In this document: positions 1 through 64,000 of the stretch, one piece after another | Position numbering within the stretch: the stretch's first letter is position 1 | How the letters are laid out: each line of letters starts with the position of its first letter | Virus record (IMG/VR): IMGVR_UViG_3300020048_000042 | Span: 58,313 to 122,312 of that record | Strand: one strand, 5' to 3' | From: a virus | Length of the DNA: 64,000 nt | Made by a program: the position numbers and the translations under genes | Notes under the pieces: generated by a model | The model's input: the letters and a program-made list of their open reading frames with translations, nothing else | Database searches by the model: none | What the model was told of the DNA's origin: nothing

Positions 1-1170
1 TCTTGTTTTGCATTAAAAAGCATAGTATTTCCATCAAATATGAATGTAAGTACTTTTGGTAATTGCTTTACTAGTTGCTCATCAATAGTATCAATTATAT
101 TACCAATAAATACACCTGCATTAACAAGTATGTCTTCTACTTTTGGATCATGCACTAATTTGACTTCAATAACATTACCTACTGTAGGTGGCTTAGGAAT
201 TAATTTTGATAGCACTTTTGCATCGTGTAGTAAGTTGCATACTATAAATATTCCAGCTGGTTATACTTTTACTACTTTAGCATCAGCATTTCAGAGTTGC
301 AGTAACTTAACAAATTTAAACTGGACTCCTGGTGTACAAAATTCTTTAACAACATTATCAAGTGCTTTTTCAAGTTGTTCATTATTAACGTCAGTTACCA
401 TGCCATCTAGCATGACAATTTTAGCTACTTTAACAAATGCTTTTGCTAATTGTAGTATGTTAAAGACAATTGCATTTCCTGCATCATTGAATGCTGTAAC
501 TGCAGCTAACGCATTATTTGCAAGTTGTAACAATTTGACTTCAGTTACTATGCCTACATCAATGAGTTTAAATGTTAACTTCGCAGGTGCATTTTCAGGA
601 TGTACTTCTATAACGTCTATTACGTTGCCAAATATAGTATCATCAACTTTTTTTAATTTTTCACAAACTTTTAACGCTTGCAATTCTTTAAAAACTGTAG
701 TATTACCAGGATCTGCTCAACTAAGCCTTGTAACGTCAATAGACACTATGTTTCAAAACTGCTCTAATTTAGTTACAATAACAAATTTTGATAAAATTGG
801 ATCATTAACAGCTACACCTTTAATTAATGGTAGTAATATGATTCGCAATAGATTCACATCTATTTCATTTGTAGGTCCATATTCTATACTTTTACTTAAT
901 GGATCACCAATAACTACAGGAAGAACAGATGTTCAATCTGTAAGATTACTGAACACATCAGCAGGGCAATGGACAGGAGGTTCTCCTCAAATTAACGTTT
1001 CTTATACTAATATGTCTACTGCAAACCTAGTACAATTGTTTAATGATATGGCTGCACAAGGAGCAGTTGTATCTAAGACAATAAATATTACAGGAGCGGT
1101 AGGAGCGGCAGGATTAACTGCTTCAAACAGATTGATAATTACATCTCAGGGATGGACAATAACAGGATAA
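1..1170 (+). CDS. BspA-like leucine-rich-repeat protein, probable tail fibre/receptor-binding protein (5'-truncated by window edge)
   Basis: Frame is open from base 1; ~24-aa repeats of LxxLxxAFxxCxxLxxxxxP type (e.g. LTTLSSAFSSCSLLTSVTMP); C-terminal cap ending IITSQGWTITG. Confidence 0.75.
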   Translation, partial: SCFALKSIVFPSNMNVSTFGNCFTSCSSIVSIILPINTPALTSMSSTFGSCTNLTSITLPTVGGLGINFDSTFASCSKLHTINIPAGYTFTTLASAFQSCSNLTNLNWTPGVQNSLTTLSSAFSSCSLLTSVTMPSSMTILATLTNAFANCSMLKTIAFPASLNAVTAANALFASCNNLTSVTMPTSMSLNVNFAGAFSGCTSITSITLPNIVSSTFFNFSQTFNACNSLKTVVLPGSAQLSLVTSIDTMFQNCSNLVTITNFDKIGSLTATPLINGSNMIRNRFTSISFVGPYSILLLNGSPITTGRTDVQSVRLLNTSAGQWTGGSPQINVSYTNMSTANLVQLFNDMAAQGAVVSKTINITGAVGAAGLTASNRLIITSQGWTITG

Positions 1171-1172
1171 TC

Positions 1173-1337
1173 ATGGAAGATACAGCAGGATTTTACAAAT
1201 TAAATGAGATAGGTGAGTGGGAATTTGCCCCAAATTTTGTGTATGCACCAACATATACATTATTAAAAGAAGATAAAGATACCTATACATATCCTGTAGA
1301 TGGATGGACATGGTATGATGTAGCACCTCAAGCATAA
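1173..1337 (+). CDS. small protein downstream of fibre gene (possible fibre assembly chaperone)
   Basis: ATG 2 nt after the LRR gene stop (MEDTAGFYK...DGWTWYD); followed by terminator. Confidence 0.55.
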   Translation: MEDTAGFYKLNEIGEWEFAPNFVYAPTYTLLKEDKDTYTYPVDGWTWYDVAPQA

Positions 1338-1339
1338 AT

Positions 1340-1369
1340 AAAAAAAGGGGAGTGTTAATTCTCCCCTTT
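1340..1369. terminator. bidirectional intrinsic terminator
   Basis: A-run + AAAGGGGAG-N8-CTCCCCTTT hairpin between convergent genes. Confidence 0.75.
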
Positions 1370-1633
1370 GTGTAAGTTGTCATAGATCTCTTTCTCAGAA
1401 GTACTAAGATCATTATAGTGATACACTGGCTCGTGTAACATTTCATCTTCAGTTTCATAATATGCTTCAGACTTGTGGCCTAACTTATTCCAATTCTTTT
1501 GCGCAATATATGATGCAAAATTCTTGGTTAGGTATCCTAAGCTTATTCCTGTAACTTGATGAATGTCATTTAGTGCGTATCCTTTTTTAAGTAGCTTTAA
1601 AACTTCTAGTTCATTTCCATTAGTTTTACTCAT
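1355..1633 (-). CDS. hypothetical protein, HTH-like N-terminus
   Basis: 92-aa ORF overlapping upstream stop (ATGA); VLKLLKKGYALNDIHQVTGISLGYL resembles a helix-turn-helix. Confidence 0.55.
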   Translation of the reverse strand: MSKTNGNELEVLKLLKKGYALNDIHQVTGISLGYLTKNFASYIAQKNWNKLGHKSEAYYETEDEMLHEPVYHYNDLSTSEKEIYDNLHKGEN

Positions 1634-2241
1634 GGTCCAAAATAATGATAACCTTCTGCATTTGTATCATGGTCATTGCCTTCTACAATATTCCAACACA
1701 TAGTACCAAGACCAGAGACAGTTTGTTTATTCTTGTCATCTTTCTTAATAAAGTATTTGGAACTTTGCATGTAGGTATATTCACCTGATTCTCTATATGC
1801 ATCAGTGTATTGTTCTGTTGCTTGATGAACAAGCTCCCAGGTGTACTCAGGATACTCACTAAAGAACCAAACAAATCTGTCATAAAGTTCTTTAGGATTT
1901 GTCCTAAATGCAATGGTTGAATCAGGACGTCTCCCTTTTGGAAACATCTCGTTAAATTTGACAATGTGTTCCTCCCATTCTTCAAAAGGAACTTTCTTTT
2001 TTGCTACTGCTACCTTGCTTAAAATCTTCTCAGCATTTCTCACAACACCACTACCAGTAGTTGTAATTGTATAAACGCCATCACCATCATCTTTTAGGTA
2101 TCCTGCAAGAGTAAGTCTGTATTGCTCACTCCTGATGTTTACATAATTTGTATGATAGTATTTATTAAAGGTAGCATGAAGCACGTAATAGCCATTAGGG
2201 CTAACATTATGTTTAGCCAGATAATCAAAAAACTCTTTCAT
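1630..2241 (-). CDS. hypothetical phage protein
   Basis: 203-aa ORF tightly packed in the minus-strand operon. Confidence 0.65.
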   Translation of the reverse strand: MKEFFDYLAKHNVSPNGYYVLHATFNKYYHTNYVNIRSEQYRLTLAGYLKDDGDGVYTITTTGSGVVRNAEKILSKVAVAKKKVPFEEWEEHIVKFNEMFPKGRRPDSTIAFRTNPKELYDRFVWFFSEYPEYTWELVHQATEQYTDAYRESGEYTYMQSSKYFIKKDDKNKQTVSGLGTMCWNIVEGNDHDTNAEGYHYFGP

Positions 2242-2244
2242 GCT

Positions 2245-2496
2245 TTAGTTTAAAATTGTTTCGTATTTCTTTTCTTTTGCTTCTTCAGCGACACCATCTA
2301 GTGGTATAAATCTATCAGCTCTGTATCCAACCCAAGGTAAACCATATTGAGTTTTTCCTTCGTTTTGAACAGCATGGATAAAATAGACAACTTGATCAAA
2401 ATTATTTACAAACTTTGATATTACGTCATAAACTTGACCTTCTTTTACATCAGCTCCAGGCGGTAGCTTTTCTGCGTTAATACACAATACTCTCAT
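2245..2496 (-). CDS. hypothetical protein (small beta-barrel-like, YRADRF motif)
   Basis: 83-aa ORF in operon. Confidence 0.6.
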   Translation of the reverse strand: MRVLCINAEKLPPGADVKEGQVYDVISKFVNNFDQVVYFIHAVQNEGKTQYGLPWVGYRADRFIPLDGVAEEAKEKKYETILN

Positions 2497-2507
2497 GGTT
2501 ACAAAAA

Positions 2508-2537
2508 TAAAGGGCTGCTTTTTACACAGCCCTTATT
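2508..2537 (-). terminator. intrinsic terminator after nrdJ
   Basis: AAGGGCTG/CAGCCCTT inverted repeat with A-run on the plus strand. Confidence 0.6.
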
Positions 2538-2539
2538 GT

Positions 2540-4447
2540 TTATCTTACAGGACAAGCTCCTCCTTCACAGTCTGCAATATCCATATCTTCTAAATTGATA
2601 GTTTCATCAAAAGCTGATATGGTAATAACATCCTTAGAAAGTTTGTGGAACATTTCTTCAGTAATTTCTTCCAATGGTGCTTGGTCAAAACCATGCTCAT
2701 TATGAAGTAAGAAAGATACTGATTTTACATTAAAGTAGTTAGCTGCTAACCACTCTTTGATTTCATTAAGTTCAGTTTTACGATAGTAAATTGTAACTGA
2801 AACTGCATTGTCAGACCATTCTGTTTGAAGACGTTTGATTACATTCAACTGATCAACAGCTGTCATGTCATTTGCCAATAGTGTTCCTTTTGGAAACTTG
2901 CATGGAAAAGACACAATAATTGTACTGTGATCTTCAGTGCTATCAAAGTTTCTTTGGTATTCTATAGGGTATCCATTCTTTCTACACACATTCACAATAG
3001 GGCTGTCAGAAGCCATACGAATTCTGCGAATGTAATATTGAGAGTATGCTGGATGTGCACCTGATGTAACACCTGCTAACAAACTAAGAGTCCCTGATGG
3101 CTTAACAGTTGTAAGTTTTATTGATGGATTGAATCCTTTTGCTTTACTGTATTCAGTATCATAACTTCTTAGGTAATTGTAACAGTCTGAAAGCCAAGTT
3201 CTTTGTTCTTCTGTTGCCTGTAAGTATCCTGTAACGCCAATTCCCATTCTCATGTTCTTGTGTACAATCTCTTCAGTTTCCTTCACTGAACATTTGATAG
3301 CTAATGAATGCTTATTAATTCTGTAAAGAAGAGTAGCGACTTTCAATAGCTCTTTGTAAGAGTCAATGTTTGGAAGATAGATTTCAGCAAGACAGCATGT
3401 CTCAAAGTTTGCAAGCGATTGTTCAGCACAAGGATTAAAGCCCATTACTTCAGGATCAGGATACTCTATTTCACCTGTTCTACCCATACGTCTTGATGCT
3501 TCAAGGTTAATTAAACCATAAGGTTCACCATTACCCTTGTATCCTTCCCAAAATTCTTCTGGTAACTTTGATATGTCATCACATATAACAGAGTTATTAC
3601 TCATTGCACGCCAGTTAGGAATTCCTCCAAGGTCCCAACGTTTTGCACGTAGAAACTCAAAGTCATCATAATCACCAAGTGCAATCTGTGCTGAACGTCT
3701 AACGTTACCTGCAACTACAATACGTCCAATGATGTTCATGATGTCAAGACAATCAATTGATCTTACTCTTTTGCCAGCTCTAGCATTTAGTATAGTATTG
3801 ATTTCTTCAATTCCCCATACTAAATCTTGTGGACCTGACGCTGTACCACCAAAACCTTTGATGGGAGAACCTTTTGATCTTATAAGATGACATGCATAAG
3901 TAAATCCTTCACCTGTAATGAAAGATGCTTCAAGAACGCGACGCATAAGTTCAACCCATCCTTCTCTTGAATCAGGTACAATGAAATCAGCATCATTTAC
4001 ATCTTTGCGTTCAATCTTTACTTTCTTTAATACTTTTGGAATTTGGTACACATGTTCACGTTGAATGTTAAAACCTACACCAGAACCTAGCATAAGCATT
4101 TCAAATGCCCAAGTAAATGGTCTGATAGGTTGATCACAAACAACAAAGGCACAGTTCTGCAATGATGGAAGTCCTAATCTGTCAACAGTTTTTGTACCTA
4201 ACTGCCACAAGAATCTTCCTGCTACTGTACCTTTTAAATTTGTCATTGTGTAACGAAGTGCTTCTTCATCTTCAGAAGTAAAGCCAACGTTTAATTGAGT
4301 TCTACAAGACTCAATCACTCTTTCAATAGTTTCATGCCACTCTTCAGTTTTCCCATTTTTAGTAGGTCTAGAGTAGGTTCTTTTATAGGTAACGTAACCT
4401 ACAGGCCCCCAAGGAATAATGGTGGGGGTAACATTTGTTTCTGTCAT
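2540..4447 (-). CDS. nrdJ: class II (adenosylcobalamin-dependent) ribonucleoside-triphosphate reductase, monomeric type
   Basis: YKRTYSR, GGRFLW-like AGRFLWQLG, GNVRRSAQI, GFNPCAEQSL (finger-loop N-C-E), TTVKPSGTLS, C-terminal DCEGGACPVR redox pair. Confidence 0.93.
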   Translation of the reverse strand: MTETNVTPTIIPWGPVGYVTYKRTYSRPTKNGKTEEWHETIERVIESCRTQLNVGFTSEDEEALRYTMTNLKGTVAGRFLWQLGTKTVDRLGLPSLQNCAFVVCDQPIRPFTWAFEMLMLGSGVGFNIQREHVYQIPKVLKKVKIERKDVNDADFIVPDSREGWVELMRRVLEASFITGEGFTYACHLIRSKGSPIKGFGGTASGPQDLVWGIEEINTILNARAGKRVRSIDCLDIMNIIGRIVVAGNVRRSAQIALGDYDDFEFLRAKRWDLGGIPNWRAMSNNSVICDDISKLPEEFWEGYKGNGEPYGLINLEASRRMGRTGEIEYPDPEVMGFNPCAEQSLANFETCCLAEIYLPNIDSYKELLKVATLLYRINKHSLAIKCSVKETEEIVHKNMRMGIGVTGYLQATEEQRTWLSDCYNYLRSYDTEYSKAKGFNPSIKLTTVKPSGTLSLLAGVTSGAHPAYSQYYIRRIRMASDSPIVNVCRKNGYPIEYQRNFDSTEDHSTIIVSFPCKFPKGTLLANDMTAVDQLNVIKRLQTEWSDNAVSVTIYYRKTELNEIKEWLAANYFNVKSVSFLLHNEHGFDQAPLEEITEEMFHKLSKDVITISAFDETINLEDMDIADCEGGACPVR

Positions 4448-4614
4448 AATTTAAAAATTGAGGATTAATATTTTTTTTGTGAAGGGCAACAAATATCGTA
4501 ATTTTTCATTTGTGTTGCACTATGGAATAAAACTTTTTTCACTTTATTTCAAAAGTTAAATATAATTCAGATATTTGTGGTATATTATATTGAGGACAGT
4601 GGAGTACAAACTAA

Positions 4615-5127
4615 TTGAACATGAAGAAATTATTTGTACTCATTATTTTATTAGTGCTTACAAGCACATCTTGCGATCTTGCAAAGCGTTTCCAAAAACG
4701 CATTGATAAGTATTGCCCACTTTGTCCTACAAAAGATTCTACAGTAACAGTAATTGAGTATAGAGACAGCTTGATAAAAGTACCAGGTGATACTACAACA
4801 ATTATAGACAGTCTGTACTGCGACTCATTAGGCAATGTTCTCTCAATAAGATTGTCAGAAAAAGAAGGTGAAATCACTAATCTAATTAACAAACTCAAGA
4901 ACAACAAACTCACAACGACAGCCATTGTCAAGACACAATATGTGAATGTTCCAGGAGTAACAATAGTAAAAACACGCGACATTATAAAAACACTTCCTGC
5001 AAAACAGGTTAAGTATGTTCCATGGTGGATCAATTTCTTAGCTGTTCTTGGAGGAATTACTTTTGTTTTTATACTATTTTATATTATATACAAATTAACT
5101 CTTGGAAAATGGACACAACGTTTTTAA
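4615..5127 (+). CDS. lysis lipoprotein, unimolecular-spanin-like topology
   Basis: Signal peptide II ending LTSTS-C, beta-rich middle, C-terminal TM helix (WWINFLAVLGGITFVFILFYII); first gene of lysis cassette. Confidence 0.6.
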   Translation: MNMKKLFVLIILLVLTSTSCDLAKRFQKRIDKYCPLCPTKDSTVTVIEYRDSLIKVPGDTTTIIDSLYCDSLGNVLSIRLSEKEGEITNLINKLKNNKLTTTAIVKTQYVNVPGVTIVKTRDIIKTLPAKQVKYVPWWINFLAVLGGITFVFILFYIIYKLTLGKWTQRF

Positions 5128-5408
5128 CTATTTCTATTTTTGTGGCCAGTACAGTTTTAACAGTACTTGGATTCTTTCTCAGAACAGTCTATCTGGATGC
5201 ACGAAAAGACATTGAACTCCTTATGGAAAATGATCACAAACGAACAGAAGAAATTGGCAAGCTTAAAGGAAAAATTGATCTTGTACAAGTTGAAAACCAA
5301 TTAAAGTATCAAGCGATACAAGAGTTGACACAGCTAGAGATAAAAAATCTAGCTAAAAATGTTGCAGATTTGTCTACTGCAGTAAAAGAGTTAATAATGA
5401 ACAGATAA
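5109..5408 (+). CDS. holin/antiholin-like membrane protein with coiled-coil tail
   Basis: Likely start ATG 5109 (MDTTFLTISIFVASTVLTVLGFFL, one TM) then heptad-rich segment; directly upstream of endolysin. Confidence 0.55.
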   Translation: MDTTFLTISIFVASTVLTVLGFFLRTVYLDARKDIELLMENDHKRTEEIGKLKGKIDLVQVENQLKYQAIQELTQLEIKNLAKNVADLSTAVKELIMNR

Positions 5409-5412
5409 TTAT

Positions 5413-6099
5413 ATGAGCACACTTGACTTATCAAAAATCAAACAGGTTCCATTAAAAGAATCTCAGTACTTAAAAGAAGAAGTAAAGAAACTACAGATTG
5501 TGTTACATCACACTGCTGGTAATTCTTCTGCACCTGCAACAATTAAGATGTGGGACGCTGACGACAGAGGTCGTATAGCAACATGTATTGTAATTTCTGG
5601 TAAGGGTCTTTCAAAAGGCACGTTTGATGGTGAAATTTGTCAAGCATTTTCATCTAAGCATTGGGCTTATCATTTAGGCCTTAAACAAGATGTCTTTAGA
5701 TCACTTGGTGTTCCTTATCGCTCACTTGATCCATTGTGTGTTGCAATTGAAATCTGCAACTGGGGACCATTGACAAACAAGAATGGCAAATACTTTAACT
5801 ATGTAAATAGAGAAGTACCTGTTGATCAAGTTTGTGAGTTGTCTGTTCCATACAAAGGTCACAAATACTATCACGCATATACAGATGCACAAATTGAATC
5901 AGTACGTCAATTATTGATATACTGGAACAAAGTGCATGGCATTCCACTTGACTATAATGAAAAAGACATGTGGAATATTTCTGCAAATGCTCTTAAAGCT
6001 GTGCCAGGAGTATACACTCATAATTCTTACAGAAAAGATAAGAGTGATATTTCTCCACAACCAAAAATGATTGCAATGTTAAAATCCCTAAAATCATAA
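5413..6099 (+). CDS. endolysin, N-acetylmuramoyl-L-alanine amidase (Amidase_2)
   Basis: IVLHHTAG Zn-binding motif, AYHLG, IEICNWG, YTDAQIES, GVYTHNSYRKDKSD. Confidence 0.88.
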   Translation: MSTLDLSKIKQVPLKESQYLKEEVKKLQIVLHHTAGNSSAPATIKMWDADDRGRIATCIVISGKGLSKGTFDGEICQAFSSKHWAYHLGLKQDVFRSLGVPYRSLDPLCVAIEICNWGPLTNKNGKYFNYVNREVPVDQVCELSVPYKGHKYYHAYTDAQIESVRQLLIYWNKVHGIPLDYNEKDMWNISANALKAVPGVYTHNSYRKDKSDISPQPKMIAMLKSLKS

Positions 6100-6101
6100 C
6101 C

Positions 6102-6287
6102 ATGAACAAATTACAAATCTTAGGTGTCGCAAGACACATTCTAACATTTCTAGGAGGTATTCTAGTTGTTAAAGGAGCTATTGATGAGTCAACAGTAAAC
6201 GAAATTGTTGGTTCTTTAATCACACTAGCTGGTCTTATCTGGTCAGTTACTGATAAAAAACCAAAGAAAGATGGCAGCGAAGGGTAA
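6102..6287 (+). CDS. small two-TM holin
   Basis: RHILTFLGGILVVKG...IVGSLITLAGLIWS plus basic C-terminus; follows endolysin. Confidence 0.7.
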   Translation: MNKLQILGVARHILTFLGGILVVKGAIDESTVNEIVGSLITLAGLIWSVTDKKPKKDGSEG

Positions 6288-6414
6288 CTCTACAGCAGCC
6301 AAATTAGTGAAGAGACAAGAAGTATCTAGACCTGGAGTTCACGCTAAAACGAAAACATCCAGATCTAAAACTTCAAAAAATTATCGCAAGTGCTACAAAG
6401 GGCAAGGGCGATAA
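6271..6414 (+). CDS. 47-aa highly basic peptide ending YKGQGR (below ORF-track cutoff)
   Basis: ATG 6271 to TAA 6414: MAAKGNSTAAKLVKRQEVSRPGVHAKTKTSRSKTSKNYRKCYKGQGR. Confidence 0.6.
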   Translation: MAAKGNSTAAKLVKRQEVSRPGVHAKTKTSRSKTSKNYRKCYKGQGR

Positions 6415-6464
6415 AAGATGCAACTATGCTTCGTGTTTAGTTGGTTTTTCTTCTTCTGTTCAAG

Positions 6465-6492
6465 AGTCCCTCACGAAAGTGGGGGATTTTTT
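6465..6492 (+). terminator. intrinsic terminator closing lysis cassette
   Basis: TCCCTCAC-GAAA-GTGGGGGA hairpin followed by T6. Confidence 0.85.
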
Positions 6493-7198
6493 ATTTCAAC
6501 CTATACACTTTACAAAACTTTGCAACTTCTTTAACAAGGTCATATAGTGAACCTTTATTACTGATTGTATAATCAAACTTGTAATCGTCAAGCGACGTCT
6601 CAGAAGCATGAGTACCTGTGTCCATACCTCTATCAATTCTAACTACAATACCACCAAGCTTTTTAATTGCGTCTGCCTCATTCTGAAACCTGACATCTGT
6701 AATTAACCATTTGCTTGATGCAGGATCAAAGTCAGAAAAGAGAGCATTGACCCATACATTCTCATGCAAGTTATTACGCAGTCCTTCAGTGCCAAGCTTT
6801 TGAAGAAACTCTCTCACAGACATCAAGTTGTTAAACTTGACATCTGCAAAAGGTGGAATGGCATTTAAAGGATTGTCTCTGACAGTTCCCCACTCTTCTC
6901 CAAGAAGACTTTTTTTAAATTCTTGACTTTCAAAGTTGACTTTTGGAATTCCAGTAAGGATTTCTGCAATCTGCTTTAACTTGTCAGCGTACTTTTTGAC
7001 TTCCCAGTGCTTATCGCGCATCTCAAATGTTGCCATTACACGTGAGTCACTAACTACTCGTGCAACTTGTTCTTCATTTAGGTGACTTACTGCTTGCATT
7101 AATTGAATAATACCACCAACAGTGTCTTTGCCTGATCCAATCTTGCCAGAGATTCCAATGATCTGTGTTTTTAACAAGGTTTCTTTTCCTTTTCCCAT
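6491..7198 (-). CDS. deoxynucleoside monophosphate kinase
   Basis: IIGISGKIGSGKD P-loop, YADKLK, REFLQKLGTE, ITDVRFQNE, HASE motifs. Confidence 0.88.
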   Translation of the reverse strand: MGKGKETLLKTQIIGISGKIGSGKDTVGGIIQLMQAVSHLNEEQVARVVSDSRVMATFEMRDKHWEVKKYADKLKQIAEILTGIPKVNFESQEFKKSLLGEEWGTVRDNPLNAIPPFADVKFNNLMSVREFLQKLGTEGLRNNLHENVWVNALFSDFDPASSKWLITDVRFQNEADAIKKLGGIVVRIDRGMDTGTHASETSLDDYKFDYTISNKGSLYDLVKEVAKFCKVYRLK

Positions 7199-7344
7199 TC
7201 TTTTTTACGTTTTTCTAGTGTATCTAATCCAATAGAGATATTGTATCTCAGTTTTAGATAGCGTTGTAATAACTCTAACTTGTTGATGTTTGTTTTTCTT
7301 ATCATAACTATACAATAAGAAGCTTTAATGATGTCAAAAATCAT
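7171..7344 (-). CDS. small hypothetical protein
   Basis: Probable start at ATG 7344 (MIFDIIKASY...) just after upstream stop. Confidence 0.45.
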   Translation of the reverse strand: MIFDIIKASYCIVMIRKTNINKLELLQRYLKLRYNISIGLDTLEKRKKEWEKEKKPC

Positions 7345-7354
7345 AACGTGAGGT

Positions 7355-8140
7355 TTAAAAAGGATTATCCACTTCATCTGCATATTCAATTGCTTCTACA
7401 GCAATAACTTCATGTTCTAAATCAAGTATGTTTGAGAATACTTCATGCACTTTTGTCTGATGATCCATCCAATCAGATGGGTGTGCATCTTTTAGTGACA
7501 ATGTAATGTGATTATACAAAGCCCATGCAGAGTCTGTATCAACTTTATAGTCAAATGTAGGCTTGTCTAACTCTTTTCGTACAGTGTTCAACTGCATTGT
7601 GTTTAAGATGTCTTTCTTAAAGAACAACTCACCAATAATATCATGTTGTACTGTACTAGATAATAGGATTCCTTTCATTTCGTTTTTGTGTTCTACCAAT
7701 GACTTCCAATATTCATCTGCGTCATTGATAAAGTCTGAGATTTTACCCTCAGCTAAGATGTCAGCAGCTCCTTTGTGAACTCTTTTGTAAGCTCCAAATT
7801 TGCTGTTATTAAGCATCATACCATTCATACAAACTTTTACTAAGCCTCCTAGATTAAATCTGAAGGCAAACTGTTTGTTGTATGAGTTGGTAAAGTTTGC
7901 TGCAAGTTCAATATCTGGATCTGACTTGTAGTTCATTCTCAATGTACCAAGAGCAACTTGGCCATCGTTTGAACATCTGTAGTCTTCACCTGTGATAATA
8001 AACCCAGCATTTGTAATCTCACTTCTCACACGATTGATGACACTTGCATGTGATATTGGTGTATATGTTTCTGTTTTTTCTGGCAATGCTGTAGATAACA
8101 TTTTACTATACGCGTTCATGCCATTTAATGTTCTTTTCAT
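7355..8140 (-). CDS. DUF932/DUF945-like protein
   Basis: TYTPISH, NSYNKQFAFRFNLG, VKVCMNGM, WALYNHIT pattern. Confidence 0.7.
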   Translation of the reverse strand: MKRTLNGMNAYSKMLSTALPEKTETYTPISHASVINRVRSEITNAGFIITGEDYRCSNDGQVALGTLRMNYKSDPDIELAANFTNSYNKQFAFRFNLGGLVKVCMNGMMLNNSKFGAYKRVHKGAADILAEGKISDFINDADEYWKSLVEHKNEMKGILLSSTVQHDIIGELFFKKDILNTMQLNTVRKELDKPTFDYKVDTDSAWALYNHITLSLKDAHPSDWMDHQTKVHEVFSNILDLEHEVIAVEAIEYADEVDNPF

Positions 8141-10122
8141 AACTCTAATTTTAATTGTTGAAATGCATTTGAGGGTATTACTTCAGCTTTTGATTCTATC
8201 TTCTTGATCTCATCATAGATCTTATCAAGATAATATTTCTCATTGATCTCATATTCATCCCAAGGTTTCATTTCTACCTTGTTAAATATGCTTTGAAGCA
8301 TTGGACCACTCTCTAATTGTATCTGTCGTCCATCTGGATGACATTTAATCAACTTTGTTCCTTTTTTGGATACAAAGTACCTGACAAGTTTTTGAAGCTT
8401 TCTCTCAAAGAATTCTCCCTTGTCTACGCCACGCTCTACAAAATACCAATTACCTTTAATTTTGGCACCTGCGCAATAGTCAAAGATATCCCTGTTACTT
8501 TTTAAGTAATCTGCAGGATCAATTCCATTAACAAAGTACTGATACCATGCTTTTGGAACTATCAAATTGGATTTGTTTTTATGTAGTGGAAGTTCATCAT
8601 ACTCAAAACGTCCTTTACATTTGGTCTTGCCATCTTTGTAAATAGCAATGTAATTATTTACATCACCAATTATCATCTTTTTATATTCAACTGATTCTAG
8701 TTGAAGCTGTGTCATCTCTTCCCATTCTTTACAAATTGCAAAGAACAGTTCTTCGTCTTTCTCATCTATATCAAATTCAAGACCGTCTGTATTTTGCATC
8801 AAAGGTTGTGCGTTAGGAATTCTTGTGGAAATCATCTCATACAACATTGATAATAACAATTGGCCATTGACTGTAATTCTGAACGTCAGCTCTGGATCAT
8901 ATAGAAAAGAGTATTTACTCTTACTTAGGCCATATGTTGAGTTCAGTACAATCTTAAATAGATAGTTTAATGGATCAGACTTTGGATACTTTTTACGTTC
9001 TTCAAAGAACCATTCGTACAACTCACAAAAATCATGTTTGTTGATCTGTGCAGGAGACCACTTGTTTCTGATAGCAAGGTTTGGATAGTAACTTGTAACA
9101 TCAACACTTAGTATTTTTCTTCCTGCAGCTGGTTCATAGATTCCAGGCTTTGCACAACCATGAATACCACCTAAAGCATAATCAGTCACAACACCTTTGT
9201 GTACCATTCTATGCTTTGGCCCTTTCTTCTTAAGATCTTCTTCTGAACCATCCAGAATTACTGTATCTACAACTAAGTTTTTAAACCAGTTGTGTACAGC
9301 ATTAAACTCAGGAGTTTCAAACTTAACGTAAGGTAATATGACATCACGTATTGTTACATTGCTGCGATAAGTTCGCAGTTCTTTAATGACACGTTTGTCA
9401 ATACCCAGTTTCTCAGAAAGAAAGTGAAGAAATATCTCCTTGGAAATCTTTGGTTCACTAGCTGAAAACAAATTGACATTGTAAGTTTCACTTAATTTTG
9501 CACGCAAATTGATCTGTGATGCCATTGTTTTATTACCTTTTGCGTCCTTCATGTTGAAGATTGCTTTGGTAGACCTGACATCATTAATACAATACTTTAC
9601 AACTAAATCTAAAGTGTCTACATCATTTACTCTTTCATAGTGCGGATGTGGCATTTCTTCCACGTTATCCCAATTCATACTGAACTGAGTCCACTTTAAA
9701 GAGGTTCTTTTGGCATTACTGTCCCAGTGGTTGAGTTTATAAATGTCAACACAACGTATAGTCATCTTGAATTCTGGGTAATCCAGAAACTCACCACGGT
9801 CAGATTTGCCAATAACATATTGTGCATACTCATAAATTCTCTCAGCTAGATACTCACCATCATGTGATGGATCAAGAAACTCTTTCTTGTTTGCAAGTAT
9901 AAACTCAGTAATTTGAGCATCAAACGCAATGTTATTGTAACCTAAATGCCAATCTTTTGCTTCTTTGCTTTCAATGAGAAACTTTACAAATGCTTTAATA
10001 TCATTCTTATGTTTTCCAACAACAAAGATTTTCAGTGCAGTACCATTATAAGATTCAAACACAGCCACAAAACAGTTGACAATGGTTTCGTAGTCCATTA
10101 CCCAGAATTCGCGACTCCTCAT
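8137..10122 (-). CDS. polB: DNA polymerase, family B (crAss-like type)
   Basis: ExoI MDYET, ExoII GYNNIAFD, ExoIII YCINDV; motif A SVDVTSYYPNL, motif B KIVLNSTYG, motif C NTDG. Confidence 0.92.
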   Translation of the reverse strand: MRSREFWVMDYETIVNCFVAVFESYNGTALKIFVVGKHKNDIKAFVKFLIESKEAKDWHLGYNNIAFDAQITEFILANKKEFLDPSHDGEYLAERIYEYAQYVIGKSDRGEFLDYPEFKMTIRCVDIYKLNHWDSNAKRTSLKWTQFSMNWDNVEEMPHPHYERVNDVDTLDLVVKYCINDVRSTKAIFNMKDAKGNKTMASQINLRAKLSETYNVNLFSASEPKISKEIFLHFLSEKLGIDKRVIKELRTYRSNVTIRDVILPYVKFETPEFNAVHNWFKNLVVDTVILDGSEEDLKKKGPKHRMVHKGVVTDYALGGIHGCAKPGIYEPAAGRKILSVDVTSYYPNLAIRNKWSPAQINKHDFCELYEWFFEERKKYPKSDPLNYLFKIVLNSTYGLSKSKYSFLYDPELTFRITVNGQLLLSMLYEMISTRIPNAQPLMQNTDGLEFDIDEKDEELFFAICKEWEEMTQLQLESVEYKKMIIGDVNNYIAIYKDGKTKCKGRFEYDELPLHKNKSNLIVPKAWYQYFVNGIDPADYLKSNRDIFDYCAGAKIKGNWYFVERGVDKGEFFERKLQKLVRYFVSKKGTKLIKCHPDGRQIQLESGPMLQSIFNKVEMKPWDEYEINEKYYLDKIYDEIKKIESKAEVIPSNAFQQLKLEL

Positions 10123-10123
10123 T

Positions 10124-10540
10124 CTACTTCTTTTTTGCAGTTGCTACTGCTTTTTTACCTTCTTCAGTAATTCCTAACTCAAATGCTTCATGAAGCGTAT
10201 TGCTAAATACTTGTGCAGTTTCATTAACAGCAAACAAGTTTACAAAAGCAACAATGTCATTGATGTCTTCAATGTAATACTCATAGTATGAGTTCATGAT
10301 AACACGTTGTTCTTGCCATCCTTGTTCTCCATTAGCACGCTTTGTAGGAATAATATCACCGCGATCATTAAGACGTGGCATCATCATTGGTTTTTCTTTG
10401 CTATCTTTTGATACAACAGCCAATACTTTTTGCTCTGGATCAAAGATTACTTCGTTAAAAGGACAATCAATTGTTGTTGGCAACATGCGAAATGTTTGTT
10501 TCTCATTCCACTTTGTTGCATAAATCATCATGTTTTTCAT
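10124..10540 (-). CDS. hypothetical protein in replication operon
   Basis: 138-aa ORF, 1 nt from polymerase start. Confidence 0.65.
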   Translation of the reverse strand: MKNMMIYATKWNEKQTFRMLPTTIDCPFNEVIFDPEQKVLAVVSKDSKEKPMMMPRLNDRGDIIPTKRANGEQGWQEQRVIMNSYYEYYIEDINDIVAFVNLFAVNETAQVFSNTLHEAFELGITEEGKKAVATAKKK

Positions 10541-10561
10541 GTTATGTAAATTAAAAAGTTA

Positions 10562-11092
10562 CTAATTAAGTTTCAATGTTTCTTTTTCCACATTGAATTT
10601 GTCACAAAGTTCTCCAACTTCTTGGAGTGCTACAACTTCTACCTCAAGTATCTCAGCGTATTGCTTGAAGTACTTTTTAGGAAAGATGTAAGATTCAACA
10701 TATACCCATTCAGCAGTATGAATACCATAATAATCTGAAAGGTGTCTTTTAGCATTTTTTGAAAACTGAGAATACTTTCCAGTTAAAAATGTGTCATAGT
10801 CAAAAGCAACAGGGTTCATATCAAAGATATAAGCTATTCTATTGCCATCAAGTGGAACAATATAGTCCAACATTGAGTGTGTCATAAGTTTGTTTTTCTC
10901 AAAGTCTTCCCATTTGGAAGAGTCTTCTTTCTCATACACACATACAAGTTTTCTTTCAGAATTTGGAAATTCCTCTGGCCAATGCAAATATACCTGCACT
11001 GGCCGTGGATCTTTTGTTCTTTTAAAACCTAACAGTGGATACAAAAAGGTGTAAGACTTTTGAAAGTAAGTTCTATACAGGTCTTTTATCAT
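10562..11092 (-). CDS. hypothetical protein
   Basis: 176-aa ORF with ATGA overlap. Confidence 0.65.
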   Translation of the reverse strand: MIKDLYRTYFQKSYTFLYPLLGFKRTKDPRPVQVYLHWPEEFPNSERKLVCVYEKEDSSKWEDFEKNKLMTHSMLDYIVPLDGNRIAYIFDMNPVAFDYDTFLTGKYSQFSKNAKRHLSDYYGIHTAEWVYVESYIFPKKYFKQYAEILEVEVVALQEVGELCDKFNVEKETLKLN

Positions 11093-12165
11093 ATCTCTAA
11101 TTCATTGTTGTTACTAATAAAACAATAAGGAAGCTCAAAATTTCTTTCATTGAAGTGGAAAGATGCTTCCTCAAGTAACTTGTCAGTTTTTTCTGTCCAT
11201 TTAGACATTGTTTCATCACTAATCTTGATAGGCGCAATTTGCATGAAAGGGTCAGCCACAAGAAATCTAAATACAATAGAATAATCTTTGTATTTTTCTT
11301 GACTTGTGTAGACATGTTCAACAAGTTTCTTATACATTGCAGCTTGTATCCAGTAATTGAAATACTCAATACTGTCTGTGAACTGTGTAATTGTTTTACT
11401 TGTTTTCTTCAAGTCATTTACTCTGATTTCTTTTTTGGAATGGTCTATCACTAAGTTATCAATGATACCACGTAACCCAAATGGATAAGTGTCAGCAAAC
11501 TTTACAAGAACAATCTCGTTGAATTTCTCAACAGGCGAGAATGAATCTGCAAAGAACCCCATTACATCCATCACTGTAGATGTTGAAGTTATTTTTTCTA
11601 CAACTGCTTTACAAAAAGTGTAGGTATCGTCATCAATGACAGTGCGTCCTTCAGATTTTTTCATGTACTCCCAGTACTCGTCATGCTTTGAGTTAACCAT
11701 CTTCTCAATTCTTTGTCCATCTGTTTTTAAGGACTGGTACAAGTTGATGTCTTTTAGTACATCAAGGATTGCTTCAGAAAAATCTTCAAGATTTTCTCTT
11801 TCGTCACCATGAGCCTTAAGCTCTTTGTAATGATTGAACACTGTGTGTAAAACAGAGCGTGGGTTATCGCTTGGCAAATCATTAACACTAATCACAAAAT
11901 TGTCATCAAATGTTTCTGGATTTAATAGCAAGCAGTGTATCAATGATCCTTCAATCATATTTTTGTCATAACTATCTTCTTTTTGTCCTAGAACATAGTG
12001 CTTGTAAAAAGCAGATGGACTAAACGTTAGTTTGTTCAATCCAGAATAAGACATTAAAAAGTCTTTGTCAAAAAATTCTTGCTCCTTCTGTAGTTTTTCA
12101 GAACGAGTAACATCAGCTACAAATTTTCCCATAATAATAGTTTTGTTTTTGTTATTCCATATCAC
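11089..12165 (-). CDS. PD-(D/E)XK exonuclease (RecE/ExoVIII-like)
   Basis: SYSGLNKL...FYKHY, GSLIHCLLL, LRGIIDNL, VNDLKKT, YWIQAAMY; true start probably ATG 12132 (MGKFVAD). Confidence 0.8.
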   Translation of the reverse strand: MIWNNKNKTIIMGKFVADVTRSEKLQKEQEFFDKDFLMSYSGLNKLTFSPSAFYKHYVLGQKEDSYDKNMIEGSLIHCLLLNPETFDDNFVISVNDLPSDNPRSVLHTVFNHYKELKAHGDERENLEDFSEAILDVLKDINLYQSLKTDGQRIEKMVNSKHDEYWEYMKKSEGRTVIDDDTYTFCKAVVEKITSTSTVMDVMGFFADSFSPVEKFNEIVLVKFADTYPFGLRGIIDNLVIDHSKKEIRVNDLKKTSKTITQFTDSIEYFNYWIQAAMYKKLVEHVYTSQEKYKDYSIVFRFLVADPFMQIAPIKISDETMSKWTEKTDKLLEEASFHFNERNFELPYCFISNNNELEI

Positions 12166-12643
12166 TTGGATAGTACTTACCTAGAATGTTACCATTGTAA
12201 CTGTTGGCTGTTAGTACATCATTCTTAATTTGATGTGCAATCTCACAATAGCCCAGGTATTTTTTAGAGTAACATACTTCCAAGATCCATCTGTCATAAT
12301 AGGATGGATCAGTCATTGCTATTTCCTCAAGCAATTCTTTACATGATCCATGGTATGACAACCAAGTTGATTCTTTTACAACGCGTTTAAACGTTTTTCT
12401 TGTCTTTGTCTCTGTTTTTTCTCTTACAGAAATCTTTGTTTTTCGCTCACTATAGAGACTTTTCTTTCCAATGTAGAATCTTCCAGTCTTTTTGTTTGTG
12501 ATAACGTACACAAATCCAACTGCATCTTCATGATTTGGTAGATCTTGAATACAAGAGACTTCTTTTACTAACCCTGATGGGGTTGTTAATTTCCAATTGT
12601 TCATAAAATTGAGGCTTTCTACAAATTTACAGTTTTTTGTCAA
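12152..12643 (-). CDS. GIY-YIG family endonuclease (free-standing)
   Basis: GFVYVIT-N7-RFYIGKK signature, later YxGS and E...YNGNI. Confidence 0.75.
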   Translation of the reverse strand: MTKNCKFVESLNFMNNWKLTTPSGLVKEVSCIQDLPNHEDAVGFVYVITNKKTGRFYIGKKSLYSERKTKISVREKTETKTRKTFKRVVKESTWLSYHGSCKELLEEIAMTDPSYYDRWILEVCYSKKYLGYCEIAHQIKNDVLTANSYNGNILGKYYPSDME

Positions 12644-13628
12644 TGTATTTATCTATTGCAGCTTGTAATTTTGGATAAAAATCATGCAATGCTACGTCCT
12701 TACCATGAACTTTAATGATATCGCTGATATCTTTTTCTCGTGGAAGGTAGATAAATGGTAGCCCATAAGTTTCTTGATAATACTTCATAGAAGCAATGCC
12801 TGCAGTGTCGCTATCCATACAGACAACAACATGCTTATACTTCTTTTTGTACATTTCAATCTCTTCTTTTCTGAGCTTTGCACTTTCGCTTGATGGTGCA
12901 ACACAGTCTATGGTCAAACCAAGACTTTTTATAGACATGATATCTTTTAAAGATGACGCAATTACTAGTGTTTTATGCTTTTGTAATTGATCAGAACCTT
13001 GTAGATATTTACCAAGTGTCAAGAACTTTTGTGTTTTACTTTTAGGATTATAAACCTTGTAAATAGAACCATCTGAATAGTATCCATAACAAGATTGACT
13101 TTCATAATCATAACTCTTTATTACCTGACCTGTATCTAAGTCAACTTGCATTAACGTATAAGATGCTAATGGTAATACGTTATATGACTGAAGAAGACTG
13201 CTTCCTATATTGTATTGTAACCAAAACTTAGCGTCACCATTTGTCCATGGTCTGACAACTTCGTTTTGTACAATCCACTTTAAACTTACAGATTGTACTG
13301 TAACCTTTTGATACTCTCCATCTTTGCAGAAAGTATAATAGTCATTTACTATTTTAACACAAGCATCTTTAAAATTTAGTTTAAAAAGTGCTTGTACAAG
13401 TGCAACACCTCCTCCAAATCTTCCTGATGAGTGACATTTGAAAACATATTTATTTTCATACTTGTCAACATAGAGAAACATGGATGGTGTTTTGTCATTC
13501 TCATTGAATATACTATTGATTCTAACAAGTTGACCTGTAAGAGTTTCTGGTAGATTCAAGTAGTATTTAAAAAGCCATGTGTCTGGCACAGCTTCTATTC
13601 CTTTTACGTATTGTCTACTTGAAAACAT
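12627..13628 (-). CDS. dnaG: DNA primase (degenerate Zn-finger + TOPRIM)
   Basis: SIFNENDKTPSM...FKCHSSG N-terminal domain; SSLKD and CMDSDTAG (DxD) TOPRIM; KDISD. Confidence 0.8.
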   Translation of the reverse strand: MFSSRQYVKGIEAVPDTWLFKYYLNLPETLTGQLVRINSIFNENDKTPSMFLYVDKYENKYVFKCHSSGRFGGGVALVQALFKLNFKDACVKIVNDYYTFCKDGEYQKVTVQSVSLKWIVQNEVVRPWTNGDAKFWLQYNIGSSLLQSYNVLPLASYTLMQVDLDTGQVIKSYDYESQSCYGYYSDGSIYKVYNPKSKTQKFLTLGKYLQGSDQLQKHKTLVIASSLKDIMSIKSLGLTIDCVAPSSESAKLRKEEIEMYKKKYKHVVVCMDSDTAGIASMKYYQETYGLPFIYLPREKDISDIIKVHGKDVALHDFYPKLQAAIDKYIDKKL

Positions 13629-13632
13629 AATA

Positions 13633-13665
13633 CAAAACTATAAAAAAAAGAAAGGGTGAGTCAAA
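13633..13665 (-). promoter_or_regulatory. Bacteroidota sigma-A-type promoter upstream of primase
   Basis: Minus strand TTTG (13662-13665)-N21-TAGTTTTG (13633-13640) fits TTTG/-33 + TAnnTTTG/-7. Confidence 0.5.
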
Positions 13666-13684
13666 TACCCACCCCATTCTTTTA
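13642..13684 (-). terminator. intrinsic terminator after ssb
   Basis: GGGTG/CACCC-centred hairpin flanked by A8 (plus) and T-run. Confidence 0.55.
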
Positions 13685-13701
13685 TTCAACACTCTAAATG
13701 A

Positions 13702-14478
13702 TTATCCAAATGGCAACTCTAGATCATCATTATTTTCTCCTGGTACAGGAAAATCGTCTGCCAGGCTATCTGTCATTGGTGCAGCTTTTGGCTCAAAGCT
13801 TTGAACTGGAACAGAGTCTTCTTTAGTCTCTGGAGTCTCTTCAACTTTTGCACGTACAATGTGTTCAGCCTCATTAAATTCAATAAAGTTTAATGGCTTT
13901 CTGTCATCATCTTCCATTGTTGAAAAAGGATAAAGGTTCTTACGAGGCTGTGCTTTTGGAAAGAACAATCTGTAATTTGGATTACTGTAACCCTCATTGA
14001 AATATTCTTTACCTGCAATAGTAAAGTAACCCCACAATTCTGGATCAATAAGATACTTGCGTACCTCTTGGATGTATTCCTCAATTGTGTCAGCTTCAAC
14101 ACCTTTCTCATTCATCTTTGCAAGAACACCCATTTGTTTTGCTACATTGTTAATCCAGTTGTACATTTGAGTATCTCTCTGAATTACTTTACCCTCATAG
14201 GTATATGTACTAAAAGGCCAGTCGCCAGATTTTACATTACCAATTTGACCTCTGTAGTTACCCAAACTTGGGTTGTTTTTATCAACAGCTAGACCTTCAA
14301 ACTCATCACCTCTGTCAACACCTTCCACTTTCAATACAATGTGGTATGCCTCTTTATTGTAAGCAGGCATGTCAAGTGCTACATCAATTACTCTACAGTA
14401 ATGTGTACCTGGGTTGATGATTTTTGAAGTTCCATTTCCACTTCCACTTTTTTCTTTAAAATCGCTAGACTTAAACAT
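13702..14478 (-). CDS. ssb: single-stranded DNA-binding protein (DUF669-like OB fold)
   Basis: INPGTHYCRVIDV start, long acidic tail ending DDLELPFG; adjacent to Sak4-like ATPase and primase. Confidence 0.65.
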   Translation of the reverse strand: MFKSSDFKEKSGSGNGTSKIINPGTHYCRVIDVALDMPAYNKEAYHIVLKVEGVDRGDEFEGLAVDKNNPSLGNYRGQIGNVKSGDWPFSTYTYEGKVIQRDTQMYNWINNVAKQMGVLAKMNEKGVEADTIEEYIQEVRKYLIDPELWGYFTIAGKEYFNEGYSNPNYRLFFPKAQPRKNLYPFSTMEDDDRKPLNFIEFNEAEHIVRAKVEETPETKEDSVPVQSFEPKAAPMTDSLADDFPVPGENNDDLELPFG

Positions 14479-14496
14479 ACTTTTTGTTTTTTAAAA

Positions 14497-15267
14497 TTAA
14501 TCAATATAAATTTTGTCCCAGTGTGTGATGATACTACCATCCTCTGCTGGCTCAGAGATAACAACTTCTTGATTTCTCAAGTGTTCTGGACGTGCCCCGC
14601 ACGCAATTTCGTCAGTTGTCATAAAGCTCAAGATGTTCTTTTTACCTTTTCTGTAAATGTAACCAATAGCATCTGAGTTAGATGTTGTGATACGTTTCAG
14701 TTTACCTGTCAAATCCAAATCAAGCGAGTTAAACTCTGCTCCATTTTTCTCCAACAAAGTATCCTTGATGTGTCCAACAAAAATAACATGAGGTGCTAAT
14801 GTCTTTACGTAGTTAAGAACTTTCTCAAACGCTTGACGTAACCATGGATAACCTGCACCATTTGGCATATTTAAAATACTACCATACTGTGCTTTTCCTT
14901 CAGTGAACCACTTCTTACCCATTAAGCTTTTAGAATATAATTCTTCAGCATAAGGAACACAAAGAGACTCAAGTGCAGTAATTGTATCAAGTGCAATATA
15001 CTTATAAGGCTTTCCTGCCTCAATAATCATATTACCAATTGTTACAATGTCAGCTACATTTCTAGCTTTAAGCTTTAATGCATCTACGTAGTCACTACCT
15101 TCTTCCAAGTCAATGATAAGACAATTATCTAACTGTGCAAGAAGAGTTGTTTTTCCAACTTTTGGTTTACTAAAAATAACCATGTTTTTTGGACTCTTAA
15201 CTTCAGCTTTTACTTTTTTTGTAGGTAGTACAAACCCACCTTTTACTTCTGGTTTTTCTGCTGCCAT
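14497..15267 (-). CDS. AAA_24 / Sak4-like ATPase (ssDNA annealing)
   Basis: Walker A SKPKVGKTT, IIDLEEG, IALDTIT, FVGH. Confidence 0.8.
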   Translation of the reverse strand: MAAEKPEVKGGFVLPTKKVKAEVKSPKNMVIFSKPKVGKTTLLAQLDNCLIIDLEEGSDYVDALKLKARNVADIVTIGNMIIEAGKPYKYIALDTITALESLCVPYAEELYSKSLMGKKWFTEGKAQYGSILNMPNGAGYPWLRQAFEKVLNYVKTLAPHVIFVGHIKDTLLEKNGAEFNSLDLDLTGKLKRITTSNSDAIGYIYRKGKKNILSFMTTDEIACGARPEHLRNQEVVISEPAEDGSIITHWDKIYID

Positions 15268-15869
15268 GCTATTGTTTGTTTAATTAAGTCGTTTAACCAG
15301 GCTTTGTTTGAAAGAGGTACGTTGTTATGCATGCAATATTTGTCACGCATAGTCATACCACTCAAGTGGCAATCCTCTTTCTCAGAAAACATACCATTGA
15401 AGTCTTCTTCATCTGATGCAATTTCTTTTGGAAATAATTCAGGTACAGCTACAATTTCAGCATATGCTGCAGTGCTTGGTGTAGAATTTACAAGTTCCAA
15501 GTCAGAAATCTTGATAGCATAAGTTGGTGTTTCCAAAGCTGTTGAGACTTCTACATACTTTGCAGGATTCAACTTCCAATTATCATTACTTACTAGTCTG
15601 TACAAAACTCTGTTCTTACGATCATAGTGTTCTTGATCCCAATCAAACATCTCAACATAAAAATCTTTACCTGATGATAATTCATTAGGCCAGAATCTTA
15701 CGCATTCTAATCTTTCCTCTCCAAACTCTTTGCCCATGTAGCATAATTTGGCACCAAACTTTGGACTGGAGATGCCCATTGTTTTAAATAGTGGTAGCCA
15801 AAAAGGAAGATACTCTGCTGAGATCTCTCTGATGTGCTTCTTGGACTCTGTTGCTTTAAAGCTACTCAT
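15243..15869 (-). CDS. hypothetical protein
   Basis: 208-aa ORF between helicase and AAA ATPase. Confidence 0.65.
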   Translation of the reverse strand: MSSFKATESKKHIREISAEYLPFWLPLFKTMGISSPKFGAKLCYMGKEFGEERLECVRFWPNELSSGKDFYVEMFDWDQEHYDRKNRVLYRLVSNDNWKLNPAKYVEVSTALETPTYAIKISDLELVNSTPSTAAYAEIVAVPELFPKEIASDEEDFNGMFSEKEDCHLSGMTMRDKYCMHNNVPLSNKAWLNDLIKQTIAWQQKNQK

Positions 15870-15891
15870 AGTCTAAATTTTAATTAATTTG

Positions 15892-16914
15892 TTACTTTTT
15901 TGAAAATGGTTCTTTCAACGGTTCATCTGCTTCTTCAACAGACATCTTTGCATAATCAGCTCTATACCATTGAATGCTGGTCTCTCCAAATCTATTTTTG
16001 AGAACATGCATCGCTAGTAAATACTTGTCAGAGGGAGTAATAATGTACTTCTGAGGCCCATACCTGGTTATGTTATACTTGGCTGGCCTATTGTACGCAA
16101 TCATTACGTCCGCGCATTGTAAGAGATAGTCACTACCAAACACATCAGCCTCAGTTGGAAAGTTATCCAACTTACCTGGCTTTTGACGTTCAGCATTGTC
16201 AATGTCTCTATTTAACTGAGTCAAAATGATAAAAGTAACTGGGTACTTGTTCTTCATTTCAGTTAACATTGTTGCTAGATTTTGCAGAGTTATCTGCTTG
16301 TTGTTTTCTGATGCCGCTTGTTTCACCAAGAGCGTATGGTCAAGTGTCACGACCATTGGTTTTTTGAACTCACTGTAAAAACTTCTAATGGTATCAGCCA
16401 TCTGACCTACGTTCATTGATCTATCAATTACGTATTCATTTCTACCACCTTGAGCTTTTACATAGCGTTCAAGTTTTTCATAATCCCCCTTAGATAAAGG
16501 AGGCATGCCGTCATCTTCTGCAGATTGCAGGTATCTAATGTTAAGATTGTTGGACGCAGATAATTCTCTGACACCCATATTTCTTCCTAACATCTCAAAT
16601 TGAAAATGTAAGACCATAAATTCTTGGTCTTTATTTAGTTCTTGCAATGATCTTGCGAGCGTTGCAGCAACTAAAGTTTTACCAACACCTGGTCTAGCAG
16701 CAAGAACATACAAAGATTGCCACTCAATTCCATTTAACCCAATAGTGTTAAATCCTTCCCAAGAAGTTTTGAGTGACTTTATCTGTCGTCTTGCTCTTTT
16801 TGCTACATATTCAAGGCTTTCTTCTAAAATCTCACTGTACTTTCTCCAAGGTTTTGGAGCAGAAGATGGTACAGGAGATACTGATAAGACAGTCTCTGAT
16901 GGTGCTTTGTACAT
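15892..16914 (-). CDS. dnaB: DnaB-like replicative helicase
   Basis: AARPGVGKT Walker A, FQFEM, TLDH, ILTQLNRD, ADVMIAYNRP, VLKNRFG. Confidence 0.9.
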   Translation of the reverse strand: MYKAPSETVLSVSPVPSSAPKPWRKYSEILEESLEYVAKRARRQIKSLKTSWEGFNTIGLNGIEWQSLYVLAARPGVGKTLVAATLARSLQELNKDQEFMVLHFQFEMLGRNMGVRELSASNNLNIRYLQSAEDDGMPPLSKGDYEKLERYVKAQGGRNEYVIDRSMNVGQMADTIRSFYSEFKKPMVVTLDHTLLVKQAASENNKQITLQNLATMLTEMKNKYPVTFIILTQLNRDIDNAERQKPGKLDNFPTEADVFGSDYLLQCADVMIAYNRPAKYNITRYGPQKYIITPSDKYLLAMHVLKNRFGETSIQWYRADYAKMSVEEADEPLKEPFSKK

Positions 16915-16937
16915 ACTCTAATAAAATATTTGATGAG

Positions 16938-16969
16938 CAAATATAGTCAAAAAAAATCACATCACCAAA
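16938..16969 (-). promoter_or_regulatory. Bacteroidota sigma-A-type promoter upstream of dnaB
   Basis: Minus strand TTTG (16966-16969)-N20-TATATTTG (16938-16945), full consensus match. Confidence 0.7.
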
Positions 16970-17714
16970 GAATTTTGGTGGTTCCTTTCTTTTCTAACTG
17001 GTTGTTTACTTCATTGAAAACATTGTTACAATCCCATTCTTTTTCTTTTGCGTAAGCAGCAGATGCAGGATGACTTGCTCTCAATATAATCTGGTCATCA
17101 TTTAGTGATTCCTCTAGTTCTTGAGCTTTTTTACCAAGAAACACCCATATATAAGGTTGATTGTTTTCTTTGGATCGTGCATTGAGCATATCAATGAGGT
17201 AATTTGTAAATGGTTCCCAAATGCTAAAGTGTTTTCCAATCTTTCCAACTTCAGTTGTTAGAGTTGTATTCAGCATAAGAACACCTTGGCGACTCCATTC
17301 TACAAGATCTGGATTCAAATCTTTAACATCAACCTTGTTGTTATAAACTGTTTTTGCAATAGCATTATGCATGTAGCGCAATGATGCTTCTTTCTTTCCT
17401 GTGTTTCCACAACTAAAAGAAATACCATCAGCTACTCCTAACTGTGGATATGGATCTTGTCCAACCACAATTACTTTTAACTTGTCAAGTGGACATTCTG
17501 TAAATGCCCTAAACACCATGCGTAATGGTGGTGTAAATCGTTTGTCATCTTCTACAAGGTCTTCTAATGTTCTAATGATTTTTACAAAATCTTCAGATAC
17601 TAAAAAACCTTTAAGTAGATTGTGCCATCCATCTTCAGAATCTAAAGGTTTAAGCATTTTGTACATTTTGTTTGCGACCTCTTCAGGGTCTAACTTGTTG
17701 ATTGAACTTTGCAT
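16962..17714 (-). CDS. ung: uracil-DNA glycosylase, family 1
   Basis: VGQDPYP, GISFS, SLRYM, QGVLMLNTTLT, ASHPAS. Confidence 0.93.
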   Translation of the reverse strand: MQSSINKLDPEEVANKMYKMLKPLDSEDGWHNLLKGFLVSEDFVKIIRTLEDLVEDDKRFTPPLRMVFRAFTECPLDKLKVIVVGQDPYPQLGVADGISFSCGNTGKKEASLRYMHNAIAKTVYNNKVDVKDLNPDLVEWSRQGVLMLNTTLTTEVGKIGKHFSIWEPFTNYLIDMLNARSKENNQPYIWVFLGKKAQELEESLNDDQIILRASHPASAAYAKEKEWDCNNVFNEVNNQLEKKGTTKILW

Positions 17715-17732
17715 AAATTTTTGTTACCTTTG
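17702..17732 (+). promoter_or_regulatory. Bacteroidota-type promoter for the lone plus-strand gene
   Basis: TTG (17702-17704)-N20-TACCTTTG (17725-17732), 22 nt before ATG 17755. Confidence 0.6.
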
Positions 17733-17754
17733 AAAAAAATTAAAAACATACATC

Positions 17755-18120
17755 ATGTCAGACGAAGTAGTAAAATCTTACTTACCATCTGGTGCAGAGG
17801 ATCAAATGATTGATATCATCAAAGAAGACGCAATTTGCGACATCAAGATGAGCACTGGTTATTACAAAAGAATTCAACAAGCGATTGGATTTATTATTGA
17901 AAATAAATCTGTTCCTGTAATTCAAAATGCTCACAAATGCATTGCTGAAAAAAAAGTTACTGAACCATGGGTTTACCATTATGAAACTCTTTTGATTCTT
18001 TGTAAAGAATTTGAAAAAGATGCACGTGCAAATGGGCATATTGAACAAATGACAATTGCTGAAGCACGCGAAGCGATGTTAAAAGCTGAAGAAAAAGCTG
18101 CATCTGAAGAATCTAACTAA
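17755..18120 (+). CDS. hypothetical protein (opposite orientation to neighbours)
   Basis: 121-aa ORF with own promoter; stop codon interlocks with the stop of the convergent gene. Confidence 0.65.
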   Translation: MSDEVVKSYLPSGAEDQMIDIIKEDAICDIKMSTGYYKRIQQAIGFIIENKSVPVIQNAHKCIAEKKVTEPWVYHYETLLILCKEFEKDARANGHIEQMTIAEAREAMLKAEEKAASEESN

Positions 18121-18509
18121 TAAAGGTAGATACCTAAGTCATGTCCAAGTGCAATACATTCTTCTATTGCGTTGGACATTTCTTGTTTAGTGCAGATACT
18201 AAAGCTTTTAAATGATGCTGGAGTTGTTTCTGAGGCTGGTATATGTAAACCTGTTCTCTCCTTAATCAACAACTTAATTTCTTGAGTTGTATGACCAGTT
18301 GAATTTGATATTTCTCTGATAAGTGCATGCACTTTTGCTAGTTGCCCAGCTGTCTTGTCATCTCCATTGATAGCTGTGATATAAGCTTCAATTTCTTGGC
18401 CCTTTTTAGCCCCTGTAGCAAACAGTTTTAGTTTACCTGCATCTTCTTTAGACGCAGGCACTAAAGTTCCATCTGCAGCAATTATAATTTTAATTACTAC
18501 GTTATGCAT
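18117..18509 (-). CDS. NinB/YbcN-like protein
   Basis: TAGQLAKVHALIREIS..TGHT..EIK..IK, and S...TKQEMSNAIEEC pattern. Confidence 0.55.
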   Translation of the reverse strand: MHNVVIKIIIAADGTLVPASKEDAGKLKLFATGAKKGQEIEAYITAINGDDKTAGQLAKVHALIREISNSTGHTTQEIKLLIKERTGLHIPASETTPASFKSFSICTKQEMSNAIEECIALGHDLGIYLY

Positions 18510-19608
18510 ATGTCATTGGATCTGTGTAAACAATTTTCTCTGGATCTATATCTTTCAATGCTTCAGATACCCAATCCATATCTACAGTGTCAGCATAAGC
18601 AAGTATGTGAATAGTTGCTTTTTCTTTTGGGTTTAGTCTTAATAGACGCCCTATACGCTGACTGCTTTGTCTTTCATTGCTATATGAGTGCAATATAATT
18701 CCTGACTTTAAGTTTGGAATATTCACACCTTCATTTAGTTGTTGGACACAAGCAAGTTTTGTAATGTTTCCTGATTTGAACTGATATAAATTCTCTTCAC
18801 TGTCTGGATTCTTACTGTGGTAACTATTCTCACAAACCCAGTCTGCTTGCTCAGTAGTATTACAAAACACAATGCATTTGTCATGAATCATATTCATTAA
18901 TTCTTTTGCATATCGTTCCTTTGTAGGAAATGACATCAAAGCTTTCATGCGTAAGATTCTTTTCATTTGCAAATCTTTAGGACTCATCAGTCTTGACAAC
19001 TGACTTGTCCAATATGCATATGCTTGCGTTTCACTGTTCATAAAGAAACCACCATCGCGTTTTTTAACACGCATAGTTTTTTCATTGTTTAGTGGCAAAA
19101 CATGCACAATAATCTTATAGTCATTTAAGATTTCATCTCCAACAGCATCATTTGTGATGTAGGAATACACCATTGGACAGAAATTATTGACCATACGACC
19201 TTTCTCAGAAGTTTTATAACGTGGAGGCGTACCTGTAAGTCCTAAAATTCTTCCTGTATAAGTTGCAAGCCAATAGTCATGACTAAATTTTAGACTGTGA
19301 CACTCATCAAGAATAACAGCATCATAGTCTTTTGTTGCTTTTGCAAGCGATCTATAAGTTGTAAACTCAATATGTGGTAACAAATGTGAAAGACCATGCT
19401 TTACAGCTTCGTCTTTCCAACTTTCGTACACAGATACTTTAGGAGCAACTACTAGATACTTTTTAAACATGCAACTTACATGAATATTATCAAGGTATTT
19501 TAATCCTATAAGTGTTTTACCAACACCCATTGAGATACCTAGACCAGCTTTACGCTTCCCCTCTATCGCTTTTAAAGCTTCTTCTTGGATTATTTCGCGG
19601 TTTTTCAT
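18502..19608 (-). CDS. superfamily 2 (DEAD/H, UvsW/ResIII-like) helicase
   Basis: SMGVGKT, ILDECH, LGLTGTP, LNEGVNIP, QRIGRLLR. Confidence 0.88.
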   Translation of the reverse strand: MKNREIIQEEALKAIEGKRKAGLGISMGVGKTLIGLKYLDNIHVSCMFKKYLVVAPKVSVYESWKDEAVKHGLSHLLPHIEFTTYRSLAKATKDYDAVILDECHSLKFSHDYWLATYTGRILGLTGTPPRYKTSEKGRMVNNFCPMVYSYITNDAVGDEILNDYKIIVHVLPLNNEKTMRVKKRDGGFFMNSETQAYAYWTSQLSRLMSPKDLQMKRILRMKALMSFPTKERYAKELMNMIHDKCIVFCNTTEQADWVCENSYHSKNPDSEENLYQFKSGNITKLACVQQLNEGVNIPNLKSGIILHSYSNERQSSQRIGRLLRLNPKEKATIHILAYADTVDMDWVSEALKDIDPEKIVYTDPMTYA

Positions 19609-19849
19609 ACTTGTTATCTCTTTTTGGAGCTACTTTATAAAACTGAGTGTTTGTGTTTTCATCTTTTCTAAAACCTTTTTCCAATAATGGTTTTGTTTTA
19701 TCCACCCAGTACACATGAAGTAGTACTCTGTTAAATAATCTTACAATTGCATTAGGTCTTTTTGTAGACCATAATAATAATCCTTTCTCATCAAATGCAT
19801 CTTTTTTAGATGTCGCACCAATGATAAAATAGCCAATAAACTTTTTCAT
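19550..19849 (-). CDS. hypothetical protein
   Basis: 99-aa ORF, 3' end overlapping helicase start. Confidence 0.45.
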   Translation of the reverse strand: MKKFIGYFIIGATSKKDAFDEKGLLLWSTKRPNAIVRLFNRVLLHVYWVDKTKPLLEKGFRKDENTNTQFYKVAPKRDNKYEKPRNNPRRSFKSDRGEA

Positions 19850-20266
19850 TTAAACTGATTTTGTTTGTGATAAACTCATTTCTCTTGCCTCTTTGGGATG
19901 TGTTTCAACCCACATGTGACAAGCCATGCACAAAGGTATCCATGTAGTTTTGTCTAAGTAATAAAGTCCTCTACCTTTTGTGTGGTGAACTGTTAGTTCT
20001 TGTTTGTATACATTTAAACACCCTGGTAATTTTGCTCTGCATGTAGCATTTTCTGGAAGTTCTAAAAACTCCTTACGCATCTTGCTGTATAGTACATCAA
20101 GAATATCTTTTTTGTCAGATTTTGGTTTGATTGGTCTTTTATTTGAAGGAGATTTAGTGACCTCTTTGGAATACCAGCAGTCTTTGCAGTATTTATTTCC
20201 TTCATGATTCTTCCATATAACCTTATCAAGGTTACAACTTGCGCATTTCTTTAGTTTAACTTGCAT
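19850..20266 (-). CDS. HNH-type Zn-finger nuclease
   Basis: CASC...CKDC N-terminal finger; CRAKLPGC...VHHTKGRG...LCMACH. Confidence 0.7.
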   Translation of the reverse strand: MQVKLKKCASCNLDKVIWKNHEGNKYCKDCWYSKEVTKSPSNKRPIKPKSDKKDILDVLYSKMRKEFLELPENATCRAKLPGCLNVYKQELTVHHTKGRGLYYLDKTTWIPLCMACHMWVETHPKEAREMSLSQTKSV

Positions 20267-20288
20267 AATTTAATTTTAGCAAGCTTTC

Positions 20289-20567
20289 TTAAACTTCTAT
20301 GTTGTCAATGTCAATAAAATCACTGTCAGTTAGTTTTTCAATAATAGAAATGTCAGTCAGATCTTCTGTTGTGTCTTCATACTCAAAGTCATCATCATCA
20401 CTAACATTTGATGCAGGACCATAATACAAAACGCTTATAGCAAAAGGGTCTTCAACTTGTTGACTCCAATTTACTGACTCTAACCCATTCAGCTCTTCAT
20501 CTGACATTCTTAAATATTGCTCTACTGACAACTCAATACACTTTCCATTCTTAAGTTGGAATAACAT
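20289..20567 (-). CDS. small acidic hypothetical protein
   Basis: Probable start ATG 20567 (MLFQLKNGKCIELSVEQYL); D/E-rich C-terminus; TATATTTG -7 box at 20625-20632. Confidence 0.6.
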   Translation of the reverse strand: MLFQLKNGKCIELSVEQYLRMSDEELNGLESVNWSQQVEDPFAISVLYYGPASNVSDDDDFEYEDTTEDLTDISIIEKLTDSDFIDIDNIEV

Positions 20568-20667
20568 GTGCCTAGTGTTAAAATAAAGCACTAATTTAAA
20601 AACAAAAAAGTAAGAAAACTTTAGCAAATATAAGAAAAAAAAATATATTTTGTAATATATAGCTATG

Positions 20668-21060
20668 TTAAAACTGAGCAGTGTTATAGAAGTTTTTTAC
20701 AAAGTCTTTTATGCTCATTTTGACATTATCAACACCACTTCCAAAACTACTTATGGCAATTGATTGCTTTACAGTATCAATGGTGATTAACAAATTTGTG
20801 TCAACATAAAGTTGTGTTCCAATACCAAATCCTGTATCTGAATCCCAAGAATCTAATGGTATCATTCTGCAGAAAAGAAGTCTTGTTAAATAGTCAGGAT
20901 CATCCCATCTTTTGTTTAATGATAACGTATTGTGAACTGTTGATACTAAGGACTTTGCAGTTTTGCTTGTGTACAAATATACTCTTCCAAAAGGACTAAT
21001 TACTTCTATTTGTGCACTGTTAAGGTTGATATCTTCCATTGAAGTTACGTTTATGTACAA
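20668..21060 (-). CDS. hypothetical protein
   Basis: 130-aa ORF (RWDDPDYLTRLLF...GFGIG). Confidence 0.55.
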   Translation of the reverse strand: MYINVTSMEDINLNSAQIEVISPFGRVYLYTSKTAKSLVSTVHNTLSLNKRWDDPDYLTRLLFCRMIPLDSWDSDTGFGIGTQLYVDTNLLITIDTVKQSIAISSFGSGVDNVKMSIKDFVKNFYNTAQF

Positions 21061-21192
21061 AAAAACAACATTCTATCCATGTAAATTGAATAGTCAACTT
21101 GTACTTGTAAGGATATATAAGTGGCATCTTTTCAAAGAAGATACCAAATCCAAACTTTCTAAAGTAAAATACTATTTTTGAATAAAAATGTT

Positions 21193-21624
21193 TCATTTTC
21201 CTGTACTACCAAAACCACCCTCTCCTCTTTCAGTAGATGATAGTTCTTGCACTTCTATAATGTTAACTTTTGGAAGCTCTATGATCACAAGCTGACCAAT
21301 TCTATCACCAACTTCATACACATCACCATTTTCAAGATATCTAAACTTAAACATGATTTCTCCTCTGTAACCTGAGTCAATTACACCAACAGAATTTGAT
21401 AAATTCAATGTTGTTTTGCTTATTGAACTTCTTGGAAATATTAGACCAACATGACCTTCAGGAATCTCAAATGCTAAACCTGTTCCATATGTCACCATTG
21501 TGTTGTCTTTATTCCAATCTTCACTAATAGCTACTAAGTCTAATCCTGCATCACCTGGCTTTGCATATTGAGGGATAACTGCTTCATCTTGAAGCTTTTT
21601 GATTTTAAGTTCTATACTTTTCAT
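21193..21624 (-). CDS. dut: trimeric dUTPase
   Basis: GDAGLDL, PRSS, GVIDSGYRGE, RIGQL, RGEGGFGSTG (motifs I-V). Confidence 0.95.
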   Translation of the reverse strand: MKSIELKIKKLQDEAVIPQYAKPGDAGLDLVAISEDWNKDNTMVTYGTGLAFEIPEGHVGLIFPRSSISKTTLNLSNSVGVIDSGYRGEIMFKFRYLENGDVYEVGDRIGQLVIIELPKVNIIEVQELSSTERGEGGFGSTGK

Positions 21625-21628
21625 AAAA

Positions 21629-21659
21629 CAAATTTAAAAAATTTAATTAATTGTGTCAA
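21629..21659 (-). promoter_or_regulatory. Bacteroidota-type promoter upstream of dut
   Basis: Minus strand TTG (21657-21659)-N20-TAAATTTG (21629-21636). Confidence 0.5.
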
Positions 21660-21743
21660 CTTTTGACGCAATAACATTATATTTGTACAAGCAATGTTTC
21701 TGATTTTGCTTGTTCATAATGAAATATTTGATGGTTACACATT

Positions 21744-21772
21744 AAAGGGGGACGTTAAAATCCCCCTTTTTT
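21744..21772. terminator. intrinsic terminator ending the DUF cassette
   Basis: AAAGGGGGA-N8-TCCCCCTTTTTT. Confidence 0.75.
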
Positions 21773-21775
21773 GTT

Positions 21776-22042
21776 TTAGTCAAATATGTAAGACACTGTG
21801 TTGTGAAATGGATCAAACTCCATTTGATTTGTCTTGTAGTAAACTCCTTCATTGAGTATTACTTTTGCATGCTCATCATGTGTGATGACTGCTCCTTTTG
21901 TACCAACCTCTAGTTTAATCTGTTGTCCATCTTCTGAGAGCTTTTTATACTCAAAGATAGCCATTGATTTCATAATGTGCTTTTGTGGTTCTCCTCCTGG
22001 AGTAAGCTGCAACGTTGATGTTCTTTCCATTGTTTCTGTCAT
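21776..22042 (-). CDS. small partner of DUF6745-like protein (TH-D/E-EH motif)
   Basis: Start ATG 22042 overlaps upstream TGA; ITHDEH..VILNEGVY..NQMEFDPF. Confidence 0.65.
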   Translation of the reverse strand: MTETMERTSTLQLTPGGEPQKHIMKSMAIFEYKKLSEDGQQIKLEVGTKGAVITHDEHAKVILNEGVYYKTNQMEFDPFHNTVSYIFD

Positions 22043-22755
22043 GATGCTGAAATTAAAAGTGATTTGTACTGTGATGCGTCCAAATGATATGGTGTGCATT
22101 CTTTGCTATCTGGTGATGCTTTTGCAATAATTACGTCTCCTTGTCTGTGAATATACGAAGGATTTGTGATGTTGAGTTGCACAGTCCATGCAATTGCTTC
22201 TAAAGCATCTCCTTTTTCACCAATGTATTTTGGTACATAAATCCAATACTCACGTCCTGTAGTACTGCACCAACATCTTACTGCATATACAGTAGCGTTT
22301 TCTTGACGCCAAGAAGACGATTCTTCAGGAAAAAGTTTAGAACCTTGTATCTTGTAAAGTTCATACATATCTGTGATAGGCGTAGACATTATATTGTCTT
22401 TCTCGTCCCAAGATATTCCTTGCTTATCAAGAATTGTCTTGTGAATAAGTTCTGGTTCAAGTTCTGAGAACATTTCAGCAACACCAATTGCTTTAAAATA
22501 CAATCTGCGTATCTCAACATTCTTAAGTGCAAATGCTTCTGTAGCAGTAATGTCTTCAATACTGTCCCACATTTGAAGCATGTAATCACCTAATTCATCC
22601 ATTTGCTCATGTTTGGCAGGAGCAATTATTGCACTATGAAATTCAGGAAAGGACTTGTATGTCTTTTTCCAAATCTTTAATGCACTGTCATGGTCAACTT
22701 TCATACCTTCAACAAGGAATGCTAAGTCTTTTGGTTCAATACTAATTGTTTTCAT
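22039..22755 (-). CDS. DUF6745-like protein
   Basis: NVEIRR...IG, YELYK, VRCWCSTTGREYWIYVP, ALEAIAWT, RQGDV. Confidence 0.65.
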   Translation of the reverse strand: MKTISIEPKDLAFLVEGMKVDHDSALKIWKKTYKSFPEFHSAIIAPAKHEQMDELGDYMLQMWDSIEDITATEAFALKNVEIRRLYFKAIGVAEMFSELEPELIHKTILDKQGISWDEKDNIMSTPITDMYELYKIQGSKLFPEESSSWRQENATVYAVRCWCSTTGREYWIYVPKYIGEKGDALEAIAWTVQLNITNPSYIHRQGDVIIAKASPDSKECTPYHLDASQYKSLLISAS

Positions 22756-23425
22756 CTTCCAACATTTCTAAAAGGTTAATATGCATTGATTTTTCTTCTA
22801 CTAAATAGCCATAATACTCAAGCTCTTTAATTTTGAAAATGTAATCTTGATTTGCTTCATCTATTTCTGCGTTGTCTTTTTGAAAAACAACATGTTGCCA
22901 TCCACCATTGATATCTTCTTTTATTGCAGCTTCAAGTTTTGCAACAGATTCATTTGCTATACCTTCTTCAAGAGATTCTAAATATGTAACCAACTCATTG
23001 CTGATAATACCATTTCTTGTGGTAACACCAATAGAAACACTACCACCATCTAAAATGTTGTCATACTCTACTTCAAGAGTGTCAAAATAGAATCTTTTTG
23101 GAACTCTAATTTCAATATAATCCTTTTCAGATAATGGCAATGTATTGTGTTCATCTTCAGAGTAGCTATCAATACCTACAAATTCCTTTGTTTCTGGATC
23201 ATATATTGCTTCTCCATTAGCTGAAAACTCTCCTGCCCATGAACCATAGTCTAATTGTTCATACATTTGGTCTATTAACCATGTAGCTTCATCACAAGAA
23301 ACCTGTGAACCATCTACTTCTAAGTATACCCAGCCAGAGTCTCCTCCACCTTCCCATCTTAGAACTACCTCGCATTCTTGTGCAACTTGTGCGTCACACC
23401 AATCAATTACTTTTTGAATATTCAT
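22742..23425 (-). CDS. DUF6878-like acidic protein
   Basis: VLRWEGGGDSGWV motif, GSWAG, GEAIYD. Confidence 0.55.
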   Translation of the reverse strand: MNIQKVIDWCDAQVAQECEVVLRWEGGGDSGWVYLEVDGSQVSCDEATWLIDQMYEQLDYGSWAGEFSANGEAIYDPETKEFVGIDSYSEDEHNTLPLSEKDYIEIRVPKRFYFDTLEVEYDNILDGGSVSIGVTTRNGIISNELVTYLESLEEGIANESVAKLEAAIKEDINGGWQHVVFQKDNAEIDEANQDYIFKIKELEYYGYLVEEKSMHINLLEMLEDENN

Positions 23426-23428
23426 GTC

Positions 23429-23815
23429 TTACTTTTTTGATGTTACATAATCTGATTTGTCTTTTGCGATATCTTGAAGAACTTTTCTTCCTTCGCCTGG
23501 TTTGTACATCCAACCAGTCATTGTCATGTTGTCAAGGTAATCCTTGATTGTAGGAATCCTTCCTAGGTCTTCCATACAATGTTGTTCGCCAATTGCTCTT
23601 ACAGGTACTTTTTTACCATCAGAGTTTACAATGTATACACCAAACTCTTTCTCACACCAAAAGATACCTTCTGAGTGATGGCGTAATGCTCTATGACGCA
23701 TATCTGGATAATGCATCTTTGTTTCGTCAAACCAATTGTGAATTGGTAAATAATCTTCTTCAACACCTCCCCATTTTTTAACAGAGGAAATGCTATGATG
23801 CAGTGGATGACTCAT
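23429..23815 (-). CDS. DUF6915-like His-rich protein
   Basis: HPLHHSISSVKKWGG..DYLPIHNWFDETK...HRALRHHSEGIF...IGEQHCMEDLG.IPT..DYL. Confidence 0.75.
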   Translation of the reverse strand: MSHPLHHSISSVKKWGGVEEDYLPIHNWFDETKMHYPDMRHRALRHHSEGIFWCEKEFGVYIVNSDGKKVPVRAIGEQHCMEDLGRIPTIKDYLDNMTMTGWMYKPGEGRKVLQDIAKDKSDYVTSKK

Positions 23816-24434
23816 GATTTTCTTTTAAAGTGTAATCTAAATCTTCAAGTGTATATTTGTTCTCAAAGTGTTCTTTAAGAATCTTCTCACCTGCTTCTTG
23901 AGAAAGTTGTTCTCCATCATACCAGAATTCTATCTCTTGGTATGGCACTTTTGTCTTAAACAAAGTCGTGTAAGAATGCCTTACTTTATAGTCATTTGAT
24001 TTTACAAAACAAAACAAAGGAACGCGATCATTGTCCATTGTTGTATTGACAAGCATTAACGTTTTGTTTTCAAGTCTTTCGTACAACTTGTCTAAATCTG
24101 TTTTTGAAGTGTATCTGCCATATGCCATGTAAGGGCACGCTTGTAAAGAATACTCACCACAACTTTTGTGTACTGGTAAGTCTGCAATTGCACCTCTCTT
24201 ATGAAATACAGATGCAGGACCACCAATGAACCAACTATCATCTTTTAATTCTGTACCACAAACTGAACAACACTTTGCATAAACACAAAATGCTACCTTG
24301 TTATGATCATTGATTTTGAAATGATGAGTCTCACCTTCTTTTAAAACAATAAAGGGGACATATAGCCCCCTTTTATCTTTGTCACAATTTTCTTCAATTA
24401 CTTTTGGTACAGGTATCTCTTTGAAATGCTTCAT
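23793..24434 (-). CDS. hypothetical Cys/His-containing protein
   Basis: CCSVCG, FIGGP, PVHKSCGEYSLQACPY. Confidence 0.65.
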   Translation of the reverse strand: MKHFKEIPVPKVIEENCDKDKRGLYVPFIVLKEGETHHFKINDHNKVAFCVYAKCCSVCGTELKDDSWFIGGPASVFHKRGAIADLPVHKSCGEYSLQACPYMAYGRYTSKTDLDKLYERLENKTLMLVNTTMDNDRVPLFCFVKSNDYKVRHSYTTLFKTKVPYQEIEFWYDGEQLSQEAGEKILKEHFENKYTLEDLDYTLKENHESSTAS

Positions 24435-24439
24435 ATCTG

Positions 24440-24697
24440 TTATAGAATTGATTTGTTTTTTCTAGAGTTCATTGCCTCTACGAATTCATCAACTTTAAAA
24501 GCTGAATAAGGCATAACCATGCCATTGCGATTGTAGTACTCAATTCGTTCTATCTTATGCGCTAAAGCTTGCTCTAAGGGCATATAATCTGAACGCCAAT
24601 AATCTTTGTTGCGTACTTTTCTCCAGTCATCAAAACTAAAGTCAATAGTCAAATTTGCAAGAGTATCCTTTAAACGCTTACTCTGATACGTTTCCAT
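24440..24697 (-). CDS. hypothetical protein
   Basis: 85-aa ORF in tightly packed array. Confidence 0.5.
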   Translation of the reverse strand: METYQSKRLKDTLANLTIDFSFDDWRKVRNKDYWRSDYMPLEQALAHKIERIEYYNRNGMVMPYSAFKVDEFVEAMNSRKNKSIL

Positions 24698-25004
24698 CTG
24701 ATGATGGTTCTTCTATCACGGTTTCTTCTACCACAGACTCTTCTGGTTGTGCAAGTTTTAAATCTTTGATAGCAAACTCAATTGCCATGTAAACAAGCTT
24801 TGCAACTGCACTCCATTTAGCAAATGATTTGTGTGAAAATCTACCAGAAAATACAAAACCACTCATTCTGTCCCCAGGTATAACTTCAAAACTATTAGCA
24901 GCTTCATCAACTTTCAATAAAACTGTTGCTGTTTCTACTTTACCCTCTGTTGTGGTATATTCTTCTGTGAACTTATAAGTTCTACTTGATGTTTCAATGT
25001 TCAT
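24678..25004 (-). CDS. hypothetical protein
   Basis: 108-aa ORF. Confidence 0.55.
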   Translation of the reverse strand: MNIETSSRTYKFTEEYTTTEGKVETATVLLKVDEAANSFEVIPGDRMSGFVFSGRFSHKSFAKWSAVAKLVYMAIEFAIKDLKLAQPEESVVEETVIEEPSSDGNVSE

Positions 25005-25227
25005 CTTCTTCGTTTTGTTCTATGTTAAACTGATCACCTATTCTACGCAATGTATTGGCAAGGTGTTTAGCCAGGTTTCTGAGAGATTCAATCTCTAATG
25101 TGCTCAACCACTCATCTTGTTTAGTAGTTGGGCAATCTTCAAAGCATGTTGGTTCACGCTTATCTTCGTCGTCAAACTTGTGAAATATGTAGACACCACT
25201 TAAGCCTCTACGATTTACTTTTTCCAT
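24994..25227 (-). CDS. hypothetical protein
   Basis: 77-aa ORF (RRGLSGVY...PTCFEDC...Q..WL). Confidence 0.6.
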   Translation of the reverse strand: MEKVNRRGLSGVYIFHKFDDEDKREPTCFEDCPTTKQDEWLSTLEIESLRNLAKHLANTLRRIGDQFNIEQNEEDEH

Positions 25228-25474
25228 GCAGGTGATCTAAAAGGTTTTCTTTAATAATATCTTCAGCAATTTCTAATGCTGGTGGCTGTTGCTCAATCCA
25301 AATGATCTCAGTAACTTCTACCATATCATTTTCTAAATCACTTTCAACAGCTACTGTGAAATCAAAATCTCTTAGCTGTGCTTCGTCATCAGTTTCTGAA
25401 ACATCAGAACTGTAAGTACCAGAGTAAAACTCAATTCTACCAAAAGGTTTTTGCTCAATTTTAAATCTTCCCAT
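25208..25474 (-). CDS. small acidic hypothetical protein
   Basis: Probable start ATG 25474 (MGRFKIEQKPFG). Confidence 0.55.
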   Translation of the reverse strand: MGRFKIEQKPFGRIEFYSGTYSSDVSETDDEAQLRDFDFTVAVESDLENDMVEVTEIIWIEQQPPALEIAEDIIKENLLDHLHGKSKS

Positions 25475-25535
25475 AATGTGTAAATAAAAAAGCACTTGCC
25501 TAGACAAATGCTTTAGTTAATAGTAATCAAAACTC

Positions 25536-25727
25536 TTAGTTCTTTTTAAGGTTTGGATTTTTTTGAAAATTAATGTAAGACTGAGCACCACGCAGTGTTT
25601 CGTAACACACTCTTGTTGGTGATTTCTTTGACATAACATACTCCCACTTTGTAAAAAAGAACAATACTGTTTTTTTATACTGTACGCAGTAGTACCCTGT
25701 TTGCTCATGAACAATTCTGTACTCCAT
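25536..25727 (-). CDS. hypothetical protein
   Basis: 63-aa ORF; TATATTTG -7 box at 25768-25775 upstream. Confidence 0.5.
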   Translation of the reverse strand: MEYRIVHEQTGYYCVQYKKTVLFFFTKWEYVMSKKSPTRVCYETLRGAQSYINFQKNPNLKKN

Positions 25728-25785
25728 AATTTAAACTTTTAAAGGTTACACTTAAACAATTTTGTGACAAATATACTAAATTGTT

Positions 25786-26088
25786 TTATATAACTGTTTT
25801 GCGTTTACACTTTGGAGAGCATCCTAAGTTGATAGAAAAACTAAAGTCTCTTTTCTCATACTCTTTCAGCTTTAAAGTTTTGTCATTCAGGTACTTATCT
25901 AAGATTTCATCAAACTTTTCTTGTTCCATTTCATGTTCAAGAAACTTGATATCTTTTCTACCTTCTGAGTTAACTTCTGCCTCTTCATAAAGTTTATCAA
26001 AATCTGCAGGTGGATCACACGCTGCATACATTTCTCTGTAGCAATCAAAAGCTGCTTTTGTCAATTGCTCTAATCTTTTTTTACCCAT
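25786..26088 (-). CDS. hypothetical protein
   Basis: 100-aa ORF. Confidence 0.55.
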   Translation of the reverse strand: MGKKRLEQLTKAAFDCYREMYAACDPPADFDKLYEEAEVNSEGRKDIKFLEHEMEQEKFDEILDKYLNDKTLKLKEYEKRDFSFSINLGCSPKCKRKTVI

Positions 26089-26090
26089 GA

Positions 26091-26327
26091 TTAAAGTGGT
26101 GTTGATTTTAATGTCTCAAAAATTGCTTGCACTTCTGCAACAGCTTCTTCCTCATCTTCAATCTCATTCACTTTAAAAGCCATTACACCAAACATACACA
26201 TCATTCCTGCAAGAAACCCTTTGCGCATTTCAGTGTACTGAAGGTCATCTTTAGGCATTGCACCTAGACCAATCGTTTCCATGAAGGTATCAAACTCTTC
26301 ATCTGGATTTAATAGTTTACTACTCAT
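26091..26327 (-). CDS. hypothetical protein
   Basis: 78-aa ORF (QYTEMRKGFLAG). Confidence 0.55.
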   Translation of the reverse strand: MSSKLLNPDEEFDTFMETIGLGAMPKDDLQYTEMRKGFLAGMMCMFGVMAFKVNEIEDEEEAVAEVQAIFETLKSTPL

Positions 26328-26375
26328 ACTTTTTCTGTTTTTAATTGTTCTTCATCTAAATAATATAAATCTGTT

Positions 26376-26636
26376 TTAAATGTTTTTTTTAAAACTCACT
26401 TTTATAAAATACTTTAAGGCATCCCAAAAAGATTTAGGAAAATAAATATTGTATAAGTAAATGGTTCTAGGAGCTACAATAAACCCTTTCTTTAGTTTTT
26501 GTGCATCTACGTGATGGTTATCTTTATAAATCCAACATAACCAATACTTTTTACTTTTTAATATTATTCTACCTTGTATAGGATACTTTTGAGCATCTTC
26601 TCTTTTTACACCTCTATAGTCATAAAATGTTCTCAT
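26376..26636 (-). CDS. hypothetical basic protein
   Basis: 86-aa ORF. Confidence 0.45.
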   Translation of the reverse strand: MRTFYDYRGVKREDAQKYPIQGRIILKSKKYWLCWIYKDNHHVDAQKLKKGFIVAPRTIYLYNIYFPKSFWDALKYFIKVSFKKNI

Positions 26637-26659
26637 ACTTCTGTTATTAGTCTTTTGTT

Positions 26660-27055
26660 TTAATATGATTTACCTGTTTCTTTTTCATACTTCATTTGCC
26701 ATTCAGATGCCTTTGCTAAATCAAAATGATGATTATAAAAATCTGTTGCCAGTAATAAAAGTGTTGAATCATACATTTCTTTTGTCACATACATTTTAGT
26801 CCAAATAGCTTCTATCTTTTCTAAACTTTTTCTAACATCATGACCTTCACTAATCCATTTTTCATATATGCCATAATTACCATGAAAATCTACAGGAAAA
26901 GTCATGATGAATGCATAAGGATCTTTATTATAATTAGTGTTTTCTTTTACAAAAATTGGTACTTCTTCAAGAGGTTTTTGCCAACCTAATTCTGTCATTA
27001 TGAGATCAGTCTTAGGTGTATCATATACTTTTTGTATAAATGCATTTTCTTCCAT
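26660..27055 (-). CDS. hypothetical protein
   Basis: 131-aa ORF, 1-nt overlap with upstream gene. Confidence 0.5.
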   Translation of the reverse strand: MEENAFIQKVYDTPKTDLIMTELGWQKPLEEVPIFVKENTNYNKDPYAFIMTFPVDFHGNYGIYEKWISEGHDVRKSLEKIEAIWTKMYVTKEMYDSTLLLLATDFYNHHFDLAKASEWQMKYEKETGKSY

Positions 27056-27264
27056 TAGTCTTCTATTTTAGCATTATACAATTCTTCATGATATTCTTTC
27101 CACATTTCTGTAGGTACTCTATAGTACTCAGGATCATTTGGAATACTAACTTCACCTGAATCATAATAATTAAATGCAGGATGATAATCAGGATTTTCTT
27201 TAAACCAAAGAGCAGATGCTTTTTTAATTTTAGAATACCATTCTTCTTTTCTTTCTTGTGTCAT
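27055..27264 (-). CDS. hypothetical protein
   Basis: 69-aa ORF, stop/start overlaps on both sides. Confidence 0.5.
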   Translation of the reverse strand: MTQERKEEWYSKIKKASALWFKENPDYHPAFNYYDSGEVSIPNDPEYYRVPTEMWKEYHEELYNAKIED

Positions 27265-27653
27265 CAGTCTTCAATTTTAGGTAACTCATTATCTTCTGCA
27301 ACCATGTGAATAGCAAACCAAATTTGTTCCATTGTGGCTTCATTTGTCAAAGCTTTTTCTAGCACGTCTTGTGCGTCACTGTCGTCACAAATATAACGAC
27401 TTTTTACGTCATCATTGTGCCATAGATTGTCTACAAAATAACCTGCATCGCGCAGTACTTGTTTTGCATGTTCAACCTTGTAATCATTTTGAAGCTCACC
27501 ATTTTCAAATTGTGGCTCAAGGTACTGAAGAAGATACTTTGCGTAAGCAGTAAGCATTTGCTCACCTTGAAACTCAAAAGATTCTTGTCCAGTACCTTTA
27601 GTCAAAGTATACAGTGCTTTAAGCTCCTCATACAATTCTTTTGTAAAGTTCAT
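27264..27653 (-). CDS. hypothetical protein
   Basis: 129-aa ORF, first gene after a ~470-bp intergenic region. Confidence 0.6.
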   Translation of the reverse strand: MNFTKELYEELKALYTLTKGTGQESFEFQGEQMLTAYAKYLLQYLEPQFENGELQNDYKVEHAKQVLRDAGYFVDNLWHNDDVKSRYICDDSDAQDVLEKALTNEATMEQIWFAIHMVAEDNELPKIED

Positions 27654-27708
27654 TTTTTCTTTTATTGGTTAATAATGTTTTTTCTAGTCTTTCCCAGTGT
27701 CTTCTAAC

Positions 27709-27926
27709 CTATTCTTAGTAGTCAACCTGTAGCACGGTTTTTAGTTACTCTCTGTTTTAGCACCCTCCTATGTAGGGTCAAGCTGAGAACTCATTCGCGT
27801 TGTAGCAGGTTTTAAATCTACTCTTATACAGTCCTTTCTCAAGAGACCAACACGTTCAACATTACTGCTGATATATTATTTATACTCCTCAATGTTTTGG
27901 AGACCAATCTATTCTTGGTAGTCAAC
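27709..27926. repeat. 18-nt direct repeat, copies exactly 200 bp apart
   Basis: CTATTCTTAGTAGTCAAC (27709-27726) and CTATTCTTGGTAGTCAAC (27909-27926), 17/18 identical. Confidence 0.8.
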
Positions 27927-28121
27927 AGCGTTTAAGACCCTTGTTCTGAAATGATGACGTGTTTACAGTAACCATAGTAATGTAAACAAAAATGTTTACA
28001 AACAACTACAGCGTGATGTATTAATCCTCAAGTACTCGCCCTTGTTCTTTGTCTGATATTCTTTAGTGTTTTAATTATAATTATTGTATATTCTTGTTGT
28101 AAGCTCACTTAAATATAACGT

Positions 28122-29156
28122 ATGCCAAATTCAACAAACAAACGTGGTCGTCCAGCTTTACCTACAACTGAAATTATAAAAGAATACTTGTCAAAATTTC
28201 CAAATGCTCCAAGCAAAACTTTATCTGTAAAGATTTACAAAGAAAACTCAAAATACTTTACAAGTATTGACAAGGTTTATGATTTAGTAAGGTATTATAG
28301 AGGCCAAGCTGGTGCTTCTAAACGAAAAGCTCTTTCTCAAAAAACATATTTACAACCATTAAAAACTCATGTTATGACTAACTATGAAACAATGCCTCCA
28401 TCTCTTACAGAGAAGCGAGGAACATTTACATTTCCAACTGCTTGTAAAAAGCTTGGTGTTATTGGTGATATACACTTACCATATCACGATGAAGATGCTG
28501 TTGAAACAGCGTGTGATAAAATGGAAGCTGAAAATATTGATAGTTTACTTATCAATGGTGATTTATTAGATTTCTATCAGTTATCATTTCATGAAAAGGA
28601 TCCTAGAAAGGTTCATTTTAAAGAAGAGATTGAAGCTGGTAGACAGTTTCTTGCGTATTTAAGATCAAGATTCCCTGGAATTCCAATATATTACATACCT
28701 GGAAACCATGAAAACAGATTTGAAAGATACCTTAGAATTAAGGCATCAGAACTACTTGACGTAGATGAATTTAGATTAGATGTGCTTTTGCGTGTTGCAG
28801 AAAGCAGAGTAGAATACATCCCTTTTAGAACCAAACTAGTCTTTGGAGACTTCCTTATAGAACATGGTGATAAGATTCCTGGAGCAGGCGGTGTTGTACC
28901 TGCAAGAACTGCAATTATGAGATTGAAGACAAATTGTATCATCAATCACTTTCATAAAACATCTCAAAGTTCTCAGAGAGTATATGGTGCAGGTGAAAGT
29001 GTAAGCATTAGAGGTTACAGTTTAGGCTGTCTTTGTGAATTAGCTCCTGATTACATGGAGATTAATGAGTGGAACCATGGTTTTGCAATAATGACAAAAC
29101 TTGACAACATGGTGTCTGTCAGTAACTATAAAATTGAAAATAACACTGTACTATAA
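28122..29156 (+). CDS. calcineurin-like metallophosphoesterase with N-terminal DNA-binding-like extension
   Basis: GDIHLPYHD, NGDLLDF, PGNHENR, EHGD, NHFHK; N-terminal KRGRP. Confidence 0.85.
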   Translation: MPNSTNKRGRPALPTTEIIKEYLSKFPNAPSKTLSVKIYKENSKYFTSIDKVYDLVRYYRGQAGASKRKALSQKTYLQPLKTHVMTNYETMPPSLTEKRGTFTFPTACKKLGVIGDIHLPYHDEDAVETACDKMEAENIDSLLINGDLLDFYQLSFHEKDPRKVHFKEEIEAGRQFLAYLRSRFPGIPIYYIPGNHENRFERYLRIKASELLDVDEFRLDVLLRVAESRVEYIPFRTKLVFGDFLIEHGDKIPGAGGVVPARTAIMRLKTNCIINHFHKTSQSSQRVYGAGESVSIRGYSLGCLCELAPDYMEINEWNHGFAIMTKLDNMVSVSNYKIENNTVL

Positions 29157-29455
29157 TGTTTTTACCAGTAAAGTTTTCTGACAAAGATGGTAAGTCTTAC
29201 TTTGAGCATATAAACATAGCTCATATTACGCGACTTTCTTTTGTCAATATTATGAATCCTGATGCAGGAACCAAAATCCATTTAAGAACTGGAGAGGTAT
29301 TAGTCACTCCAGTTCCTATGGATATTTTTCAAGGTGATGTTGAAGATTGTTTTAAATCGTCTACTGCTTTACTGATATACAGTGTAGTTGCTGAAAAGGC
29401 AAAGTACTTTATGCACGACGATGAAGACGCTCAAAATTCAGAATCAACTGAATAA
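29156..29455 (+). CDS. hypothetical protein coupled to phosphoesterase
   Basis: TAATG overlap; INIAHITRL...TKIHLRTGEVL. Confidence 0.6.
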   Translation: MFLPVKFSDKDGKSYFEHINIAHITRLSFVNIMNPDAGTKIHLRTGEVLVTPVPMDIFQGDVEDCFKSSTALLIYSVVAEKAKYFMHDDEDAQNSESTE

Positions 29456-29666
29456 CGTCTTCTTTATTTTCAAGTACTATTGAAGGCCAGTCCCAGTTGT
29501 GTACTTGCCATTTGTTGTCAATTATTGTATCACTATCATTTGAGATAAGTGATAATCCTTCTGTTATATCAAGATTATAATAGTGATAGTCAAAACCATT
29601 GTCTGAGTCTTTACTTAAAATCTCAACTTTTGTAAATCCTAGTTCAATCAGTTCTTGTTCTGTCAT
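29409..29666 (-). CDS. hypothetical protein
   Basis: 85-aa ORF (MTEQELIELGF). Confidence 0.55.
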   Translation of the reverse strand: MTEQELIELGFTKVEILSKDSDNGFDYHYYNLDITEGLSLISNDSDTIIDNKWQVHNWDWPSIVLENKEDVIQLILNFERLHRRA

Positions 29667-29868
29667 AATATAGGTCTTTTGTAATTTGTCTTGCTAAATG
29701 CTTAGAACATTTGTACTTAATAATAATGTAAGTTTCAATTGTGCTTGAAGGCATTTCATCAAGATTCTTGTTTTCAGATCTTAATTCTTGAATGATCTGT
29801 TTTCTCATTATCTTACTCATTAGTCTATGTTTTTATAGACAATAGCAATTACAATAATGAAAATTATG

Positions 29869-30273
29869 TCAAGTAATTTCTTCATTTGCTTTAAGTTTTT
29901 TTTGATCAAAACGATATAATATCTCCTTTTTTATGAGTGCTATGTGCCAGTCTGCTCCACCATAGTCAAGTATAGCTTCTAAGTAATCATCATCCATATC
30001 GCATATCGCAATCCACGATAATGGCTTATCTCCATTTGGTCCTCTTGATCCTCTAGTAGCATATTCTCTTACAAGTTCAAAGTCATCATCATCATATACT
30101 GCAAAGATTTTGATTTTACTCATGTTCTTTGCACCATATCTAAGATAAGCTGTTCCCCCATCAACCATTGCTTCATTAGGACATGAACAAATTTTGTAAT
30201 CATGTCTATGATAACTTACAATTGTCTCATTGCACTCTTGGCAAGTGACAGAATTATACACTAGCTGTTTCAT
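29869..30273 (-). CDS. Zn-finger protein (CxxC...HRHD...CxC...VDGG)
   Basis: CQECNETIVSYHRHDYKICSCPNEAMVDGGTAYLR; WGxRG-like ATRGSRG. Confidence 0.7.
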   Translation of the reverse strand: MKQLVYNSVTCQECNETIVSYHRHDYKICSCPNEAMVDGGTAYLRYGAKNMSKIKIFAVYDDDDFELVREYATRGSRGPNGDKPLSWIAICDMDDDYLEAILDYGGADWHIALIKKEILYRFDQKKLKANEEIT

Positions 30274-30275
30274 AA

Positions 30276-30548
30276 TTAAGGTTTTTCTTTTGGATAGTCA
30301 CCATTCCACCACTCGTAATCTGAATTCTGAGTTCTAAAAAGAACATAATCCACATCATCATTGGTAATTTCTTCAAGAATCTCAAGTACAGGTGTTGTTA
30401 ACCACCAGTCATCTCTTGAATAACTTCTTCCAGTAAGTGATCCTACAAGCATTGAGCACCCTATTGTTGGTCTATGACTTACAATCTCCTTAAGAGTTCT
30501 GTCTTCATTCCAAGCAATTGCTTCACTGCGAGGACCACTGTCACCCAT
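30276..30548 (-). CDS. hypothetical protein
   Basis: Probable start ATG 30548 (MGDSG...WWLTTPVLEI...FRTQNSDY). Confidence 0.5.
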   Translation of the reverse strand: MGDSGPRSEAIAWNEDRTLKEIVSHRPTIGCSMLVGSLTGRSYSRDDWWLTTPVLEILEEITNDDVDYVLFRTQNSDYEWWNGDYPKEKP

Positions 30549-30783
30549 TGAGTCTGATACTCTACGTAAATGAAATGCCATAATATTAACGTTTGTTTTT
30601 GCCATTCCAGGCGTTACCAATTGATATCATTCCTAGTGCAACAAAAAATGTTGTCCAAGGATAATCATAAATTGCTTCTAAAAACTCTCTCATACCTTGT
30701 CTTTTACAACTGGTACACAATCTTCTGGACCAGTACAACTACCGTCGCAGACACAAACATAATCAAATCTTTTGTTCATAGCT

Positions 30784-30939
30784 TTAAGTTTTATTTTTCC
30801 ATTCTTTCCAGACATCAAAGTCTTTCAGTTTTTCCATTTGTTCTTCCATCCATTTAGCACCTGCTATCCAGTTATCTGTTTTGCATAAATTAGGGTCTGC
30901 AAGATTAGCAGCAGCTTCTTCAAGTGTTTCTTCTTCCAT
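30784..30939 (-). CDS. small hypothetical protein (ETLEEAA...WIAGAKW)
   Basis: Start ATG 30939; motif typical of Bacteroidota phage small proteins. Confidence 0.5.
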   Translation of the reverse strand: MEEETLEEAAANLADPNLCKTDNWIAGAKWMEEQMEKLKDFDVWKEWKNKT

Positions 30940-31079
30940 CTTATTCTGATTTAAATGTTTTACACATTGATTCAAAGCTATTGTTGTAGACAAATCTTCT
31001 CATCTTAGGAGTCATTGCCATAAATGTTGCCCAGCATCTTTTTCTTAACCAATCAGGTAACTGTTTACTGTACTTCATT

Positions 31080-31514
31080 TTATTCTGATTTAAATGTTAT
31101 AGCTTGTTTTACCACTTTACCTAACATTGGCTTAACTATATTATACACCTTGTAAGATTCTTCTTCAGCCCAAGTAATAATTTCTTCTTCTTTATTTTCT
31201 GCTTCATAACTATGTTTCCATAAAGAATGATGCATCATCTCATGCATAATTAGTCCAAAAGTTTTTACTGGATCAGTACATCTAGAAAGATTAATGAATA
31301 TAAATCTATCATCATTTTCAAGATACTCACCTGAAGCTTTAGGAATAAAATTACTCCATCCAGCTATATAAGCACTATCTTTTGTATTGGCATGTGCATC
31401 ACATTCTGCGTAAGATAACCCATGCATGTTATCTACATTGAAATAATCAAATATATCACAAGGATTATAACTCAACAAGAGCATGTATCCATTTCTAAAA
31501 ATTGTAATCATCAT
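31080..31514 (-). CDS. putative zincin-like metallopeptidase
   Basis: IMHEMMH (HExxH) followed by EE..TW. Confidence 0.55.
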   Translation of the reverse strand: MMITIFRNGYMLLLSYNPCDIFDYFNVDNMHGLSYAECDAHANTKDSAYIAGWSNFIPKASGEYLENDDRFIFINLSRCTDPVKTFGLIMHEMMHHSLWKHSYEAENKEEEIITWAEEESYKVYNIVKPMLGKVVKQAITFKSE

Positions 31515-31789
31515 CTTATTCTAATTTAAGTGTTATTTACTTACAGGCTGAGGTGTACACACATGCCCATCACTCCATTTAATACCTGGAGGTGGTGTTG
31601 TTTCTGGTGAGCTATACTTAGTACCGCATTCACTACATACAAAATTATTCATATCACTTCTTTTTTTTGTCTGACGTTTTAAACTTCTCTGCACACTTGT
31701 TACAGAACCATACTACAATTTGCTGCATTTCAGAAACATCTTTTTCTACCTTACAATAATAGCAAATTCTTTTTGTTATTTTCTCCATT

Positions 31790-32005
31790 TTACTCTGATT
31801 TAGTTGATGTGTTGTACAAGTGTTCCAAGTACGCTTTTTTCTTTTCATTTGGTTCTTTAGACCAATCCTCAACTTTCTTCTGAGAATACTCTGTGCGAGT
31901 CTGTTTGACAACTACTTTTGGTATCTTATTTGTGACTTTAAAAGTAAAGTAGCAAACTGTTAAAATAACAATTACTACTGCAAAAATGTAGTTTAATCTT
32001 TTCAT
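31790..32005 (-). CDS. small membrane-anchored protein
   Basis: N-terminal hydrophobic helix YIFAVVIVILTVCYFTF. Confidence 0.5.
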   Translation of the reverse strand: MKRLNYIFAVVIVILTVCYFTFKVTNKIPKVVVKQTRTEYSQKKVEDWSKEPNEKKKAYLEHLYNTSTKSE

Positions 32006-32181
32006 ACACTAATTGTTAGTTTCTTCTGTTTTGTTATAGTTCTCTATCTTAACTACCTTATATCTATGACCATTCACTAAGGACTTGTAGTGCTTATTAG
32101 CGCAAATGATGCACATTGATATTGTTTTCTTTGGGCTTTTGAATGTAACTTTTACGTTACTTTTACCCCAACATTTACAGT

Positions 32182-32742
32182 TCATAATCCTTTACGAATG
32201 TTCCTGTACTTTTTGCCATTTTGTAACTCATCAATACTCAAAGGTTGATAGCCAATTAAATGTGCATCAACATTATAGTACTTGTCAAGAGTTGGTTTAG
32301 GTTCACTGCCTTCATCCAGGTACTTATTATTCACAACAACTTCCTCAAGTCTATTTACATGGTGAATGTGAGCATGGATATTTCCACGATAAAACTGTAC
32401 CTCATTTGGGTGTATAGGTACATGTGTAATTATAAAACCTTTATAATCTACAGCACCTGCAACACCATCAACGTACATCATTAACTGTTTAACGTTCTGA
32501 TGCTTGTCATGATTACCTAGTACTACAATCTTTCTTCCATTAAGTAGATCTAATTTGTAGTAATCATTTGGCTTTTCCATTGTGACATCTCCAACAATGT
32601 AAGTTGTGTCTCGCTTACTGACAACCTTGTTCCACTCTGCAATAAGATGAGCGTCATGCTCTTCAGCATTATCCCATTTTCTATACTTTCCAATATTGGT
32701 ATGTCCAAAGTGTAGACACCCAATGAATCTTACAATACTCAT
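32182..32742 (-). CDS. calcineurin-like phosphoesterase (small phage type)
   Basis: CLHFGH, VGDV, LGNHD, THVP, NIHAHIH, NVD. Confidence 0.85.
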   Translation of the reverse strand: MSIVRFIGCLHFGHTNIGKYRKWDNAEEHDAHLIAEWNKVVSKRDTTYIVGDVTMEKPNDYYKLDLLNGRKIVVLGNHDKHQNVKQLMMYVDGVAGAVDYKGFIITHVPIHPNEVQFYRGNIHAHIHHVNRLEEVVVNNKYLDEGSEPKPTLDKYYNVDAHLIGYQPLSIDELQNGKKYRNIRKGL

Positions 32743-32764
32743 TGTATCTATTTTAAAAAATTAG

Positions 32765-32874
32765 TAGTCATGACAGGATTCAAACCTGTGACCTGAACCT
32801 GATGTATTGCATGCCATGGTAGGCTATCCTTTACATTTTCAGAGGTTCCGCTCTATCAGCTGAGCTACATGACT
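32765..32874 (-). tRNA. tRNA-Phe(GAA)-like gene with 35-nt insert at position 37/38
   Basis: Acceptor AGTCATG/CATGACT, D stem GCTC/GAGC, anticodon stem GAACCT/AGGTTC, loop CT-GAA-A|insert|C, variable AGGTC, T stem ACAGG-TTTGAAT-CCTGT; ends A-CTA rather than A-CCA. Confidence 0.7.
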
Positions 32875-32875
32875 T

Positions 32876-33031
32876 GAGGTTGAGAACCTCTGTGTTGTGA
32901 AAACATCATCCCCGTTATCACACGACCTTCATATCTCACATGAACAACACATTTGAAGGTTATTTCACTGCAACCTACAAGCGTTCCCTAACATCAGAGA
33001 CCAATCTCACAAGTTTTAAATGGATGTGAGA
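32876..33031 (-). ncRNA. compact structured RNA immediately 5' of the tRNA-like gene
   Basis: Six stems in ~155 nt (GAGGT/ACCTC, TGTGTTG/CAACACA, TTCAT/ATGAA, CGT/ACG, AGGTT/AACCT, TCTCACA/TGTGAGA); no ORF. Confidence 0.4.
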
Positions 33032-33036
33032 CCATA

Positions 33037-33606
33037 TTATCTAATCTTGGCCATCATTGCCTTAAGCTCTGCAGCTGTCTTGACGTTGATGACTGTTAAC
33101 CTGTTGACAGGTTTTGTAAATGACAAAGGTACTGTTGATACCATGTAATGCATGTTATGTTCAATATAAATCTCTTCTGGAGTAAAACCAAATACTGCAT
33201 CTCCATTAGTTCCATATGAACCATCTTCTGCAGGACTAGGTAATATAGCAGAACCTGCTGAATAATCACCATTAGGATCATCTACTAATTGATCAGTATT
33301 AGTAAGCTGAGAATTTACAGAAGAAATCTTATTTACTTGATAGTAACCAATTGGATCTGAAACACCTTCTACAAATACATACATGTAAAAGGAAATTGTT
33401 CTATCATTCTGCAGCTTGAATCTCTTGATGAGATTATCACGCTCTAATGACCATGAAATCTTTGGAGCTGGTTGAATTGCGTTCAAATCTCTCTGATTGA
33501 TTTCTGTTCTTGCTTGCTCATCTAATGCAGATGTGTTGTCTGCTTTAGTACGACCACATGATGTTACTACAAACATCAATAATAAAATTGCTAATAATTG
33601 TTTCAT
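33037..33606 (-). CDS. phage-encoded lipoprotein
   Basis: MKQLLAILLLMFVVTS-C lipobox; SLERDNLIKR, KISSVNSQLT, PAEDGSYG. Confidence 0.75.
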   Translation of the reverse strand: MKQLLAILLLMFVVTSCGRTKADNTSALDEQARTEINQRDLNAIQPAPKISWSLERDNLIKRFKLQNDRTISFYMYVFVEGVSDPIGYYQVNKISSVNSQLTNTDQLVDDPNGDYSAGSAILPSPAEDGSYGTNGDAVFGFTPEEIYIEHNMHYMVSTVPLSFTKPVNRLTVINVKTAAELKAMMAKIR

Positions 33607-33611
33607 GTTTT

Positions 33612-34004
33612 TTAATTGTTACAGTTAAACTCCTGATTACTTAATTGATATGGTAGACTACTAGACTTCCATAAGCTACGTCCCCACATCTTTGATTTGG
33701 CATTGTACTCTTCAATCCATCTGTTGAGATTTGTTCTCAATGTAAGGATTCTTTGTGCTTTACTGAATTGCTCAAACATTACGTCTGTTTCAGGCACATC
33801 TTTCATGTTGCAGATATCAGTATTCAGTTTGCTACAAGTGTTGTAGATTTCCTGGAACTCTTCATAGTTCTGCACTGCTGTGTCAATACGAGTTGCTTCA
33901 CGCATTTTGTGAACTATAAATCCACCAATTGACAATACTATGGATAAACCTATTACCCAATAGATGATTCTTTTTAAGAATCTTAAATCTTCTTTATCAC
34001 TCAT
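33612..34004 (-). CDS. single-TM membrane protein partnered with lipoprotein
   Basis: TM IIYWVIGLSIVLSIGGFIV then helical domain ending IEEYNAKSK. Confidence 0.7.
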   Translation of the reverse strand: MSDKEDLRFLKRIIYWVIGLSIVLSIGGFIVHKMREATRIDTAVQNYEEFQEIYNTCSKLNTDICNMKDVPETDVMFEQFSKAQRILTLRTNLNRWIEEYNAKSKMWGRSLWKSSSLPYQLSNQEFNCNN

Positions 34005-34028
34005 TTGTTTAAACTTTAAAAATTTAAC

Positions 34029-34502
34029 TTATTGCGCAAGCATATACGTAAATGCTGCAGAACTACTTGTCATCTTAAACTCATGGGTTTCTTCCCCACA
34101 AGCTTCATCGTTTACTCTTATTTTTAAAAGAGAACTTGCCTTAAAATCATCAACAAAACTAGCATTGCTTATCATATCTGTGATTATGAATACAGTTTTG
34201 TGACTTTCACTGGTTAATCCTGTAAATGTGTATTTCTTGTAGACATTATTCACTAAGAATGCCATCTCCACAATTGGTTCCACATCACATGTGTATGTAC
34301 CACTAACGTATAAAGCAATTTCACCTTCTACGTTTTCCAATTTTACAAAGACATTATTTTTCCTGTAAGTGGATGCACTGACGTCGCAATACGCAATTCT
34401 GTATGCATTATCAAGCCCATTGTCTACTGTCTTATAAATCCATTGGCTATAAGACATAAATGCTGTCATTAGCATTGTTGTTACTAAGAATAACTGTTTC
34501 AT
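34029..34502 (-). CDS. secreted/periplasmic protein
   Basis: Sec signal peptide ending SYS-QW (Bacteroidota-style Gln +1). Confidence 0.65.
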   Translation of the reverse strand: MKQLFLVTTMLMTAFMSYSQWIYKTVDNGLDNAYRIAYCDVSASTYRKNNVFVKLENVEGEIALYVSGTYTCDVEPIVEMAFLVNNVYKKYTFTGLTSESHKTVFIITDMISNASFVDDFKASSLLKIRVNDEACGEETHEFKMTSSSAAFTYMLAQ

Positions 34503-35113
34503 TTTTTTCTTCTTTTTGGTAATTTAACAGGTGGCTCAACAAATGGACTTACATCAGTTTCTGAAGTAAAAAGTCCTTCTTCAAGATGAGAATTGATATG
34601 ATTTTCAAGAGACTCACCAATGTTTTTTAAGTAATTGATCATCATCATCCTTTGATCTGCTTTTATAGATATTTCTGACTTTAAGTCTTCAACTTTGTTT
34701 TCATCTATAACATCCAGTTCATTTTCAAACTTTAAACCTGCCTGTAAACTACTGATAATTAATTCATGACTTACTTGTTGCGTATGTAAAGTAACAATGC
34801 CATCTACAACATTACACTCACTAATCTTTATCTCTGTTGAAGGAGTGTACTCCACATGACCAATTAAAGATTCTATGTCAGGCATAGTGAGTCTTGTAGT
34901 GTCAAGCAGAGCTTTAAGCTTAGTAACACGATGTGTTACCTGATCACTTAACTCAGTATTACCAACGTTTTTGGTAATGTGAAAGGTCTTACGATTGTAC
35001 AACTTAAAGAACAAAACCAAAAAACGACTAAGTTCAAAAGGATTTTCTTCAGTTTTTTCTTTTATGTCCTTTGCATAATAAAGGTCATCTAGTGTATTTA
35101 ATTCCATATGCAT
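34499..35113 (-). CDS. hypothetical protein
   Basis: 204-aa ORF, basic C-terminus. Confidence 0.55.
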   Translation of the reverse strand: MHMELNTLDDLYYAKDIKEKTEENPFELSRFLVLFFKLYNRKTFHITKNVGNTELSDQVTHRVTKLKALLDTTRLTMPDIESLIGHVEYTPSTEIKISECNVVDGIVTLHTQQVSHELIISSLQAGLKFENELDVIDENKVEDLKSEISIKADQRMMMINYLKNIGESLENHINSHLEEGLFTSETDVSPFVEPPVKLPKRRKK

Positions 35114-35158
35114 AAAAATAATATAAACCCCAGAAGTTTAAACTCCCAGGGTTTAAAG

Positions 35159-37021
35159 TTACAACATTACACGCTCTTTTACAAGTTTGTCAATCTTCCG
35201 CGACATGTACCCTACCATTTCACGTGGTAAATCTTTGATGTTTGTCATCTTAATAAAGTGATCAAACATTTGAGAAGAAGGTACAGACTCTTCAATTGCA
35301 ATCTGTATAATTTGGAAACCAAGATTTTGAGCCTTGCTTACCTTAGCACGTGTGTCATTAATTGCAGATTGACCACCATAGTCATATGCAGCAGGTTGAC
35401 CATCAGACAAAACAAACAACAAACCTACGTCTTCTGTCTGTTTTCTGATACGCTTAGCAGTTGCAAGAATCGCGTCACCATCACGGTTGTTAGATCTTGC
35501 TGAAACTGTACCTAAAGCATGAGGTTCTGCGTGAAACTTAGGCTCACGATAGATTCTGATTTGAGTAGTACCATATCCACTTTCGTCTGCTGTATGACCA
35601 TATATGTACAATTGCACATCACGCATACCTTTGAAGACTTCGTTGATAAAGATAGCAGCTTCACGTGCTTTCTGAATTTTACTTCCACACATTGAACCAG
35701 ACTCATCAATAAGAACACCTACACAGATCTTATCAGTTTTTACTTGACCATAACGCTCATACACAGTTGGTACTCTTTGAACTGCCTCAGCAATCTTATT
35801 AGTATCCAATCTACCTGAACGCATAGACTTCATAGCAAACTGATAGTCCTTGCTTTTTCGTGCAAACAATTTCTGTAACACTGCAGCTTTGGTTGTGTCA
35901 ATATTCTTCACACAACGTTGATAAGATGCTTTGTCAGAGTTAGCTTTGATAAAATTAACAGTTCCATCGCTTGCAGAACCTTCAGATTCATAGTCTATGT
36001 GCTTTCTAGCCATTGGCTCTTCTGTCATGTCTTCAACAAAATCCTCAAATGCTGCCATTTCAGCTTCATCACCTTCATCTGCATCGTCTTTACCAAAAGA
36101 GTCTTCCATTAAGTCTTTTGCAAAGTCATTGACTTCACTTTTACTCATGCCTGGCGCACCTGAACCAGGTGATTTTGATTCGTCTTCTCCTTCTCCACCA
36201 TCGTCATCATCTTCACCACCTTCGCCACCACCAGGTGGTTCTTCTTCTTCTTCTACATACTTGTAGACAATGTTTGCAAGACTTGTAGCCATTGACATAC
36301 AATCGTCACTTGTACCAGGTATACCACCATGCTTCTTAAGAAGTCTTTCAATCTGCTTAAGTGGTGCAGCGAACTCTTCAAGTTCTTCTTCAGTCACATT
36401 TGCAGGATATCTCAACATTCTTGTCAGAAGGTCTAGAAGTCTTTTTTGTGGCTTTTCATGCTCACCTAAAGGCTCATAGTTTTTATCATACAAATGGTCT
36501 TTGTATTTCTGCACAAATTTCAAGTAACCAGGTAATCTGTTTGAAAGCTTTTTGTCAATACGCTCAGTATTCAAGACACTAAACATGTAGTCTTTCAAAG
36601 AGAAGTGTTTTCTTGAAGTATCTCTGCAGGTGATAGATTTACCATATTCGCTTGTAGTCTGCATTGATGCAAGTGCAGCGTTTTGTATAGCAGCACCATA
36701 AAATGCATCAAGAATATCAGGATCTGGTTCACGATACTTACCTTCCTCATCCTTTAACATATGAACAGGAATCTGCAACTGAGTGTTTTTCTTTGGGTCT
36801 CCTGCCTTGTATTCAAAGGTTTTTGGAACTCCAATCACTCTAAACATAGAGCCAATCATCTTTGCAGATACTTGTAAACTGTCTGTGGACTTTGTAAAGA
36901 AAGAAGAGTAATTACTTCTTCCACTATCCCAGTTAAAGAATCTGTTAGTGTTGTCCTTGTAAGTGTAGGATTCTTCTTGTCTTCTGCCAAACCAATCTTT
37001 GGCGTAGTTATTTTTGCTCAT
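35159..37021 (-). CDS. von Willebrand factor A domain protein (CobT/NorD-like)
   Basis: RSGRLD, MIDAS VLIDESGSM, NRDGDAI, VLSDGQP; acidic Gly/Pro linker. Confidence 0.88.
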   Translation of the reverse strand: MSKNNYAKDWFGRRQEESYTYKDNTNRFFNWDSGRSNYSSFFTKSTDSLQVSAKMIGSMFRVIGVPKTFEYKAGDPKKNTQLQIPVHMLKDEEGKYREPDPDILDAFYGAAIQNAALASMQTTSEYGKSITCRDTSRKHFSLKDYMFSVLNTERIDKKLSNRLPGYLKFVQKYKDHLYDKNYEPLGEHEKPQKRLLDLLTRMLRYPANVTEEELEEFAAPLKQIERLLKKHGGIPGTSDDCMSMATSLANIVYKYVEEEEEPPGGGEGGEDDDDGGEGEDESKSPGSGAPGMSKSEVNDFAKDLMEDSFGKDDADEGDEAEMAAFEDFVEDMTEEPMARKHIDYESEGSASDGTVNFIKANSDKASYQRCVKNIDTTKAAVLQKLFARKSKDYQFAMKSMRSGRLDTNKIAEAVQRVPTVYERYGQVKTDKICVGVLIDESGSMCGSKIQKAREAAIFINEVFKGMRDVQLYIYGHTADESGYGTTQIRIYREPKFHAEPHALGTVSARSNNRDGDAILATAKRIRKQTEDVGLLFVLSDGQPAAYDYGGQSAINDTRAKVSKAQNLGFQIIQIAIEESVPSSQMFDHFIKMTNIKDLPREMVGYMSRKIDKLVKERVML

Positions 37022-37050
37022 AAAATTGAGTTAATGATTAATACTAATAG

Positions 37051-37082
37051 AAAAGAGAGAGTATCACAGATGACACTCTCTC
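37051..37082 (-). terminator. hairpin/terminator between ATPase and VWA genes
   Basis: GAGAGAGT/ACTCTCTC inverted repeat with A4 on plus strand. Confidence 0.5.
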
Positions 37083-37115
37083 AGTATTCTACATTGCTGA
37101 TCCTACTACAGCATG

Positions 37116-38402
37116 CTAAAACGCAGATACAATAGAAAGTACCTTGCTACGCTCAGACACGCCAATACCATCTTCAAATAGAGGCATAATAGTAGACAAC
37201 AATGCTTTGTCTACATCAAACCCATCAGCAACTAAGCTAGCTGCTTGAAGTGTGTGACGAACTGAAATCGCAGAAGATAATTCCTGCTCTTTGTACTGCT
37301 TACGTATTTCATTGGAAACACGCACAATTGCAGTTGCAGCTTTTTCCTCAACACCTGTACGAAGCATGATGATTTTAATCTCATCTTCTTGTTGAGGATA
37401 GTCAAGCTCAATAGGAAAGAAACGGTCAAGCAATGCTCTATCTATTGCCTGTGTACCAGAGTACTCAGAACCAATATTAGCAGTTGCAAAGAACACAGTG
37501 TTTTCATTCACTTGAACAGTTCTTTCACCTTCATCGCAAGCGATATCAACAGGCAAATAACGTCTTTTGTCCAAACATGGAAATAAAATGTTATTTGCTG
37601 CAAGTGGTGAACGATTAAGCTCATCTAACAACACAATTCCTCCAGACTTGATATGTCCTACAAAAGGAGCATAATCAAACGCTGAATGACCTTCTTTGTT
37701 GATACGGTGTACACCTAACAAAGCAGATTGAGCATCTTGCACAGTACCCATATCCTGAGTGTGCAAATCTTTACCCATTGCTTTTGCTAAGTGAACCAAG
37801 ATTTCTGTTTTACCAGAACCTGTAGGTCCTACCAACAAAGTATTCTCTCCACGCAATACATTACGCACCATCAAGAACCAGATGTCTGGATCAATGTGGA
37901 ATCCACAATCCTCACGTTTTGGTACTGGATAATGCGCAGCAATTGTACGCTTTAAGTTTGTTCCTGAAGGAATCTCTCCTTCTTCAACTGGCTTAGGTGA
38001 TACCTTAGCATCCCAGTCAAATTTGTAGCCAAATGATGCAAACTGATTTGCCATGTCTTTGACATAATCTACATCATAATCTCCACAGTCTAACATATAG
38101 TCAACTGCAAAGTCACATACCTCTTGAATCTTTGCTTCACCCAATGCAGAGATTGGAAACGCAGATTTTTCAAAGAACATTGCGGTAACATGTTCTTTCA
38201 TTACGTGCAAATGGTCGTCTTCAGGGAAGTCATACTCATCTGCTATGAAAATGGTTCCAAGTGGAAACTTTGCAAACTCAGCAATAGGACCTGTAATTTT
38301 CAAGTCTTCTAAACTACGCGTTAGTTTCTTTTCAAATGCTTGACCTTTTAAAGTCTTAATTTGGTAACTTGTACCTTCAATAATTGATTGCAATAGGATC
38401 AT
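37116..38402 (-). CDS. MoxR-class AAA+ ATPase (CbbQ/NirQ/NorQ/CobS-like) with extra N-terminal domain
   Basis: GPTGSGKT, LLDELNR, FATANIG.EYSGT..IDRALLDRF, ISVRH. Confidence 0.9.
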   Translation of the reverse strand: MILLQSIIEGTSYQIKTLKGQAFEKKLTRSLEDLKITGPIAEFAKFPLGTIFIADEYDFPEDDHLHVMKEHVTAMFFEKSAFPISALGEAKIQEVCDFAVDYMLDCGDYDVDYVKDMANQFASFGYKFDWDAKVSPKPVEEGEIPSGTNLKRTIAAHYPVPKREDCGFHIDPDIWFLMVRNVLRGENTLLVGPTGSGKTEILVHLAKAMGKDLHTQDMGTVQDAQSALLGVHRINKEGHSAFDYAPFVGHIKSGGIVLLDELNRSPLAANNILFPCLDKRRYLPVDIACDEGERTVQVNENTVFFATANIGSEYSGTQAIDRALLDRFFPIELDYPQQEDEIKIIMLRTGVEEKAATAIVRVSNEIRKQYKEQELSSAISVRHTLQAASLVADGFDVDKALLSTIMPLFEDGIGVSERSKVLSIVSAF

Positions 38403-38502
38403 CTGTTTTACTTTTAAAACGTTAATAAATTCATCGCAGTACTTGACTGCATCTTGTCAAAAAACTCTTATGAGTTCTTAATGGTCATAAAAAAAGGTGA
38501 TT

Positions 38503-39006
38503 TTAAAAACCACCTTTGAAATCATTTAAGTTAAAGTCAGGACTTTCGTCTGAACCTCCTCCTTTTCGCCTCTTGTACTCTTTCATTTCTTGAATGATAG
38601 CATCTAAAGCAGGTTTGTCCATTCTTTCCATGGCAGCTTTTGCTCTTCTTTGAATATCTTCAAGAAATGGAAGGTCATCATGTGAAAATCCATCAAGAGC
38701 TTTTTCAAGATCATTCACAACATCCATTGGAGTACGAGTACTATTTTCTTCTCTAACAGAAGTTTGACTCATTTCACGATTTTGAATCTGTTCTAACTGC
38801 TCATAAGCTGTTTGTCTTGCTTCTTCAAGTTTCTCAGAAAGAAGATCAATCATCCCTATGCTCATGATAGGACTTCCTTTAACTTTAGTCACAATACCTA
38901 TAGGCATTCCTTCATCAGAAACCTCTATACCAATGATGATATGTTGGCCATATGATTCTTCTTTGCTTTCAACAAGATTTTTTAAGTCTAAGATTATACT
39001 TTTCAT
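38503..39006 (-). CDS. hypothetical protein
   Basis: 167-aa ORF. Confidence 0.6.
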   Translation of the reverse strand: MKSIILDLKNLVESKEESYGQHIIIGIEVSDEGMPIGIVTKVKGSPIMSIGMIDLLSEKLEEARQTAYEQLEQIQNREMSQTSVREENSTRTPMDVVNDLEKALDGFSHDDLPFLEDIQRRAKAAMERMDKPALDAIIQEMKEYKRRKGGGSDESPDFNLNDFKGGF

Positions 39007-39024
39007 CTTTTTCTTTTTAGAATA

Positions 39025-39339
39025 TTATTTTACTTCTTCAGCCAACTTCTTTAGTTCTGGGCTGCACTCTTCAATCAATTCAACAATTGGTTTTAACTTG
39101 TTTACAACAGAGTTAACCAACTCAAAGTACTGAGAGTCTTTGAATTTCTGAACATGATCTTCAGGAATGCTAATGATAGCAACACCATTGCCAAATGGAG
39201 TGTCTACACTTTTTGACATTACCTTTTTGTCAAGGTTCTCATTCAAGCTCTTTAAATACTTGTCAAAACGATAAAAAACAAGGATGATCTCCTCGTTTGA
39301 TAGACCTTTCATGTCTATTACTTTGTTCTCTTCACTCAT
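39025..39339 (-). CDS. hypothetical protein
   Basis: 104-aa ORF, ATGA overlap. Confidence 0.6.
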   Translation of the reverse strand: MSEENKVIDMKGLSNEEIILVFYRFDKYLKSLNENLDKKVMSKSVDTPFGNGVAIISIPEDHVQKFKDSQYFELVNSVVNKLKPIVELIEECSPELKKLAEEVK

Positions 39340-39860
39340 GGTAATTGAATTTCAGTGCTGATTTGTAAAAAATTCTTTGGTAACAACTTGCGATTGATGA
39401 ACTCATCTATCACATCTTTTGTTGACACTCCTAAATTACGCAACGTTGCAGACTTAGGCAAATCTAAATACCATTCATAATCTTTTTGACCAATATTGGT
39501 TCCAAAGATTGCGTTGATAATCTTAGTTTCACCTACAAAAAGCTTCTTTGCCTTAAGGACATGAAGATATTGCTTAGCTTTATTGTAATCAGATACAATT
39601 CTACTAAGTGTAGAAGGAGAAAAAGAAGCAATCTGCTCAGGAGCATATTCTTTTAAACCATACATCAAGCGTCTAAACATTTGTCTCTGAACCATGTTTA
39701 AGTGAATCTTTTCCACTTGTTCTTGTGTTCTTTTGACACTGTTTGATCTTGTAATCTTGTTTTGCGCAAGTTTGTCATACCTGATCATTTGAGCTTTACC
39801 GTTCAAATCATAGGTAACAATACCCTGCGCTGTGGCTGTAATGGATGCAAATTTCTGCAT
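39336..39860 (-). CDS. hypothetical protein
   Basis: 174-aa ORF (LNMVQRQMFRRLMYGL...LLPKNF). Confidence 0.65.
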   Translation of the reverse strand: MQKFASITATAQGIVTYDLNGKAQMIRYDKLAQNKITRSNSVKRTQEQVEKIHLNMVQRQMFRRLMYGLKEYAPEQIASFSPSTLSRIVSDYNKAKQYLHVLKAKKLFVGETKIINAIFGTNIGQKDYEWYLDLPKSATLRNLGVSTKDVIDEFINRKLLPKNFLQISTEIQLP

Positions 39861-39909
39861 AGTTAAAAATTAAAAAGTGAATACTTCAGCGTGCTTTACG
39901 CTATTTTAG

Positions 39910-40113
39910 TCATTTCCTCTCCCATAGAGGTGTTTCAAGATCCCATAAATGAGATGCAAGTCTGATCGTGATAACTGTTACAAAGGTCAGAGGCCCAAGT
40001 AATGTGTGTAGAAGATCTCCAATATCATATTTTCCAACTTCTACTGCATGTTGTATAATAATTGTTGTGTTTACAACATACAAAAACATAATGATAAAGA
40101 TGACTGCTAACAT
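39910..40113 (-). CDS. small two-TM membrane protein
   Basis: Two hydrophobic segments. Confidence 0.55.
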   Translation of the reverse strand: MLAVIFIIMFLYVVNTTIIIQHAVEVGKYDIGDLLHTLLGPLTFVTVITIRLASHLWDLETPLWERK

Positions 40114-40124
40114 GTTTTACAAAT

Positions 40125-40352
40125 TTAAAATGGTAAATTCTCTTCTTTTTCTTGTTCTAAAGCGTGTCCAGAACATGGCGGTACTTTGTTTACAGGTAGC
40201 GTAGCTTCTCTGTTCATTTCATCTTCCATTTCTTTTTCATAAAGTTCCTGCCATTTAGCTTGTTCAGCCCAATAAGCATCATCTTCATGATCTTGTCCAT
40301 GGTTTGGATCTTCTTCCAACATTTCCATGAACAATTCTTTCATTCGTCCCAT
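40125..40352 (-). CDS. small acidic protein ending EENLPF
   Basis: MGRMKELFMEM start; very E/D-rich. Confidence 0.6.
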   Translation of the reverse strand: MGRMKELFMEMLEEDPNHGQDHEDDAYWAEQAKWQELYEKEMEDEMNREATLPVNKVPPCSGHALEQEKEENLPF

Positions 40353-40354
40353 AC

Positions 40355-40606
40355 TTAACAGTTTTGGCGTTGATAATCCCTAATTTTCTTCAACAGTTCT
40401 TCATTAAAATTTGTAAAAAAACTTGTTGACATCAATGTTGTACCTACAATAGCTCTTTCTTCGCCTAAATAAGGCATGCTTGTAGCACCTACAGGTATTG
40501 GTCTTTCTACACCATCATCATCAACGTAAGTAATATCTGCTTTAAGGTTAAATCCTATGACAGATGTGATTACACTATTAAAATTTCTATTGTAAGACAT
40601 GATCAA
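40355..40606 (-). CDS. hypothetical protein
   Basis: 83-aa ORF. Confidence 0.5.
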   Translation of the reverse strand: MIMSYNRNFNSVITSVIGFNLKADITYVDDDGVERPIPVGATSMPYLGEERAIVGTTLMSTSFFTNFNEELLKKIRDYQRQNC

Positions 40607-40621
40607 TAATTTAAGTTAATA

Positions 40622-40882
40622 CTACTTTGATTTTACGTATGCCCAAACAAGCAAGAGTATTGCAGCAATAATGAATCCATACAACATGTACTTTAAAGGT
40701 CGCAACATGCGTTCTTCTTGTTGAATATTGTCTACAATTGATTCAAGATGTGCAATTCTTAGCTCTAGTTCATCACGTCTCATACGATACCAAGTTTCAT
40801 TTGGCTCATAAGTGTGTAAATCTTCAATTTCAAGTTGACATTTTGCAATCTCTGCATTTAGTCCATCTAATCGTTTGCTCAT
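40622..40882 (-). CDS. coiled-coil protein with C-terminal TM
   Basis: Heptads then MLYGFIIAAILLLVWAYV. Confidence 0.6.
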   Translation of the reverse strand: MSKRLDGLNAEIAKCQLEIEDLHTYEPNETWYRMRRDELELRIAHLESIVDNIQQEERMLRPLKYMLYGFIIAAILLLVWAYVKSK

Positions 40883-40920
40883 TTTCTTTAGTTTTAAGTT
40901 TGTGCTGTGTTGCCATGTAA

Positions 40921-40950
40921 AGGTGAGTGAATGTCATCAAACACTCACCT
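40921..40950. terminator. intergenic hairpin, probable terminator
   Basis: AGGTGAGTG/CACTCACCT 9-bp stem. Confidence 0.45.
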
Positions 40951-40981
40951 CATTCAAGGCCATCTACAACCACATAGAATA

Positions 40982-41386
40982 TTAATTCTCTTTCTCCTCT
41001 TGCAAAAATCTGTGTTCAATCATACGCAATAACAAATTCATATGATAAATAAAATCTTCCATTGTAAGATCACCAGTTAACTCAATACCTTTTCTAAATG
41101 CATCTTTCATTCCTTGCACTGTTTCATACAAAAACTTAAACACATCATCGTGTTCTTTTGCAAGCTTATCAAACTTATCAATCCAGTACTCATCATTTTG
41201 ATTTCTTGAACTGATAATCTCAAGAAGTTCTGAATAAGCTGTTTGTGTATCAGCAATCATGTTCTTGCAATTGACTATTTCTTGACTTTTCTTAACAAGT
41301 TCGTCTTGTAGCATTTTAATGTGTTGCTTATCACTTACAAGTTTTTTATCCTTGCTTACGCTTTGTTCTTTTCTTGGTCTTCCCAT
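40982..41386 (-). CDS. coiled-coil protein with N-terminal GRPRK (AT-hook-like)
   Basis: MGRPRKE start; helical heptads. Confidence 0.6.
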   Translation of the reverse strand: MGRPRKEQSVSKDKKLVSDKQHIKMLQDELVKKSQEIVNCKNMIADTQTAYSELLEIISSRNQNDEYWIDKFDKLAKEHDDVFKFLYETVQGMKDAFRKGIELTGDLTMEDFIYHMNLLLRMIEHRFLQEEKEN

Positions 41387-41526
41387 TTTCTTTAATGTTA
41401 GGTTTACGATTTGGTTCTACAAGTGTTCCTTCAACTACAACTCTATAAAAATTGTCAGTTGTCTCAACACACACTGTACATGTTGAGACATCAGTAGATA
41501 TGCATACTTTGCAAATACTTTCCATA

Positions 41527-41799
41527 TTAGTAAGCATCTTGTTCAGTTCCTAAACTAATCCAGTCTTCATCTCCTAAAATCCATACTTCACCAATGTATC
41601 CATCAGGACGCAAAACGTAAATTGTGGTAGGAAATTCTAGTACTATATAGCTATCAGCACGTTTGACAATGCTACCAAGCTTCTCATTTGAAAGCTTGAT
41701 AACGTTTTTTACAAAACGCTTTTCATCTCTTGTTAAGTCTTTTTGGCTATTTGCCTTGGACACACCTAACAGGACCAATAACATCATGATAATCTTCAT
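41527..41799 (-). CDS. small secreted protein
   Basis: Signal peptide MKIIMMLLVLLGVSKANS-Q. Confidence 0.55.
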   Translation of the reverse strand: MKIIMMLLVLLGVSKANSQKDLTRDEKRFVKNVIKLSNEKLGSIVKRADSYIVLEFPTTIYVLRPDGYIGEVWILGDEDWISLGTEQDAY

Positions 41800-42161
41800 A
41801 TGTCGTAATTATTTGAATCAACAAACACACCACTTAGATGGTAAGTGTTATCTTGTAAAAGCTCACCATGAACTCTTTGTCCAGGTGAATAGTCATCAAG
41901 TTTGATGGTGATAAGTTCATTTGCTATAGTATGTTGTACTTTAGAAATTCTCTCGTTAACGCTGAGATCATCAGCTGACATGTTGTAAATCTGTCTTGTG
42001 ACAGTCCAGTTGTCATCTTTATCCTTAGACAAAAACGCAAACATCTCAATACTAGAATTTTTGAACGTGTTTATAACGTCATTTAGTTTGTTTTCATCCA
42101 TAGGAATTAGGTTTTTGAATTGTATAAATATCTGCAACAACATGCAACACCCCTGAAGCAT
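41796..42161 (-). CDS. hypothetical protein
   Basis: ORF; true start probably MDENKLND (~42110). Confidence 0.5.
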   Translation of the reverse strand: MLQGCCMLLQIFIQFKNLIPMDENKLNDVINTFKNSSIEMFAFLSKDKDDNWTVTRQIYNMSADDLSVNERISKVQHTIANELITIKLDDYSPGQRVHGELLQDNTYHLSGVFVDSNNYDI

Positions 42162-42208
42162 GTCATTACAGATAAAAAATGAGCTACTTTAGCTCAGAAC
42201 ATCAAGTG

Positions 42209-42242
42209 AAAAAAAAAGGAGCCTTGTGGTTATCCAAGCTCC
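42209..42242 (-). terminator. intrinsic terminator
   Basis: A9 + GGAGC(C)TTG/CAAGCTCC hairpin. Confidence 0.65.
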
Positions 42243-42282
42243 AGCCAACCTTTTTAGTAGGATTTTTTTAAAAGAGGACTGC

Positions 42283-42519
42283 TTACTGAGCTAGTTTCCA
42301 TTTAGCCTTAGCAACTTTTAACTCTTCCTTCTCAACTTCAGTCTTTGAGAACACAGTAAAATCAATAGCAATCTTGTGCTTATTGATTAACGTGTGTAAC
42401 TCTTGACGAAGTGCATTGGCAGAGTTACCTGCTTCAGCTTTAGGAACCAACTTCACAGAGACTCTCGTCGCAAAGTTTATGTTCTTCATCGCTTTATATA
42501 AAAAATTGTGTAAATACAT
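42283..42519 (-). CDS. small hypothetical protein
   Basis: ORF; likely start MKNINFAT (42489). Confidence 0.45.
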   Translation of the reverse strand: MYLHNFLYKAMKNINFATRVSVKLVPKAEAGNSANALRQELHTLINKHKIAIDFTVFSKTEVEKEELKVAKAKWKLAQ

Positions 42520-42535
42520 TTCTGACAGTAAAGAT

Positions 42536-42564
42536 AAAAAAAAGAGGTGTATTTCAACCTCTTT
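42536..42564 (-). terminator. intrinsic terminator
   Basis: A-run + AAAGAGGT/ACCTCTTT hairpin. Confidence 0.65.
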
Positions 42565-42591
42565 CTCTACTTCCTACGGTATGACAAAGCT

Positions 42592-42885
42592 CTACTGAGC
42601 TGTTGTTTCATGTGGTTTTAATGCAGTAATTTGATCAACTAGATCATTCACTGCTTTTTCTGACAAGTAACCAATAACATCGTTAGTGATTTCTGTGTCA
42701 TAACAAATCTCCCAATCTGTGTCGTTACTGTACTTAAGCACAGCTAACTCCCACTTTCCTTGCTTACCACCATATGAGAATTGGTGTTGGACAATAGATG
42801 CTCCATATCCATTGTCAGCTTTGTAAAGGTACTGAATACCTGCATTTCTTTCTGTTGACTTAAAAGTCTTAAAATCTGTTGCCAT
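42592..42885 (-). CDS. conserved small phage protein (NGYGAS...SYG...WELAV family)
   Basis: Start ATG 42885 (MATDFKTF); DNGYGASIV..FSYGG..GKWELAVL...DVIGYL. Confidence 0.65.
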   Translation of the reverse strand: MATDFKTFKSTERNAGIQYLYKADNGYGASIVQHQFSYGGKQGKWELAVLKYSNDTDWEICYDTEITNDVIGYLSEKAVNDLVDQITALKPHETTAQ

Positions 42886-43017
42886 GTTGGTTGTTTTTAA
42901 ATGATTTGTCCCCTCTGCACTCAGCATGACGTAACTAGGTTCGTCTTAATGGTCTCCGCTGTCCAAATACTGCTCACCCTTGGGAAGTGAGTTGTGGTGC
43001 ATTAAACAAGTCACCAA

Positions 43018-43299
43018 GTGAATGAAACATATAGATAAAGCTAAAATCAAATACAAAAATAAAGACCTTTCTCTCTGCAAGGGCAAAAGCAAAAACTCAG
43101 ACTTAGTTTGAACATCCAATTGTACACGCATGTACGTAACCTGTATGTCATGTCCTAAGACCTAAAAGAGTTTGAGAGAAAGCGGTGTGGCCAATGGCCT
43201 TTCTGTATATAGTTAGTAAACTATGTTGCTATATCTTTTAAAAATTTCATTCACCTGGCGTAAAGAACAAAGGAATCAGCTTGTGCCTATCCTTTGTTC
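43018..43299 (-). ncRNA. ~240-nt rod-like hairpin plus 10-bp hairpin in 3' region of 43315-44217 gene
   Basis: Nested inverted repeats 43018-27/43245-54, 43033-41/43228-36, 43061-66/43197-202, 43067-75/43174-82, 43110-15/43150-55, apex 43122-43135; separate stem 43265-74/43290-99. Confidence 0.6.
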
Positions 43300-43314
43300 A
43301 CCCAGTAGGTAGTC

Positions 43315-44217
43315 CTAAGACTCCAAAAACATGTCAATGACACTTTGGAATCTAGGATCAACACTGATTCTCAGTGCTGCAGTCTCTTTTGTGAGAGTTT
43401 CGCGTTCAACTTCTGCTTCTTGTTGAGCAGCTCTACGTGCAGATGTCCATGCAGTATAAGCATTGTGATACTCAGAATTGTACTGAGATTCCACTTTGTT
43501 ATACTCATTGAGCATCTCCGCATTAGCTCTAGCAATGCGTGCATTCTCCATAGTCACAAGGTTCTTAACCTTAGCTTTGAAGTAATTCACTCTTTGCTCA
43601 TACTCACGATGAAGCTTTGCCAACTCCTCATGCTTAGAATTAAGCTGAGCAGGAGTGTGATGTTTCACTACTTTGACAGGAGTCTTTTCTCCGTCTTTAA
43701 TAGTAATCCACTCCAAAGAGGCAATCTTAGTGATCTGATCACGTAAGACAGAAAGAATTCCACGCTTGTGGATGAACTGACCAATGTGGGAAGCATAAGC
43801 TTCTTGCTCTAAGTACTCGTTGTACTCAGCATCAGACAGTTGTTTCCAACCCCAATCCTCATCAACAGGATTAAGCGTAGTTATCTCATCAACTTCTACT
43901 CTTATAGGAGCAGGAATGTCATAGACATAACGCATATTCCTAATAGAAGTCAATTCACTATCCTTCGCTTTTAATGCTTCCATTAAAAACGCTTGAGTAG
44001 CGTGTAACTTTGCTTTCTCCATGAGCAACTCATTCACATCAGCAGGAAGAGGCATTCCTTCTTGCTGCTCGTAAGATTCACCTGCAATGGTGATAGACTT
44101 ACTCACGTTGTTCACTGAATCCAGTTGATCAGCAATGTTTTGTGCTCTCTGATTGCATAGGTTGCTAATAGATTGCGCTTGGGACATGCTTAAACCCTTT
44201 GTAGACAAGTTTCTCAT
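43315..44217 (-). CDS. alpha-helical/coiled-coil protein of unknown function flanked by structured RNAs
   Basis: 300-aa ORF (GLSMSQAQSISNLCNQRA...EAYASHIGQFIH...YEQRVNYFKAKVKN...I.VDPRFQ); no catalytic motif recognised. Confidence 0.8.
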   Translation of the reverse strand: MRNLSTKGLSMSQAQSISNLCNQRAQNIADQLDSVNNVSKSITIAGESYEQQEGMPLPADVNELLMEKAKLHATQAFLMEALKAKDSELTSIRNMRYVYDIPAPIRVEVDEITTLNPVDEDWGWKQLSDAEYNEYLEQEAYASHIGQFIHKRGILSVLRDQITKIASLEWITIKDGEKTPVKVVKHHTPAQLNSKHEELAKLHREYEQRVNYFKAKVKNLVTMENARIARANAEMLNEYNKVESQYNSEYHNAYTAWTSARRAAQQEAEVERETLTKETAALRISVDPRFQSVIDMFLES

Positions 44218-44220
44218 AGT

Positions 44221-44880
44221 TCAGTTTTTAGAGATTTATAATTTGATTGAAAAAATTCATTTTGACGACTTGCCTGTGCTAGGAACACAGGACTTTGGGT
44301 TAAATAAGATATGCAATCTTGCAAAAACAAGATTTAAGTAATAGACAAATGTGATACAGTTTCCTACACTGCATTTAGACCGCTGAGTCTTCATTTGAAT
44401 TAAACTGGATTCCACTCCAGTCAGCTAACATTCTCCCAAGTGGAATCTTTGTGGAAGAGAATGGATAATGGCATACCACATATTACTGCTGCGGTCAACA
44501 GGTTCACACTGCCAGATTGCTCTCGTGTATAACACTGCCTAGTTTAAACTAAACTCACATAGCTTTATCAAAACACTATATGTAAAATACCTGATTTTAA
44601 AGTCTGCACTAACTTTGGATTATATCACTGCAAATGATAAATAGCACTGTAAATCTCTTTGCAGGAGAAATACAGAACCCAATAGTAGCCCCACAGGTTT
44701 GTCACTGTTTGCTAACAGTAATGATGGTTAGGTTCTCACCCTAACCTTATCCCCCATTCTGCTATGTTTCAAGACAGACCCAGGGATTGTTCATTATGTA
44801 CTCAGTTGAACTCTGGCCAGTAACTTACTGGATATTTGCCTGGTTAAAGAAAAGGCAACAATACTTCAAAGAAAAAACAG
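44221..44880 (-). ncRNA. ~650-nt hairpin-dense putative large ncRNA / leader
   Basis: No substantial ORF; at least ten stems (e.g. 44273-91, 44315-34, 44405-20, 44429-63, 44540-51, 44704-19, 44726-46, 44817-31), several with GUGAGAA/GUGGAA/GUAGGAA loops on the minus strand. Confidence 0.6.
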
Positions 44881-44881
44881 C

Positions 44882-45208
44882 TTATGATTCTAAAGGATCA
44901 AGAAGCCATTGGAAATCTTTCATTCTTTCTTCTGTAGAAATATAAGGCTCCTTGTAAAAAGCCTCAGACTCTAGTTCAGGATAACCATCTACTTTACGCA
45001 TAGACACAAAGTGATAGTACTCAAACTTACCTACTCTATGTTTGTACATATGCCCATAGTAAGAAAGCTCATTTTGCTCTACTTTGGCAGAGTCATCTTC
45101 TACATCTATAAGAGACGTAAGAGAAGAATAATACTCATCTTTACCAATAGGAAGAACTAGTTCCATGTAGGTAAGTTCTAAGTGTGCTAACATCTGTGCT
45201 TTTGTCAT
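44882..45208 (-). CDS. hypothetical protein
   Basis: 108-aa ORF. Confidence 0.5.
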   Translation of the reverse strand: MTKAQMLAHLELTYMELVLPIGKDEYYSSLTSLIDVEDDSAKVEQNELSYYGHMYKHRVGKFEYYHFVSMRKVDGYPELESEAFYKEPYISTEERMKDFQWLLDPLES

Positions 45209-45351
45209 TGTCTTGAGTGTTTATGTTGTGTATAGCTATCTACTGCACAACTAGGTTGTCAAAAAACTGGTGAAGATTGTTGTCAAAGAAATGTGGTGAT
45301 GGTGAATGACCACCACCACTCACACTCTCTAAACAACTAAAACTCAAGTGA

Positions 45352-45846
45352 TTACTCACCTGCAGGGAAGGATGCAACACCAGAAGCAAGCTTACTAGTT
45401 GCAACTTCACTCTGATTGTCGTGAGCCACAGACAAATCGTGCATACGATCAGCTGCATCCCACTTAACAAAGCGTAGAATACGTTCACCACCTGATGTTA
45501 AAGCAACACCGTCAGCACCAGCAGTTTTTACATAAGGCTCAATTGCCTCTTCAAAACTAACATCACTGCGAAGGTATTCTTTCGCTACATCAGCAGGTAC
45601 TTGAGATTCTAGGTACTCAAGTGTAACCAATTTACCTGGTAAAGACAAACCTTTTGCACTTGCAACAAATGCATTAAGCGTATCAGTCTTACCACGTAAT
45701 AGTGTTGTACGCTTTACTTCGCGAATCCATCCACCATTCTGTACAATAGCACTTTGCTCCAATTGCACATACGCAAAATCACCGTTGTTTTGGTACGGTG
45801 TAACCACATTGCCAGTCTTTCCTGGCACAATTCTAACATTACTCAT
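45352..45846 (-). CDS. early protein, paralogue A
   Basis: GGWIRE.KRT.L.R...LPGK....EYLE..VP...A.E.LR.DV.FEEAIEPY.K.AG.DG.ALT..G.RIL.F..WD shared with 46752-47255. Confidence 0.75.
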   Translation of the reverse strand: MSNVRIVPGKTGNVVTPYQNNGDFAYVQLEQSAIVQNGGWIREVKRTTLLRGKTDTLNAFVASAKGLSLPGKLVTLEYLESQVPADVAKEYLRSDVSFEEAIEPYVKTAGADGVALTSGGERILRFVKWDAADRMHDLSVAHDNQSEVATSKLASGVASFPAGE

Positions 45847-46160
45847 ACATCAAGAGTTATTAAATTAATACTGTATGCCTTGGGGGGTGTCGTATTGGAC
45901 AAGACAACAGCAAGAAAAAAGTTGTCTCCACGCTGTGTAGCATCTTGACTCACTCTCTGAGAATCAAGCATTTAGGTTTTGCTGTTTGTATGCTGTTTGT
46001 ATGCACCTCTTTACTCAACCCCTGCGCAAAAACTGCATTTACGCACAATGCGTGTCGTATGCCAAAGGGTGATGTCGTCTCTGCTCTCAACCTCCATGGA
46101 AAAAACTGCACTGACAGTGTGTACCGTCAATGCAATTTTCCATGCAGCTTCTATGCAAGA

Positions 46161-46355
46161 TCACTTACGCTCGTCATCAGCTATGTGAATAGAGCATGTC
46201 ACAGCGAAGACCACCAGCACAACTTGGATGATCCACCCAAATGCACTGTACTCCTCAAACTTAAATGCAGATCCCAGAGTCATCATGCCCTCTAGGAATA
46301 TGAGTACTAGCAATCCTATGCTGATACACATTGTGTAATAGACTACATCTTTCAT
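46161..46355 (-). CDS. small two-TM protein
   Basis: Two hydrophobic helices; ATGA overlap. Confidence 0.55.
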   Translation of the reverse strand: MKDVVYYTMCISIGLLVLIFLEGMMTLGSAFKFEEYSAFGWIIQVVLVVFAVTCSIHIADDERK

Positions 46356-46681
46356 TTGCCATAGTTTTTAATCTTGACACTGACAGTGATAGTCAAATCA
46401 CAATCATCCACGTCTGCAAACTTGCTTCTACATAGTAGTACAAAGTCACGTGGATGTTCTCTGTGATGTGGGTTAATAACCCAGCACACATTCAGATCCA
46501 GGTGTAAGCCTGAAACTGTGGAGGCAAGTGGTATGATAAATCTTCTACCAACCACGTTATCTCCAATGGCATATCTAATGCCATCAACCCCATTGTATAC
46601 CTTCATTTTAGGTATACGTTTATCTTTCATGAACTCTTTAAGGGGTTGAGAGTCCACGAATGTAAAATTGTAATTACACAT
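46352..46681 (-). CDS. hypothetical protein
   Basis: 109-aa ORF. Confidence 0.5.
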   Translation of the reverse strand: MCNYNFTFVDSQPLKEFMKDKRIPKMKVYNGVDGIRYAIGDNVVGRRFIIPLASTVSGLHLDLNVCWVINPHHREHPRDFVLLCRSKFADVDDCDLTITVSVKIKNYGK

Positions 46682-46751
46682 AGCAATTTGTTTTAAAAGT
46701 GAAAGAGCGTGTTACTAGATTTCACACGCTCTGATTACCAATGATGGCCCC

Positions 46752-47255
46752 TTAGAAAGGAGCTTTATCATCAGTAGCAACTACTGCACCTTTCTTAGAT
46801 GCAGCAACCTCAGCAACATTATCATGTTGAAGGATTTGGTCTTGTTGCTCTCCAGTTGGATCCCAGTTGGAGAATTTCAAGATACGCTTACCATCAATAG
46901 TAAGCGCAGGTCCATCTTGTCCTGCCTTTTTCAAGTAAGGTTCAATGGCTTCCTCAAAGGTTACATCTTCACGTAGATGTTCCTTAGCAAGGTTAGCAGG
47001 CACAGCATCTTCTAAGTACTCACGCACTTGAATCTTGCCAGGCAACGAGCCATTCTTAGCTTGAGAGGCGATGAACTTCTCAAGTGTAGTAACGCTAGCT
47101 CTTATCAAGCATGTGCGTTTACTTTCACGAATCCAACCTCCAGTAGTAACTAATGAAGATGATTCTAACACTACATAGCCAAACTCAGGGTTAGACTTAT
47201 AAGCAGTGAATAATGCACCCGTAGATGCAACTTTAATGTTGACAGAATTTGCCAT
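46752..47255 (-). CDS. early protein, paralogue B
   Basis: Clear similarity to 45352-45846; ends DDKAPF. Confidence 0.75.
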   Translation of the reverse strand: MANSVNIKVASTGALFTAYKSNPEFGYVVLESSSLVTTGGWIRESKRTCLIRASVTTLEKFIASQAKNGSLPGKIQVREYLEDAVPANLAKEHLREDVTFEEAIEPYLKKAGQDGPALTIDGKRILKFSNWDPTGEQQDQILQHDNVAEVAASKKGAVVATDDKAPF

Positions 47256-47259
47256 GATG

Positions 47260-47770
47260 TAGGAAATTTATGGGCATAGCCCAATTAAAAGTTTGTGCAC
47301 TATAATTCTTAAGGCCATAGTGCGAATGCCTGTATCATTTGGGGGTTGACATAATCAACCACGTAAAATGCAATGTGTATAGGACAAGGTAATAGAGAGT
47401 ACACAGAGATATGATTAGTACCTCTGTGTGTCTCGTGCCTGCGCAGGCGTCAGCATCCCACTGACTACTTCTAGTTACTTTACCATATCTCTGTAGTAGG
47501 CATAGGCCTCTCTGAGAGATTTAGCAAGTATCTGTACTCCTGCAATGTAGTAGATGTTCATACGTTCATTGAGTTTGTCCTGAACGTCTAGGGGGGTGAC
47601 GTTGGTTGTGTTGAAGGGGGGGACTCATTCAATAGGCACTCTACCTATTCTCATCCTCATACCATTTTCACCACCATAAAATTTTTCCAATTTTGAAAAG
47701 CATATCAATAAATGTGTTAAGTTTAAACTTTTCTGTATATTTGTCTTGTCAAAAACTTAATATATATAAC
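47260..47770. promoter_or_regulatory. strand-switch region between early/replication and late modules (divergent promoters, possible origin or genome end)
   Basis: ~500 bp without credible ORF; all genes diverge from it; G-run motifs at 47341, 47591, 47616; hairpins; TATATTTG at 47736-47743. Confidence 0.55.
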
Positions 47771-48013
47771 ATGGCAGAACAAGAAAAAGAAAAGCTAACT
47801 AGAGAAGAAGTGGTAGCTTGGTACACAGAACAGATTGAAGTTGCAAAGCTACGAGCTGATTTGTCAGAACAGCAAGCACGTGCGGTGCAGTTTGAATCGG
47901 CACGTTTGCAGCACATGGTGATGATTGCAAACATTACTACAGCAGAGAAGAATATTCTCAGTGAAGACGATGAGTTGGAAGACGGTCCAACTGAAGAAAA
48001 AATAAACTCTTAA
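47771..48013 (+). CDS. small coiled-coil protein, first late-side gene
   Basis: Start ATG 47771 (MAEQEKEKLTREEV). Confidence 0.6.
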   Translation: MAEQEKEKLTREEVVAWYTEQIEVAKLRADLSEQQARAVQFESARLQHMVMIANITTAEKNILSEDDELEDGPTEEKINS

Positions 48014-48024
48014 AGTTTAAATTT

Positions 48025-48312
48025 ATGGAAAACACATTTAAGTTATTGGGAAGACGTATTCTAGTTACAATCCCAAAAAGAAAAGAGTCAGTTATTGAAC
48101 TGACAGCAGAGGTTGAAAGACAACTTGACGAACAAATGATTAAGCAATGGATATCTCTTGAGGTATTTGCTATTGGTGATTCAGTTGATACTGTCAAAGT
48201 AGGCGATAAAGTTTATATTTCTGCGGCATCACTTACCACAGCAGAACGTATTCCTATAGGAGACGAAGTGAAAATGATGGTTGGAGAATTTGATATCTCT
48301 ATCATTTGGTAA
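48025..48312 (+). CDS. GroES/cpn10-like co-chaperonin
   Basis: KLLGRRILV..., EVFAIG..V..VKVGDKVY, ...MVGEFDI..IW. Confidence 0.7.
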   Translation: MENTFKLLGRRILVTIPKRKESVIELTAEVERQLDEQMIKQWISLEVFAIGDSVDTVKVGDKVYISAASLTTAERIPIGDEVKMMVGEFDISIIW

Positions 48313-48339
48313 GTAATTTTTAACTTTAAAATAAGAACA

Positions 48340-48696
48340 ATGCAAGAAGAAGAAAAAATCAACACATCACCTATAGGAACAAATGGTGAACAAGTATTAG
48401 GCGAAGAACCAGTTGTTGTCCAAGAAACACCAATTGATATGACCAAAGTGTCCATGACAAGTCGTGGCGAAACACTATGTGGAATTAGTTTTAATCCTTC
48501 AGGTAGTGACGAAGTGGCTACAGTAAAACGTGCATGTGCATACTTAATGGATGTGATTGAGAAACATCGCGAAGAAAGTATTCAAAATGGTACACTTACA
48601 GCTGATAGAGAATTTTTAATGAACCATGCTCTTGGTCAAGTTTTAAATGCTCAGATGAATGTTGTAAAAGTAATCACGTTTGACCCTGAAGTGTAA
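48340..48696 (+). CDS. Acb2/Tad1-like helical-hairpin protein (candidate nucleotide-signal sponge)
   Basis: GISFNPSGSDEVATVKRACAYLMDVI...AL.QVLNAQMNVVKVIT. Confidence 0.5.
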   Translation: MQEEEKINTSPIGTNGEQVLGEEPVVVQETPIDMTKVSMTSRGETLCGISFNPSGSDEVATVKRACAYLMDVIEKHREESIQNGTLTADREFLMNHALGQVLNAQMNVVKVITFDPEV

Positions 48697-48708
48697 TGTC
48701 AACACAAG

Positions 48709-49098
48709 ATGGAGGTAAATAAAGTAGAACGAAAATACAGGATAACTCACTATGACTTGGTTAAATACCAGGTCATAACTGAGTTTGTGTTTTTTAGAAA
48801 AGAAGCACTCCTTGAATCTGATCTTGAATTGCTTACCTTATTGGCAATAAAAGGGCCAATGGAATTACCAAAGTTCTGCAACCTTGCAGTCAAAGAATCT
48901 GGTGAAGTAATTGCTCCAGAAGATTTTGCTGTCAAATCACAGAACGTGAGAAATAAGATTACCAAGTTAGAAAAGCGAGGGCTTATAAAGAAGTCAGATG
49001 GATACAAGAAATCAATTGAGATTGCGTCATCTGTACCAATTCATAAGTCAGGAAATGTGCTTTTAGACTACAAATTTCTTGCAGTTGAGACCAATTAA
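48709..49098 (+). CDS. winged-helix-like protein
   Basis: SQNVRNKITKLEKRGLIKK recognition helix/wing. Confidence 0.5.
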   Translation: MEVNKVERKYRITHYDLVKYQVITEFVFFRKEALLESDLELLTLLAIKGPMELPKFCNLAVKESGEVIAPEDFAVKSQNVRNKITKLEKRGLIKKSDGYKKSIEIASSVPIHKSGNVLLDYKFLAVETN

Positions 49099-49483
49099 AC
49101 GTAAGCAAATTTCTGAGAAGGTTGCAGAAAAACTAAAGTTGTCTGCAGAGATAGTTGATGAAGTAATGAGTTGCTATTTCAGAGCTGTTCAAAAGAAACT
49201 TAGTGCTTTGGAACATGACAGAGTTTCTGTTGATGGACTTGGTACATTTTATATCAAGCGTAGAAAGCTTGAACAAAAACTTACAAAGTACAAAGACGCA
49301 TTACTTCGTTATGAGACAAAACCTAACCCTGATATGTCTGACTATAGCTCCATTAGAGATATGAAATTTGAGATTGAAAAGTTTGAAAAAGCAATATCAA
49401 AGATGGACTATGAGGCAGACAGAAAAGTAATTAAACAACAAGATATCCAAGATTATAAAACTAAAAACGATGAGTCTAATTAA
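49079..49483 (+). CDS. HU/IHF-like DNA-binding protein
   Basis: ISEKVAEKLKLS.EIVDEV...RVSVDGLGTFYIKRRK; IHF-like genes are typical of crAss late modules. Confidence 0.7.
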   Translation: MQLRPIKRKQISEKVAEKLKLSAEIVDEVMSCYFRAVQKKLSALEHDRVSVDGLGTFYIKRRKLEQKLTKYKDALLRYETKPNPDMSDYSSIRDMKFEIEKFEKAISKMDYEADRKVIKQQDIQDYKTKNDESN

Positions 49484-49775
49484 GATTTGGAAAGAAAAGG
49501 GTAAGATCTTTGAAGGTGTTAAAAATAGTATGTTTAAGCAAGTTCATATTGAGGAGATTGCTAAGACAAGAATGAGCATCTGTGAAGAATGTCCACTTAT
49601 TGATCGCGAAGGGACAAAGTGTTATATGGTCGGCACACAACCTTGTTGTGGTGATTGTGGATGCAAGTTGTCATTTAAAACGCGTTCATTATCTTCAGAA
49701 TGTCCTCAAGGAAAATGGGACGCTGTAACTACTGAAGATGAAGAAGAAGCAATTATTAACAGTATAAAAGAATAA
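49470..49775 (+). CDS. small Cys-rich Zn-binding protein
   Basis: R.SICEEC...CGDCGC.L..K.RSLSSECPQGKW. Confidence 0.7.
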   Translation: MSLIKIWKEKGKIFEGVKNSMFKQVHIEEIAKTRMSICEECPLIDREGTKCYMVGTQPCCGDCGCKLSFKTRSLSSECPQGKWDAVTTEDEEEAIINSIKE

Positions 49776-49777
49776 CC

Positions 49778-50632
49778 ATGCTATCATTTGAACCAGAAAA
49801 TCACAAATATAAATCAACTGACCCTAATGATCATACAGAATGGGTAAGTGTCACAACACTGATTAGTTGTTTAAAGAAACCTTTTGACTCAAAGGCTATT
49901 TCAAAAAGAAGTTCCAAGAATAACAAGCCAACCAACAAGTGGTATGGCATGACTCCTGAAGAAATACAAGCAATATGGAAAGCTGAGGCCAAACGTGCTA
50001 CTGATTTAGGAAGTTGGTATCATGATCAACGCGAAGCAGACCTATTAGCATGTGACACAATTGACAGACATGAATGCACATTGCAAGTCATAAAACCATT
50101 AGCAAATGAAAAAGGATACAAAATTGCATCATCTCAGAAATTACTTGCAGGGATTTACCCTGAGCATCTTGTCTATCTCAGATCTGTTGGTATTTGTGGT
50201 CAATCAGACCTTGTAGAAATTGCAAACGGCCACATACACATTACAGATTACAAGACAAACAAAGAAATTAAAACAGAATCCTTTGTAAATTGGGAAGGAA
50301 TTTCTCAGAAAATGAATCAACCAATCTCACACTTGGATGATTGTAATTACTTTCATTATGCTTTGCAATTGTCCATATACATGTACATGATACAGAAACA
50401 TAATCCCAATCTTAAGCCAGGTTCTTTAGTATTACACCACATTATATTTGAAAATGAAGGTGAAGATAAGTTTGGATATCCTATATCAAAACGTACAGAA
50501 CAAGGAGATCCAATTGTAAAAGACATTATTATTTATGAGTTACCATACTTAAAAGACGAAGTTATGACTATCTTGCAGTGGTACAAAGACAATAAAGAGG
50601 AAGTACTTTCTTACTCTAAAAATAAAAACTAA
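49778..50632 (+). CDS. PD-(D/E)XK nuclease (crAss late-module type)
   Basis: SVTTLI, GSWYH, CGQSDLV, ITDYKTNKEI, YALQLSIY. Confidence 0.85.
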   Translation: MLSFEPENHKYKSTDPNDHTEWVSVTTLISCLKKPFDSKAISKRSSKNNKPTNKWYGMTPEEIQAIWKAEAKRATDLGSWYHDQREADLLACDTIDRHECTLQVIKPLANEKGYKIASSQKLLAGIYPEHLVYLRSVGICGQSDLVEIANGHIHITDYKTNKEIKTESFVNWEGISQKMNQPISHLDDCNYFHYALQLSIYMYMIQKHNPNLKPGSLVLHHIIFENEGEDKFGYPISKRTEQGDPIVKDIIIYELPYLKDEVMTILQWYKDNKEEVLSYSKNKN

Positions 50633-51147
50633 TGGTTAAGTTATTTGATCTCCAGAATAGTGTAATAGTTCCTACAGAACATTGTTACAATTTGATTTTT
50701 CTTAAACGCATCATGGATGAGTACCCCGATGACTATATGCAAATCTATAGTTATCTCTTCTACATGAGCTGTCCAAATCCAGATATTAATCCATTTTTTG
50801 ATGTACGTGAACATGAAAAAGAAGAACTTATTCTCATGCAACTACAGGCAACATTCTCCACAGAAGATGAAGATATTGTTGTGGCTCTTGAACTTTGCAA
50901 AAAAATGTATGAAACCCCTACGTACAGGGCTTACATGGGTATCAAATCTATGTTGGATCGTCTTGCTACTTACATGGAGCACACCCCAATACAACATGGC
51001 CGTGATGGTAATATCACACCGTTGGTCAATGCTGCAGCAAAGTTTGAACAGATTCGTGGTGCATACAAAGGAACTTACAAAGACCTTATGGAAGAACAAA
51101 AAAGTGTTGTCAGAGGAGGACAAAATCTTGCATACGACCAATTCTAA
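50632..51147 (+). CDS. conserved crAss-like protein upstream of TerL (possible small terminase)
   Basis: 171-aa ORF with TAATG overlap; position directly before TerL. Confidence 0.55.
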   Translation: MVKLFDLQNSVIVPTEHCYNLIFLKRIMDEYPDDYMQIYSYLFYMSCPNPDINPFFDVREHEKEELILMQLQATFSTEDEDIVVALELCKKMYETPTYRAYMGIKSMLDRLATYMEHTPIQHGRDGNITPLVNAAAKFEQIRGAYKGTYKDLMEEQKSVVRGGQNLAYDQF

Positions 51148-51151
51148 AGTT

Positions 51152-51346
51152 ATGGAATTGCAGTCATACATAGTAAAAGTTGAGCACATTTCAGATGGGC
51201 CAATAATTCAGAGAACAATGCCAGTAATACCTAGCAAAGGTGATTGGATAAAACTTGGAACAGATCATTACGTTGTAAAGAATGTAACTTGGAATTTTTC
51301 AGATATGCGCACAGTAGTATTACTAGTTGACAACCCAAAAATTTAA
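51152..51346 (+). CDS. small beta-rich protein
   Basis: Start ATG 51152 (MELQSY...VIPSKGDWI...YVVKNVTW). Confidence 0.55.
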   Translation: MELQSYIVKVEHISDGPIIQRTMPVIPSKGDWIKLGTDHYVVKNVTWNFSDMRTVVLLVDNPKI

Positions 51347-51347
51347 A

Positions 51348-53552
51348 ATGTTTAGAAGTATACCAACATACGATTATCAAGAAGATTCTTGGAGTCATAC
51401 AGAGTTTGAAACACAAGAAGAACTTTTAGCGTATTTATTACCACTTTTTAAAGAACCAGGTAAATATGAATTTGATGAATGTTCACTTACATTCAATGCA
51501 GAAGCGCGAAAGTTTAACAAAGATAGAGTCTATTGTATTGCACCAGAACGATCTAAAGATTTTGTGACATATTGGAATACAGAAAAGGAGAAATGTAGAA
51601 CAGGAGTATTGTATAAAAACAAAGGTAATGTCTGGTATCTTCCACGAGATTACTACATGTGGTTGAACTTCTTACCTATCTACAACAAAGAAGTAAATAG
51701 ATTTACATTTGCTGATGTGCGTGATGCTCAATATCACATGGCATTGTATGAGGCACTAGCACAACTTTCAAATAAACATGCAGGCATCTTAAAGAAACGT
51801 CAAATTGCGTCTTCCTATTATCATGCAGGTAAGATTATAAATCTGTTTTACTTTGAAGAGGGTTCTGTGTCTAAGATGGCAGGATCACTTAAAGATTATA
51901 TCAATGAAAAAGGAACATGGCGTTTTCTTGAAGAGTATCGCAATTTCTTAAACAAACATACAGCTTGGTATCGTCCTTGTAATCCTGATAAGGTACTTAA
52001 CTGGGAACAGAAAGCTGAGATTACACAAGGAGGACGTAAAGTAGATATTGGTTTAAAATCAGTTCTCATAGGACTGGTATTAGAAAAAGACCCAACAAAT
52101 GGAGTAGGGGGACCTTGCACATTCTTTTTTCATGAGGAAGCAGGGATTGCACCTAAGATGAATACAACACTAGAGTATTTGTTACCTGCAATGAAGTCAG
52201 GTATGATGTACACAGGAATGTTTGTTGTTGCAGGATCAGTAGGTGACTTGGATCAGTGTGAACCATTGAAAGATATGATTCTTAATCCTGATTCAAAAGA
52301 CATCTTTGCAGTTGAAACAAACTTGCTTGATGATAAAGGTACAAAAGGATTATGTGGTTTGTTTATTCCAGAGCAATGGTCAATGCTTCCATGCATAGAT
52401 GATTATGGAAACTCCCAAGTAGAAAAAGCTTTGGAGATGATCATTGAAGAACGCATTGACTGGAAAAAGAAATTAAAACCTGAAGATTTTAGACTACGTA
52501 TTTCTCAGAAACCTATTAACATCAAAGAGGCTTTTGATTATAGAAAAGAAGCAAGATTTCCTGAGCATTTAGTTGCACAACAAATAAGACGTATAGAAGA
52601 CAAGGAGTATCCTACAGAATACGTAGATCTTATGTGGGAAGAAGATAAGATTGTACAAAAACCTTCGCGTAAAATTCCAATCATGGAGTTTCCTATTTCA
52701 CCTAAGACAGAGAACAAAGAAAGCGTAATTGTTATTTATGAAAAACCAATTGCCAATCCAAAGTTTGGAATGTATTATGCATCTATTGACCCTGTATCTG
52801 AAGGAAAAACAACAACATCAGAATCATTATGTTCCATATTTGTTTACAAGACTTCACAGGAAGTAACTGTTCATAAGAAAGATGGATCAATTGAATCTCA
52901 CATTGAAAGAGACAAGATTGTTGCTTCTTGGTGTGGACGATTTGATGACTTAAAGAAAACACACGAGCGTCTTGAACTAATTATTGAATACTATAATGCT
53001 TGGACAATTGTTGAAAATAACGTCCACTTGTTTCTTCAATACATGATTCAAAGACGTAAGCAAAAATATTTAGTACCTAAAAGTCAAATCATGTTCTTAA
53101 AGGAACTTGGAAGTAACAACAATGTCTTTCAAGAATATGGCTGGAGAAATACAGGTGTACTATTTAAAGCAAATTTGGTTTCATATGCTATACAATTCCT
53201 TGAAGAAGAAATAGATGTGCAAACAAAACCAGATGGTACAATAACAAAAGTGACTTATGGTGTGGAAAGAATACCAGACATTATGTTATTAAAAGAGATG
53301 CAAGCATATAGGGATGGACTTAACGTTGACCGCTTGGTTGCGTTCTGTGCACTGGTAGCTTTTGCCAGAGTACAAGAATCTAACAGAGGTTTTACAAAAC
53401 GTTTAGAACATGAAAACCCTAATGACTTGCAAAAGATAAATAAAAATGCTAACTTATTTACGAGTCCATTTCGTCATTTGAGCAACAATTCAGCAAAGAC
53501 TGAATCATCTTCAATGAAGAAACCAAGGAATCCATTTAAAAATATGAGATAA
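51348..53552 (+). CDS. terL: terminase large subunit
   Basis: Crassvirales-type Walker A LKKRQIASSY, Walker B FFHEEAG, nuclease YASIDPV; ATG 51348 (ORF track starts at TTG 51327). Confidence 0.92.
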   Translation: MFRSIPTYDYQEDSWSHTEFETQEELLAYLLPLFKEPGKYEFDECSLTFNAEARKFNKDRVYCIAPERSKDFVTYWNTEKEKCRTGVLYKNKGNVWYLPRDYYMWLNFLPIYNKEVNRFTFADVRDAQYHMALYEALAQLSNKHAGILKKRQIASSYYHAGKIINLFYFEEGSVSKMAGSLKDYINEKGTWRFLEEYRNFLNKHTAWYRPCNPDKVLNWEQKAEITQGGRKVDIGLKSVLIGLVLEKDPTNGVGGPCTFFFHEEAGIAPKMNTTLEYLLPAMKSGMMYTGMFVVAGSVGDLDQCEPLKDMILNPDSKDIFAVETNLLDDKGTKGLCGLFIPEQWSMLPCIDDYGNSQVEKALEMIIEERIDWKKKLKPEDFRLRISQKPINIKEAFDYRKEARFPEHLVAQQIRRIEDKEYPTEYVDLMWEEDKIVQKPSRKIPIMEFPISPKTENKESVIVIYEKPIANPKFGMYYASIDPVSEGKTTTSESLCSIFVYKTSQEVTVHKKDGSIESHIERDKIVASWCGRFDDLKKTHERLELIIEYYNAWTIVENNVHLFLQYMIQRRKQKYLVPKSQIMFLKELGSNNNVFQEYGWRNTGVLFKANLVSYAIQFLEEEIDVQTKPDGTITKVTYGVERIPDIMLLKEMQAYRDGLNVDRLVAFCALVAFARVQESNRGFTKRLEHENPNDLQKINKNANLFTSPFRHLSNNSAKTESSSMKKPRNPFKNMR

Positions 53553-53553
53553 T

Positions 53554-56283
53554 ATGCAAGTATTTAATGCAATGCAGTTGAAGAAAGGCGCAAAAGTTGA
53601 CTTCAACAAAATGGGTACATTTACTCAACCTGTTCAATTTCTACCTTCAAAGGATAAAAATGAAGCGTGGGGTGCATGGAACATGGACTGGTATGAAATG
53701 CAAGGTTTAAAGCAAATACGTCGTAACGCACGACGGTTACTCAAGAACTATAAACTTGCAAATGGTATCATTGACAAATCAGACTACATCATTGAGGAAG
53801 ATAATGATATGGCAGAACTTATTGATGTTCTGACAAAAGAGGATAGCTCAGCATTTGAGTTAAAGTTCTTTCCAATTATACCAAACGTTGTAAACGTAAT
53901 GGTTGGTGAGTTTGCAAAACGCAATGATAAAATCATGTACAAGTCTGTAGATGACACATCATATAATGAGATGCTTGAAGAAAAAAGAGCTATGGTTGAA
54001 CAAACCTTAGTATCACAAGCAGAACAAAAAATGAAAATGAAGATCCAAGAAATGGGTCTAAACCAGGAAGATCCAGAGCAAGCAAAACAAGCTGAGCAAA
54101 TGATGGCTCCTGAAACTATTAAAACACTTCCTGAAATTGAAGAGTTTTTCAAAAAGAGTTACAAGTCTTTAGTAGAAGAATGGGCAACTCACCAGCATAA
54201 TGTAGATGAGGAACGTTTTAACATGAAAGAACTTGAAACAGTTGCATTCAGAGATAGTCTAGTTGCTGATAGAGAATTTTGGCATTTTAACATGTTAGAA
54301 GATGATTATGAATTAGAAGTATGGAATCCTGTACTTACATATTACCATAAGTCTCCAGGAGCACGTTACATATCACAGTCAAATTGGGCTGGCAAGATTG
54401 ATTTAATGACTCCTGCTGACGTTATAGATAAATATGGATACATGATGACAGGCGATCAATTAAAGAGCTTAGAGAACATCTATCCTGTTAAATCTGCTGG
54501 GTATATTTTACCAGGTACACAAAATGATGGTTCATTCTATGATCCTACAAAGAGTCACGAATGGAATGTTGAAGGACCTTCATTAGGAATGCGTCAATTT
54601 ACATCATACAGAGACACAGTAAACAATGTTGGCGATGATGTTATTTTAAATATACTTTCTCAATCAGAAGATTTGTTGGATTTTGATAACACAGGATTAC
54701 TTAGGGTAACAACTGGTTATTGGAAATCACAGCGTATGGTTGGCCATCTTACACGAATAGATGAAATGGGTATGCTTGTTGACATGATCATAGACGAGAC
54801 ATACAAGATTACAGAGAAGCCACTTTATGACACAACTGTTATCAAAACTAAATCACGTGACACCTTGGTTTTTGGTGAGCATATTGATTGGATATGGATT
54901 AATCAAACGTGGGGTGGTGTAAAGATTGGACCAAATAGACCAACATTTTATGGCAATACTGACAACTTAAACTTCTCACCATTATATCTTAATGTTGCGC
55001 CAGTTAAGTTTCAGTTTAAAGGTGACTTTACGTTGTATGGTTGTAAGTTACCAATTGAGGGAGCAATCTTCTCAGACAGAAATAGTAAATCAAGATCATT
55101 AGTTGATAAGATGAAACCATATCAGATTGGTTATAACTTAGTTAACAATCAAATTGCTGATATCCTTATTGATGAATTGGGTACAGTTATCATGCTAGAT
55201 CAAAATGCTTTACCACGACATTCAGCTGGTGAAGATTGGGGTCATGGTAATTTTGGAAAAGCATATGTGGCAATGAAGAACTTTGGTATTTTACCATTGG
55301 ATACATCCATTACCAATACAGAAAATGCGCTTAACTTTCAGCATTATCAAGTATTGAATCTTGAGCAGACACAACGTTTGATGGGACGTATTCAACTTGC
55401 TAACCATTTTAAAATGCAATGCTTTGACGCAATTGGTTTATCACCTCAGCGTATGGGAGCTGTAAATGCACAGGAAACTGCACAGGGAGTTGAACAAGCA
55501 ATCAATCAAAGTTATTCGCAAACTGAAATGTACTTTGTACAACACTCAGAATACTTGATGCCTCGCGTGCATCAGATGCGTACAGACTTGGCTCAGTTCT
55601 ACAACTCAAACAAACCAAGTTTACGATTACAATACATGACTACTCTTGATGAAAAGGTAAACTTTGAAATCAATGGTACTGAACTTTTGGCTAGAGATAT
55701 GAATATTTTCATCTCAACAAAAGTTAATCAGAGACAAATCATGGAGCAGATACGTCAGTTAGCAATTAATAACAACACATCTGGAGCATCCATCTATGAC
55801 TTAGGTAACTTGATTAAAGCAGATTCACTTGCAGAGATTACACATACATTAAAAGCTGTAGAAGAAAAAGTTCAAGGTCAGCAACAACAACAAATGCAAG
55901 CTCAACAAGAGACTGAGAAAACACGTCAAGAAGGTGAGACTGCACGTCAAGAAGCAGAGTTAAGATACAAAGCAGAACAAGCACAGCTTGATAGAGACAA
56001 TGATGTTAAAGTTGCTGAAATACGATCTGCAGGATTTACTGCTATGAAAGATTTTAATGAGAATAAGCAGTCAGATTATATTGACACACTTAACTATCTT
56101 GACAAACGTAGTGCTAAAGACAGAGATCAGACAATTGCAGAAAATCGTGAGACTAACAGACTAATTGAAAATCAAACAACAAATGATTTGAAGCGTCAGG
56201 AGATACAATCACGTAAAGAAATTGCAGACAAACAACTACAAATTGCACTTGCAAACAAAAATAAATATGATGCAAAAAAGTAG
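53554..56283 (+). CDS. portal protein
   Basis: 909 aa directly after TerL; FPIIPNVVNVMVGE, C-terminal Q-rich coiled-coil barrel. Confidence 0.88.
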   Translation: MQVFNAMQLKKGAKVDFNKMGTFTQPVQFLPSKDKNEAWGAWNMDWYEMQGLKQIRRNARRLLKNYKLANGIIDKSDYIIEEDNDMAELIDVLTKEDSSAFELKFFPIIPNVVNVMVGEFAKRNDKIMYKSVDDTSYNEMLEEKRAMVEQTLVSQAEQKMKMKIQEMGLNQEDPEQAKQAEQMMAPETIKTLPEIEEFFKKSYKSLVEEWATHQHNVDEERFNMKELETVAFRDSLVADREFWHFNMLEDDYELEVWNPVLTYYHKSPGARYISQSNWAGKIDLMTPADVIDKYGYMMTGDQLKSLENIYPVKSAGYILPGTQNDGSFYDPTKSHEWNVEGPSLGMRQFTSYRDTVNNVGDDVILNILSQSEDLLDFDNTGLLRVTTGYWKSQRMVGHLTRIDEMGMLVDMIIDETYKITEKPLYDTTVIKTKSRDTLVFGEHIDWIWINQTWGGVKIGPNRPTFYGNTDNLNFSPLYLNVAPVKFQFKGDFTLYGCKLPIEGAIFSDRNSKSRSLVDKMKPYQIGYNLVNNQIADILIDELGTVIMLDQNALPRHSAGEDWGHGNFGKAYVAMKNFGILPLDTSITNTENALNFQHYQVLNLEQTQRLMGRIQLANHFKMQCFDAIGLSPQRMGAVNAQETAQGVEQAINQSYSQTEMYFVQHSEYLMPRVHQMRTDLAQFYNSNKPSLRLQYMTTLDEKVNFEINGTELLARDMNIFISTKVNQRQIMEQIRQLAINNNTSGASIYDLGNLIKADSLAEITHTLKAVEEKVQGQQQQQMQAQQETEKTRQEGETARQEAELRYKAEQAQLDRDNDVKVAEIRSAGFTAMKDFNENKQSDYIDTLNYLDKRSAKDRDQTIAENRETNRLIENQTTNDLKRQEIQSRKEIADKQLQIALANKNKYDAKK

Positions 56284-56402
56284 TATAGCGATATAGTGTC
56301 AAAAACTTTATAATTAACTCATTGTTAGTTTAAATTTTTGAAGTTTATTTGCTAAATTAAAATTGAAGGAAGAACACAGAAAAACCATAAAAACAGAAGA
56401 AC

Positions 56403-57644
56403 ATGGAAGATAACAAACAAAGTGCAATGCAAGATATCACTTCAAGTGTAACACTAGATAGTATTGATGATTTTTTACCACTTCCAGGCGCGGAGAGTGT
56501 TGTAACAGCTGATGAAGATGATGAGGGAACTAATTCAATTTTCTCAAAACCTAAACCAGCAGATTTAGGGTTCTTGGATACCTCAACTGAGGATGATGAT
56601 CCTGATAATCCTAAAGCAAAGATTACAAGAGAAGACGTTGACAATGCTTTGTCAGAACTTGATGAAGGTTTGGCAGATGAGGATGACGCAGCAAAGCCTG
56701 GTAGAAAAAAGATTGACAAGAGTGGAATGGTAGAAACATTCTCAAAACTTATTGAAGAAGGAGTTCTTGTAGGTTTTGAAGATGATAAGCCACTTGATGA
56801 TTACTCTATGAAGGATTGGAAAGAATTAATCCAAGCTAACTTAGATGAAAAGGAGAGAGCCTTACGTGAGCAAACTCCAAAAGAGTTCTTTGAAGCATTA
56901 CCTGAAGAATTGCAATATGCTGCAGAGTATGTTGCTAAAGGTGGAAAAGATATGAAAGGATTGTTCAGAGCATTGTCTCAAGTAGAAGAACAACGTTCAT
57001 TGGATCCACGTAATGAAGAACATCAAGAAGTTATTGTTCGTCAGTACTTAGCAGCAACAAACTTTGGAAATGGTGATCAAGCATTGATTGAAGATCAAAT
57101 TGAAGACTGGGTTAGCAGTGGTACAATTGCCAAACGTGCTAATCAGTTCAAACCAAAGTTGGATGATATGCAAGCGCAAGTATTGCAATCCAAACTTGCA
57201 CAACAAGAACAGTACAAGTTACAACAACAACAGCAGAAAGATGTGTATATGGAAAACATATACAACACATTAAAGCCTGCAGATTTGAATGGTCTTAAAA
57301 TAGATGGTAAACGTCAAAAGTTCTTATGGGACGAATTAACAGGTCTTAAGTACCAAAGTCTACAAGGACGTTCAACAAATCTTTTAGGAAAGTTGCTAGA
57401 AGATTATCAGTTCAGCGATAAACCTCGCTATGATCTGATTGCAGAAACCCTTTGGTTATTATCTGATCCTGACGATTACAAGGAACAAATCAGAAAACAA
57501 GCAAGAAATGAGGCAACTCAAGATACAGTGAAAAAGTTAAAGTCAGAAGAAGCAAGACGATTGTCTTCTACAGTACGTGAAGAACAAGATGAACCACGTT
57601 CAAAGAAAGGACTTAACAAACCACGCAACATATTTAGTAGATAA
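56403..57644 (+). CDS. capsid scaffolding/assembly protein
   Basis: Acidic, low-complexity N-terminus and helical C-terminus, between portal and MCP. Confidence 0.6.
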   Translation: MEDNKQSAMQDITSSVTLDSIDDFLPLPGAESVVTADEDDEGTNSIFSKPKPADLGFLDTSTEDDDPDNPKAKITREDVDNALSELDEGLADEDDAAKPGRKKIDKSGMVETFSKLIEEGVLVGFEDDKPLDDYSMKDWKELIQANLDEKERALREQTPKEFFEALPEELQYAAEYVAKGGKDMKGLFRALSQVEEQRSLDPRNEEHQEVIVRQYLAATNFGNGDQALIEDQIEDWVSSGTIAKRANQFKPKLDDMQAQVLQSKLAQQEQYKLQQQQQKDVYMENIYNTLKPADLNGLKIDGKRQKFLWDELTGLKYQSLQGRSTNLLGKLLEDYQFSDKPRYDLIAETLWLLSDPDDYKEQIRKQARNEATQDTVKKLKSEEARRLSSTVREEQDEPRSKKGLNKPRNIFSR

Positions 57645-57679
57645 AAAACAATTAATATTAACTCTAAAATAAACAACAA

Positions 57680-59314
57680 ATGGCAACACCAGTTTTAAAC
57701 AACGGTCTGTTTCTAAGAGATACCAAGTACAAGGTATCATCTCACTTAGACTCATATCACCTTGTGAACATGTTGAAGTCAGCTGAGCCTATGGATTTAG
57801 GACCAGTTGATCTTTGGGCAATGTCACAGAAAGTAGAAATGCCTCTTTACCAAATGTCTTCATTTGGAGGTAAAAACACAATTTTGGTAGACACACCACG
57901 TGGCGAGTACAAGTGGCAAACTCCAATTGTACAGGATTTACCTTACATTACAGAAGATGTTGAAAATACTGCTTCAGTACTTGGTCAAGATGGAACTACT
58001 TTTAAAATCAAACTAAACCGTCGTGTATTTGGACATGGTGACATTGTCACTTATGACAAGTATCGTGGTTTGGAATTGTACGTAACAGCTGATGACATTT
58101 TACCTTCAGCAGATGGTTTCATCTACACAGTTCAGTTGGTAAACAACAACAACAATGCATCATTGGATCACAAATACTTGAAGCCTGGAACTAAGTTCTT
58201 TAGAAAAGGTTCTGCTCGTGGAGAGTATGGTGAAAGATTCTCTGACATTGGTGAATTGTCAAATGGTTTCCGTGAGTACTACAACTTTGTTGGTGGTGCT
58301 GAAGCTCACGTACACTATTCAGTTTCTTCTCGTGCAGAGATGATGTTGAAAGGTGGTTTGAACGCAGACGGTTCAGTTCCTGTAACTGAGATATGGAGAT
58401 CATTTGATCAAAACATGGATCCATCTATCGCAAACATTGACCAAATGTTAGCAGTAATGGGTAAAGAGTACATCAAAAAAGCATATGACAATGGTTCATT
58501 GACACGTTCTTTCTTGACGAAAATGGAAGCTGCTCACTTGACTAAGATTGCTACTGACATTGAGACTTACTTAATGTGGGGACAAGGTGGTCGTATCAAG
58601 CAAGATGGTCCAGATGATATTCGTTTATCTGTTGGACTTTGGGCACAATTGGATAACTCTTTCAAACGTATCTACAACAAATCAGGATTTACTCTTGAGT
58701 TGTTCCGTTCAGAGATATTCAACTTCTTCAATGGAAAAGTTGAGTTCAAAGGACCAGATCCACAACGTCAATTGATTGTTCAAACTGGTATGGCTGGTAT
58801 GAAATTGATCAACGAGGCAATCAAGAAAGAAGCATTTGGTATGGGTACAAGCACTATCCTTAACATGGATAAGAGTGGTGTTAACGCAGTATCTGGTACT
58901 AACGCTATGGACTTGAACTTTGGATTTGCATTTACAAGCTACACAATTCCTTTCTTGGCAAATGTGAAATTTGTAATCAACTCTGCGTTTGACAATGTTC
59001 ATACAAATGACATTGAAAATCCAATCATTGATGGTTTCCCATTGTCTTCTTACAATTTTATTATCTTTGATATCACTGATAACACAAATGACAACATCTT
59101 CTTGTTGAAATTGAAGTGGGATAATGAATTGAAATGGTTCTACCAAAATGGAACTATGGACTACATGGGTCGTTCACAAGGATTCCAGTCTTCTGGTAAC
59201 TTCAATGGATACCGTGTAATGATGACACAAACAATGCCTTCTATTTGGGTGAAAGATCCAACTAAGGTATTGAAGATTGTTATGAGAAACCCAATCACTG
59301 GTGGATCATTCTAA
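57680..59314 (+). CDS. major capsid protein (crAss-like, HK97 fold)
   Basis: 544 aa, strong codon bias, LMWGQGG, GLWAQL, QTGMAG, C-terminal NPITGGSF; position after scaffold. Confidence 0.88.
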   Translation: MATPVLNNGLFLRDTKYKVSSHLDSYHLVNMLKSAEPMDLGPVDLWAMSQKVEMPLYQMSSFGGKNTILVDTPRGEYKWQTPIVQDLPYITEDVENTASVLGQDGTTFKIKLNRRVFGHGDIVTYDKYRGLELYVTADDILPSADGFIYTVQLVNNNNNASLDHKYLKPGTKFFRKGSARGEYGERFSDIGELSNGFREYYNFVGGAEAHVHYSVSSRAEMMLKGGLNADGSVPVTEIWRSFDQNMDPSIANIDQMLAVMGKEYIKKAYDNGSLTRSFLTKMEAAHLTKIATDIETYLMWGQGGRIKQDGPDDIRLSVGLWAQLDNSFKRIYNKSGFTLELFRSEIFNFFNGKVEFKGPDPQRQLIVQTGMAGMKLINEAIKKEAFGMGTSTILNMDKSGVNAVSGTNAMDLNFGFAFTSYTIPFLANVKFVINSAFDNVHTNDIENPIIDGFPLSSYNFIIFDITDNTNDNIFLLKLKWDNELKWFYQNGTMDYMGRSQGFQSSGNFNGYRVMMTQTMPSIWVKDPTKVLKIVMRNPITGGSF

Positions 59315-59332
59315 TCTGAAAATATAAATGAT

Positions 59333-59468
59333 AGTGAGGAGTAGCAATATTCCTCACTTCATTAACGAGGCTCCACTCCTCAATATCAGAGTTCTCTGAT
59401 TGAAGCACAAGCTGGGAGAGATTTCATTTCTCTCAGTTACTCTTGAAAGTAACAGCCGTGACGTGGCT
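59333..59468 (+). ncRNA. array of five tandem hairpins after the MCP gene
   Basis: Stems 59333-40/59351-58, 59385-91/59394-400, 59416-21/59429-34, 59436-41/59448-53, 59454-57/59465-68. Confidence 0.45.
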
Positions 59469-59558
59469 CAAGAGCTTAAGTAGCAGAAATGCGAAAACCA
59501 ATGTTACAAAAAACAAAAGAAGAAAGAAAGAAAAACCAACACAAAAAAAACAGAACAG

Positions 59559-60575
59559 ATGGAAAACATGACAGTAGTTGAAACAGACAGAAATTTAAAG
59601 CGCAAAAGCACAGTGTCAATTAGACCTTTTTGTGACAGATCAAACCCAAACATGGGTCTTGAGAAAAATGATATGGTTGTATTTGAAGGTGTAGTTCATG
59701 AGGAATCATTGGCATGCTTAGAGTACAATGGAGTTAAACGTTATTTGACAGGGTTAAACGAATTTGCACCTGAAATCAAAGCACTACCAGAAGAGCAACG
59801 TGAGGCAGTTATCAAAGATATCAGATCAACAGTTGCACAATTAGAAAGCGAATTAGCTTCAAACGTGGTTGATCCTAAAGATAGTGACTTCTGGAACAAG
59901 ATTAAATTGCTGAGACCAGATAACGCTGACTTTTGGGATAAGATTGTTATGCGTTTTGGTAATGAGCCTGTATTCTTGGATCCTGTAATTGATCCATATG
60001 ACTTGATCAAACTAAGAGCAATTGAAGCTGGAGGATTTTCTCTTGTAGCAAAATCTCTAGATCATGCAAGAAACACAGCGTCATTCAAATTTTATTTAGA
60101 TAAGTTTGAAGAGACAGCAGGAATCAAGACTGAAGTTAAAAAATTGCGTAACAAAGCTCTTGCAGAACTTCAAAAATTATTTGACAAAAACACTAACAAG
60201 CTATTCTTAGTTTGTAAAGTGATTGACATAGACTCTACACAATACAACAAGTCTACACCAAACGATATTTTATACGATCACATGGATGATTATATCAATG
60301 GTAAGAGTGTTGATAGAGACAAGAAAAAAACTGCAGCTCGTTTCTTAGAAGTATCAGGTTATGATATGGAAACTTTGAAATTAAGAGCAATAGTAAAAGA
60401 TGGTAACTATTACAAAACAATTGCAACACGTGGTGATGGCAACATCTATCATATGAAGACTGGAGCAATGTTAGGTAAAACTCCATCAGATGTTATTGAG
60501 TACTTGAAAAATCCTCTTAATGATGAGATTTTGATGGACATGGTAAAAACTGTTGAACAATATTGGAATAGCTAA
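59559..60575 (+). CDS. conserved crAss-like protein downstream of MCP
   Basis: 338-aa ORF; synteny with Crassvirales late operon. Confidence 0.7.
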   Translation: MENMTVVETDRNLKRKSTVSIRPFCDRSNPNMGLEKNDMVVFEGVVHEESLACLEYNGVKRYLTGLNEFAPEIKALPEEQREAVIKDIRSTVAQLESELASNVVDPKDSDFWNKIKLLRPDNADFWDKIVMRFGNEPVFLDPVIDPYDLIKLRAIEAGGFSLVAKSLDHARNTASFKFYLDKFEETAGIKTEVKKLRNKALAELQKLFDKNTNKLFLVCKVIDIDSTQYNKSTPNDILYDHMDDYINGKSVDRDKKKTAARFLEVSGYDMETLKLRAIVKDGNYYKTIATRGDGNIYHMKTGAMLGKTPSDVIEYLKNPLNDEILMDMVKTVEQYWNS

Positions 60576-61276
60576 TGAACAACAATCTGCTTAGAATAAA
60601 GATCAATGAACGCTTGAATAAACTTGCGTCATTTGACTATGACAACATTGAGTGTTGGCAAATTACTGAAGCATTTAATAAAGCTCAGTTGGAATGGATC
60701 AGAAGACAAATTCATATTAGTCCTGGTCATACTGATTCTGATGAGTCTTCTAAAATGCAGATTGATGATGTTCAAAACATTCTTCTCACAAAAGAAGTGA
60801 CTGTTGCTAAAAAAGATTTATTCTATGAGACAGACTTGTTACCAGATGACTATTTGTATTTTAAAAGAGTATCAATAAAAGGAGTTAAAGATTGCTGCCC
60901 ACCAAGAGCATTTACAATTTATCTTGATCAAGCAGCTGATGTTGACAATCTTTTAGGAGATGAATTTAAAAGACCAAGTTGGGAATGGGGTGAATCTTTT
61001 TGTACAATGCAAAGTAATAGAATTCGCATCTACACAAACAATCAGTTTGAAGTTGTTGAACCTTTTTTGACATATTACAGAAAGCCTGTAAACATTGAAT
61101 TTCAAGGTTGTATTGATCCTTCAACAGGAATAGCATCAGCAGCAGATGTAGAATGCGAATTTAAAGATGATGTTGTAGAACTTATGATTGACAATACAGT
61201 TTCAATTATAGCTGGTGACATTGAGTCTTTCAACCAAATGAGCAGAGCACAACAGAACGAAGCAATGAATGACTAA
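60575..61276 (+). CDS. virion tail ring/adaptor-like protein
   Basis: LNKLASFDYDN...FNKAQLEWI, LTYYRKP, CEF.DDV..L; synteny. Confidence 0.6.
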   Translation: MNNNLLRIKINERLNKLASFDYDNIECWQITEAFNKAQLEWIRRQIHISPGHTDSDESSKMQIDDVQNILLTKEVTVAKKDLFYETDLLPDDYLYFKRVSIKGVKDCCPPRAFTIYLDQAADVDNLLGDEFKRPSWEWGESFCTMQSNRIRIYTNNQFEVVEPFLTYYRKPVNIEFQGCIDPSTGIASAADVECEFKDDVVELMIDNTVSIIAGDIESFNQMSRAQQNEAMND

Positions 61277-61288
61277 AATATAGAAAAA

Positions 61289-61756
61289 ATGGATATGGAT
61301 TTTACAGGACCTTACGCACTTAAAAGAAGATCACTAGTAAATGGTGATCGTGAATCTAAGTCGCAGTACCCAGTTGATGATGAAGTTGCAGAATTTGCAG
61401 AAGAGATTATGCTTGCTGCAGTAGCTTTTCACAAGTTACATTTAAAGATAAAAGATTTAGGATCTTACGCTGCGCATGTAACACTTAATGACTTATATGA
61501 TGCGTTACCTGGACATGCTGACAGCTTAGTTGAAGGCTATCAGGGAGCTGTAGAAAGAATTGTTGAGTGCAAAGAAGAAAATAAATGCGCAAAAGCTTTG
61601 AATTCTGTAGAAGATGCATTATCTTATATACGAGAGCTGGTAGATGAGACATGCGAATTGCAAGCAATGATGCCTTACAGTGAAATAGTAAACGAACTAG
61701 ACACTTTGAAATCATCATTGAACTCAGCCAAATACAAGCTCAAATTTTTGAAATAG
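61289..61756 (+). CDS. ferritin/Dps-like four-helix protein (DUF5856-like)
   Basis: HKLHL...SYAAH..L.DLYD.L..HAD.LVE.YQG...NELD...S..N.AKYKL. Confidence 0.7.
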   Translation: MDMDFTGPYALKRRSLVNGDRESKSQYPVDDEVAEFAEEIMLAAVAFHKLHLKIKDLGSYAAHVTLNDLYDALPGHADSLVEGYQGAVERIVECKEENKCAKALNSVEDALSYIRELVDETCELQAMMPYSEIVNELDTLKSSLNSAKYKLKFLK

Positions 61757-61788
61757 TTTTTTTTTGTTTAATTTAAAATATAATAAGT

Positions 61789-63270
61789 ATGGCTTATTTT
61801 CCTAATGCGTTTCAAAAGATGCTAGTAGCAACTTCTGCAACCACACCGTTTCCTGCAGCAGTAGGACCAACAACAGCTATTGCAGCTGGACAAGTAGCAG
61901 TCGTTGATGCGTCAACGAATGTAACTATTAACACCGCTCTTACTCCAGTTTATGGATCAGGTGCTGGTCAATTTACACAGGTTTATCTTGCACAAGGTAG
62001 CTTTCACACAAATGACAAGATTGGACCATTCCATGGAGGTTACAAAGAAACTGTAAAATCTAAAGGAATCAATCCAAAGTATGTTAGTTCATTCTATGTG
62101 ACTGCTCCTTCAAATCCTGTTAACAATGTACTTGAAGTATGTCAAGTTAACTGTGGATTAGAGTGTGACACAATGTATGACTTACGTCTTGACATTAAAG
62201 GTTCTCCTGCATTACGTTTCTTAAATCACAACTTGTACCAAATCCTTAGTGGATTTACAGGATGTTGTACTTTCACTGGTGGAGCAACAACTCCAGACAA
62301 AGTTGATCCAAACGTTGTAATGTTACAATGGGCTGATCAAATCAATGGATTGTATGATGCAAATGGTTTGCCAGTTGTAGGTGGTAACAGTTCAATTCCT
62401 TTCTTAAGCCAGTTTGTGAAAGCAAAAGTGTTTAACAAAACGGCTTTGGCAACAACAGCTACAGGTACAATTGCAACTTCAAATATTACAGTTGTTTCTG
62501 CTGGAACAGGTTTAACTGCAATTCAAGCAGGTAATAAAGTGAAACTTAACGGTTACACTGCATATGTAGGACCTTTATACACAACTGGAACAACAATTCC
62601 TCTTGTTAATGCTGATGGTACTGCATTCTTATTGCCAGCAAACGTTGCTGCTCTTACACCAGTTAAGTTCTATCGTGAAATCACAACTGCAACTTATGTT
62701 CCTTTAACAGGAGCTTCTGCGTTGACAACTGATTCTTGTATTGACATCATTGGTGCATACGTAGATACAGTATTTGGTGATTGTTCATTTAATCCTAAGG
62801 ACAACTTTGAGATTGAGCCAATCTTGCTTTATGCTTCATTAGCAGCATATTCAAATAACTCAAATGATTTGAATGGTAATCCATGTGTAGTTTCTTGCTT
62901 CACTGTAAACACAGTTCAAATTGCTCAACAAGGAAAAGGATTTGGAGAAACTTTGGTTCGTGAATTGATTCTTGCTAAGAGATATCAACAAGAGCCTTGG
63001 TATGACGATGCACGTTTACGTGAAGTAACAGGTGATACTGTTCTTGGATCAAGTAATGCTGGTGGACCAGAGATTGTTCGTGCTAACAAATACTTTGTGT
63101 ACTACTTGTTACACAGTGTACCTCGTAAGTACAATCCATCAGGAACATTTGACAATGACCAATATTTAATCAAAGTTGTTGCAAATGCACGTAACAATGC
63201 GTTTGAAACTTGGTGGAATGCGTTCTTGACAAGTGCTCAAGCTGGTGTAAATCTTACAGTAGTATTGTAA
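61789..63270 (+). CDS. virion structural protein (auxiliary capsid/decoration-like)
   Basis: 493 aa, A/G/T/V-rich, capsid-like codon bias, followed by strong terminator. Confidence 0.6.
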   Translation: MAYFPNAFQKMLVATSATTPFPAAVGPTTAIAAGQVAVVDASTNVTINTALTPVYGSGAGQFTQVYLAQGSFHTNDKIGPFHGGYKETVKSKGINPKYVSSFYVTAPSNPVNNVLEVCQVNCGLECDTMYDLRLDIKGSPALRFLNHNLYQILSGFTGCCTFTGGATTPDKVDPNVVMLQWADQINGLYDANGLPVVGGNSSIPFLSQFVKAKVFNKTALATTATGTIATSNITVVSAGTGLTAIQAGNKVKLNGYTAYVGPLYTTGTTIPLVNADGTAFLLPANVAALTPVKFYREITTATYVPLTGASALTTDSCIDIIGAYVDTVFGDCSFNPKDNFEIEPILLYASLAAYSNNSNDLNGNPCVVSCFTVNTVQIAQQGKGFGETLVRELILAKRYQQEPWYDDARLREVTGDTVLGSSNAGGPEIVRANKYFVYYLLHSVPRKYNPSGTFDNDQYLIKVVANARNNAFETWWNAFLTSAQAGVNLTVVL

Positions 63271-63293
63271 TCTTACTCACATAATAACTAAGG

Positions 63294-63327
63294 AAAGAAG
63301 AGCTAATCACTCTTCTTTTCTTTTTTT
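63294..63327 (+). terminator. intrinsic terminator
   Basis: AAAGAAGAG-N7-CTCTTCTTT then TC-T7. Confidence 0.75.
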
Positions 63328-63388
63328 GTTGTATATTTCAAAAAATTTGCTTAAATTTTATTGAAAGCGGTATATAAATCTCTGCATT

Positions 63389-63946
63389 ATGGCAATAAAA
63401 CACATACTTCAACTTGACGTTCCTGAAACATCTTGTGAGAACATTATCAGAGTTGTTGATACATCAATTTATGCTGATCCCTCAGTATTACCTATAACAT
63501 GTCAAGAGCTTGACATTACATTGCCTGGTACTAATCAGCCAGTATATATAACAACTGGATTGATTCCTAATTTTTGTGGTGTCTTTGATGCTACAGATTT
63601 AGGTATTGACTGTCCTCCAGGTTCAAATCTTCCTGATGGACTTTACACAATAAGTTATAGTATCTCACCAAATGATATTACAAAAATAACTTACTATCAT
63701 CTCAGAACAACGTTGACAGTAAATAGATACTTTGGTGAAATTTGTAAGTTGCATTTGAGAGAATGTGAACCTACATCAGAAGAAAGACAAAACTTAAACG
63801 ACCTACGTTTTATTAAAATGCTAATTGATGCAGCAAAAGCAAAAGTTGAATATTGTCATGCCTCAAAACAAGGTGTTGACATGCTTGCATATGCAAATAG
63901 ACTTTTGGATAAGTATATCATGGGGTGTTGTATAACTTGTAGATAA
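63389..63946 (+). CDS. crAss-like structural (tail ring/hub-like) protein
   Basis: V.DTS.Y...LPI...L.ITLPG, LPDGLY.I.YSI.P, L.LRECE, AKAKVE.C. Confidence 0.6.
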   Translation: MAIKHILQLDVPETSCENIIRVVDTSIYADPSVLPITCQELDITLPGTNQPVYITTGLIPNFCGVFDATDLGIDCPPGSNLPDGLYTISYSISPNDITKITYYHLRTTLTVNRYFGEICKLHLRECEPTSEERQNLNDLRFIKMLIDAAKAKVEYCHASKQGVDMLAYANRLLDKYIMGCCITCR

Positions 63947-63957
63947 AACAGAAGAAT

Positions 63958-64000
63958 ATGAAGTGTGCTAATTGTGGAGCAAAGATGACATGTAGTTGTC
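63958..64000 (+). CDS. start of small Cys-rich ORF (3'-truncated)
   Basis: MKCANCGAKMTCSC... Confidence 0.45.
   Translation, partial: MKCANCGAKMTCSC

Follow-up and report, generated by a model that had tools for sequence, protein, structure and literature searches.

The window analysed here, a stretch of 64,000 nucleotides, comprises bases 58313-122312 of a 122,312-bp IMG/VR virus record that represents a large uncultured lake phage (97% complete according to CheckV, 35% G+C). At 32765-32874 on the minus strand lies a tRNA-type gene, the sole tRNA match in the whole 122-kb phage genome. Rfam model RF00005 covers it end to end (model positions 1-71), scoring 51.2 bits where the gathering score is 29 (E = 4.6e-08, computed over the 64-kb window). 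ARAGORN in default mode returned zero tRNA calls and zero tmRNA calls on the window; run in intron mode, as the original prediction had proposed, it drew the same cloverleaf and recovered a tRNA-Phe(gaa) with a 35-nt intron directly after position 37, that is, at the 37/38 site. The coordinates and anatomy first put forward for the gene proved exact to the base, and the peculiarities that had been listed for it are real: an anticodon stem of 6 bp (GAACCU/AGGUUC), AGCUGAUA as D loop, UUUGAAU as T loop and a trailer reading CUA. The gene, its parts and its neighbours are as follows.

32182..32742, minus strand: gene for a 186-aa calcineurin-type metallophosphoesterase, the downstream neighbour (phrog_547 at 9e-38; Pfam Metallophos weak)
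32755..32764, minus strand: 3′ trailer CUAA, then a U run; CCA is not encoded (from the sequence)
32765..32874, minus strand: whole tRNA-Phe(GAA)-type gene, 110 nt, first acceptor base at 32874 and discriminator A73 at 32765 (RF00005, ARAGORN intron mode, four orthologues)
32773..32789, minus strand: T arm ACAGG-UUUGAAU-CCUGU with U56 (ARAGORN); its stem is the T-arm stem of the constant-ends family described below
32802..32836, minus strand: 35-nt insert, an imperfect hairpin with an AUGUA/UACAU closing stem, internal loops, a GCC/GGC stem and a 6-nt apical loop (ARAGORN, fold)
32837..32842, minus strand: C32 U33 G34 A35 A36 A37, the 5′ portion of the anticodon loop, which includes the anticodon GAA; invariant in orthologues
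32843..32848, minus strand: 5′ strand of the anticodon stem, GAACCU, forming 6 bp with 32795-32800 (AGGUUC); invariant in orthologues
32850..32865, minus strand: D arm of class I type, GCUC-AGCUGAUA-GAGC, with G18, A19 and a 4-bp stem (ARAGORN)
32868..32874, minus strand: 5′ strand of the acceptor stem, AGUCAUG, pairing with 32766-32772 (CAUGACU) in 7/7 pairs
32875..32899, minus strand: leader motif CACAACACAGAGG with hairpin GAGGU-UCUCA-ACCUC, stopping 1 nt short of the tRNA 5′ end
33037..33606, minus strand: gene for a 189-aa protein, function unassigned, the upstream neighbour (homologues in L282, at 80% aa identity, in L002 and in Tenacibaculum phage Gundel_1)

On the 3′ side of the insert the gene resumes with C38 and, past the anticodon stem, runs through the variable loop AGGUC and the T arm to A73. 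Neither the window gene nor any of its orthologues has the 5-bp anticodon stem and uninterrupted 7-nt loop of an ordinary tRNA: all have 6 bp and a 35-nt interruption. Contigs of two RNA runs touch parts of a 3-kb stretch here, with the tRNA-Phe gene lying outside their coverage, and they show no joined sequence spanning the insert.

As originally described, the insert starts with AUGUA and ends with UACAU, closing upon itself at 37/38; these boundaries are those drawn by ARAGORN, and shifting both ends by one base fits equally well. Folded alone, the insert reaches -8.4 kcal/mol (z = -1.5). Excision of the 35 nt leaves a textbook 7-nt loop, C32 U33 GAA A37 N38, with the exon-exon junction …CUGAAA/CAGGUU…, that is, …GGAACCUCUGAAA joined to CAGGUUCAGGUC, or the equivalent shifted by one base. 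A permissive cmscan of 32600-33050 returned only tRNA and one chance snoRNA match, with no ribozyme or intron family, and this, together with a length of 35 nt, led us to discard a group I intron or small ribozyme and bears out the earlier statement that the insert is too short for a self-splicing intron.

Several further identities for the insert were considered and set aside. Inspection by eye showed no hammerhead core CUGANGA and no convincing K-turn or loop-E motifs. A mobile element was rejected because the insert core sequence has no other occurrence in IMG/VR, where no insert-free copy with the same anticodon arm was found either. The 7-mer ATGCAAT, shared with a D-loop insert in the tRNA-like gene of L002, was judged a chance likeness.

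Conservation of the gene and of its tertiary elbow pair

A gapped pattern spanning the anticodon loop and the closing stem of the insert, searched in viral contigs, recovered the same 110-nt gene in four further contigs (L283, L288, L294 and L295), of which L288 and L294 are identical over its length, a recurrence well beyond what chance would give; no relatives were found among cultured phages. Proteins common to the window phage and the orthologue phages are 25–53% identical, and the neighbouring genes differ. The RNA gene itself is 97% identical, column by column, and all 30 arm and insert stem pairs form in every sequence (120/120 pair cells standard). At the acceptor, the orthologues have AGUCCCA/UGGGAUU vs AGUCAUG/CAUGACU in the window gene: three acceptor pairs are altered on both sides (C:G to A:U, C:G to U:A, A:U to G:C), and further changes keep pairing via G:U, an outcome equalled in only 4/500 shuffles.

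The insert is conserved at 30/35 positions, its five changes all falling in the 6-nt apical loop (UACCAU vs UGUUAG), so that no change touches the closing stem, either internal loop or the GCC/GGC stem. Only two versions of it exist among the window gene and the four orthologues, and as the five loop changes are contiguous and could represent one event, a simple count overstates the signal of selection on the insert; likewise, the fact that the insert stems never vary provides no support for or against their pairing. Among the motifs earlier pointed out within the insert, the GCATGC palindrome is kept in the orthologues, but CCATGG, destroyed by the loop change, and the AGG-AUAG-CCU hairpin are not conserved. 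A mini-ORF or tmRNA-like idea (AAGGA, AUG and a stop at the tRNA end) was dropped, the first AUG being lost in the orthologues.

The original prediction had named random decay of both insert and cloverleaf among orthologues as the mark of a pseudogene. What was found is the opposite, a conserved insert and compensatory acceptor changes, and the tRNA-Phe gene appears to be not a decaying pseudogene but a phage RNA gene that is selectively maintained.

The D loop lacking GG and the UUUGAAU T loop, previously listed as separate deviations, are both present but turn out to be two sides of one compensated tertiary pair. The gene possesses G15/C48 and G18, and its 19:56 elbow pair is A:U, not G:C. 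An exact search with the D arm in viral contigs yielded 47 loci, nearly all of whose tRNAs have GGTTTGA T loops, and among tRNAs of the fetched loci 193 combine GG with C56 and 21 combine the lack of GG with U56, with 2 exceptions. A19 and U56 thus covary across phage tRNAs, and this compensated pair argues for a working L-shape of the tRNA-Phe body. To judge from its sequence, that body is complete and competent to adopt the L-shape, with an anticodon arm lengthened by a conserved 35-nt hairpin.

A constant-ends family of tRNA-shaped RNAs and an exchangeable cassette site

The ends of the gene recur elsewhere. Over the T arm and the 3′ strand of the acceptor, the window gene differs from elements in L085 and L098 at 2/25 positions. 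A search with the corresponding 25-mer (ACAGGTTCGAATCCTGTCCTGACTA), two positions being degenerate, matched at least 120 viral stretches; the window gene agrees with it at 23/25 positions (one change is compensated in the acceptor, the other is U56) and the orthologues at 20/25. Among the matches listed there were 143 elements of 70–182 nt, up to five per contig, each with a different middle. These elements share a near-invariant AGUCAGG/CCUGACU acceptor, an ACAGG-UUCGAAU-CCUGU T arm, U48, A73 and a C-N-A trailer, and among the matches listed the D arm is usually of tRNA-Leu type. Their middles, of 20–130 nt, are unrelated hairpins, tetraloop stems or pseudoknots, usually with no usable anticodon loop; since family middles are normally unlike an anticodon loop, the anticodon GAA of the window gene probably matters.

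Members of this constant-ends family are interspersed with normal phage tRNAs, and many are preceded by a leader hairpin or by a TAnnTTTG promoter element of Bacteroidota type. Rfam assigns them only to the generic tRNA model, at 30–50 bits. ARAGORN made intron calls on 75/117 members, with scattered and mostly arbitrary anticodons, and an ARAGORN call alone is for this reason weak evidence. In one subfamily the D arm is of class I, as in the window gene; among its members, the L188 and L276 types show covariation (UGA/UCA vs CGG/CCG) in the helix that closes the middle, around a conserved loop, and L277 and L280 have a 6-bp stem with a 9-nt loop. The leader CACAACACAGAGG with its hairpin is common to the window gene and L185, L188/L274/L278/L279, L275 and L252. 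Within ~7 kb of the elements, no protein family was present at more than 12% of 129 family loci among the matches listed.

In species genomes the 25-mer was found in 14 MAG contigs among 185,579, five of them labelled Bacteroidota, and in zero isolates; a scaffold 3′ half that is rare in MAGs and absent in isolates is not that of a host tRNA, and mimicry of a host tRNA was rejected on these counts. The AGUCAGG scaffold, queried with a 75-nt member, was absent from 50,697 cultured-phage records, and our searches found no publication describing its sequence or the family.

How closely the window gene belongs here deserves qualification. It shares with the family the T-arm stem, acceptor pairs 1–4, A73, the C-N-A trailer in place of an encoded CCA and the leader hairpin, the last two being family traits, as well as a placement among or in place of phage tRNA genes with cassette-like exchange at fixed loci. 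It differs in its class I D arm and canonical Phe anticodon loop, members mostly combining a D arm of tRNA-Leu type with a middle that lacks an anticodon loop, and further in U56/A19 and in one changed acceptor pair, its acceptor being one compensated pair away from AGUCAGG/CCUGACU. Because the orthologues have the acceptor AGUCCCA, not AGUCAGG, the tie to the family rests on the T arm, four acceptor pairs, leader and trailer; and because of that other acceptor and the canonical Phe anticodon arm, the window gene is treated here as a near relative or hybrid. We read it as a member or near relative, though not a typical member, of a group of tRNA-shaped RNAs of Bacteroidota-type phages, and treat it as having family-type ends that enclose a tRNA-Phe core with a hairpin of its own.

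The position of the gene is shared in a similar sense. Judged by synteny, it occupies a hot-swap site for tRNA or tRNA-like cassettes, bordered by the phosphoesterase and 189-aa genes, and syntenic swaps were found in L282, L002, L085 and L098. In L282, L002 and Gundel_1, each homologue of the 189-aa ORF is followed by a different oversized tRNA-like gene. Among the closest relatives, L282 (80% aa) has a 117-nt element with the AGUCAGG acceptor directly after the ORF homologue, and L002 (87% aa) has a 137-nt tRNA-Leu-like gene with a D-loop insert of ~23 nt; in Gundel_1, a Tenacibaculum phage in culture, the ORF homologue is directly followed by a 110-nt gene annotated as ‘tRNA-Tyr’, which contains two T-arm motifs. 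Relatives traced by way of the phosphoesterase have at this site, on several contigs, the ordinary tRNAs tRNA-Arg(UCU) with tRNA-Leu(UAA), tRNA-Leu with tRNA-Met, or tRNA-Arg alone; in others the site is empty or holds oversized tRNA-like genes. In a riverine relative, 32745-32952 is swapped for 188 other letters. The phosphoesterase was also considered as an RNA end-healing enzyme and this idea was rejected, its relatives being uninformative and the closest solved structure, aq_1665, having no assigned function.

Spliced tRNA, unspliced RNA and other readings

The reading we tentatively prefer, giving it a likelihood close to but short of even, is that the gene yields a tRNA-shaped RNA that is processed but not spliced, with the hairpin as its functional or partner-binding part. 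The gene would be transcribed behind its leader hairpin, its transcript trimmed by host RNase P and RNase Z and provided with CCA by the host enzyme, and the resulting RNA of 110 nt (plus CCA) would act as such, not as a decoding tRNA. The tRNA frame may provide stability, processing and possibly recognition by PheRS via the exposed GAA, and the 35-nt hairpin would be the part that works or binds a partner. Favouring such an RNA are the quality of the tRNA frame (51.2 bits, all arms and tertiary pairs being intact, A19:U56 included) and its maintenance in four contigs whose proteins are only 25–53% identical to those of the window phage. The same is true of the 6-bp stem, a feature common to the related L277 and L280, which combine it with a 9-nt loop, and of scaffold ties to a family with non-anticodon middles, through a leader common to the class-I-D-arm subfamily. 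That close relatives have ordinary tRNAs or different oversized tRNA-like genes at this syntenic site points the same way, as does the fact that splicing apparatus and signal were not found in the phage, nor an insert-free copy in IMG/VR. Against it stand the textbook loop left by removal of 35 nt, the canonical 37/38 site as in the tRNAs of Lak phages, and the result of looking for a conserved protein partner in cis, which gave none, neighbours not being common to the orthologues.

The first two of these objections, and the unlikeness of family middles to such a loop, also speak for a true small intron, excised at 37/38 by protein enzymes of the host or by unrecognised ones of the phage and rejoined by a host ligase such as RtcB. 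The product would be a working tRNA-Phe(GAA), the only tRNA of the phage, that would supplement host tRNA-Phe, or replace it where depleted or cleaved. We regard this as a serious possibility, though one that falls short of probable; the more specific proposal, that the hairpin is a genuine intron of a protein-based pathway which is resident in Bacteroidota cells or brought by the phage and needs no bulge-helix-bulge, seems to us rather doubtful. The placement is canonical, the 7-nt loop perfect after exact removal, and tRNA identity and tertiary positions are all kept in five phages. Judged by minimum-free-energy folding, the 5′ junction falls after the second base of a 3-nt AAA bulge that adjoins a 4-bp helix, an arrangement amounting to half of a bulge-helix-bulge. 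However, the full motif (two 3-nt bulges on opposite strands with a 4-bp helix between) was not seen in the insert by folding or hand check: the 3′ junction lies inside a helix, and 32-35 against the 3′ end of the intron gives 2/4 pairs. An anticodon-intron pair does not fit on hand check.

As for enzymes, RtcB is present in a Bacteroides control genome, and so exists in Bacteroidota, but within the 97%-complete phage genome no match was obtained for RtcB, EndA (tRNA_int_endo), Rnl2-type RNA_ligase, AAA_33-type polynucleotide kinase or 2H ligase; RNA_lig_T4_1 (T4 Rnl1-type) likewise gave no phage match, in a search that was also blank in every control genome. The metallophosphoesterase gene directly downstream is at best a weak point in favour of an intron, its function being unassigned. 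We know of no protein-based tRNA splicing in bacteria, nor of any bacterial mechanism that removes such an insert. Also against an intron, its stems and internal loops are invariant, unlike those of typical protein-spliced introns, and no insert-free allele was found in IMG/VR. Moreover, the spliced product would keep the 6-bp anticodon stem, making it 2 nt longer than a normal tRNA body; outside tRNA-Sec-like species such a stem is very rare in decoding elongator tRNAs, and it should misplace the anticodon. Precedent favours excision: Lak megaphage tRNAs, among them tRNA-Phe GAA, are tabulated with inserts after position 37, and some genomes lack a given insert (PMC6784885). Taking the prior of a non-decoding family, the tRNA-like anticodon loop and the abnormal stem length together, the two readings stand near parity, with a slight lean to the unspliced RNA.

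Two further readings carry far less weight. A dead or dying tRNA-Phe with a small insertion, persisting as hitch-hiking DNA or in a DNA role (promoter, terminator or recombination site), would suit a single-copy gene for which no transcript was detected, the RNA-run contigs not covering it, and a locus that turns over quickly among relatives; by eye, its U56 T loop and trailer also resemble Bacteroidota promoter elements for the downstream gene. Yet all stems are kept in five phages whose proteins have strongly diverged (0/120 unpaired cells), three acceptor pairs have been replaced on both strands and no stem is hit by the changes in the insert, which makes this quite improbable. Still less probable is a Y-RNA-like (YrlA-type) or tmRNA-like mimic with a dedicated protein, for example Ro60/Rsr or SmpB. 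A tRNA-like module with an extra stem would suit it, as would the TROVE protein of the Bacteroides control genome; but Rfam YrlA and tmRNA gave no match in the tRNA-gene region, ARAGORN made no tmRNA call, the phage genome has no TROVE gene, the RNA ends in an acceptor stem and not in a Ro-binding stem, and the start of the possible mini-ORF is not conserved.

To our knowledge, the prevailing view is that bacteria and their viruses interrupt tRNA genes only by long self-splicing introns. The first hint otherwise came from Lak megaphages in 2019, and no mechanism has followed since. New in the window gene are a very short and simple insert, its conservation across distant phages, compensatory changes in the frame around it and a 6-bp anticodon stem; new also is a concrete link, at a shared swap locus, between an interrupted but canonical-looking tRNA and the constant-ends family. 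At 110 nt and present in five phages, the gene is a convenient substrate for asking whether such inserts are excised, and by what. If the insert were a protein-spliced intron needing no bulge-helix-bulge, a third kind of tRNA splicing, a bacterial one, would be at hand, with the 110-nt gene as its most compact known substrate, and the 6-bp stem could be the sign of a tRNA-Phe whose decoding is altered, for instance at U-rich slippery sites. If the RNA acts unspliced, phages would possess a natural ‘tRNA scaffold’ system for displaying other RNAs. Either outcome, a splicing route or a scaffold system, would lie beyond the textbooks.

Comparison with known systems

Parallels exist in rnaC/rnaD of T4 and RNA1/RNA2 of T5, small stable tRNA-like RNAs of phage tRNA clusters with no assigned function, and in engineered ‘tRNA scaffolds’, whose anticodon arm carries a cargo RNA. 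The likeness is in tRNA-like ends processed with tRNAs around a non-decoding middle; the window gene is unrelated to these RNAs in sequence, and they lack its canonical anticodon loop. Introns spliced by proteins in archaea and eukaryotes (EndA/TSEN with RtcB or Trl1) resemble the insert in being short, in lying at 37/38 and in forming a hairpin that extends the anticodon stem, but the insert has neither a bulge-helix-bulge nor an anticodon-intron pair, the phage has no EndA, and its hosts are bacterial. Group I introns in the anticodon loops of bacterial tRNAs (tRNA-Leu UAA, fMet, Ile, Arg) have a P1–P9 core and a length of at least ~200 nt (cf. PMC3984707); in common with them, the window gene has an anticodon-loop insertion in a bacterial-type tRNA, although here the insertion is 35 nt long with no Rfam intron match.

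As far as their published tabulation describes them, the tRNA introns of the Lak megaphages of Prevotella are the nearest published case to the window gene. Supplementary Table 6 of Devoto et al. 2019 (PMC6784885) lists these ‘enigmatic’ introns in tRNA-Tyr, Phe(GAA), Thr and Gly, each placed after position 37; some Lak genomes lack a given insert. The introns in the table measure 79–114 nt, and nested within the Tyr and Phe ones is a tRNA-like minihelix bearing a GGTTCGA T-loop motif. On this evidence the two systems differ in that the window insert is a plain 35-nt hairpin with no nested minihelix, set on a 6-bp anticodon stem, and in that insert-free alleles occur in Lak phages and none was found in IMG/VR for the window gene. 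They agree in having, in phages of Bacteroidota hosts, a conserved insert of no Rfam family directly after position 37, in a tRNA-Phe GAA among others.

Oversized tRNA-like genes at equivalent sites and in an unrelated phage

Oversized tRNA-like genes were found at equivalent sites in relatives, and a further oversized frame was present in an unrelated phage:

L297 2980–3089 (MT732474.1 68787–68896): annotated 'tRNA-Tyr(GTA)', 110 nt, Tenacibaculum phage Gundel_1
L002 2343–2479: tRNA-Leu-like gene, 137 nt, closest relative at the phosphoesterase locus
L015 12571–12680: perfect tRNA frame, 110 nt, 55.9 bits

The Gundel_1 gene occupies the site syntenic to the tRNA gene of the window. It carries two T-arm motifs (one being ACAGGTTCGAGTCCTGT), the place of its anticodon arm is taken by a 6-bp hairpin, and its sole match in Rfam was a weak one to tRNA-Sec (28.7 bits). 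Gundel_1 is a cultured phage, and its oversized tRNA-like gene is open to bench testing. The L002 gene has an insert of ~23 nt in its D loop and an unrecognisable anticodon region, and encodes CCA. CCA is also encoded in the L015 frame, which comes from an unrelated phage of 53% G+C and has a 5-bp anticodon stem topped by a 44-nt loop that lacks U33.

A family with constant ends

tRNA-shaped genes with near-invariant AGUCAGG...CCUGACU ends were present in at least 120 viral stretches from IMG/VR (L140–L259; for example L148, L159 and L172), interspersed with normal tRNAs and numbering up to five per locus among the matches listed. Their middles, of 20–130 nt, were mutually unrelated. These genes correspond to no Rfam family, and a literature search found no paper on them. 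T5orf172/GIY-YIG-like endonuclease genes recurred in the vicinity of the tRNA-shaped elements at about 8–9 of 129 family loci, as did other metallophosphoesterase genes (again about 8–9/129), and both may be linked to cassette exchange. Example loci for these neighbours are:

L218 2957–3445
L141 3212–3919

Surroundings of the cassette locus in the window

Three further features lie on the same strand as the tRNA gene of the window:

32925–33036 (−): non-coding block, ~110 nt, directly after ORF 33037–33606
35159–38402 (−): genes for an AAA+ MoxR-like ATPase (428 aa) and a vWA-domain protein (620 aa)
44589–44725 (−): full-length Hatchet self-cleaving ribozyme, Rfam RF02678

Conservation of the non-coding block is shared with L002, the block contains a hairpin (TCTCACA...TGTGAGA), and positions 32928–33005 within it are covered by a contig of an RNA run (X20); the block may represent a terminator or a small RNA. 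At position 33005, contigs from one DNA run and one RNA run diverge from the window with an identical 30 loose letters, and from this shared departure it follows that the cassette locus has a population variant at its edge.

The same phage carries both the Hatchet ribozyme and the tRNA gene, 12 kb apart; the ribozyme matches its Rfam model at 81.5 bits (E = 2.6e-15). The tRNA gene also has a CobS/CobT-like pair ~2.3 kb upstream, made up of the MoxR-like ATPase and vWA genes.

Follow-up and report, generated by a model that had tools for sequence, protein, structure and literature searches.

The window analysed here, a stretch of 64 kb of DNA, carries a gene for a 300-aa protein (43315-44217, minus strand), and immediately behind this gene lies a conserved structured RNA of ~292 nt (RNA1, 43012-43303, minus strand), which was detected only together with this gene and accompanies it across the whole protein family. 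We have little doubt that RNA1 is real and linked to the gene. It is moderately probable, judging from the sequence comparisons, that RNA1 is the cognate RNA of the protein and forms a direct protein-RNA particle with it. A preliminary description of this DNA had suggested a ribonucleoprotein system made of the protein and both RNAs that flank its gene. A module of the protein with the downstream RNA is the best reading, because RNA1 is conserved, covarying, without an Rfam family and tied to the gene family-wide; the upstream RNA had to be removed from the proposal. We are inclined, with some reserve, to regard the region as three separate elements, i.e. the protein gene with RNA1, an upstream composite RNA and the leader of the next gene.

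The locus and its downstream RNA

The window is part of the 122-kb genome of an uncultured, distantly crAss-like freshwater phage, and the minus strand carries every gene of the region. Neither DNA nor protein matches were found among the INPHARED phages, and the genome-contig search returned MAG contigs only (one of them 363 kb long and phage-like), which gave no clue to the host. In the relatives the region contains tRNA arrays, a tmRNA, GOLLD and a group I intron.

The coordinates and layout given earlier were reproduced: the open reading frame 43315-44217 is preceded by 664 nt of ORF-poor sequence (44218-44881) and followed by 387 nt (42928-43314), the latter reaching 42886 if the next gene uses its second ATG. 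Both flanks had been called hairpin-dense. This is true of the downstream one, where the minimum free energy is -111.8 kcal/mol versus -87.1 +/- 5.9 kcal/mol for shuffles (z = -4.2, equalled by 0 of 100 shuffles), whereas the upstream flank, taken whole, has ordinary stability (z = -1.6), yet it holds a genuine hatchet ribozyme. The rod hairpin noticed downstream is real, being closed by the inverted repeat 43014-43027 / 43245-43258, and structure does begin just past the stop codon, with the conserved RNA starting 8-12 nt beyond the TAG. The 10-mer that contains the stop codon (GTCCTAAGAC on the plus strand, GUCUUAGGAC as RNA) is indeed present in two copies, at 43152-43161 and 43312-43321, but the significance ascribed to it did not hold: an exact repeat is expected by chance within 2.2 kb, and it is already absent in an 82%-identical relative (L003). 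The repeat was treated as probably fortuitous and rejected as a switch at the stop codon.

The ~390-nt downstream flank had been counted as one of the two large structured RNAs. This applies to RNA1, while the last ~120 nt are the leader of the next gene (42886-43011, minus strand), outside RNA1. The leader contains a hairpin, CUCACUUCCCAAGGGUGAG (42973-42991), and a motif, GAGUGCAGAGGGG (42910-42922), each with a single occurrence in the window; in one relative (L010) both precede the 300-aa gene, and many relatives have the hairpin motif in front of the gene.

RNA1 was recognized in the window by nhmmer (43004-43307) and by the covariance model R1 (226 bits, E = 7e-51). When 43004-43307 was compared with all families of Rfam 15, including GOLLD and ROOL, no match was obtained at E <= 10, which leaves RNA1 without an Rfam family. 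It was present in all protein-found loci that reach far enough beyond the gene, usually starting 12-45 nt past the end of the gene match, and the spacing from the stop codon is only 8-25 nt in most loci. A search with the RNA pattern alone gave 112 loci with both gene and RNA1 and none in which RNA1 stood by itself although the sequence had space for the gene; the remaining matches were six at contig ends and seven due to chance. There is one copy of RNA1 per locus (86 sources). Distant homologues, with 113-132 bits against the family profile, also retain RNA1 directly past the stop (the distant loci L219, L221 and L224 gave 106 bits, E = 1e-9 and E = 4e-5, respectively), and the protein genes that flank the pair are mostly unrelated from locus to locus. 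Furthermore, in three loci (L007, L094 and L137) RNA1 is kept despite 180-550 nt or a small ORF inserted between the gene and the RNA.

The fold of RNA1 is a multi-helix rod that comprises the P1 hairpin, P2 as its long closing stem, P3, and P4/5, the tip of which is variable. P1 (43265-43299, minus strand) contains an internal loop that is conserved, its tip reads GC-ACAA-GC, and all of its 10 + 3 pairs show compensatory changes. The two strands of P2 (5' strand 43244-43260, 3' strand 43012-43028, both on the minus strand) form an inverted repeat and close the rod with 15 pairs, all of them with double changes and with 97% of cells paired, and the 5' strand of P3, CGCUUUCUCUC (43174-43184, minus strand), pairs with 43066-43075 through nine pairs, all with double changes and 100% of cells paired. 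RNAalifold returned 50 pairs, 45 of them compensatory. Over 86 sequences 96.5% of the cells are paired and double changes occur in 47 of the 50 pairs; the covariation score in this alignment, which was CM-fitted and is biased toward the model structure, is 0.696 versus 0.257 for shuffled alignments, none of the 500 shuffles attaining the observed value, and 0.08-0.15 with the pairing partners slid. All-against-all covariation, searched for further helices and pseudoknots, returned the modelled helices only. Among the wobble combinations G-U/U-G was counted 321 times and A-C/C-A 49 times, therefore RNA1 is an RNA of the gene's own strand. The suspicion that this flank encodes a structured RNA has thus been substantiated.

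A coding function of RNA1 was rejected: the median longest ATG ORF has 17.5 codons, with no consistent frame or start, and neither the frame of the 61-aa ORF of the window (42946-43131) nor an F-rich frame over the single-stranded tracts is conserved.

In these two single-stranded tracts UUUGNN units recur every 6 nt, a period visible in the per-column information, where UUUG is high and NN is low. Track 1 (43076-43098, minus strand) has three UUUGNN-type units, GAGUUUUUG CUUUUG CCCUUG CA, with invariant columns, and track 2 (43029-43066, minus strand) opens with an invariant GGUCUUUG-type motif and contains about five NNUUU(G/A) units, behind which an invariant CUAUAU stands. The invariant elements of RNA1 include GGU and ACCGC as well. 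The NN columns show modest variation among 65 RNA pairs of 85-99.5% identity, in which the variable hairpins vary most. Track 1 could be partly paired with an A-rich 5' strand in some members; the length of this pairing is not conserved.

Behind the 3' strand of P2 a U-rich tail (consensus ACUAUUUUUUU) is found in most relatives and may, from its sequence, be a terminator; it is degenerate in the window. No promoter-like site was detected between the gene and RNA1. In the window no terminator-like site follows RNA1 (the next clear one, 42537-42568, is past the following gene), and therefore RNA1 may here be internal to a polycistronic RNA. In four metatranscriptome runs no contig covered RNA1 and one run yielded loose-ended pieces at 42948-43034, which has no bearing on RNA1 expression either way.

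The partner protein and the proposed particle

The protein family is large: clustering at 90% gives 2570 homologues, and at 50% 744 representatives remain. The protein had been predicted as all-helical; the AF2 model (pLDDT 84) does consist of long helices, with two beta-hairpins beside them. Its architecture suggests that a helix / beta-hairpin / long-helix unit has been duplicated internally, and its N-terminal and C-terminal halves match each other in BLASTP with E = 8e-4. Invariant motifs are GLSxSQAQS, WGWxQL, HxGQFIH, GxKTP, HH and HE..A..HR..E..VNYxKxKVKN, and conservation is highest in a basic patch (K178, H186/187, H196, H203, R204, K214/216/218). The protein as a whole is acidic (pI 5.6 for the copy in the window, 5.6-6.4 in the range).

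Pfam and PHROGs offered no family for the protein and nothing useful for its neighbours, Pfam assigned none to 10 distant relatives, and a profile search of the PDB sequences gave no match. Foldseek against PDB and BFVD returned solely an uncharacterised phage homologue. In a wide fold search the whole model reached a best Z of 6.8, with generic helical hairpins only, and the central domain 8.9, with ESCRT-III, PspA, coiled-coil and generic helical hairpin rows, scores that fall under the meaningful level for helical proteins. The ESM Atlas returned unnamed clusters (0.77-0.80).

According to the model that we propose, a single minus-strand transcription unit would span all three elements of the region. 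The gene and RNA1 are inherited together as a pair, and RNA1 is most likely made as a 3' extension of the mRNA of the gene, because the gap between stop codon and RNA is short and the RNA ends at P2 and a U-tract in most relatives. Several protein subunits would occupy the two single-stranded UUUGNN tracts with about 6 nt per binding site, and the covarying helices P1-P5 would keep the tracts positioned. The outcome could be a ribonucleoprotein particle encoded in an early/middle 'RNA island' of the phage. The acidic character of the protein, the lack of a recognisable RNA-binding fold in the fold searches of the AF2 model and the missing terminator-like site after RNA1 in this window speak against such a particle.

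The same proximity to the stop codon can be read in another way, namely that RNA1 acts only in cis on the mRNA of the protein, as a large 3'-UTR with no stable trans-acting particle, serving transcription termination, a block of 3' exonucleases, or feedback by the protein or a host factor on its own message. RNA1 directly past the stop codon in nearly all loci, the U-rich tail behind the P2 stem in most relatives and the lack of a promoter-like site between gene and RNA would all suit this explanation; nevertheless, a stabiliser or a terminator would need far less than ~300 nt of RNA in which many unpaired nucleotides are invariant and repeats are phased, RNA1 persists in the three loci with an insertion behind the gene, and no terminator follows it in the window. 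We consider the purely cis-acting role unlikely, though it deserves to be taken seriously. An independent trans-acting RNA, which adjoins the gene only through its dependence on the gene's transcription, appears distinctly unlikely to us, whether as a sponge for a host RNA-binding protein reading U-rich hexamers or as a GOLLD/ROOL-like RNA-only assembly. The RNA-rich surroundings in the relatives and the acidity of the protein fit it, but adjacency and order are constant family-wide while the surroundings reshuffle, and promoter dependence alone needs no particular upstream gene.

A more far-reaching form of the particle can also be envisaged, which we put forward as a doubtful speculation: RNA1 might be the scaffold or guide of a new phased ribonucleoprotein, with copies of the duplicated protein along the tracts, one site per 6 nt, and a nucleic-acid or protein target might be recognised by the filament as a whole or by the NN dinucleotides that it exposes. 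Such a recognition system would be analogous to VIPR or to Cas7 backbones, with unrelated parts.

The upstream hatchet and composite RNA

The upstream flank contains a hatchet self-cleaving ribozyme (44589-44725, minus strand), which matches the full covariance model RF02678 of Rfam (1-133) with 81.5 bits at a gathering score of 51 (E = 1e-16); this flank, in contrast to the downstream one, thus belongs in part to an already described family. P1-P4 and the conserved linker and L2 nucleotides (CAA, CCUGUGGGGC, GUGCAGAC..UUAAAAUCAGG) are all present, and these blocks are invariant across 14 copies. Hatchet ribozymes cut at the 5' end of P1, leaving a 2',3'-cyclic phosphate and a 5'-OH (PMC4604424; PMC6561176), and their natural role is still unknown (PMC6765202). 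With the cleavage-site position taken from the literature (PMC6561176, PMC4604424), the cut is predicted at the 5' end of the ribozyme, at about 44721-44723.

The ribozyme heads a conserved composite RNA of ~465 nt (44258-44722, minus strand), recognized from nucleotide identity across phages, in which it is followed by a strain-variable segment and a ~230-nt 3' domain that is rich in invariant positions and terminates with the hairpin CCUGUGUUCCUAGCACAGG. The composite RNA retains 69-87% nucleotide identity in phages where the neighbouring protein is only ~53% identical, its sequence conservation starts at the predicted cleavage site, and all 27 copies of the 3' domain are immediately preceded by a hatchet. 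Contigs X15-X18, which come from RNA libraries of four studies, have their ends at 44701-44706, inside the predicted cut by about 15-20 nt, three of them (X15, X16 and X18) being the contigs without a loose end; this may be taken as a weak hint of self-cleavage. In our model the hatchet would cut the transcript and produce a 5'-OH RNA made of the ribozyme and a conserved ~330-nt 3' part.

The initial idea that the protein and both flanking RNAs form one system, with the protein binding both, finds some support in the close arrangement here: both RNAs abut the gene in the window and in its close relatives L002 and L003, and one 689-nt RNA-library contig spans the composite RNA and the 5' part of the gene. 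However, this close lineage is the only one where the composite RNA adjoins the gene. In other phages it is found 0.5-2.6 kb upstream with other genes between, two loci (L236, L237) have it without the 300-aa gene in 7-10 kb of downstream DNA, and no hatchet was found in five relatives that carry the gene, four of them complete and one half-complete. The upstream RNA is thus distributed independently, and a single module of three parts is very improbable; we suggest that the composite RNA is a separate non-coding gene which abuts the protein gene by chance in this lineage. No description of a hatchet as the 5' end of a ~465-nt RNA was found in the hatchet literature examined. The hatchet hereby gains a concrete context, the 5' end of a phage RNA, whose own 5' end would be set by its cut.

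As for the downstream stretch, that it works as DNA (replication origin, packaging site or iterons) is scarcely credible. Phased T-rich repeats of this short length might in principle offer a protein its binding sites on DNA, but the helices are maintained by compensatory changes, the wobble is strand-specific and a 6-nt period is unlike that of duplex DNA repeats.

Relation to known protein-RNA systems

Structured RNAs encoded beside their protein partner and co-inherited with it are known from TnpB/Fanzor with omega-RNA and from Ro60 with Y RNA, and the omega-RNA of TnpB has its start at the gene's 3' end or within it. The 300-aa partner of RNA1 differs from these proteins, having no RuvC, TROVE or vWA domain, and no transposon ends were seen. 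An IS200/IS605 TnpB-omega RNA was rejected, with no Pfam family for the protein and its 10 distant relatives and with a helical protein of 300 aa. Ro60-Y RNA was rejected as well: the vWA protein encoded at 35159-37021 resembles CobT and gave no TROVE match. RNA1 matched neither Y RNA nor omega-RNA in Rfam, and no Y RNA match occurred anywhere in the window. A retron was rejected because neither the gene nor its neighbours have a reverse-transcriptase domain. In type III toxin-antitoxin systems an endoribonuclease toxin gene is preceded by direct repeats of ~30-40 nt in tandem; a ToxIN-like system was rejected here, since TRF found no tandem array in 42800-45000, the RNA is downstream of the gene and there is no ToxN-like Pfam match.

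GOLLD and ROOL are likewise large structured orphan RNAs, of 400-800 nt and found in phages and prophages near tRNA genes, which form RNA-only cages and have no fixed protein-gene partner (PMC5737381; PMC12286853). In one relative (L009) a GOLLD RNA lies 1.6 kb downstream of the homologous gene. RNA1 itself was rejected as GOLLD or ROOL, neither model matching it.

No description of the pair of protein and RNA1 was found in the literature searched. It is a strictly co-inherited pair without Rfam, Pfam or PHROG family, and the protein family is widespread in phages.

A model for phased binding is offered by TRAP (MtrB), an 11-mer beta-sandwich ring which reads (G/U)AG triplets in the trp 5' leader of Bacillus and controls attenuation, i.e. 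an oligomer reading a row of short spaced U/G repeats on single-stranded RNA. The repeats of RNA1 differ in being UUUGNN, lying 3' of the gene and standing within a large fold.

VIPR, composed of the Vipr protein and vrRNA, is also phage-encoded, with a small protein gene and long non-coding flanks, and its RNA co-purifies with the neighbouring protein (bioRxiv 10.64898/2026.04.26.720920). In both cases the single-stranded part of the RNA is made of short phased repeats in which a conserved motif and a variable dinucleotide alternate. The vrRNA, however, has ~100 nt with 9-16 YNNGG units, a 5-nt period and a 3' tail (bioRxiv 10.64898/2026.04.26.720920), whereas RNA1 has ~300 nt and 3 + 5 units inside a covarying multi-helix fold; RNA1 was rejected as a vrRNA, its units being UUUGNN with a 6-nt period. 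Moreover, the NN positions are hypervariable in vrRNAs and not in RNA1 (the 65 pairs mentioned above), and Vipr, with its G-loop and thumb, belongs to the RAMP/RRM proteins, whereas the 300-aa protein is helical. No RAMP or Cas chain was among the fold-search rows of the whole model and the central domain, and an absent match does not exclude the fold. Gene-adjacent cognate RNAs, such as tracrRNA, omega-RNA, Y RNA and vrRNA, have repeatedly proved to be the core of new machinery, and the pair described here is compact (about 1.3 kb), thus directly testable.

Source phage and surroundings of the 300-aa gene

The source record (122 kb, rated 97% complete in IMG/VR, of which the window covers bases 58313-122312) encodes a family-A-type DNA polymerase, a ribonucleotide reductase, a terminase, a portal and a major head protein. 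Since its portal shares 23-31% identity with the portals of crAss-like gut phages, Leptolyngbya phage Lbo-JY46 and Cellulophaga phages phi17:2 and phi4:1, and the DNA runs containing the stretch are freshwater or lake metagenomes, this gene content belongs to an uncultured freshwater phage with distant crAss-like kin. All genes near the 300-aa gene lie on the minus strand, and a unit between terminator-like sites at 45293-45319 and 42537-42568 holds, in this order, a 108-aa gene, a long gap, the 300-aa gene, a long gap and a 111-aa gene. The layout of the preliminary description, with the 300-aa gene at 43315-44217 (-) between ORF-poor stretches of 664 nt upstream and 387 nt downstream, was confirmed.

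Elsewhere in the window an AAA+ ATPase (AAA_5 / CbbQ_C) and a CobT-like vWA protein (35159-38402, -) form a MoxR/CobS-CobT-type pair, as in many large phages. A tRNA gene at 32765-32874 (-), missed by ARAGORN, was recognized by Rfam with 51 bits; its anticodon region has 43 nt instead of 7, and the insert of ~36 nt, much too small to be a group I intron, adjoins an apparent CU-GAA-AA loop (Phe-like). In relatives an RNA-gene island surrounds the homologous gene, where GOLLD RNA (306 bits), a group I intron, tmRNA and arrays of 6-9 tRNAs occur within 3 kb (L009:5519-5933, L009:4265-4452, L011:5491-5879, L007:1147-2403).

A covarying RNA behind the 300-aa gene

Both flanks had been described as structured; the downstream one is indeed much more stable when folded than its shuffled versions (z = -4.2), whereas the upstream one, taken whole, does not (z = -1.6). 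When the post-gene stretch was aligned from 11 related loci, whose proteins are only 53-98% identical, long blocks proved invariant and compensatory changes were plain to see. From a MAFFT alignment RNAalifold predicted 50 pairs, of which 45 show compensatory changes. An alignment of 86 sequences has 96.5% of its cells paired and both-side changes in 47 of the 50 pairs; it was fitted to the model and is hence biased towards it, and the MAFFT-based result is concordant. In the 86-sequence alignment the helices of this RNA (RNA1) covary with a score of 0.696; shuffles score 0.257, none of 500 attaining the real value, and sliding the partners lowers it to 0.08-0.15. Cells with G-U/U-G (321) are far more numerous than those with A-C/C-A (49), which makes RNA1 an RNA of the gene's strand rather than a DNA element. 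No conserved reading frame runs across it, and no Rfam 15 match was found in it even at E <= 10.

The fold comprises the P1 hairpin (43265-43299, -), a closing stem of 15 bp, P2 (43244-43260 pairing with 43012-43028, -), variable hairpins, P3 (43174-43184 pairing with 43066-43075, -) and P4/5, whose tip varies. Its 3' side carries two UUUGNN tracts, largely unpaired, of three units (43076-43098, -) and about five units (43029-43066, -), which show a 6-nt period in their conservation; the phasing of these single-stranded repeats suggests that they offer several equivalent sites for binding. The reported 10-mer that includes the stop codon and recurs inside the RNA is present, but it is expected by chance and is not conserved in an 82%-identical relative.

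RNA1 was detected with a sequence profile in every protein-found locus reaching far enough past the gene, usually starting 12-45 nt past the end of the gene match. In the reverse test, a 22-base RNA-only pattern run on viral contigs, gene and RNA occurred together in 112 loci and RNA1 without the gene in none that had room for it; the other pattern loci were 6 at contig ends and 7 chance matches. Exactly one RNA1 copy per source was counted in 86 sources with its covariance model. Even three distant members, whose scores with the family profile are as low as 113-132 bits, have kept RNA1 right after the stop (106 bits in L219, E = 1e-9 in L221, E = 4e-5 in L224). The protein genes flanking the pair are mostly unrelated between loci, so that RNA1 belongs to the gene before and not to the gene after it. 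A further sign of non-conserved neighbours is a pyrimidine-dimer excision enzyme (Pyr_excise, L219:291-731) just upstream of the 330-aa homologue in a distant relative.

Such strict two-way linkage and fixed order amid reshuffled surroundings is the pattern of a protein and its cognate RNA. It is very probable that RNA1 is real and has a functional tie to the gene, and a particle of RNA1 and the protein is slightly favoured; the remaining probability is divided between a 3' UTR acting purely in cis and an RNA that acts independently in trans.

The hatchet-headed RNA and the leader of the 111-aa gene

The upstream flank contains a full-length hatchet ribozyme at 44589-44725 (-), with 81.5 bits versus the Rfam gathering score of 51. 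In alignment with relatives the hatchet and the following ~330 nt make a single conserved unit of about 465 nt, 69-87% identical between phages at the DNA level versus about 53% for the neighbouring protein, and a hatchet stands just upstream in all 27 viral contigs located by the pattern of the 3' domain. The hatchet cleavage site is the 5' end of its own P1 stem (PMC6561176, PMC4604424), and similarity between relatives starts at the predicted site. In four studies, RNA-library contigs over the ribozyme end at 44701-44706, one similarity break falls exactly at 44721, and one 689-nt contig spans from ribozyme to gene; this hints weakly at a 5' end at the predicted cut and at co-transcription with the 300-aa gene, although the contigs may stem from DNA carry-over. 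RNA-library contigs of two studies have 23 different letters in place of a strain-variable segment of this RNA (44449-44540, -), which is absent from the related locus L002 and differs in L003 and L010.

The proposal that this flank forms one module with the gene did not survive the comparison. The composite RNA adjoins the gene only in the window's lineage and lies 0.5-2.6 kb upstream elsewhere; the contigs L236 and L237 carry it without the gene, and in five relatives with the gene (four complete genomes) no hatchet was found. It is accordingly not tied to the 300-aa gene.

Behind RNA1 a leader of ~120 nt (42886-43011, -) contains a hairpin with a conserved loop, CUCACUUCCCAAGGGUGAG (42973-42991, -), which covaries in L010, and the motif GAGUGCAGAGGGG (42910-42922, -). 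In L010 and many other relatives both precede the 300-aa gene instead, which makes this a movable gene leader, here of the 111-aa gene; it may be a promoter or 5'-UTR module. The 111-aa ORF (42592-42927, -; phrog_4074) probably starts at its second ATG, 42885, because its first 14 codons lie over the motif conserved in the leader; its PHROG match starts at residue 24.

The 300-aa protein and the comparison with VIPR

At 90% identity the protein family, a large one, falls into 2570 clusters, at 50% it has 744 representatives, and none of its members showed a fused domain; neither the 300-aa protein nor its distant relatives have a Pfam or PHROG family. The AF2 model (pLDDT 84) consists of a helix / beta-hairpin / long helix arrangement occurring twice and then a coiled-coil hairpin. 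The halves are weakly similar (E = 8e-4), residues 58-96 and 189-227 being 36% identical across 39 residues with a common helix / beta-hairpin / helix topology, which suggests an ancient internal duplication. The protein is acidic overall (pI 5.6) and has invariant Lys, Arg and His residues in its most conserved stretch. Fold searches returned generic helical matches only, and no RAMP fold was found in it.

In the recently reported VIPR a phage protein binds an RNA with phased YNNGG repeats (bioRxiv 10.64898/2026.04.26.720920). Although period, motif, RNA size and hypervariability of the NN positions place RNA1 and its protein outside VIPR, it is their closest analogy, with phased repeats in an RNA next to a phage protein.

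Follow-up and report, generated by a model that had tools for sequence, protein, structure and literature searches.

The stretch of DNA that we analyzed (64,000 nucleotides; the window in what follows) makes up the right-hand end of a virus record of 122,312 bp that is 97% complete. It carries a crAss-type major capsid gene at 57680–59314, and a block of minus-strand genes spans it from about 48 kb down to 6 kb. Two minus-strand ORFs in this block are separated by a gap of 387 nt. The upstream ORF (43315–44217) encodes a mostly helical protein of 300 amino acids without a PHROG or Pfam family, which we call p300; the downstream ORF (42592–42927) is assigned to phrog_4074. In the gap between them lies a structured RNA of about 305 nt on the minus strand (43003–43309). 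Its extent is given by an nhmmer match from 43309 to 43010, by column mapping in an alignment of 52 sequences (A3) and by folding energy, for which RNAfold yields a z-score of −5.47 over the full element on the minus strand. The 5′ end is placed about 6–12 nt past the stop codon of the upstream gene and the 3′ end just past the closing helix.

The RNA is present in a single copy in the 122-kb genome (nhmmer, E ≤ 10). Because this search returns only one copy, we rejected the idea that an upstream unit, consisting of a 330-nt RNA and a Hatchet ribozyme, is a paralogue. A 61-aa ORF (42946–43131) that overlaps the 3′ half of the RNA has no PHROG match, and we treat it as spurious. There is no terminator-like site between the p300 gene and the RNA. 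A small G+C-rich hairpin (CTCAC...GTGAG; 42963–42981 in plus-strand coordinates, on the minus-strand RNA) separates the 3′ end of the RNA from the gene that follows. It is conserved only in the loci L001 and L002 and is possibly a weak terminator or a processing stem. Further away, at 32765–32874 on the minus strand, Rfam finds a tRNA (51 bits) that spans 110 nt, hence one with an insert; by ARAGORN, neither the window nor the whole genome contains a tRNA.

A conserved fold on the gene-sense strand

Using the p300 protein as a query we retrieved 11 loci from IMG/VR, and in all 11 a conserved non-coding stretch lies right after the gene. The stretch can be recognized by blastn even when the proteins are only 53–60% identical. 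Scanning with one motif (TTGCCTTTG, then 8–10 nt, then AGGTCTTTG) yields at least 120 loci; among the 120 listed, an nhmmer profile gives 107 matches, of which about 100 cover the full length. We examined about 150 distinct contigs of related lake phages, and in every one the RNA follows the gene for a 300-aa protein of no known family. The phages in GenBank contain neither a DNA match to the element nor a tblastn match to the protein; hence there is no cultured or named relative. GenBank lists two contigs that carry the module, L136 (JBAZIW010000001.1, 362,763 bp) and L134, under MAGs of Candidatus Paceibacterota and Omnitrophota; they look like phage contigs that were binned into bacterial MAGs.

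The RNA folds into a three-way junction, formed by a closing helix (P0), a 5′ hairpin (H0) and a rod of about 240 nt (H1, H2 and H3 to H6). This consensus structure comes from averaged pair probabilities over A3; RNAalifold on the raw alignment of 70 sequences recovered the outer helices alone. P0 pairs 43302–43305 with 43007–43010 (A3 columns 26–29 and 416–419), with double changes in three of four pairs and 86% of cells paired. In H0 (43265–43299), an internal loop and a 3-bp tip helix (43285–87/43278–80) sit under a conserved ANRA-type loop; all ten stem pairs and all three tip pairs covary, and 94–95% of cells are paired. The outer rod helix H1 joins 43244–43260 to 43012–43028 by 17 bp, of which 16 show double changes (91% of cells paired). 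Between H1 and H2 the 5′ arm is variable (43187–43243). It can be aligned only poorly, its helices (5–7 in A3) are 42–67% paired, and it forms lineage-specific side hairpins, which in the window lie at 43209–43224 and 43189–43199 (in the MFE structure).

Beyond the variable region, H2 pairs 43170–43186 with 43065–43078. The 5′ strand of H2 contains an invariant CCGCU and a 2-nt CG bulge, an invariant AGGUCUUU comes directly after the 3′ strand, double changes affect 8 of 13 pairs and 96.5% of cells are paired. The distal rod (43099–43169) comprises H3 to H6 and a variable apical hairpin (43122–43135); helices 9 and 11 covary and are 83–90% paired. A GAGAUAGAACUC segment that is near-invariant in the distal rod of other clades has been replaced in the clade of this phage, which means that not every conserved element is essential. 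The 10-mer GTCTTAGGAC is found only in this clade, where the GAGAUAGAACUC segment is replaced. In the window it occurs twice on the minus strand (0.05 expected by chance), once within the rod (43152–43161, in H3) and once across the p300 stop codon (43312–43321). The duplication could provide an alternative pairing or a second copy of a processing site.

Over the whole of A3, 82.8% of cells pair, compared to 36–47% when the partners are slid by one to three columns. Both sides have changed in 64 of the 92 pairs, and the covariation score is 0.338 as opposed to about 0.1; none of 500 shuffles reached the observed values. The same holds for 28 sequences of which none is identical to a member of A3. 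Here 87.5% of cells in the supported helices pair, compared to 37–48% in the slid controls.

A first-pass annotation of this DNA had described a long rod-like hairpin with nested helices, and all the helices that it listed are indeed in the sequence. This is true of the perfect 10-bp outer stem (43018–27/43245–54), which is part of H1, of a helix with eight of nine pairs (43033–41/43228–36), of the perfect 9-bp helix now included in H2 (43067–75/43174–82) and of the apical GTACA-N4-TGTAC (43122–35). Two helices given as 6 bp long (43061–66/43197–202 and 43110–15/43150–55) are complete on the minus strand, where they make use of G-U pairs, and contain an A-C mismatch on the plus strand. A further 10-bp stem (43265–74/43290–99) exists as well, yet it is not the separate neighbor it was taken for. 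It is one arm of the same RNA, tied to the rod by the covarying closing helix (43302–05/43007–10). Comparison with shuffled sequences, which the annotation had suggested as a check, gave z-scores of −4.16 on the plus and −5.19 on the minus strand for 43018–43299, with none of 200 shuffles folding as well, and the helices are kept by compensatory changes in relatives. The annotation was also right that this is no terminator: the element is far too large, regular and conserved. Taken together, these results support a functional folded nucleic acid, and the long hairpin forms the core of a non-coding minus-strand RNA that folds over about 305 nt. The earlier reading was thus partly supported; it had not recognized which strand folds, nor had it seen the three-way junction, the hexamer tracks or the obligate link to the protein gene upstream.

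The strand can be determined from the type of mismatch that the helices tolerate. In the supported helices, G-U or U-G pairs outnumber A-C or C-A combinations by 282 to 53 in A3 and by 154 to 54 in the independent set. The excess of G-U over A-C shows that only the gene-sense (minus) strand folds; it excludes a symmetric cruciform and fits an RNA. One could still argue that the element works as DNA, as a cruciform, a replication origin or a retron-like ssDNA template, since the cumulative GC-skew minimum of the window and a strand switch lie only about 4–5 kb away. Two of these ideas, a cruciform and an msd-like hairpin, had been raised in the first-pass annotation. We give a DNA-level element next to no credence. 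A symmetric cruciform is incompatible with the G-U asymmetry, and the RNA always has the same orientation as the flanking genes and tRNAs. A retron was rejected as well, as the 122,312-bp, 97%-complete genome contains no match to a reverse transcriptase (PF00078) anywhere, with positive controls, and the adjacent gene encodes a helical protein of no known family. The suggestion of a dsRNA-like decoy is not supported either: the longest unbroken helix measures about 17 bp, and conservation resides mostly in loops and in single-stranded U-rich tracks rather than in duplex length.

Phased hexamer tracks

The 3′ arm of the rod carries UUUG at an exact spacing of 6 nt, in two tracks of three and five UUUG-NN units. 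Track 1 (43078–43093, minus strand; A3 columns 330–347) lies between H3 and H2 and has three units, the third of which reads CUUG in this phage. Track 2 (43036–43063, minus strand; A3 columns 362–391) lies between H2 and H1, facing the variable side hairpins, and has five UUU(G/A)-NN units. The purine/pyrimidine skew that had been noticed in one arm is real, and the tracks account for it: on the minus strand the 3′ arm is U-rich, and both tracks are unique in the 64-kb window. The pattern of track 1 has one match in the window against 0.13 expected, a number reached by 13 of 100 shuffles and hence not significant alone. The pattern of track 2 likewise has one match, which none of 100 shuffles reached.

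The UUUG positions are near-invariant, with an entropy of 0.34 bit compared to 0.88 bit for all columns, and among close pairs of sequences they are substituted 3.5 times less often than positions elsewhere. No consistent pairing partner is predicted for the tracks. The A-rich 5′ strand offers pairing partners to parts of track 1, which means that the tracks are perhaps not wholly single-stranded. The NN positions have an entropy of 1.09 bit (again compared to 0.88 bit for all columns) and a substitution rate of 0.061 per column, compared to 0.066 in other columns, among pairs of 88–99.5% identity. One NN is an invariant CC.

Repeats of this kind could serve to bind a host factor. The U-rich tracks might titrate a host single-strand RNA binder (S1-like or other), or the rod might mimic a promoter in the way 6S RNA does. 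Each RNA offers eight near-invariant UUUG units, and large internal loops interrupt its rod-like shape. The host is probably a member of the Bacteroidota, judging by the crAss-type capsid and by weak taxon hints in the ESM Atlas that score below the level at which the tool is reliable, and TTTG is the core of the −33 and −7 promoter elements of Bacteroidota. A decoy or sponge, however, leaves the obligate protein gene unexplained, and the RNA matches neither 6S RNA nor any other Rfam family even at E ≤ 10. We consider this explanation quite improbable.

The repeats are also reminiscent of VIPR, a phage system that consists of the Vipr RAMP protein and a vrRNA made of GGY/NN repeats (bioRxiv 10.64898/2026.04.26.720920). 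A vrRNA contains 9–16 tandem YNNGG repeats of 5 nt, in which NN is hypervariable even among close relatives, and the partner protein is a RAMP with an RRM core, a G-loop and a thumb (bioRxiv 10.64898/2026.04.26.720920). By analogy, the NN dinucleotides between the UUUG units could spell a non-contiguous recognition code of a programmable guide. The formal likeness is considerable, as vrRNAs too come from phages and combine a conserved trinucleotide, alternating with NN, with a structured invariant part (bioRxiv 10.64898/2026.04.26.720920). But the NN positions of our RNA are not hypervariable, the period is 6 rather than 5, the motif is UUUG rather than GGY, and the predicted model of p300 appears to lack RRM or RAMP topology and has no Cas5/6/7-like match. 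The RNA is not a member of VIPR and it is probably not a programmable guide; to the guide reading we assign only a very small probability.

Linkage to the p300 gene

The most consistent property of the RNA is its position. Among the matches listed for the RNA motif, a p300 homologue precedes the RNA on the same strand wherever the locus leaves room upstream; searching with the protein, the RNA is present in 80 of 80 loci with room. The distance from the stop codon (TAG in 31 loci, TAA in 19) to the first base of P0 is 0–12 nt in 48 of 50 loci. The RNA stays with the gene even where other genes or 140–600 nt intervene, while the genes downstream of the RNA vary between lineages. The pair is found in crAss-like phages of 122–126 kb, including a second complete crAss-like genome (126 kb), and in complete records of 167, 343 and 373 kb that have no crAss-capsid match. 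Since it is present in different phages with different downstream genes, the pair is kept as a unit. Across unrelated phage lineages we therefore find a conserved, strand-specific fold of about 305 nt with phased repeats that obligately abuts one protein gene.

A search of a database clustered at 90% identity gave 2,570 relatives of p300. The AlphaFold2 model of p300 (pLDDT 89.8) is predicted to consist of helices, two beta-hairpins and a helix of 92 residues, in the order helix, beta-hairpin, helix, helices, beta-hairpin, 92-residue helix, and would thus not have the beta-alpha-beta-beta-alpha-beta order. Searches with the model in Foldseek (PDB and BFVD) and VIA-align wide returned generic likenesses to helical hairpins and coiled coils (Z up to 8.5 over 70–90 residues), plus one uncharacterized phage homologue. 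No Cas5/6/7-type chain is among these matches, lists of a kind that do not exclude a fold. Nothing significant was found in Pfam, PHROGs, NCBIfam or PADLOC, nor in the PDB by sequence and profile searches. In Pfam, MtrB included, p300 has no match at E ≤ 0.01, and 35 family members give weak, chance-level matches at E ≤ 1. The ESM Atlas returns only unnamed clusters, all of which score below the reliable level of the tool. Structure and profile comparisons hence show no recognizable RNA-binding fold. The protein is acidic (pI 5.6; 5.4–6.4 in the family), with a mildly basic stretch at residues 151–240. Its acidity weakens a simple picture in which p300 coats the RNA but does not exclude one.

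The surroundings of the pair are rich in RNA genes. Of 100 loci, 64 have tRNA genes on the same strand no more than 5 kb away; about a dozen loci have one that starts 11–36 nt downstream of the RNA. In seven loci (L022, L031, L035, L050, L053, L108 and L113) ARAGORN reports tRNA-like genes whose anticodon loops are odd (2- or 4-base "anticodons") 11–20 nt after the RNA; in others, ordinary tRNA-Lys or tRNA-Cys genes follow directly. Rfam scans of 30 loci found tmRNA in two, GOLLD together with a group I intron in one and Hatchet ribozymes in five. The tmRNAs lie at 5491–5879 in L010 and at 2569–2988 in L072. In L008 a full-length GOLLD (5519–5933, 306 bits) follows the module at a distance of 1.3 kb, and 4265–4452 is occupied by a group I intron, both within 1.7 kb downstream. 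All five Hatchet ribozymes (in the window, L002, L016, L033 and L040) are upstream of the gene on the same strand, at a distance of 0.35–2.5 kb. The one in the window (RF02678, 81.5 bits; 44589–44725, minus strand) shares a transcription unit with p300, whose start lies about 370 nt further downstream. The module is a frequent resident of phage RNA-gene islands, and what have been called phage "tRNA islands" are broader islands of RNA genes, comprising tRNAs, tmRNA, GOLLD, ribozymes and the RNA described here.

Such company raises the question of whether the RNA acts without the protein. It might be an "ornate" RNA of the GOLLD/ROOL type, possibly self-assembling, with p300 a functional associate rather than a binding partner. 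The RNA shares its ecology and neighborhood with GOLLD and ROOL (bioRxiv 10.1101/2024.12.08.627333), a true GOLLD lies close by in L008, the structure is rich and closed, and p300 is acidic. Against this, GOLLD and ROOL have no obligate protein gene, while here the abutting linkage is 100% in both search directions. Our RNA is also much smaller, has long unpaired repeat tracks instead of pseudoknotted cores and does not match their covariance models. We regard protein independence as distinctly unlikely.

A simpler alternative is that the RNA is purely a cis-acting 3′ UTR without a function in trans. It would shield the p300 mRNA from 3′ exonucleases, mark a processing boundary (for RNase III on H1, or for RNase E, P or Z), or do both. 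A mere cis element of the p300 mRNA would show the same strict adjacency to the gene. The RNA begins 0–12 nt past the stop codon with no terminator in between, and tRNAs follow closely in some loci. RNase III cleaves within a duplex of some 20 bp; the 17-bp H1 and P0 form a candidate target, in which H1 may stack on P0 or H0, and the recurrent Hatchet ribozymes upstream in the same transcription unit suggest a heavily processed transcript. For stabilization or processing, however, tens of nucleotides would be enough, far fewer than an RNA of about 300 nt in which loops are invariant and a three-way junction is combined with eight hexamers in phase. RNase III release, which had also been proposed in the first-pass annotation, would account for the outer helix only and not for about 300 nt of sequence-invariant loops. 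The features of the RNA are moreover kept across lineages in which the protein is only about 50% identical, and the element follows the gene even past inserted genes or 140–600 nt. On this evidence we think an exclusively cis-acting role unlikely.

The explanation that we tentatively prefer, with a confidence that falls just short of even, is that the RNA is a 3′ extension of the p300 mRNA that is probably released and acts together with the protein as a two-part module, most likely an RNP. The linkage, which is 100% in both search directions among loci with room, and the preserved fold lead us to infer joint action of RNA and protein. The minus-strand RNA would be made as a 3′ extension of the p300 mRNA (43315–44217). 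Copies of p300, or a p300 oligomer, would read the UUUG tracks with their period of 6 nt, and the invariant loops and the junction would serve as a scaffold or nucleation site. Release of the protein by the ribosome at the foot of P0 would help loading in cis. The RNA would then probably be separated from the mRNA and, in loci with a tRNA 11–36 nt downstream, trimmed by tRNA-processing enzymes. We infer the ends of the RNA, its processing and its expression from sequence. The target of the module, and this is a guess, may lie in RNA metabolism or translation rather than in DNA; that the module often sits in tRNA/tmRNA/GOLLD islands makes such a target the more likely one.

A more specific form of this two-part module would be a new class of phage RNP: an oligomer of a helical protein arranged on two UUUG-NN tracks in strict 6-nt register, held by a three-way-junction scaffold and acting on the translation or tRNA machinery or on another RNA. 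We see this as possible, although on the unlikely side. If the module is an RNP at all, it is a compact one, consisting of a gene of about 0.9 kb and an RNA of 0.3 kb, that could be expressed and purified in a laboratory strain, without the uncultured host.

Comparison with known systems

Large, strongly covarying RNAs without an assigned function are rare, and RNase P, tmRNA, OLE, GOLLD/ROOL, omega and bridge RNAs each led to new biochemistry. The RNA described here is abundant, with at least 120 loci found by one motif and a partner that has thousands of clustered relatives, and its module spans phage lineages from crAss-like phages of 122 kb to jumbo phages of 373 kb. Rfam 15, with its families for GOLLD, ROOL, 6S, Y RNA/YrlA, tmRNA, RNase P, SRP and group I introns, contains no match to 43000–43320 at gathering thresholds or at E ≤ 10. 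When the isolated RNA from the window and from L005 was compared with Rfam, we obtained only noise of 10–20 bits, in families that differ between the two homologues. Since Hatchet, tRNA, tmRNA, GOLLD and group I intron were found elsewhere in the loci, the method works on these sequences. The text of a study that lists 8,495 unnamed candidate structured RNAs from IMG/VR (PMC10690425) names no such motif. The gene–RNA pair is hence probably an undescribed RNA–protein module; an earlier, unnamed listing of the RNA in that catalogue is possible.

GOLLD and ROOL are RNAs of phages and prophages that are often found near tRNA islands (bioRxiv 10.1101/2024.12.08.627333). Like GOLLD (RF02032) and ROOL, our RNA is phage-borne, common in lake metagenomes, situated within tRNA islands or next to them on the same strand, multi-helical, covarying and without an assigned function. 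Their type is defined by a homo-oligomeric, RNA-only nanocage and a length of 580–800 nt. Our RNA, in contrast, has about 300 nt, no obvious pseudoknotted core, phased hexamer tracks and one protein gene that it obligately abuts, where GOLLD and ROOL have no dedicated protein gene. The always-adjacent gene and the simple, mutable repeat unit also provide an experimental handle that GOLLD and ROOL do not offer.

VIPR is the nearest formal analogue of an RNA with "conserved core plus NN" repeats. Both systems pair a phage protein gene with an adjoining non-coding RNA, both join short phased repeats to an invariant structured part, and ribozymes are present in some loci. Apart from the differences in period, motif and NN variability discussed above, our RNA is a single copy of about 300 nt rather than an array of RNAs of about 100 nt, and its partner is modeled as a helical protein that seems to lack RRM or RAMP features.

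Large structured RNAs encoded beside the gene of a partner protein are known from OLE RNA and OapA, tmRNA and SmpB, and Y RNA and Ro60. In the OLE type, the RNA is co-transcribed with the gene for its protein partner. Our module has no RNA or protein homology to OLE and OapA, and OLE RNA, at about 600 nt, lies upstream of oapA in Bacillota. A link to Ro60 and Y RNA was rejected: there is no TROVE domain in four complete records of carrier phages and no Y RNA in the 30 loci scanned. We also rejected a type III toxin–antitoxin system of the ToxIN kind, in which tandem RNA repeats of about 36 nt precede the gene of a ToxN-family endoribonuclease. Here, there are no long tandem repeats, the RNA is downstream of the gene and PADLOC gives no significant match.

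The RNA resembles 6S RNA in being rod-like, a few hundred nucleotides long and interrupted by large internal loops. Unlike 6S RNA it has an additional 5′ hairpin, a three-way junction, repeat tracks and a linked protein gene, and there is no match to the 6S covariance model even at E ≤ 10. With the RNase III processing hairpins of T7-type phages it shares its place as an intercistronic stem in a polycistronic phage transcript. Those hairpins are single and about 60 nt long, whereas our RNA has several domains in one conserved fold of about 305 nt.

The reading of phased UUUG units has its best mechanistic precedent in TRAP (MtrB), which binds the Bacillus trp leader, although the two systems are unrelated. 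In both cases short units are spaced at 5–6 nt, and in TRAP an oligomeric protein takes up one unit per subunit. TRAP reads 11 (G/U)AG units in a 5′ leader for attenuation, while our RNA presents three plus five UUUG units in a large fold 3′ of the gene. With such units in such a position, and without a Pfam match to MtrB, an attenuation leader of the TRAP type was rejected. The TRAP protein is a beta-sandwich ring, to which the helical p300 is unrelated. If the new RNP class outlined above, possible but unlikely, is real, it would be a phased-repeat RNA–protein machine unrelated in sequence and fold to TRAP, to the RAMPs of VIPR and CRISPR, to Ro–Y RNA and to tmRNA–SmpB.

What the first reader, a model, noticed from the sequence alone, without database searches (positions are those of the whole stretch)
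44221..44880. ~650-nt ornate RNA candidate with repeated T-loop-like hairpin loops
Seen on the minus strand: GGUUAGG-GUGAGAA-CCUAACC, CUGGA-GUGGAA-UCCAG, GCAGU-GUAGGAA-ACUGU, CAUUCUC/GAGAAUG, CCUGUG/CACAGG, AAUCUUG/CAAGAUU, CCAGUAA/UUACUGG, and multibranch junctions closed by UGGCA/UGCCA and AAAUG/CAUUU. No long ORF occupies the region. Established: size and stem density resemble large phage ncRNAs such as ROOL/GOLLD, which use such loops for tertiary contacts. Inference: a new large ncRNA or an exceptionally elaborate 5' leader.
Basis: partly seen in the sequence, partly recalled or inferred. Interest (0 to 1): 0.75.

Follow-up and report, generated by a model that had tools for sequence, protein, structure and literature searches.

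The report
Hatchet ribozyme bounding a 456-nt RNA
The gene-free gap holds a known self-cutting RNA (a hatchet ribozyme) joined to a new, conserved 330-base folded RNA, and the unit ends in a second copy of the ribozyme's own cut site, so the phage probably cuts out a defined 456-base RNA, which would give this orphan ribozyme class a testable job.

Summary
Rfam places a full-length hatchet self-cleaving ribozyme at 44725-44589 (minus strand, 81.5 bits, cut-off 51).

The 135 nt upstream of P0 are conserved only in the closest relatives. The ~330 nt downstream match no Rfam family. They follow the ribozyme directly in 43 distinct full-length copies from freshwater and some marine crAss-like phage contigs. 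Five of their helices keep pairing through changes on both sides.

The conserved unit stops at hairpin E8 + AAGUC-G|UCA. This imitates a hatchet substrate: AAGUC complements ribozyme loop L2 (GACUU), and UCA can form a 3-bp P1. The same layout lies downstream of 111 of 112 hatchets, in 9 of 9 families, and it changes with L2 (U with A, G with C).

My best reading (about 0.5) is that one ribozyme cuts at both sites and releases RNA 44721-44266 (456 nt), which may then be circularised. No RNA reads could be obtained, so both cuts are inferred.

Earlier unchecked scan notes on gut crAss-like phages report a long-range hatchet clamp and a hatchet-bounded circular RNA.

The parts
44747..44881 (-). 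Lineage-specific spacer after the stop codon of the 108-aa ORF. It is not part of the conserved unit.
   Evidence: Alignable only with L002 and L003, not with L010 or the others. Mean pairwise identity upstream of site 1 is 0.33-0.35.
44726..44746 (-). P0 hairpin of the hatchet ribozyme (GGUUAGG-GUGAGAA-CCUAACC), 4 nt before the cut site.
   Evidence: Sequence read. Li 2015 (PMC4604424) reports that about 90% of hatchets have a non-conserved P0 hairpin a few nt 5' of the site. 27 of 43 family members fold a hairpin of -5 kcal/mol or better here.
44589..44725 (-). Hatchet self-cleaving ribozyme. Predicted cut (site 1) lies between A44722 and U44721. P1 is 44721-16 with 44707-02, the CAA linker is 44701-699, P2 is 44698-94 with 44593-89, and the L2 segment GACUU is 44604-00. 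P4 carries two inserted hairpins.
   Evidence: Rfam RF02678, 81.5 bits against a cut-off of 51, E 2.6e-15, model positions 1-133. The cut position is inferred from the env10 structure, where the product starts at the first P1 nucleotide (PMC6561176).
44541..44582 (-). Cargo hairpins E1 (44582-56) and E2 (44555-41), which follow the ribozyme directly.
   Evidence: Nearly invariant in 43 sequences. E1 has one pair that changes on both sides and two that change on one side (wobble). E2 never varies.
44464..44540 (-). Variable domain V1. It is swapped between several unrelated sequence types and is absent in L002/L130 and L155.
   Evidence: Alignment A2 columns 231-313.
44405..44463 (-). Hairpins E3 (44463-29) and E4 (44420-05). 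The E3 loop UUCCAC (44445-40) is complementary to the E4 loop GUGGAA (44415-10).
   Evidence: E3 and E4 each have 2 pairs that change on both sides. The loop complementarity is invariant in all 43. It survives replacement of the E3 stem in L149/L170 and recurs in the divergent L191/L196. No covariation is available for it.
44346..44397 (-). Three-helix domain. E5 (CAAAUG/CAUUUG) encloses E6 (44389-78, loop CAGC) and E7 (44375-53, loop GUAGGAA).
   Evidence: Pairs that change on both sides: E5 4, E6 2, E7 6.
44296..44345 (-). Variable region V2 with a hairpin at 44334-44315. It is replaced or missing in other members.
   Evidence: Alignment A2 columns 442-515; fold.
44273..44291 (-). Hairpin E8, which acts as a second P0 (P0'). 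Its loop CCUA (44283-80) is complementary to UAGG (44366-63) in the E7 loop.
   Evidence: The stem changes compensatorily in L194 (CCUAUG/CAUAGG) and L198 (CCUGCA/UGCAGG). In L198 both loops change together, UAGG/CCUA becoming UGGG/CCCA.
44263..44271 (-). Second substrate-like site: clamp AAGUC (44271-67), position -1 G44266, then UCA (44265-63). Predicted cut is between 44266 and 44265. The predicted excised RNA is 44721-44266, 456 nt.
   Evidence: AAGUC is complementary to L2 GACUU. UCA can pair with UGA of the P1 3' strand; this pair reads GC in 39 sequences, AU in 3 and GU in 1. The same motif is found downstream of 111 of 112 hatchets in 9 of 9 families. Conservation ends 3 nt after the predicted cut.
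44218..44262 (-). Short A/U-rich, non-conserved leader of the 300-aa gene (43315-44217).
   Evidence: Identity falls to 0.42 and then 0.32 after site 2.

Best explanation
The gap encodes a ribozyme-bounded RNA cassette on the minus strand of a freshwater crAss-like phage. Its order is P0 hairpin, cut site 1, hatchet ribozyme, a ~330-nt conserved folded cargo (helices E1-E7 with two loop-loop contacts), a second P0-like hairpin (E8), and cut site 2.

Shown here:
- The ribozyme is a full hatchet by Rfam score.
- The cargo always follows it directly and is conserved with covariation.
- The unit ends in a sequence built like a hatchet substrate.
- That layout recurs in all hatchet families sampled.

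Inferred mechanism: the ribozyme first cuts at the base of its 6-bp P1, between A44722 and U44721. Once the cargo is transcribed, AAGUC (44271-67) pairs with the exposed L2 segment GACUU. UCA (44265-63) then displaces the freed 5' UUA to form a 3-bp P1, with a C-G pair in place of the U.G wobble. The same active site cuts between G44266 and U44265.

This would release a 456-nt RNA with a 5'-OH and a 2',3'-cyclic phosphate. It would leave the upstream mRNA ending in a hairpin, and the downstream mRNA with a short unstructured leader.

Both new ends would sit at one active site. Joining them, either by the reverse reaction or by host RtcB, would make a circle whose junction is an ideal hatchet site (5-bp clamp plus 6-bp P1). 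What the released cargo does is unknown. My guess is a nuclease-resistant structured RNA that acts in trans.
For: Ribozyme identity: RF02678 scores 81.5 bits against a cut-off of 51 and spans the full model.

Cargo conservation:
- Every locus not cut off by a contig end has hatchet and extension contiguous.
- There are 43 distinct full-length copies, 69-91% identical to the window's.
- On alignment A2, 97.4% of cells are paired, against 34-42% when partners are slid. 23 pairs change on both sides, and 0 of 500 shuffles reach that.

Boundaries: mean pairwise identity is 0.33-0.35 before site 1 and 0.83-0.98 inside. It falls to 0.42 and then 0.32 from 3 nt after site 2.

Second site:
- RNAalifold paired L2 with AAGUC, and UGA with UCA, without being told to.
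- Hatchets with a 3-bp P1 read ACGUC-N|UCA at their own cut site.
- The motif [complement of L2 base 69]GUC-N|[3 nt pairing with the P1 3' end] lies downstream of 111 of 112 hatchets, in 9 of 9 families. Controls give 2 of 9 (reverse strand), 1 of 8 (upstream) and 2 of 9 (wrong base).
- L2 GACUU goes with (A/G)AGUC in 5 families. L2 GACGU goes with (N)CGUC in the others.
- Each second site follows a hairpin.

Published support:
- The L2 segment ACGU is exposed, forms a 4-bp helix in the crystal, and can be mutated without loss of activity (PMC6561176).
- P1 is 3 bp in 40% of hatchets (PMC4604424).
Against: Neither cut, nor any circle, has been observed for this element.

Within this family the clamp and both loop contacts are invariant. 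The pattern I used to collect most members contains E8 and the clamp, so their invariance is partly built in. Members found through the ribozyme core instead show the same layout.

The covariation between P1 and the UCA of site 2 rests on 3-4 sequences, which may reflect a single event. A 3-bp P1 formed between distant segments is untested. The phage encodes no RtcB. A clamp that stabilises the ribozyme without a second cut would explain much of the same data.
Confidence: 0.5

Rival explanations
1. Clamp only. The downstream AAGUC pairs with L2 to close the cargo into the ribozyme fold and to stabilise or tune the site-1 cut. There is no second cut. The RNA is a hatchet-capped leader that stays joined to the downstream mRNA.
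For: The L2 complementarity is the strongest and most general part of the motif. The crystal shows that L2 ACGU readily forms a helix. An earlier scan note (e1-5346209) read a crAss-like family this way.
Against: It does not explain why conservation continues exactly 3 nt further. Nor does it explain why those 3 nt always can pair with the end of the P1 3' strand (UCA/UCG with UGA, UUA with UAA). The whole site also copies the native cut site of 3-bp-P1 hatchets (ACGUC-N|UCA) together with a P0-like hairpin.
Confidence: 0.22
2. An independent large structured ncRNA, in the manner of GOLLD or ROOL, that merely uses hatchet to make its 5' end. Its 3' end would be set by termination or by host nucleases, and the site-2 resemblance would be incidental.
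For: Related phages carry GOLLD, tmRNA, a group I intron and tRNA arrays next to the homologous 300-aa gene, so this neighbourhood collects RNA genes. The cargo has covarying helices and loop-loop complementarity.
Against: There is no terminator after E8 on the minus strand. The site-2 layout recurs in hatchet families whose cargo is unrelated or only about 40 nt long.
Confidence: 0.15
3. A cis-acting 5' leader or riboregulator of the downstream 300-aa gene.
For: It is co-oriented with its neighbours, and in about a third of the loci it ends within 20-50 nt of the next start codon, as in the window.
Against: The next gene differs between loci: clusters c3, c18, c23, c10, c2, c0, c9, c31 and c35 all occur. 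The RNA is far better conserved than its neighbours. The 300-aa protein is 53% identical in L010, while the RNA there is about 80% identical.
Confidence: 0.08
4. The decayed remains of a tandem pair of hatchets, with site 2 the relic of a lost second ribozyme and no present function.
For: An earlier scan note reports that gut crAss-like phages carry complete hatchets about 290 nt apart (e1-5894142, not checked here).
Against: Site 2 matches the L2 and P1 of the upstream ribozyme in 9 of 9 families and is almost invariant in 43 copies. The sequence right after it is free to vary.
Confidence: 0.05

Closest known systems
Hatchet self-cleaving ribozyme (Rfam RF02678; Weinberg et al. 2015, recalled; Li et al. 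2015, PMC4604424; Zheng et al. 2019, PMC6561176)
   Same: P0, P1-P4, the CAA linker, UGGG, GCAG and the A-rich L2 are all present. The match spans the full model at 81.5 bits. The host is a crAss-like phage, the usual setting for this class.
   Different: Three things differ from the published description:
- P4 carries two inserted hairpins.
- L2 reads GACUU rather than GACGU.
- The ribozyme is fused to a conserved ~330-nt cargo that ends in a second substrate-like site.

I found no description of a second site, or of pairing between L2 and the 5' flank, in the papers searched.
Ribozyme-processed circular RNAs: viroid-like satellites, Varkud satellite RNA, retrozymes (reviews PMC7761336, PMC6765202)
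   Same: A unit-length RNA would be defined by the same ribozyme site at both ends. It would carry 5'-OH and 2',3'-cyclic phosphate ends, and the ribozyme itself could in principle ligate them.
   Different: Those elements are cut from multimeric rolling-circle transcripts, or from DNA repeats that each carry a full ribozyme. Here a single DNA copy carries one ribozyme plus a 9-nt substrate mimic. No circle has been shown.
GOLLD and ROOL large ornate phage RNAs
   Same: They are several hundred nt long, multi-helix, phage-encoded, found in lake metagenomes, and sit in an RNA-gene neighbourhood. GOLLD itself is present in the relative L009.
   Different: There is no match to either model at E up to 10. 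There is no shared sequence or helix order. Neither GOLLD nor ROOL is described, to my recollection, as attached to a self-cleaving ribozyme.
Theta (HDV-like) and hammerhead ribozymes that process phage transcripts (recalled; hammerheads flanking prophage genes, Perreault 2011)
   Same: Small ribozymes in phage operons that are thought to define RNA ends.
   Different: They belong to different ribozyme classes, cut at one site per ribozyme, and carry no conserved cargo.

Membership tests
Hatchet ribozyme (RF02678) | Covariance-model score above the curated cut-off over the full model | tested here: met
   81.5 bits against 51, model positions 1-133 of 133, E 2.6e-15.
Hatchet ribozyme (RF02678) | Four stems P1-P4 with a P1 of 6 or 3 bp | tested here: met
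   P1 is UUACUG/CAGUGA (6 bp), P2 is ACCUG/CAGGU, P3 is GGCU/AGU.C, and the P4 base is UUGGGUU/AAUCCAA. P2-P4 are 100% paired and P1 97% paired across 43 sequences. P4 and its hairpin P4a show changes on both sides.
Hatchet ribozyme (RF02678) | Highly conserved nucleotides: the CAA linker, UGGG, GCAG, and the A run of L2 (C20-A22, U28-G31, G63-G66, A73-A75 in PMC6561176) | tested here: met
   All are present and invariant in alignment A2.
Hatchet ribozyme (RF02678) | P0 hairpin a few nt 5' of the cut site (about 90% of members; dispensable) | tested here: met
   44746-44726, 4 nt before the site.
Hatchet ribozyme (RF02678) | Mg2+-dependent self-cleavage at the base of P1 | not testable with these tools
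   This needs in vitro transcription. The cut position is inferred from PMC6561176 and PMC4604424.
GOLLD (RF02032) / ROOL / OLE / tmRNA / RNase P / group I and II introns | Match to the family covariance model | tested here: not met
   Apart from hatchet, the best match in 44000-45100 is a 23.6-bit chance hit (CAESAR, E 0.11). GOLLD scores 306 bits in relative L009, so the search can find it.
Ribozyme-bounded circular RNA (viroid-like, retrozyme-like) | The same ribozyme cut site at both ends of the unit | tested here: inconclusive
   Site 2 has the clamp, the -1 position and a 3-nt P1 mimic, and it recurs in 9 of 9 families. Cleavage there has not been shown.
Ribozyme-bounded circular RNA (viroid-like, retrozyme-like) | Circular molecule with a back-joined junction | not testable with these tools
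No junction-like sequence exists in 201 DNA loci, as expected for a DNA-encoded linear precursor.

The most novel reading that the evidence does not exclude
Hatchet ribozymes as a class are self-excising, and possibly self-circularising, cassettes. One catalytic core cuts at its own 5' edge and again at a distal substrate mimic, which it holds through an L2 clamp and a 3-bp P1. It then joins the two ends into a circle. In this freshwater crAss-like lineage the circle would carry a 330-nt folded cargo that is a new functional RNA. On this reading, the conserved UC before the cut site and the crystal's ACGU dimer helix are both traces of the natural pairing between L2 and the 5' flank.
Probability: 0.3. 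Interest if true: 0.85.

Novelty: new variant of a known kind. Interest (0 to 1): 0.72.

Why it matters
Hatchet was found in 2015 and its structure solved in 2019, yet reviews still list it among ribozymes whose biological role is unknown (PMC6765202).

A second substrate site that tracks the ribozyme's own L2 and P1 across all sampled families gives a concrete prediction that can be tested at the bench. It predicts an excised RNA, possibly circular, of defined length.

It also offers a structural reason for two loose ends: the conserved UC upstream of the cut, and the palindromic L2 helix seen only as a crystal dimer.

Separately, the 330-nt cargo is an uncatalogued structured phage RNA, with covarying helices and two candidate kissing loops, found in dozens of lake phage contigs. 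A natural one-ribozyme route to circular RNA would also interest people who engineer circular RNAs.

Tried and rejected
- Rfam scan at E up to 10 over 44000-45100: only noise apart from hatchet.
- blastn of 43300-45300 against 50,697 phage records: no match.
- Pfam and PHROGs on six flanking proteins: nothing informative.
- Single-sequence folding energy: not significant on either strand.
- Promoter and terminator scan: one weak promoter-like site at 44915-44887, fewer sites than in shuffles, and no minus-strand terminator after E8.
- Coding potential inside the unit: median longest ATG ORF is 34 aa, and indels are not in threes.
- Mobile-element reading: the unit sits in one syntenic slot (upstream clusters c4-c2-c1-c0/c5, downstream c11-c3), so it does not hop.
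- T-loop reading of the loops: rejected. The loop sequences show no T-loop motif and have complementary partner loops.
- Phage-encoded RtcB: absent.
- L2 variants with A or C at position 69, wanted for a wider covariation test: only one locus exists.
- Six loci (L017, L025, L031, L052, L053, L197) match the 20-nt core by chance and are not hatchets.
- Junction-form search in the DNA loci: none found.
- A covariance model of the whole cargo was not built, because it exceeds the size and time limits.
- RNAalifold did not recover the true hatchet fold, so I used the Rfam structure for that part.

Full report
WHAT IS THERE. The minus strand between the 108-aa ORF (44882-45208) and the 300-aa ORF (43315-44217) is a 664-nt gap with no ORF longer than 62 aa. 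A gathering-threshold Rfam scan of the whole window gave two hits. One is a hatchet self-cleaving ribozyme at 44725-44589 (minus strand): RF02678, 81.5 bits against a cut-off of 51, E 2.6e-15, model positions 1-133 of 133. The other is a tRNA elsewhere. A permissive scan of 44000-45100 (E up to 10) found nothing else beyond noise, and no GOLLD, ROOL, OLE, tmRNA, RNase P or intron. Folding energy alone is unremarkable: z is -1.63 for the whole gap, -0.74 for the other strand, and -1.07 for the 3' 327 nt.

THE GENOME. The window is part of a 122-kb IMG/VR virus record estimated 97% complete. Its major capsid protein (57680-59314) matches Pfam Crass_capsid at 4e-33. It is therefore a crAss-like phage. 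Its relatives come mostly from freshwater metagenomes, with a few marine ones. The phage collection held no similar record.

THE CONSERVED UNIT. Homologues of the 300-aa protein brought in 11 loci. Three of them carry the hatchet. In L010 the protein is only 53% identical, yet the RNA is nearly identical from the ribozyme's 5' edge to ...GGCAAGUCGUCAAAAU. The 135 nt upstream of the P0 hairpin do not align.

A pattern from the 3' block found 23 viral and 42 metagenome loci. Every locus not cut off by a contig end has hatchet and extension contiguous. This gave 43 distinct full-length copies, 69-91% identical to the window's.

Mean pairwise identity is 0.33-0.35 upstream of the cut site and 0.83-0.98 inside the unit. 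It is 0.42 and then 0.32 from three nucleotides past the 3' motif. The unit always sits in the same syntenic slot among small genes, but the gene that follows it varies. It is therefore neither a hopping element nor the leader of one particular gene.

STRUCTURE. I took the hatchet helices from the Rfam alignment and the extension helices from the sequences, then counted pairs on alignment A2.
- 97.4% of cells are paired, against 34-42% when partners are slid by 1-3 columns.
- 23 pairs change on both sides, and 0 of 500 shuffles reach that.
- In the extension, the counts of such pairs are E3 2, E4 2, E5 4, E6 2, E7 6 and E1 1.
- E2 and E8 never vary in this set. For E8 that is partly because the search pattern contains it.

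Members found through the ribozyme core instead supply the missing variation. E8 is CCUAUG/CAUAGG in L194 and CCUGCA/UGCAGG in L198.

Two pairs of loops are exactly complementary: UUCCAC (E3 loop) with GUGGAA (E4 loop), and UAGG (E7 loop) with CCUA (E8 loop). The second pair changes on both sides in L198, to UGGGAA with UUCCCA, which is one compensatory event. The first pair is invariant, but it survives replacement of the E3 stem in L149 and L170. Two stretches, V1 and V2, are swapped between unrelated sequence types or deleted.

WHERE THE RIBOZYME CUTS. In the env10 crystal structure the product begins at the first nucleotide of P1. The pairs are 1-19 to 6-14, followed by C20-A22 (PMC6561176). 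Li et al. place the cut at the base of P1 (PMC4604424). Here P1 is UUACUG (44721-16) with CAGUGA (44707-02), followed by CAA. The predicted cut therefore lies between A44722 and U44721. About 90% of hatchets have a P0 hairpin a few nucleotides upstream.

THE SECOND SITE. Conservation ends at E8 followed by C-AAGUC-G-UCA (44271-44263). RNAalifold, run without guidance, paired AAGUC with GACUU in ribozyme loop L2, and UCA with the UGA that ends the P1 3' strand. That last pair reads GC in 39 sequences, AU in 3 and GU in 1.

Three published facts make this reading meaningful.
- The matching L2 nucleotides (ACGU in env10) are exposed.
- In the crystal they form a 4-bp helix with a second molecule, and they can be mutated without loss of activity.
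- P1 is 3 bp long in 40% of hatchets.

In the 3-bp-P1 hatchets among my loci, the ribozyme's own cut site reads ACGUC-N|UCA-GAAAA-UGA-CAA, with ACGUC complementary to their L2 GACGU. The end of the window's unit is therefore built like a complete hatchet substrate: a P0-like hairpin, a 5-nt clamp, the -1 nucleotide, and a 3-nt P1 strand.

I then asked whether this layout is general. The motif tested was [complement of L2 base 69]GUC-N|[three nucleotides able to pair with the end of the P1 3' strand].
- It occurs within 500 nt downstream of 111 of 112 distinct hatchets, in 9 of 9 families defined by their downstream sequence.
- Controls gave 2 of 9 on the reverse strand, 1 of 8 upstream, and 2 of 9 with a wrong base, even with three alternatives pooled.
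- L2 base 69 is only G or U in the viral collection.
- The five families with U have (A/G)AGUC. These are this family, L016/L066, L191-193 with L196, L188 and L199.
- The families with G have (N)CGUC. These are L077, the gut crAss-like family and the 3-bp-P1 families.
- Each second site directly follows a hairpin.
- Where the P1 3' strand ends in UGA, site 1 uses UUA (a U.G wobble) while site 2 uses UCA or UCG (a C-G pair). This would favour invasion by site 2 once the 5' end has been freed.

MECHANISM (inferred). The ribozyme cuts at site 1 as it is transcribed. After the cargo is made, the clamp and the 3-bp P1 dock site 2 into the same active site, and the ribozyme cuts between G44266 and U44265. 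The released RNA is 44721-44266, 456 nt. In the family the length is 385-482 nt, in the gut family 164-257 nt, and in the 3-bp-P1 families 273-336 nt.

The two new ends would lie at one catalytic centre. Joining them would create a junction with a 5-bp clamp and a 6-bp P1. Ligation by the reverse reaction or by host RtcB is therefore plausible, but it has not been shown. The phage has no RtcB gene of its own. No junction form exists in the DNA loci.

WHAT IS NOT SHOWN. Both cuts and any circle are therefore predictions. The clamp is invariant within this family, and its support comes from comparison between families. The P1/UCA covariation rests on a few sequences. A clamp without a second cut is the main rival (0.22).

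EARLIER SCAN NOTES. These are unchecked AI notes on other genomes.
- e1-5346209 reported a long-range pairing between the hatchet core and a downstream motif in gut crAss-like phages. My cross-family comparison agrees with it and extends it.
- e1-5920615 reported RNA evidence for a 171-base hatchet-fronted circle. I did not see those data. The site-1 to site-2 distance I predict in many gut-family loci is 167-173 nt, which fits.

LITERATURE. Searches for hatchet together with phage, circular RNA or crAss found no description of a second site, of pairing between L2 and the 5' flank, or of a conserved cargo. Reviews still call these ribozymes functional orphans.

VERDICT. The ribozyme itself is known. 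The conserved cargo and the two-site architecture are new variants of it. The architecture makes the natural role of this ribozyme class directly testable.

Noticed in passing
window 32765-32874 (-): Rfam calls a tRNA here (51.2 bits) with a 43-nt insertion in the anticodon loop. ARAGORN finds no tRNA anywhere in the window. It may be an intron-bearing or disrupted tRNA.
   Followed up: no
L009:5519-5933, L009:4265-4452, L011:5491-5879, L007/L012:1147-2403: In related phages the homologue of the 300-aa gene sits beside other RNA genes: GOLLD (306 bits), a group I intron, a tmRNA, and arrays of 8 or more tRNAs. The slot seems to collect RNA genes.
   Followed up: partly
window 57680-59314 (+): The major capsid protein matches Pfam Crass_capsid (4e-33). 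This marks the freshwater 122-kb phage as crAss-like, in line with hatchet being typical of that group.
   Followed up: partly
window 44662-44656 and 44635-44629 (-), inside hatchet P4: The two hairpins inserted in P4 have 7-nt loops, CUGCAAA and UUUGCAG, that are perfectly complementary to each other. The first loop is invariant in all 43 copies. The long-P4 subtype has UAUGCAG, with one mismatch. This may be a third loop-loop contact or an alternative helix.
   Followed up: no
L106, L109, L127 and other 3-bp-P1 hatchets (site 17 nt before CAA): Their own cut site reads ACGUC-N|UCA, complementary to L2 GACGU. This suggests that the 5' flank pairs with L2 in native hatchets generally. It would explain the conserved UC in the Rfam consensus, and the ACGU dimer helix in the crystal of the product, which lacks the 5' flank.
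   Followed up: partly
L007:6749-6781 and L012:6749-6781: A DUF805b RNA motif (38.8 bits, cut-off 35.6) lies downstream of the 300-aa gene homologue in two related phages.
   Followed up: no
alignment A2 columns 231-313 and 442-515 (window 44540-44464 and 44345-44296): The variable domains V1 and V2 come in several discrete, unrelated sequence types. These types are shared between copies whose ribozyme P4 subtypes differ, which points to recombination between cassettes.
   Followed up: no
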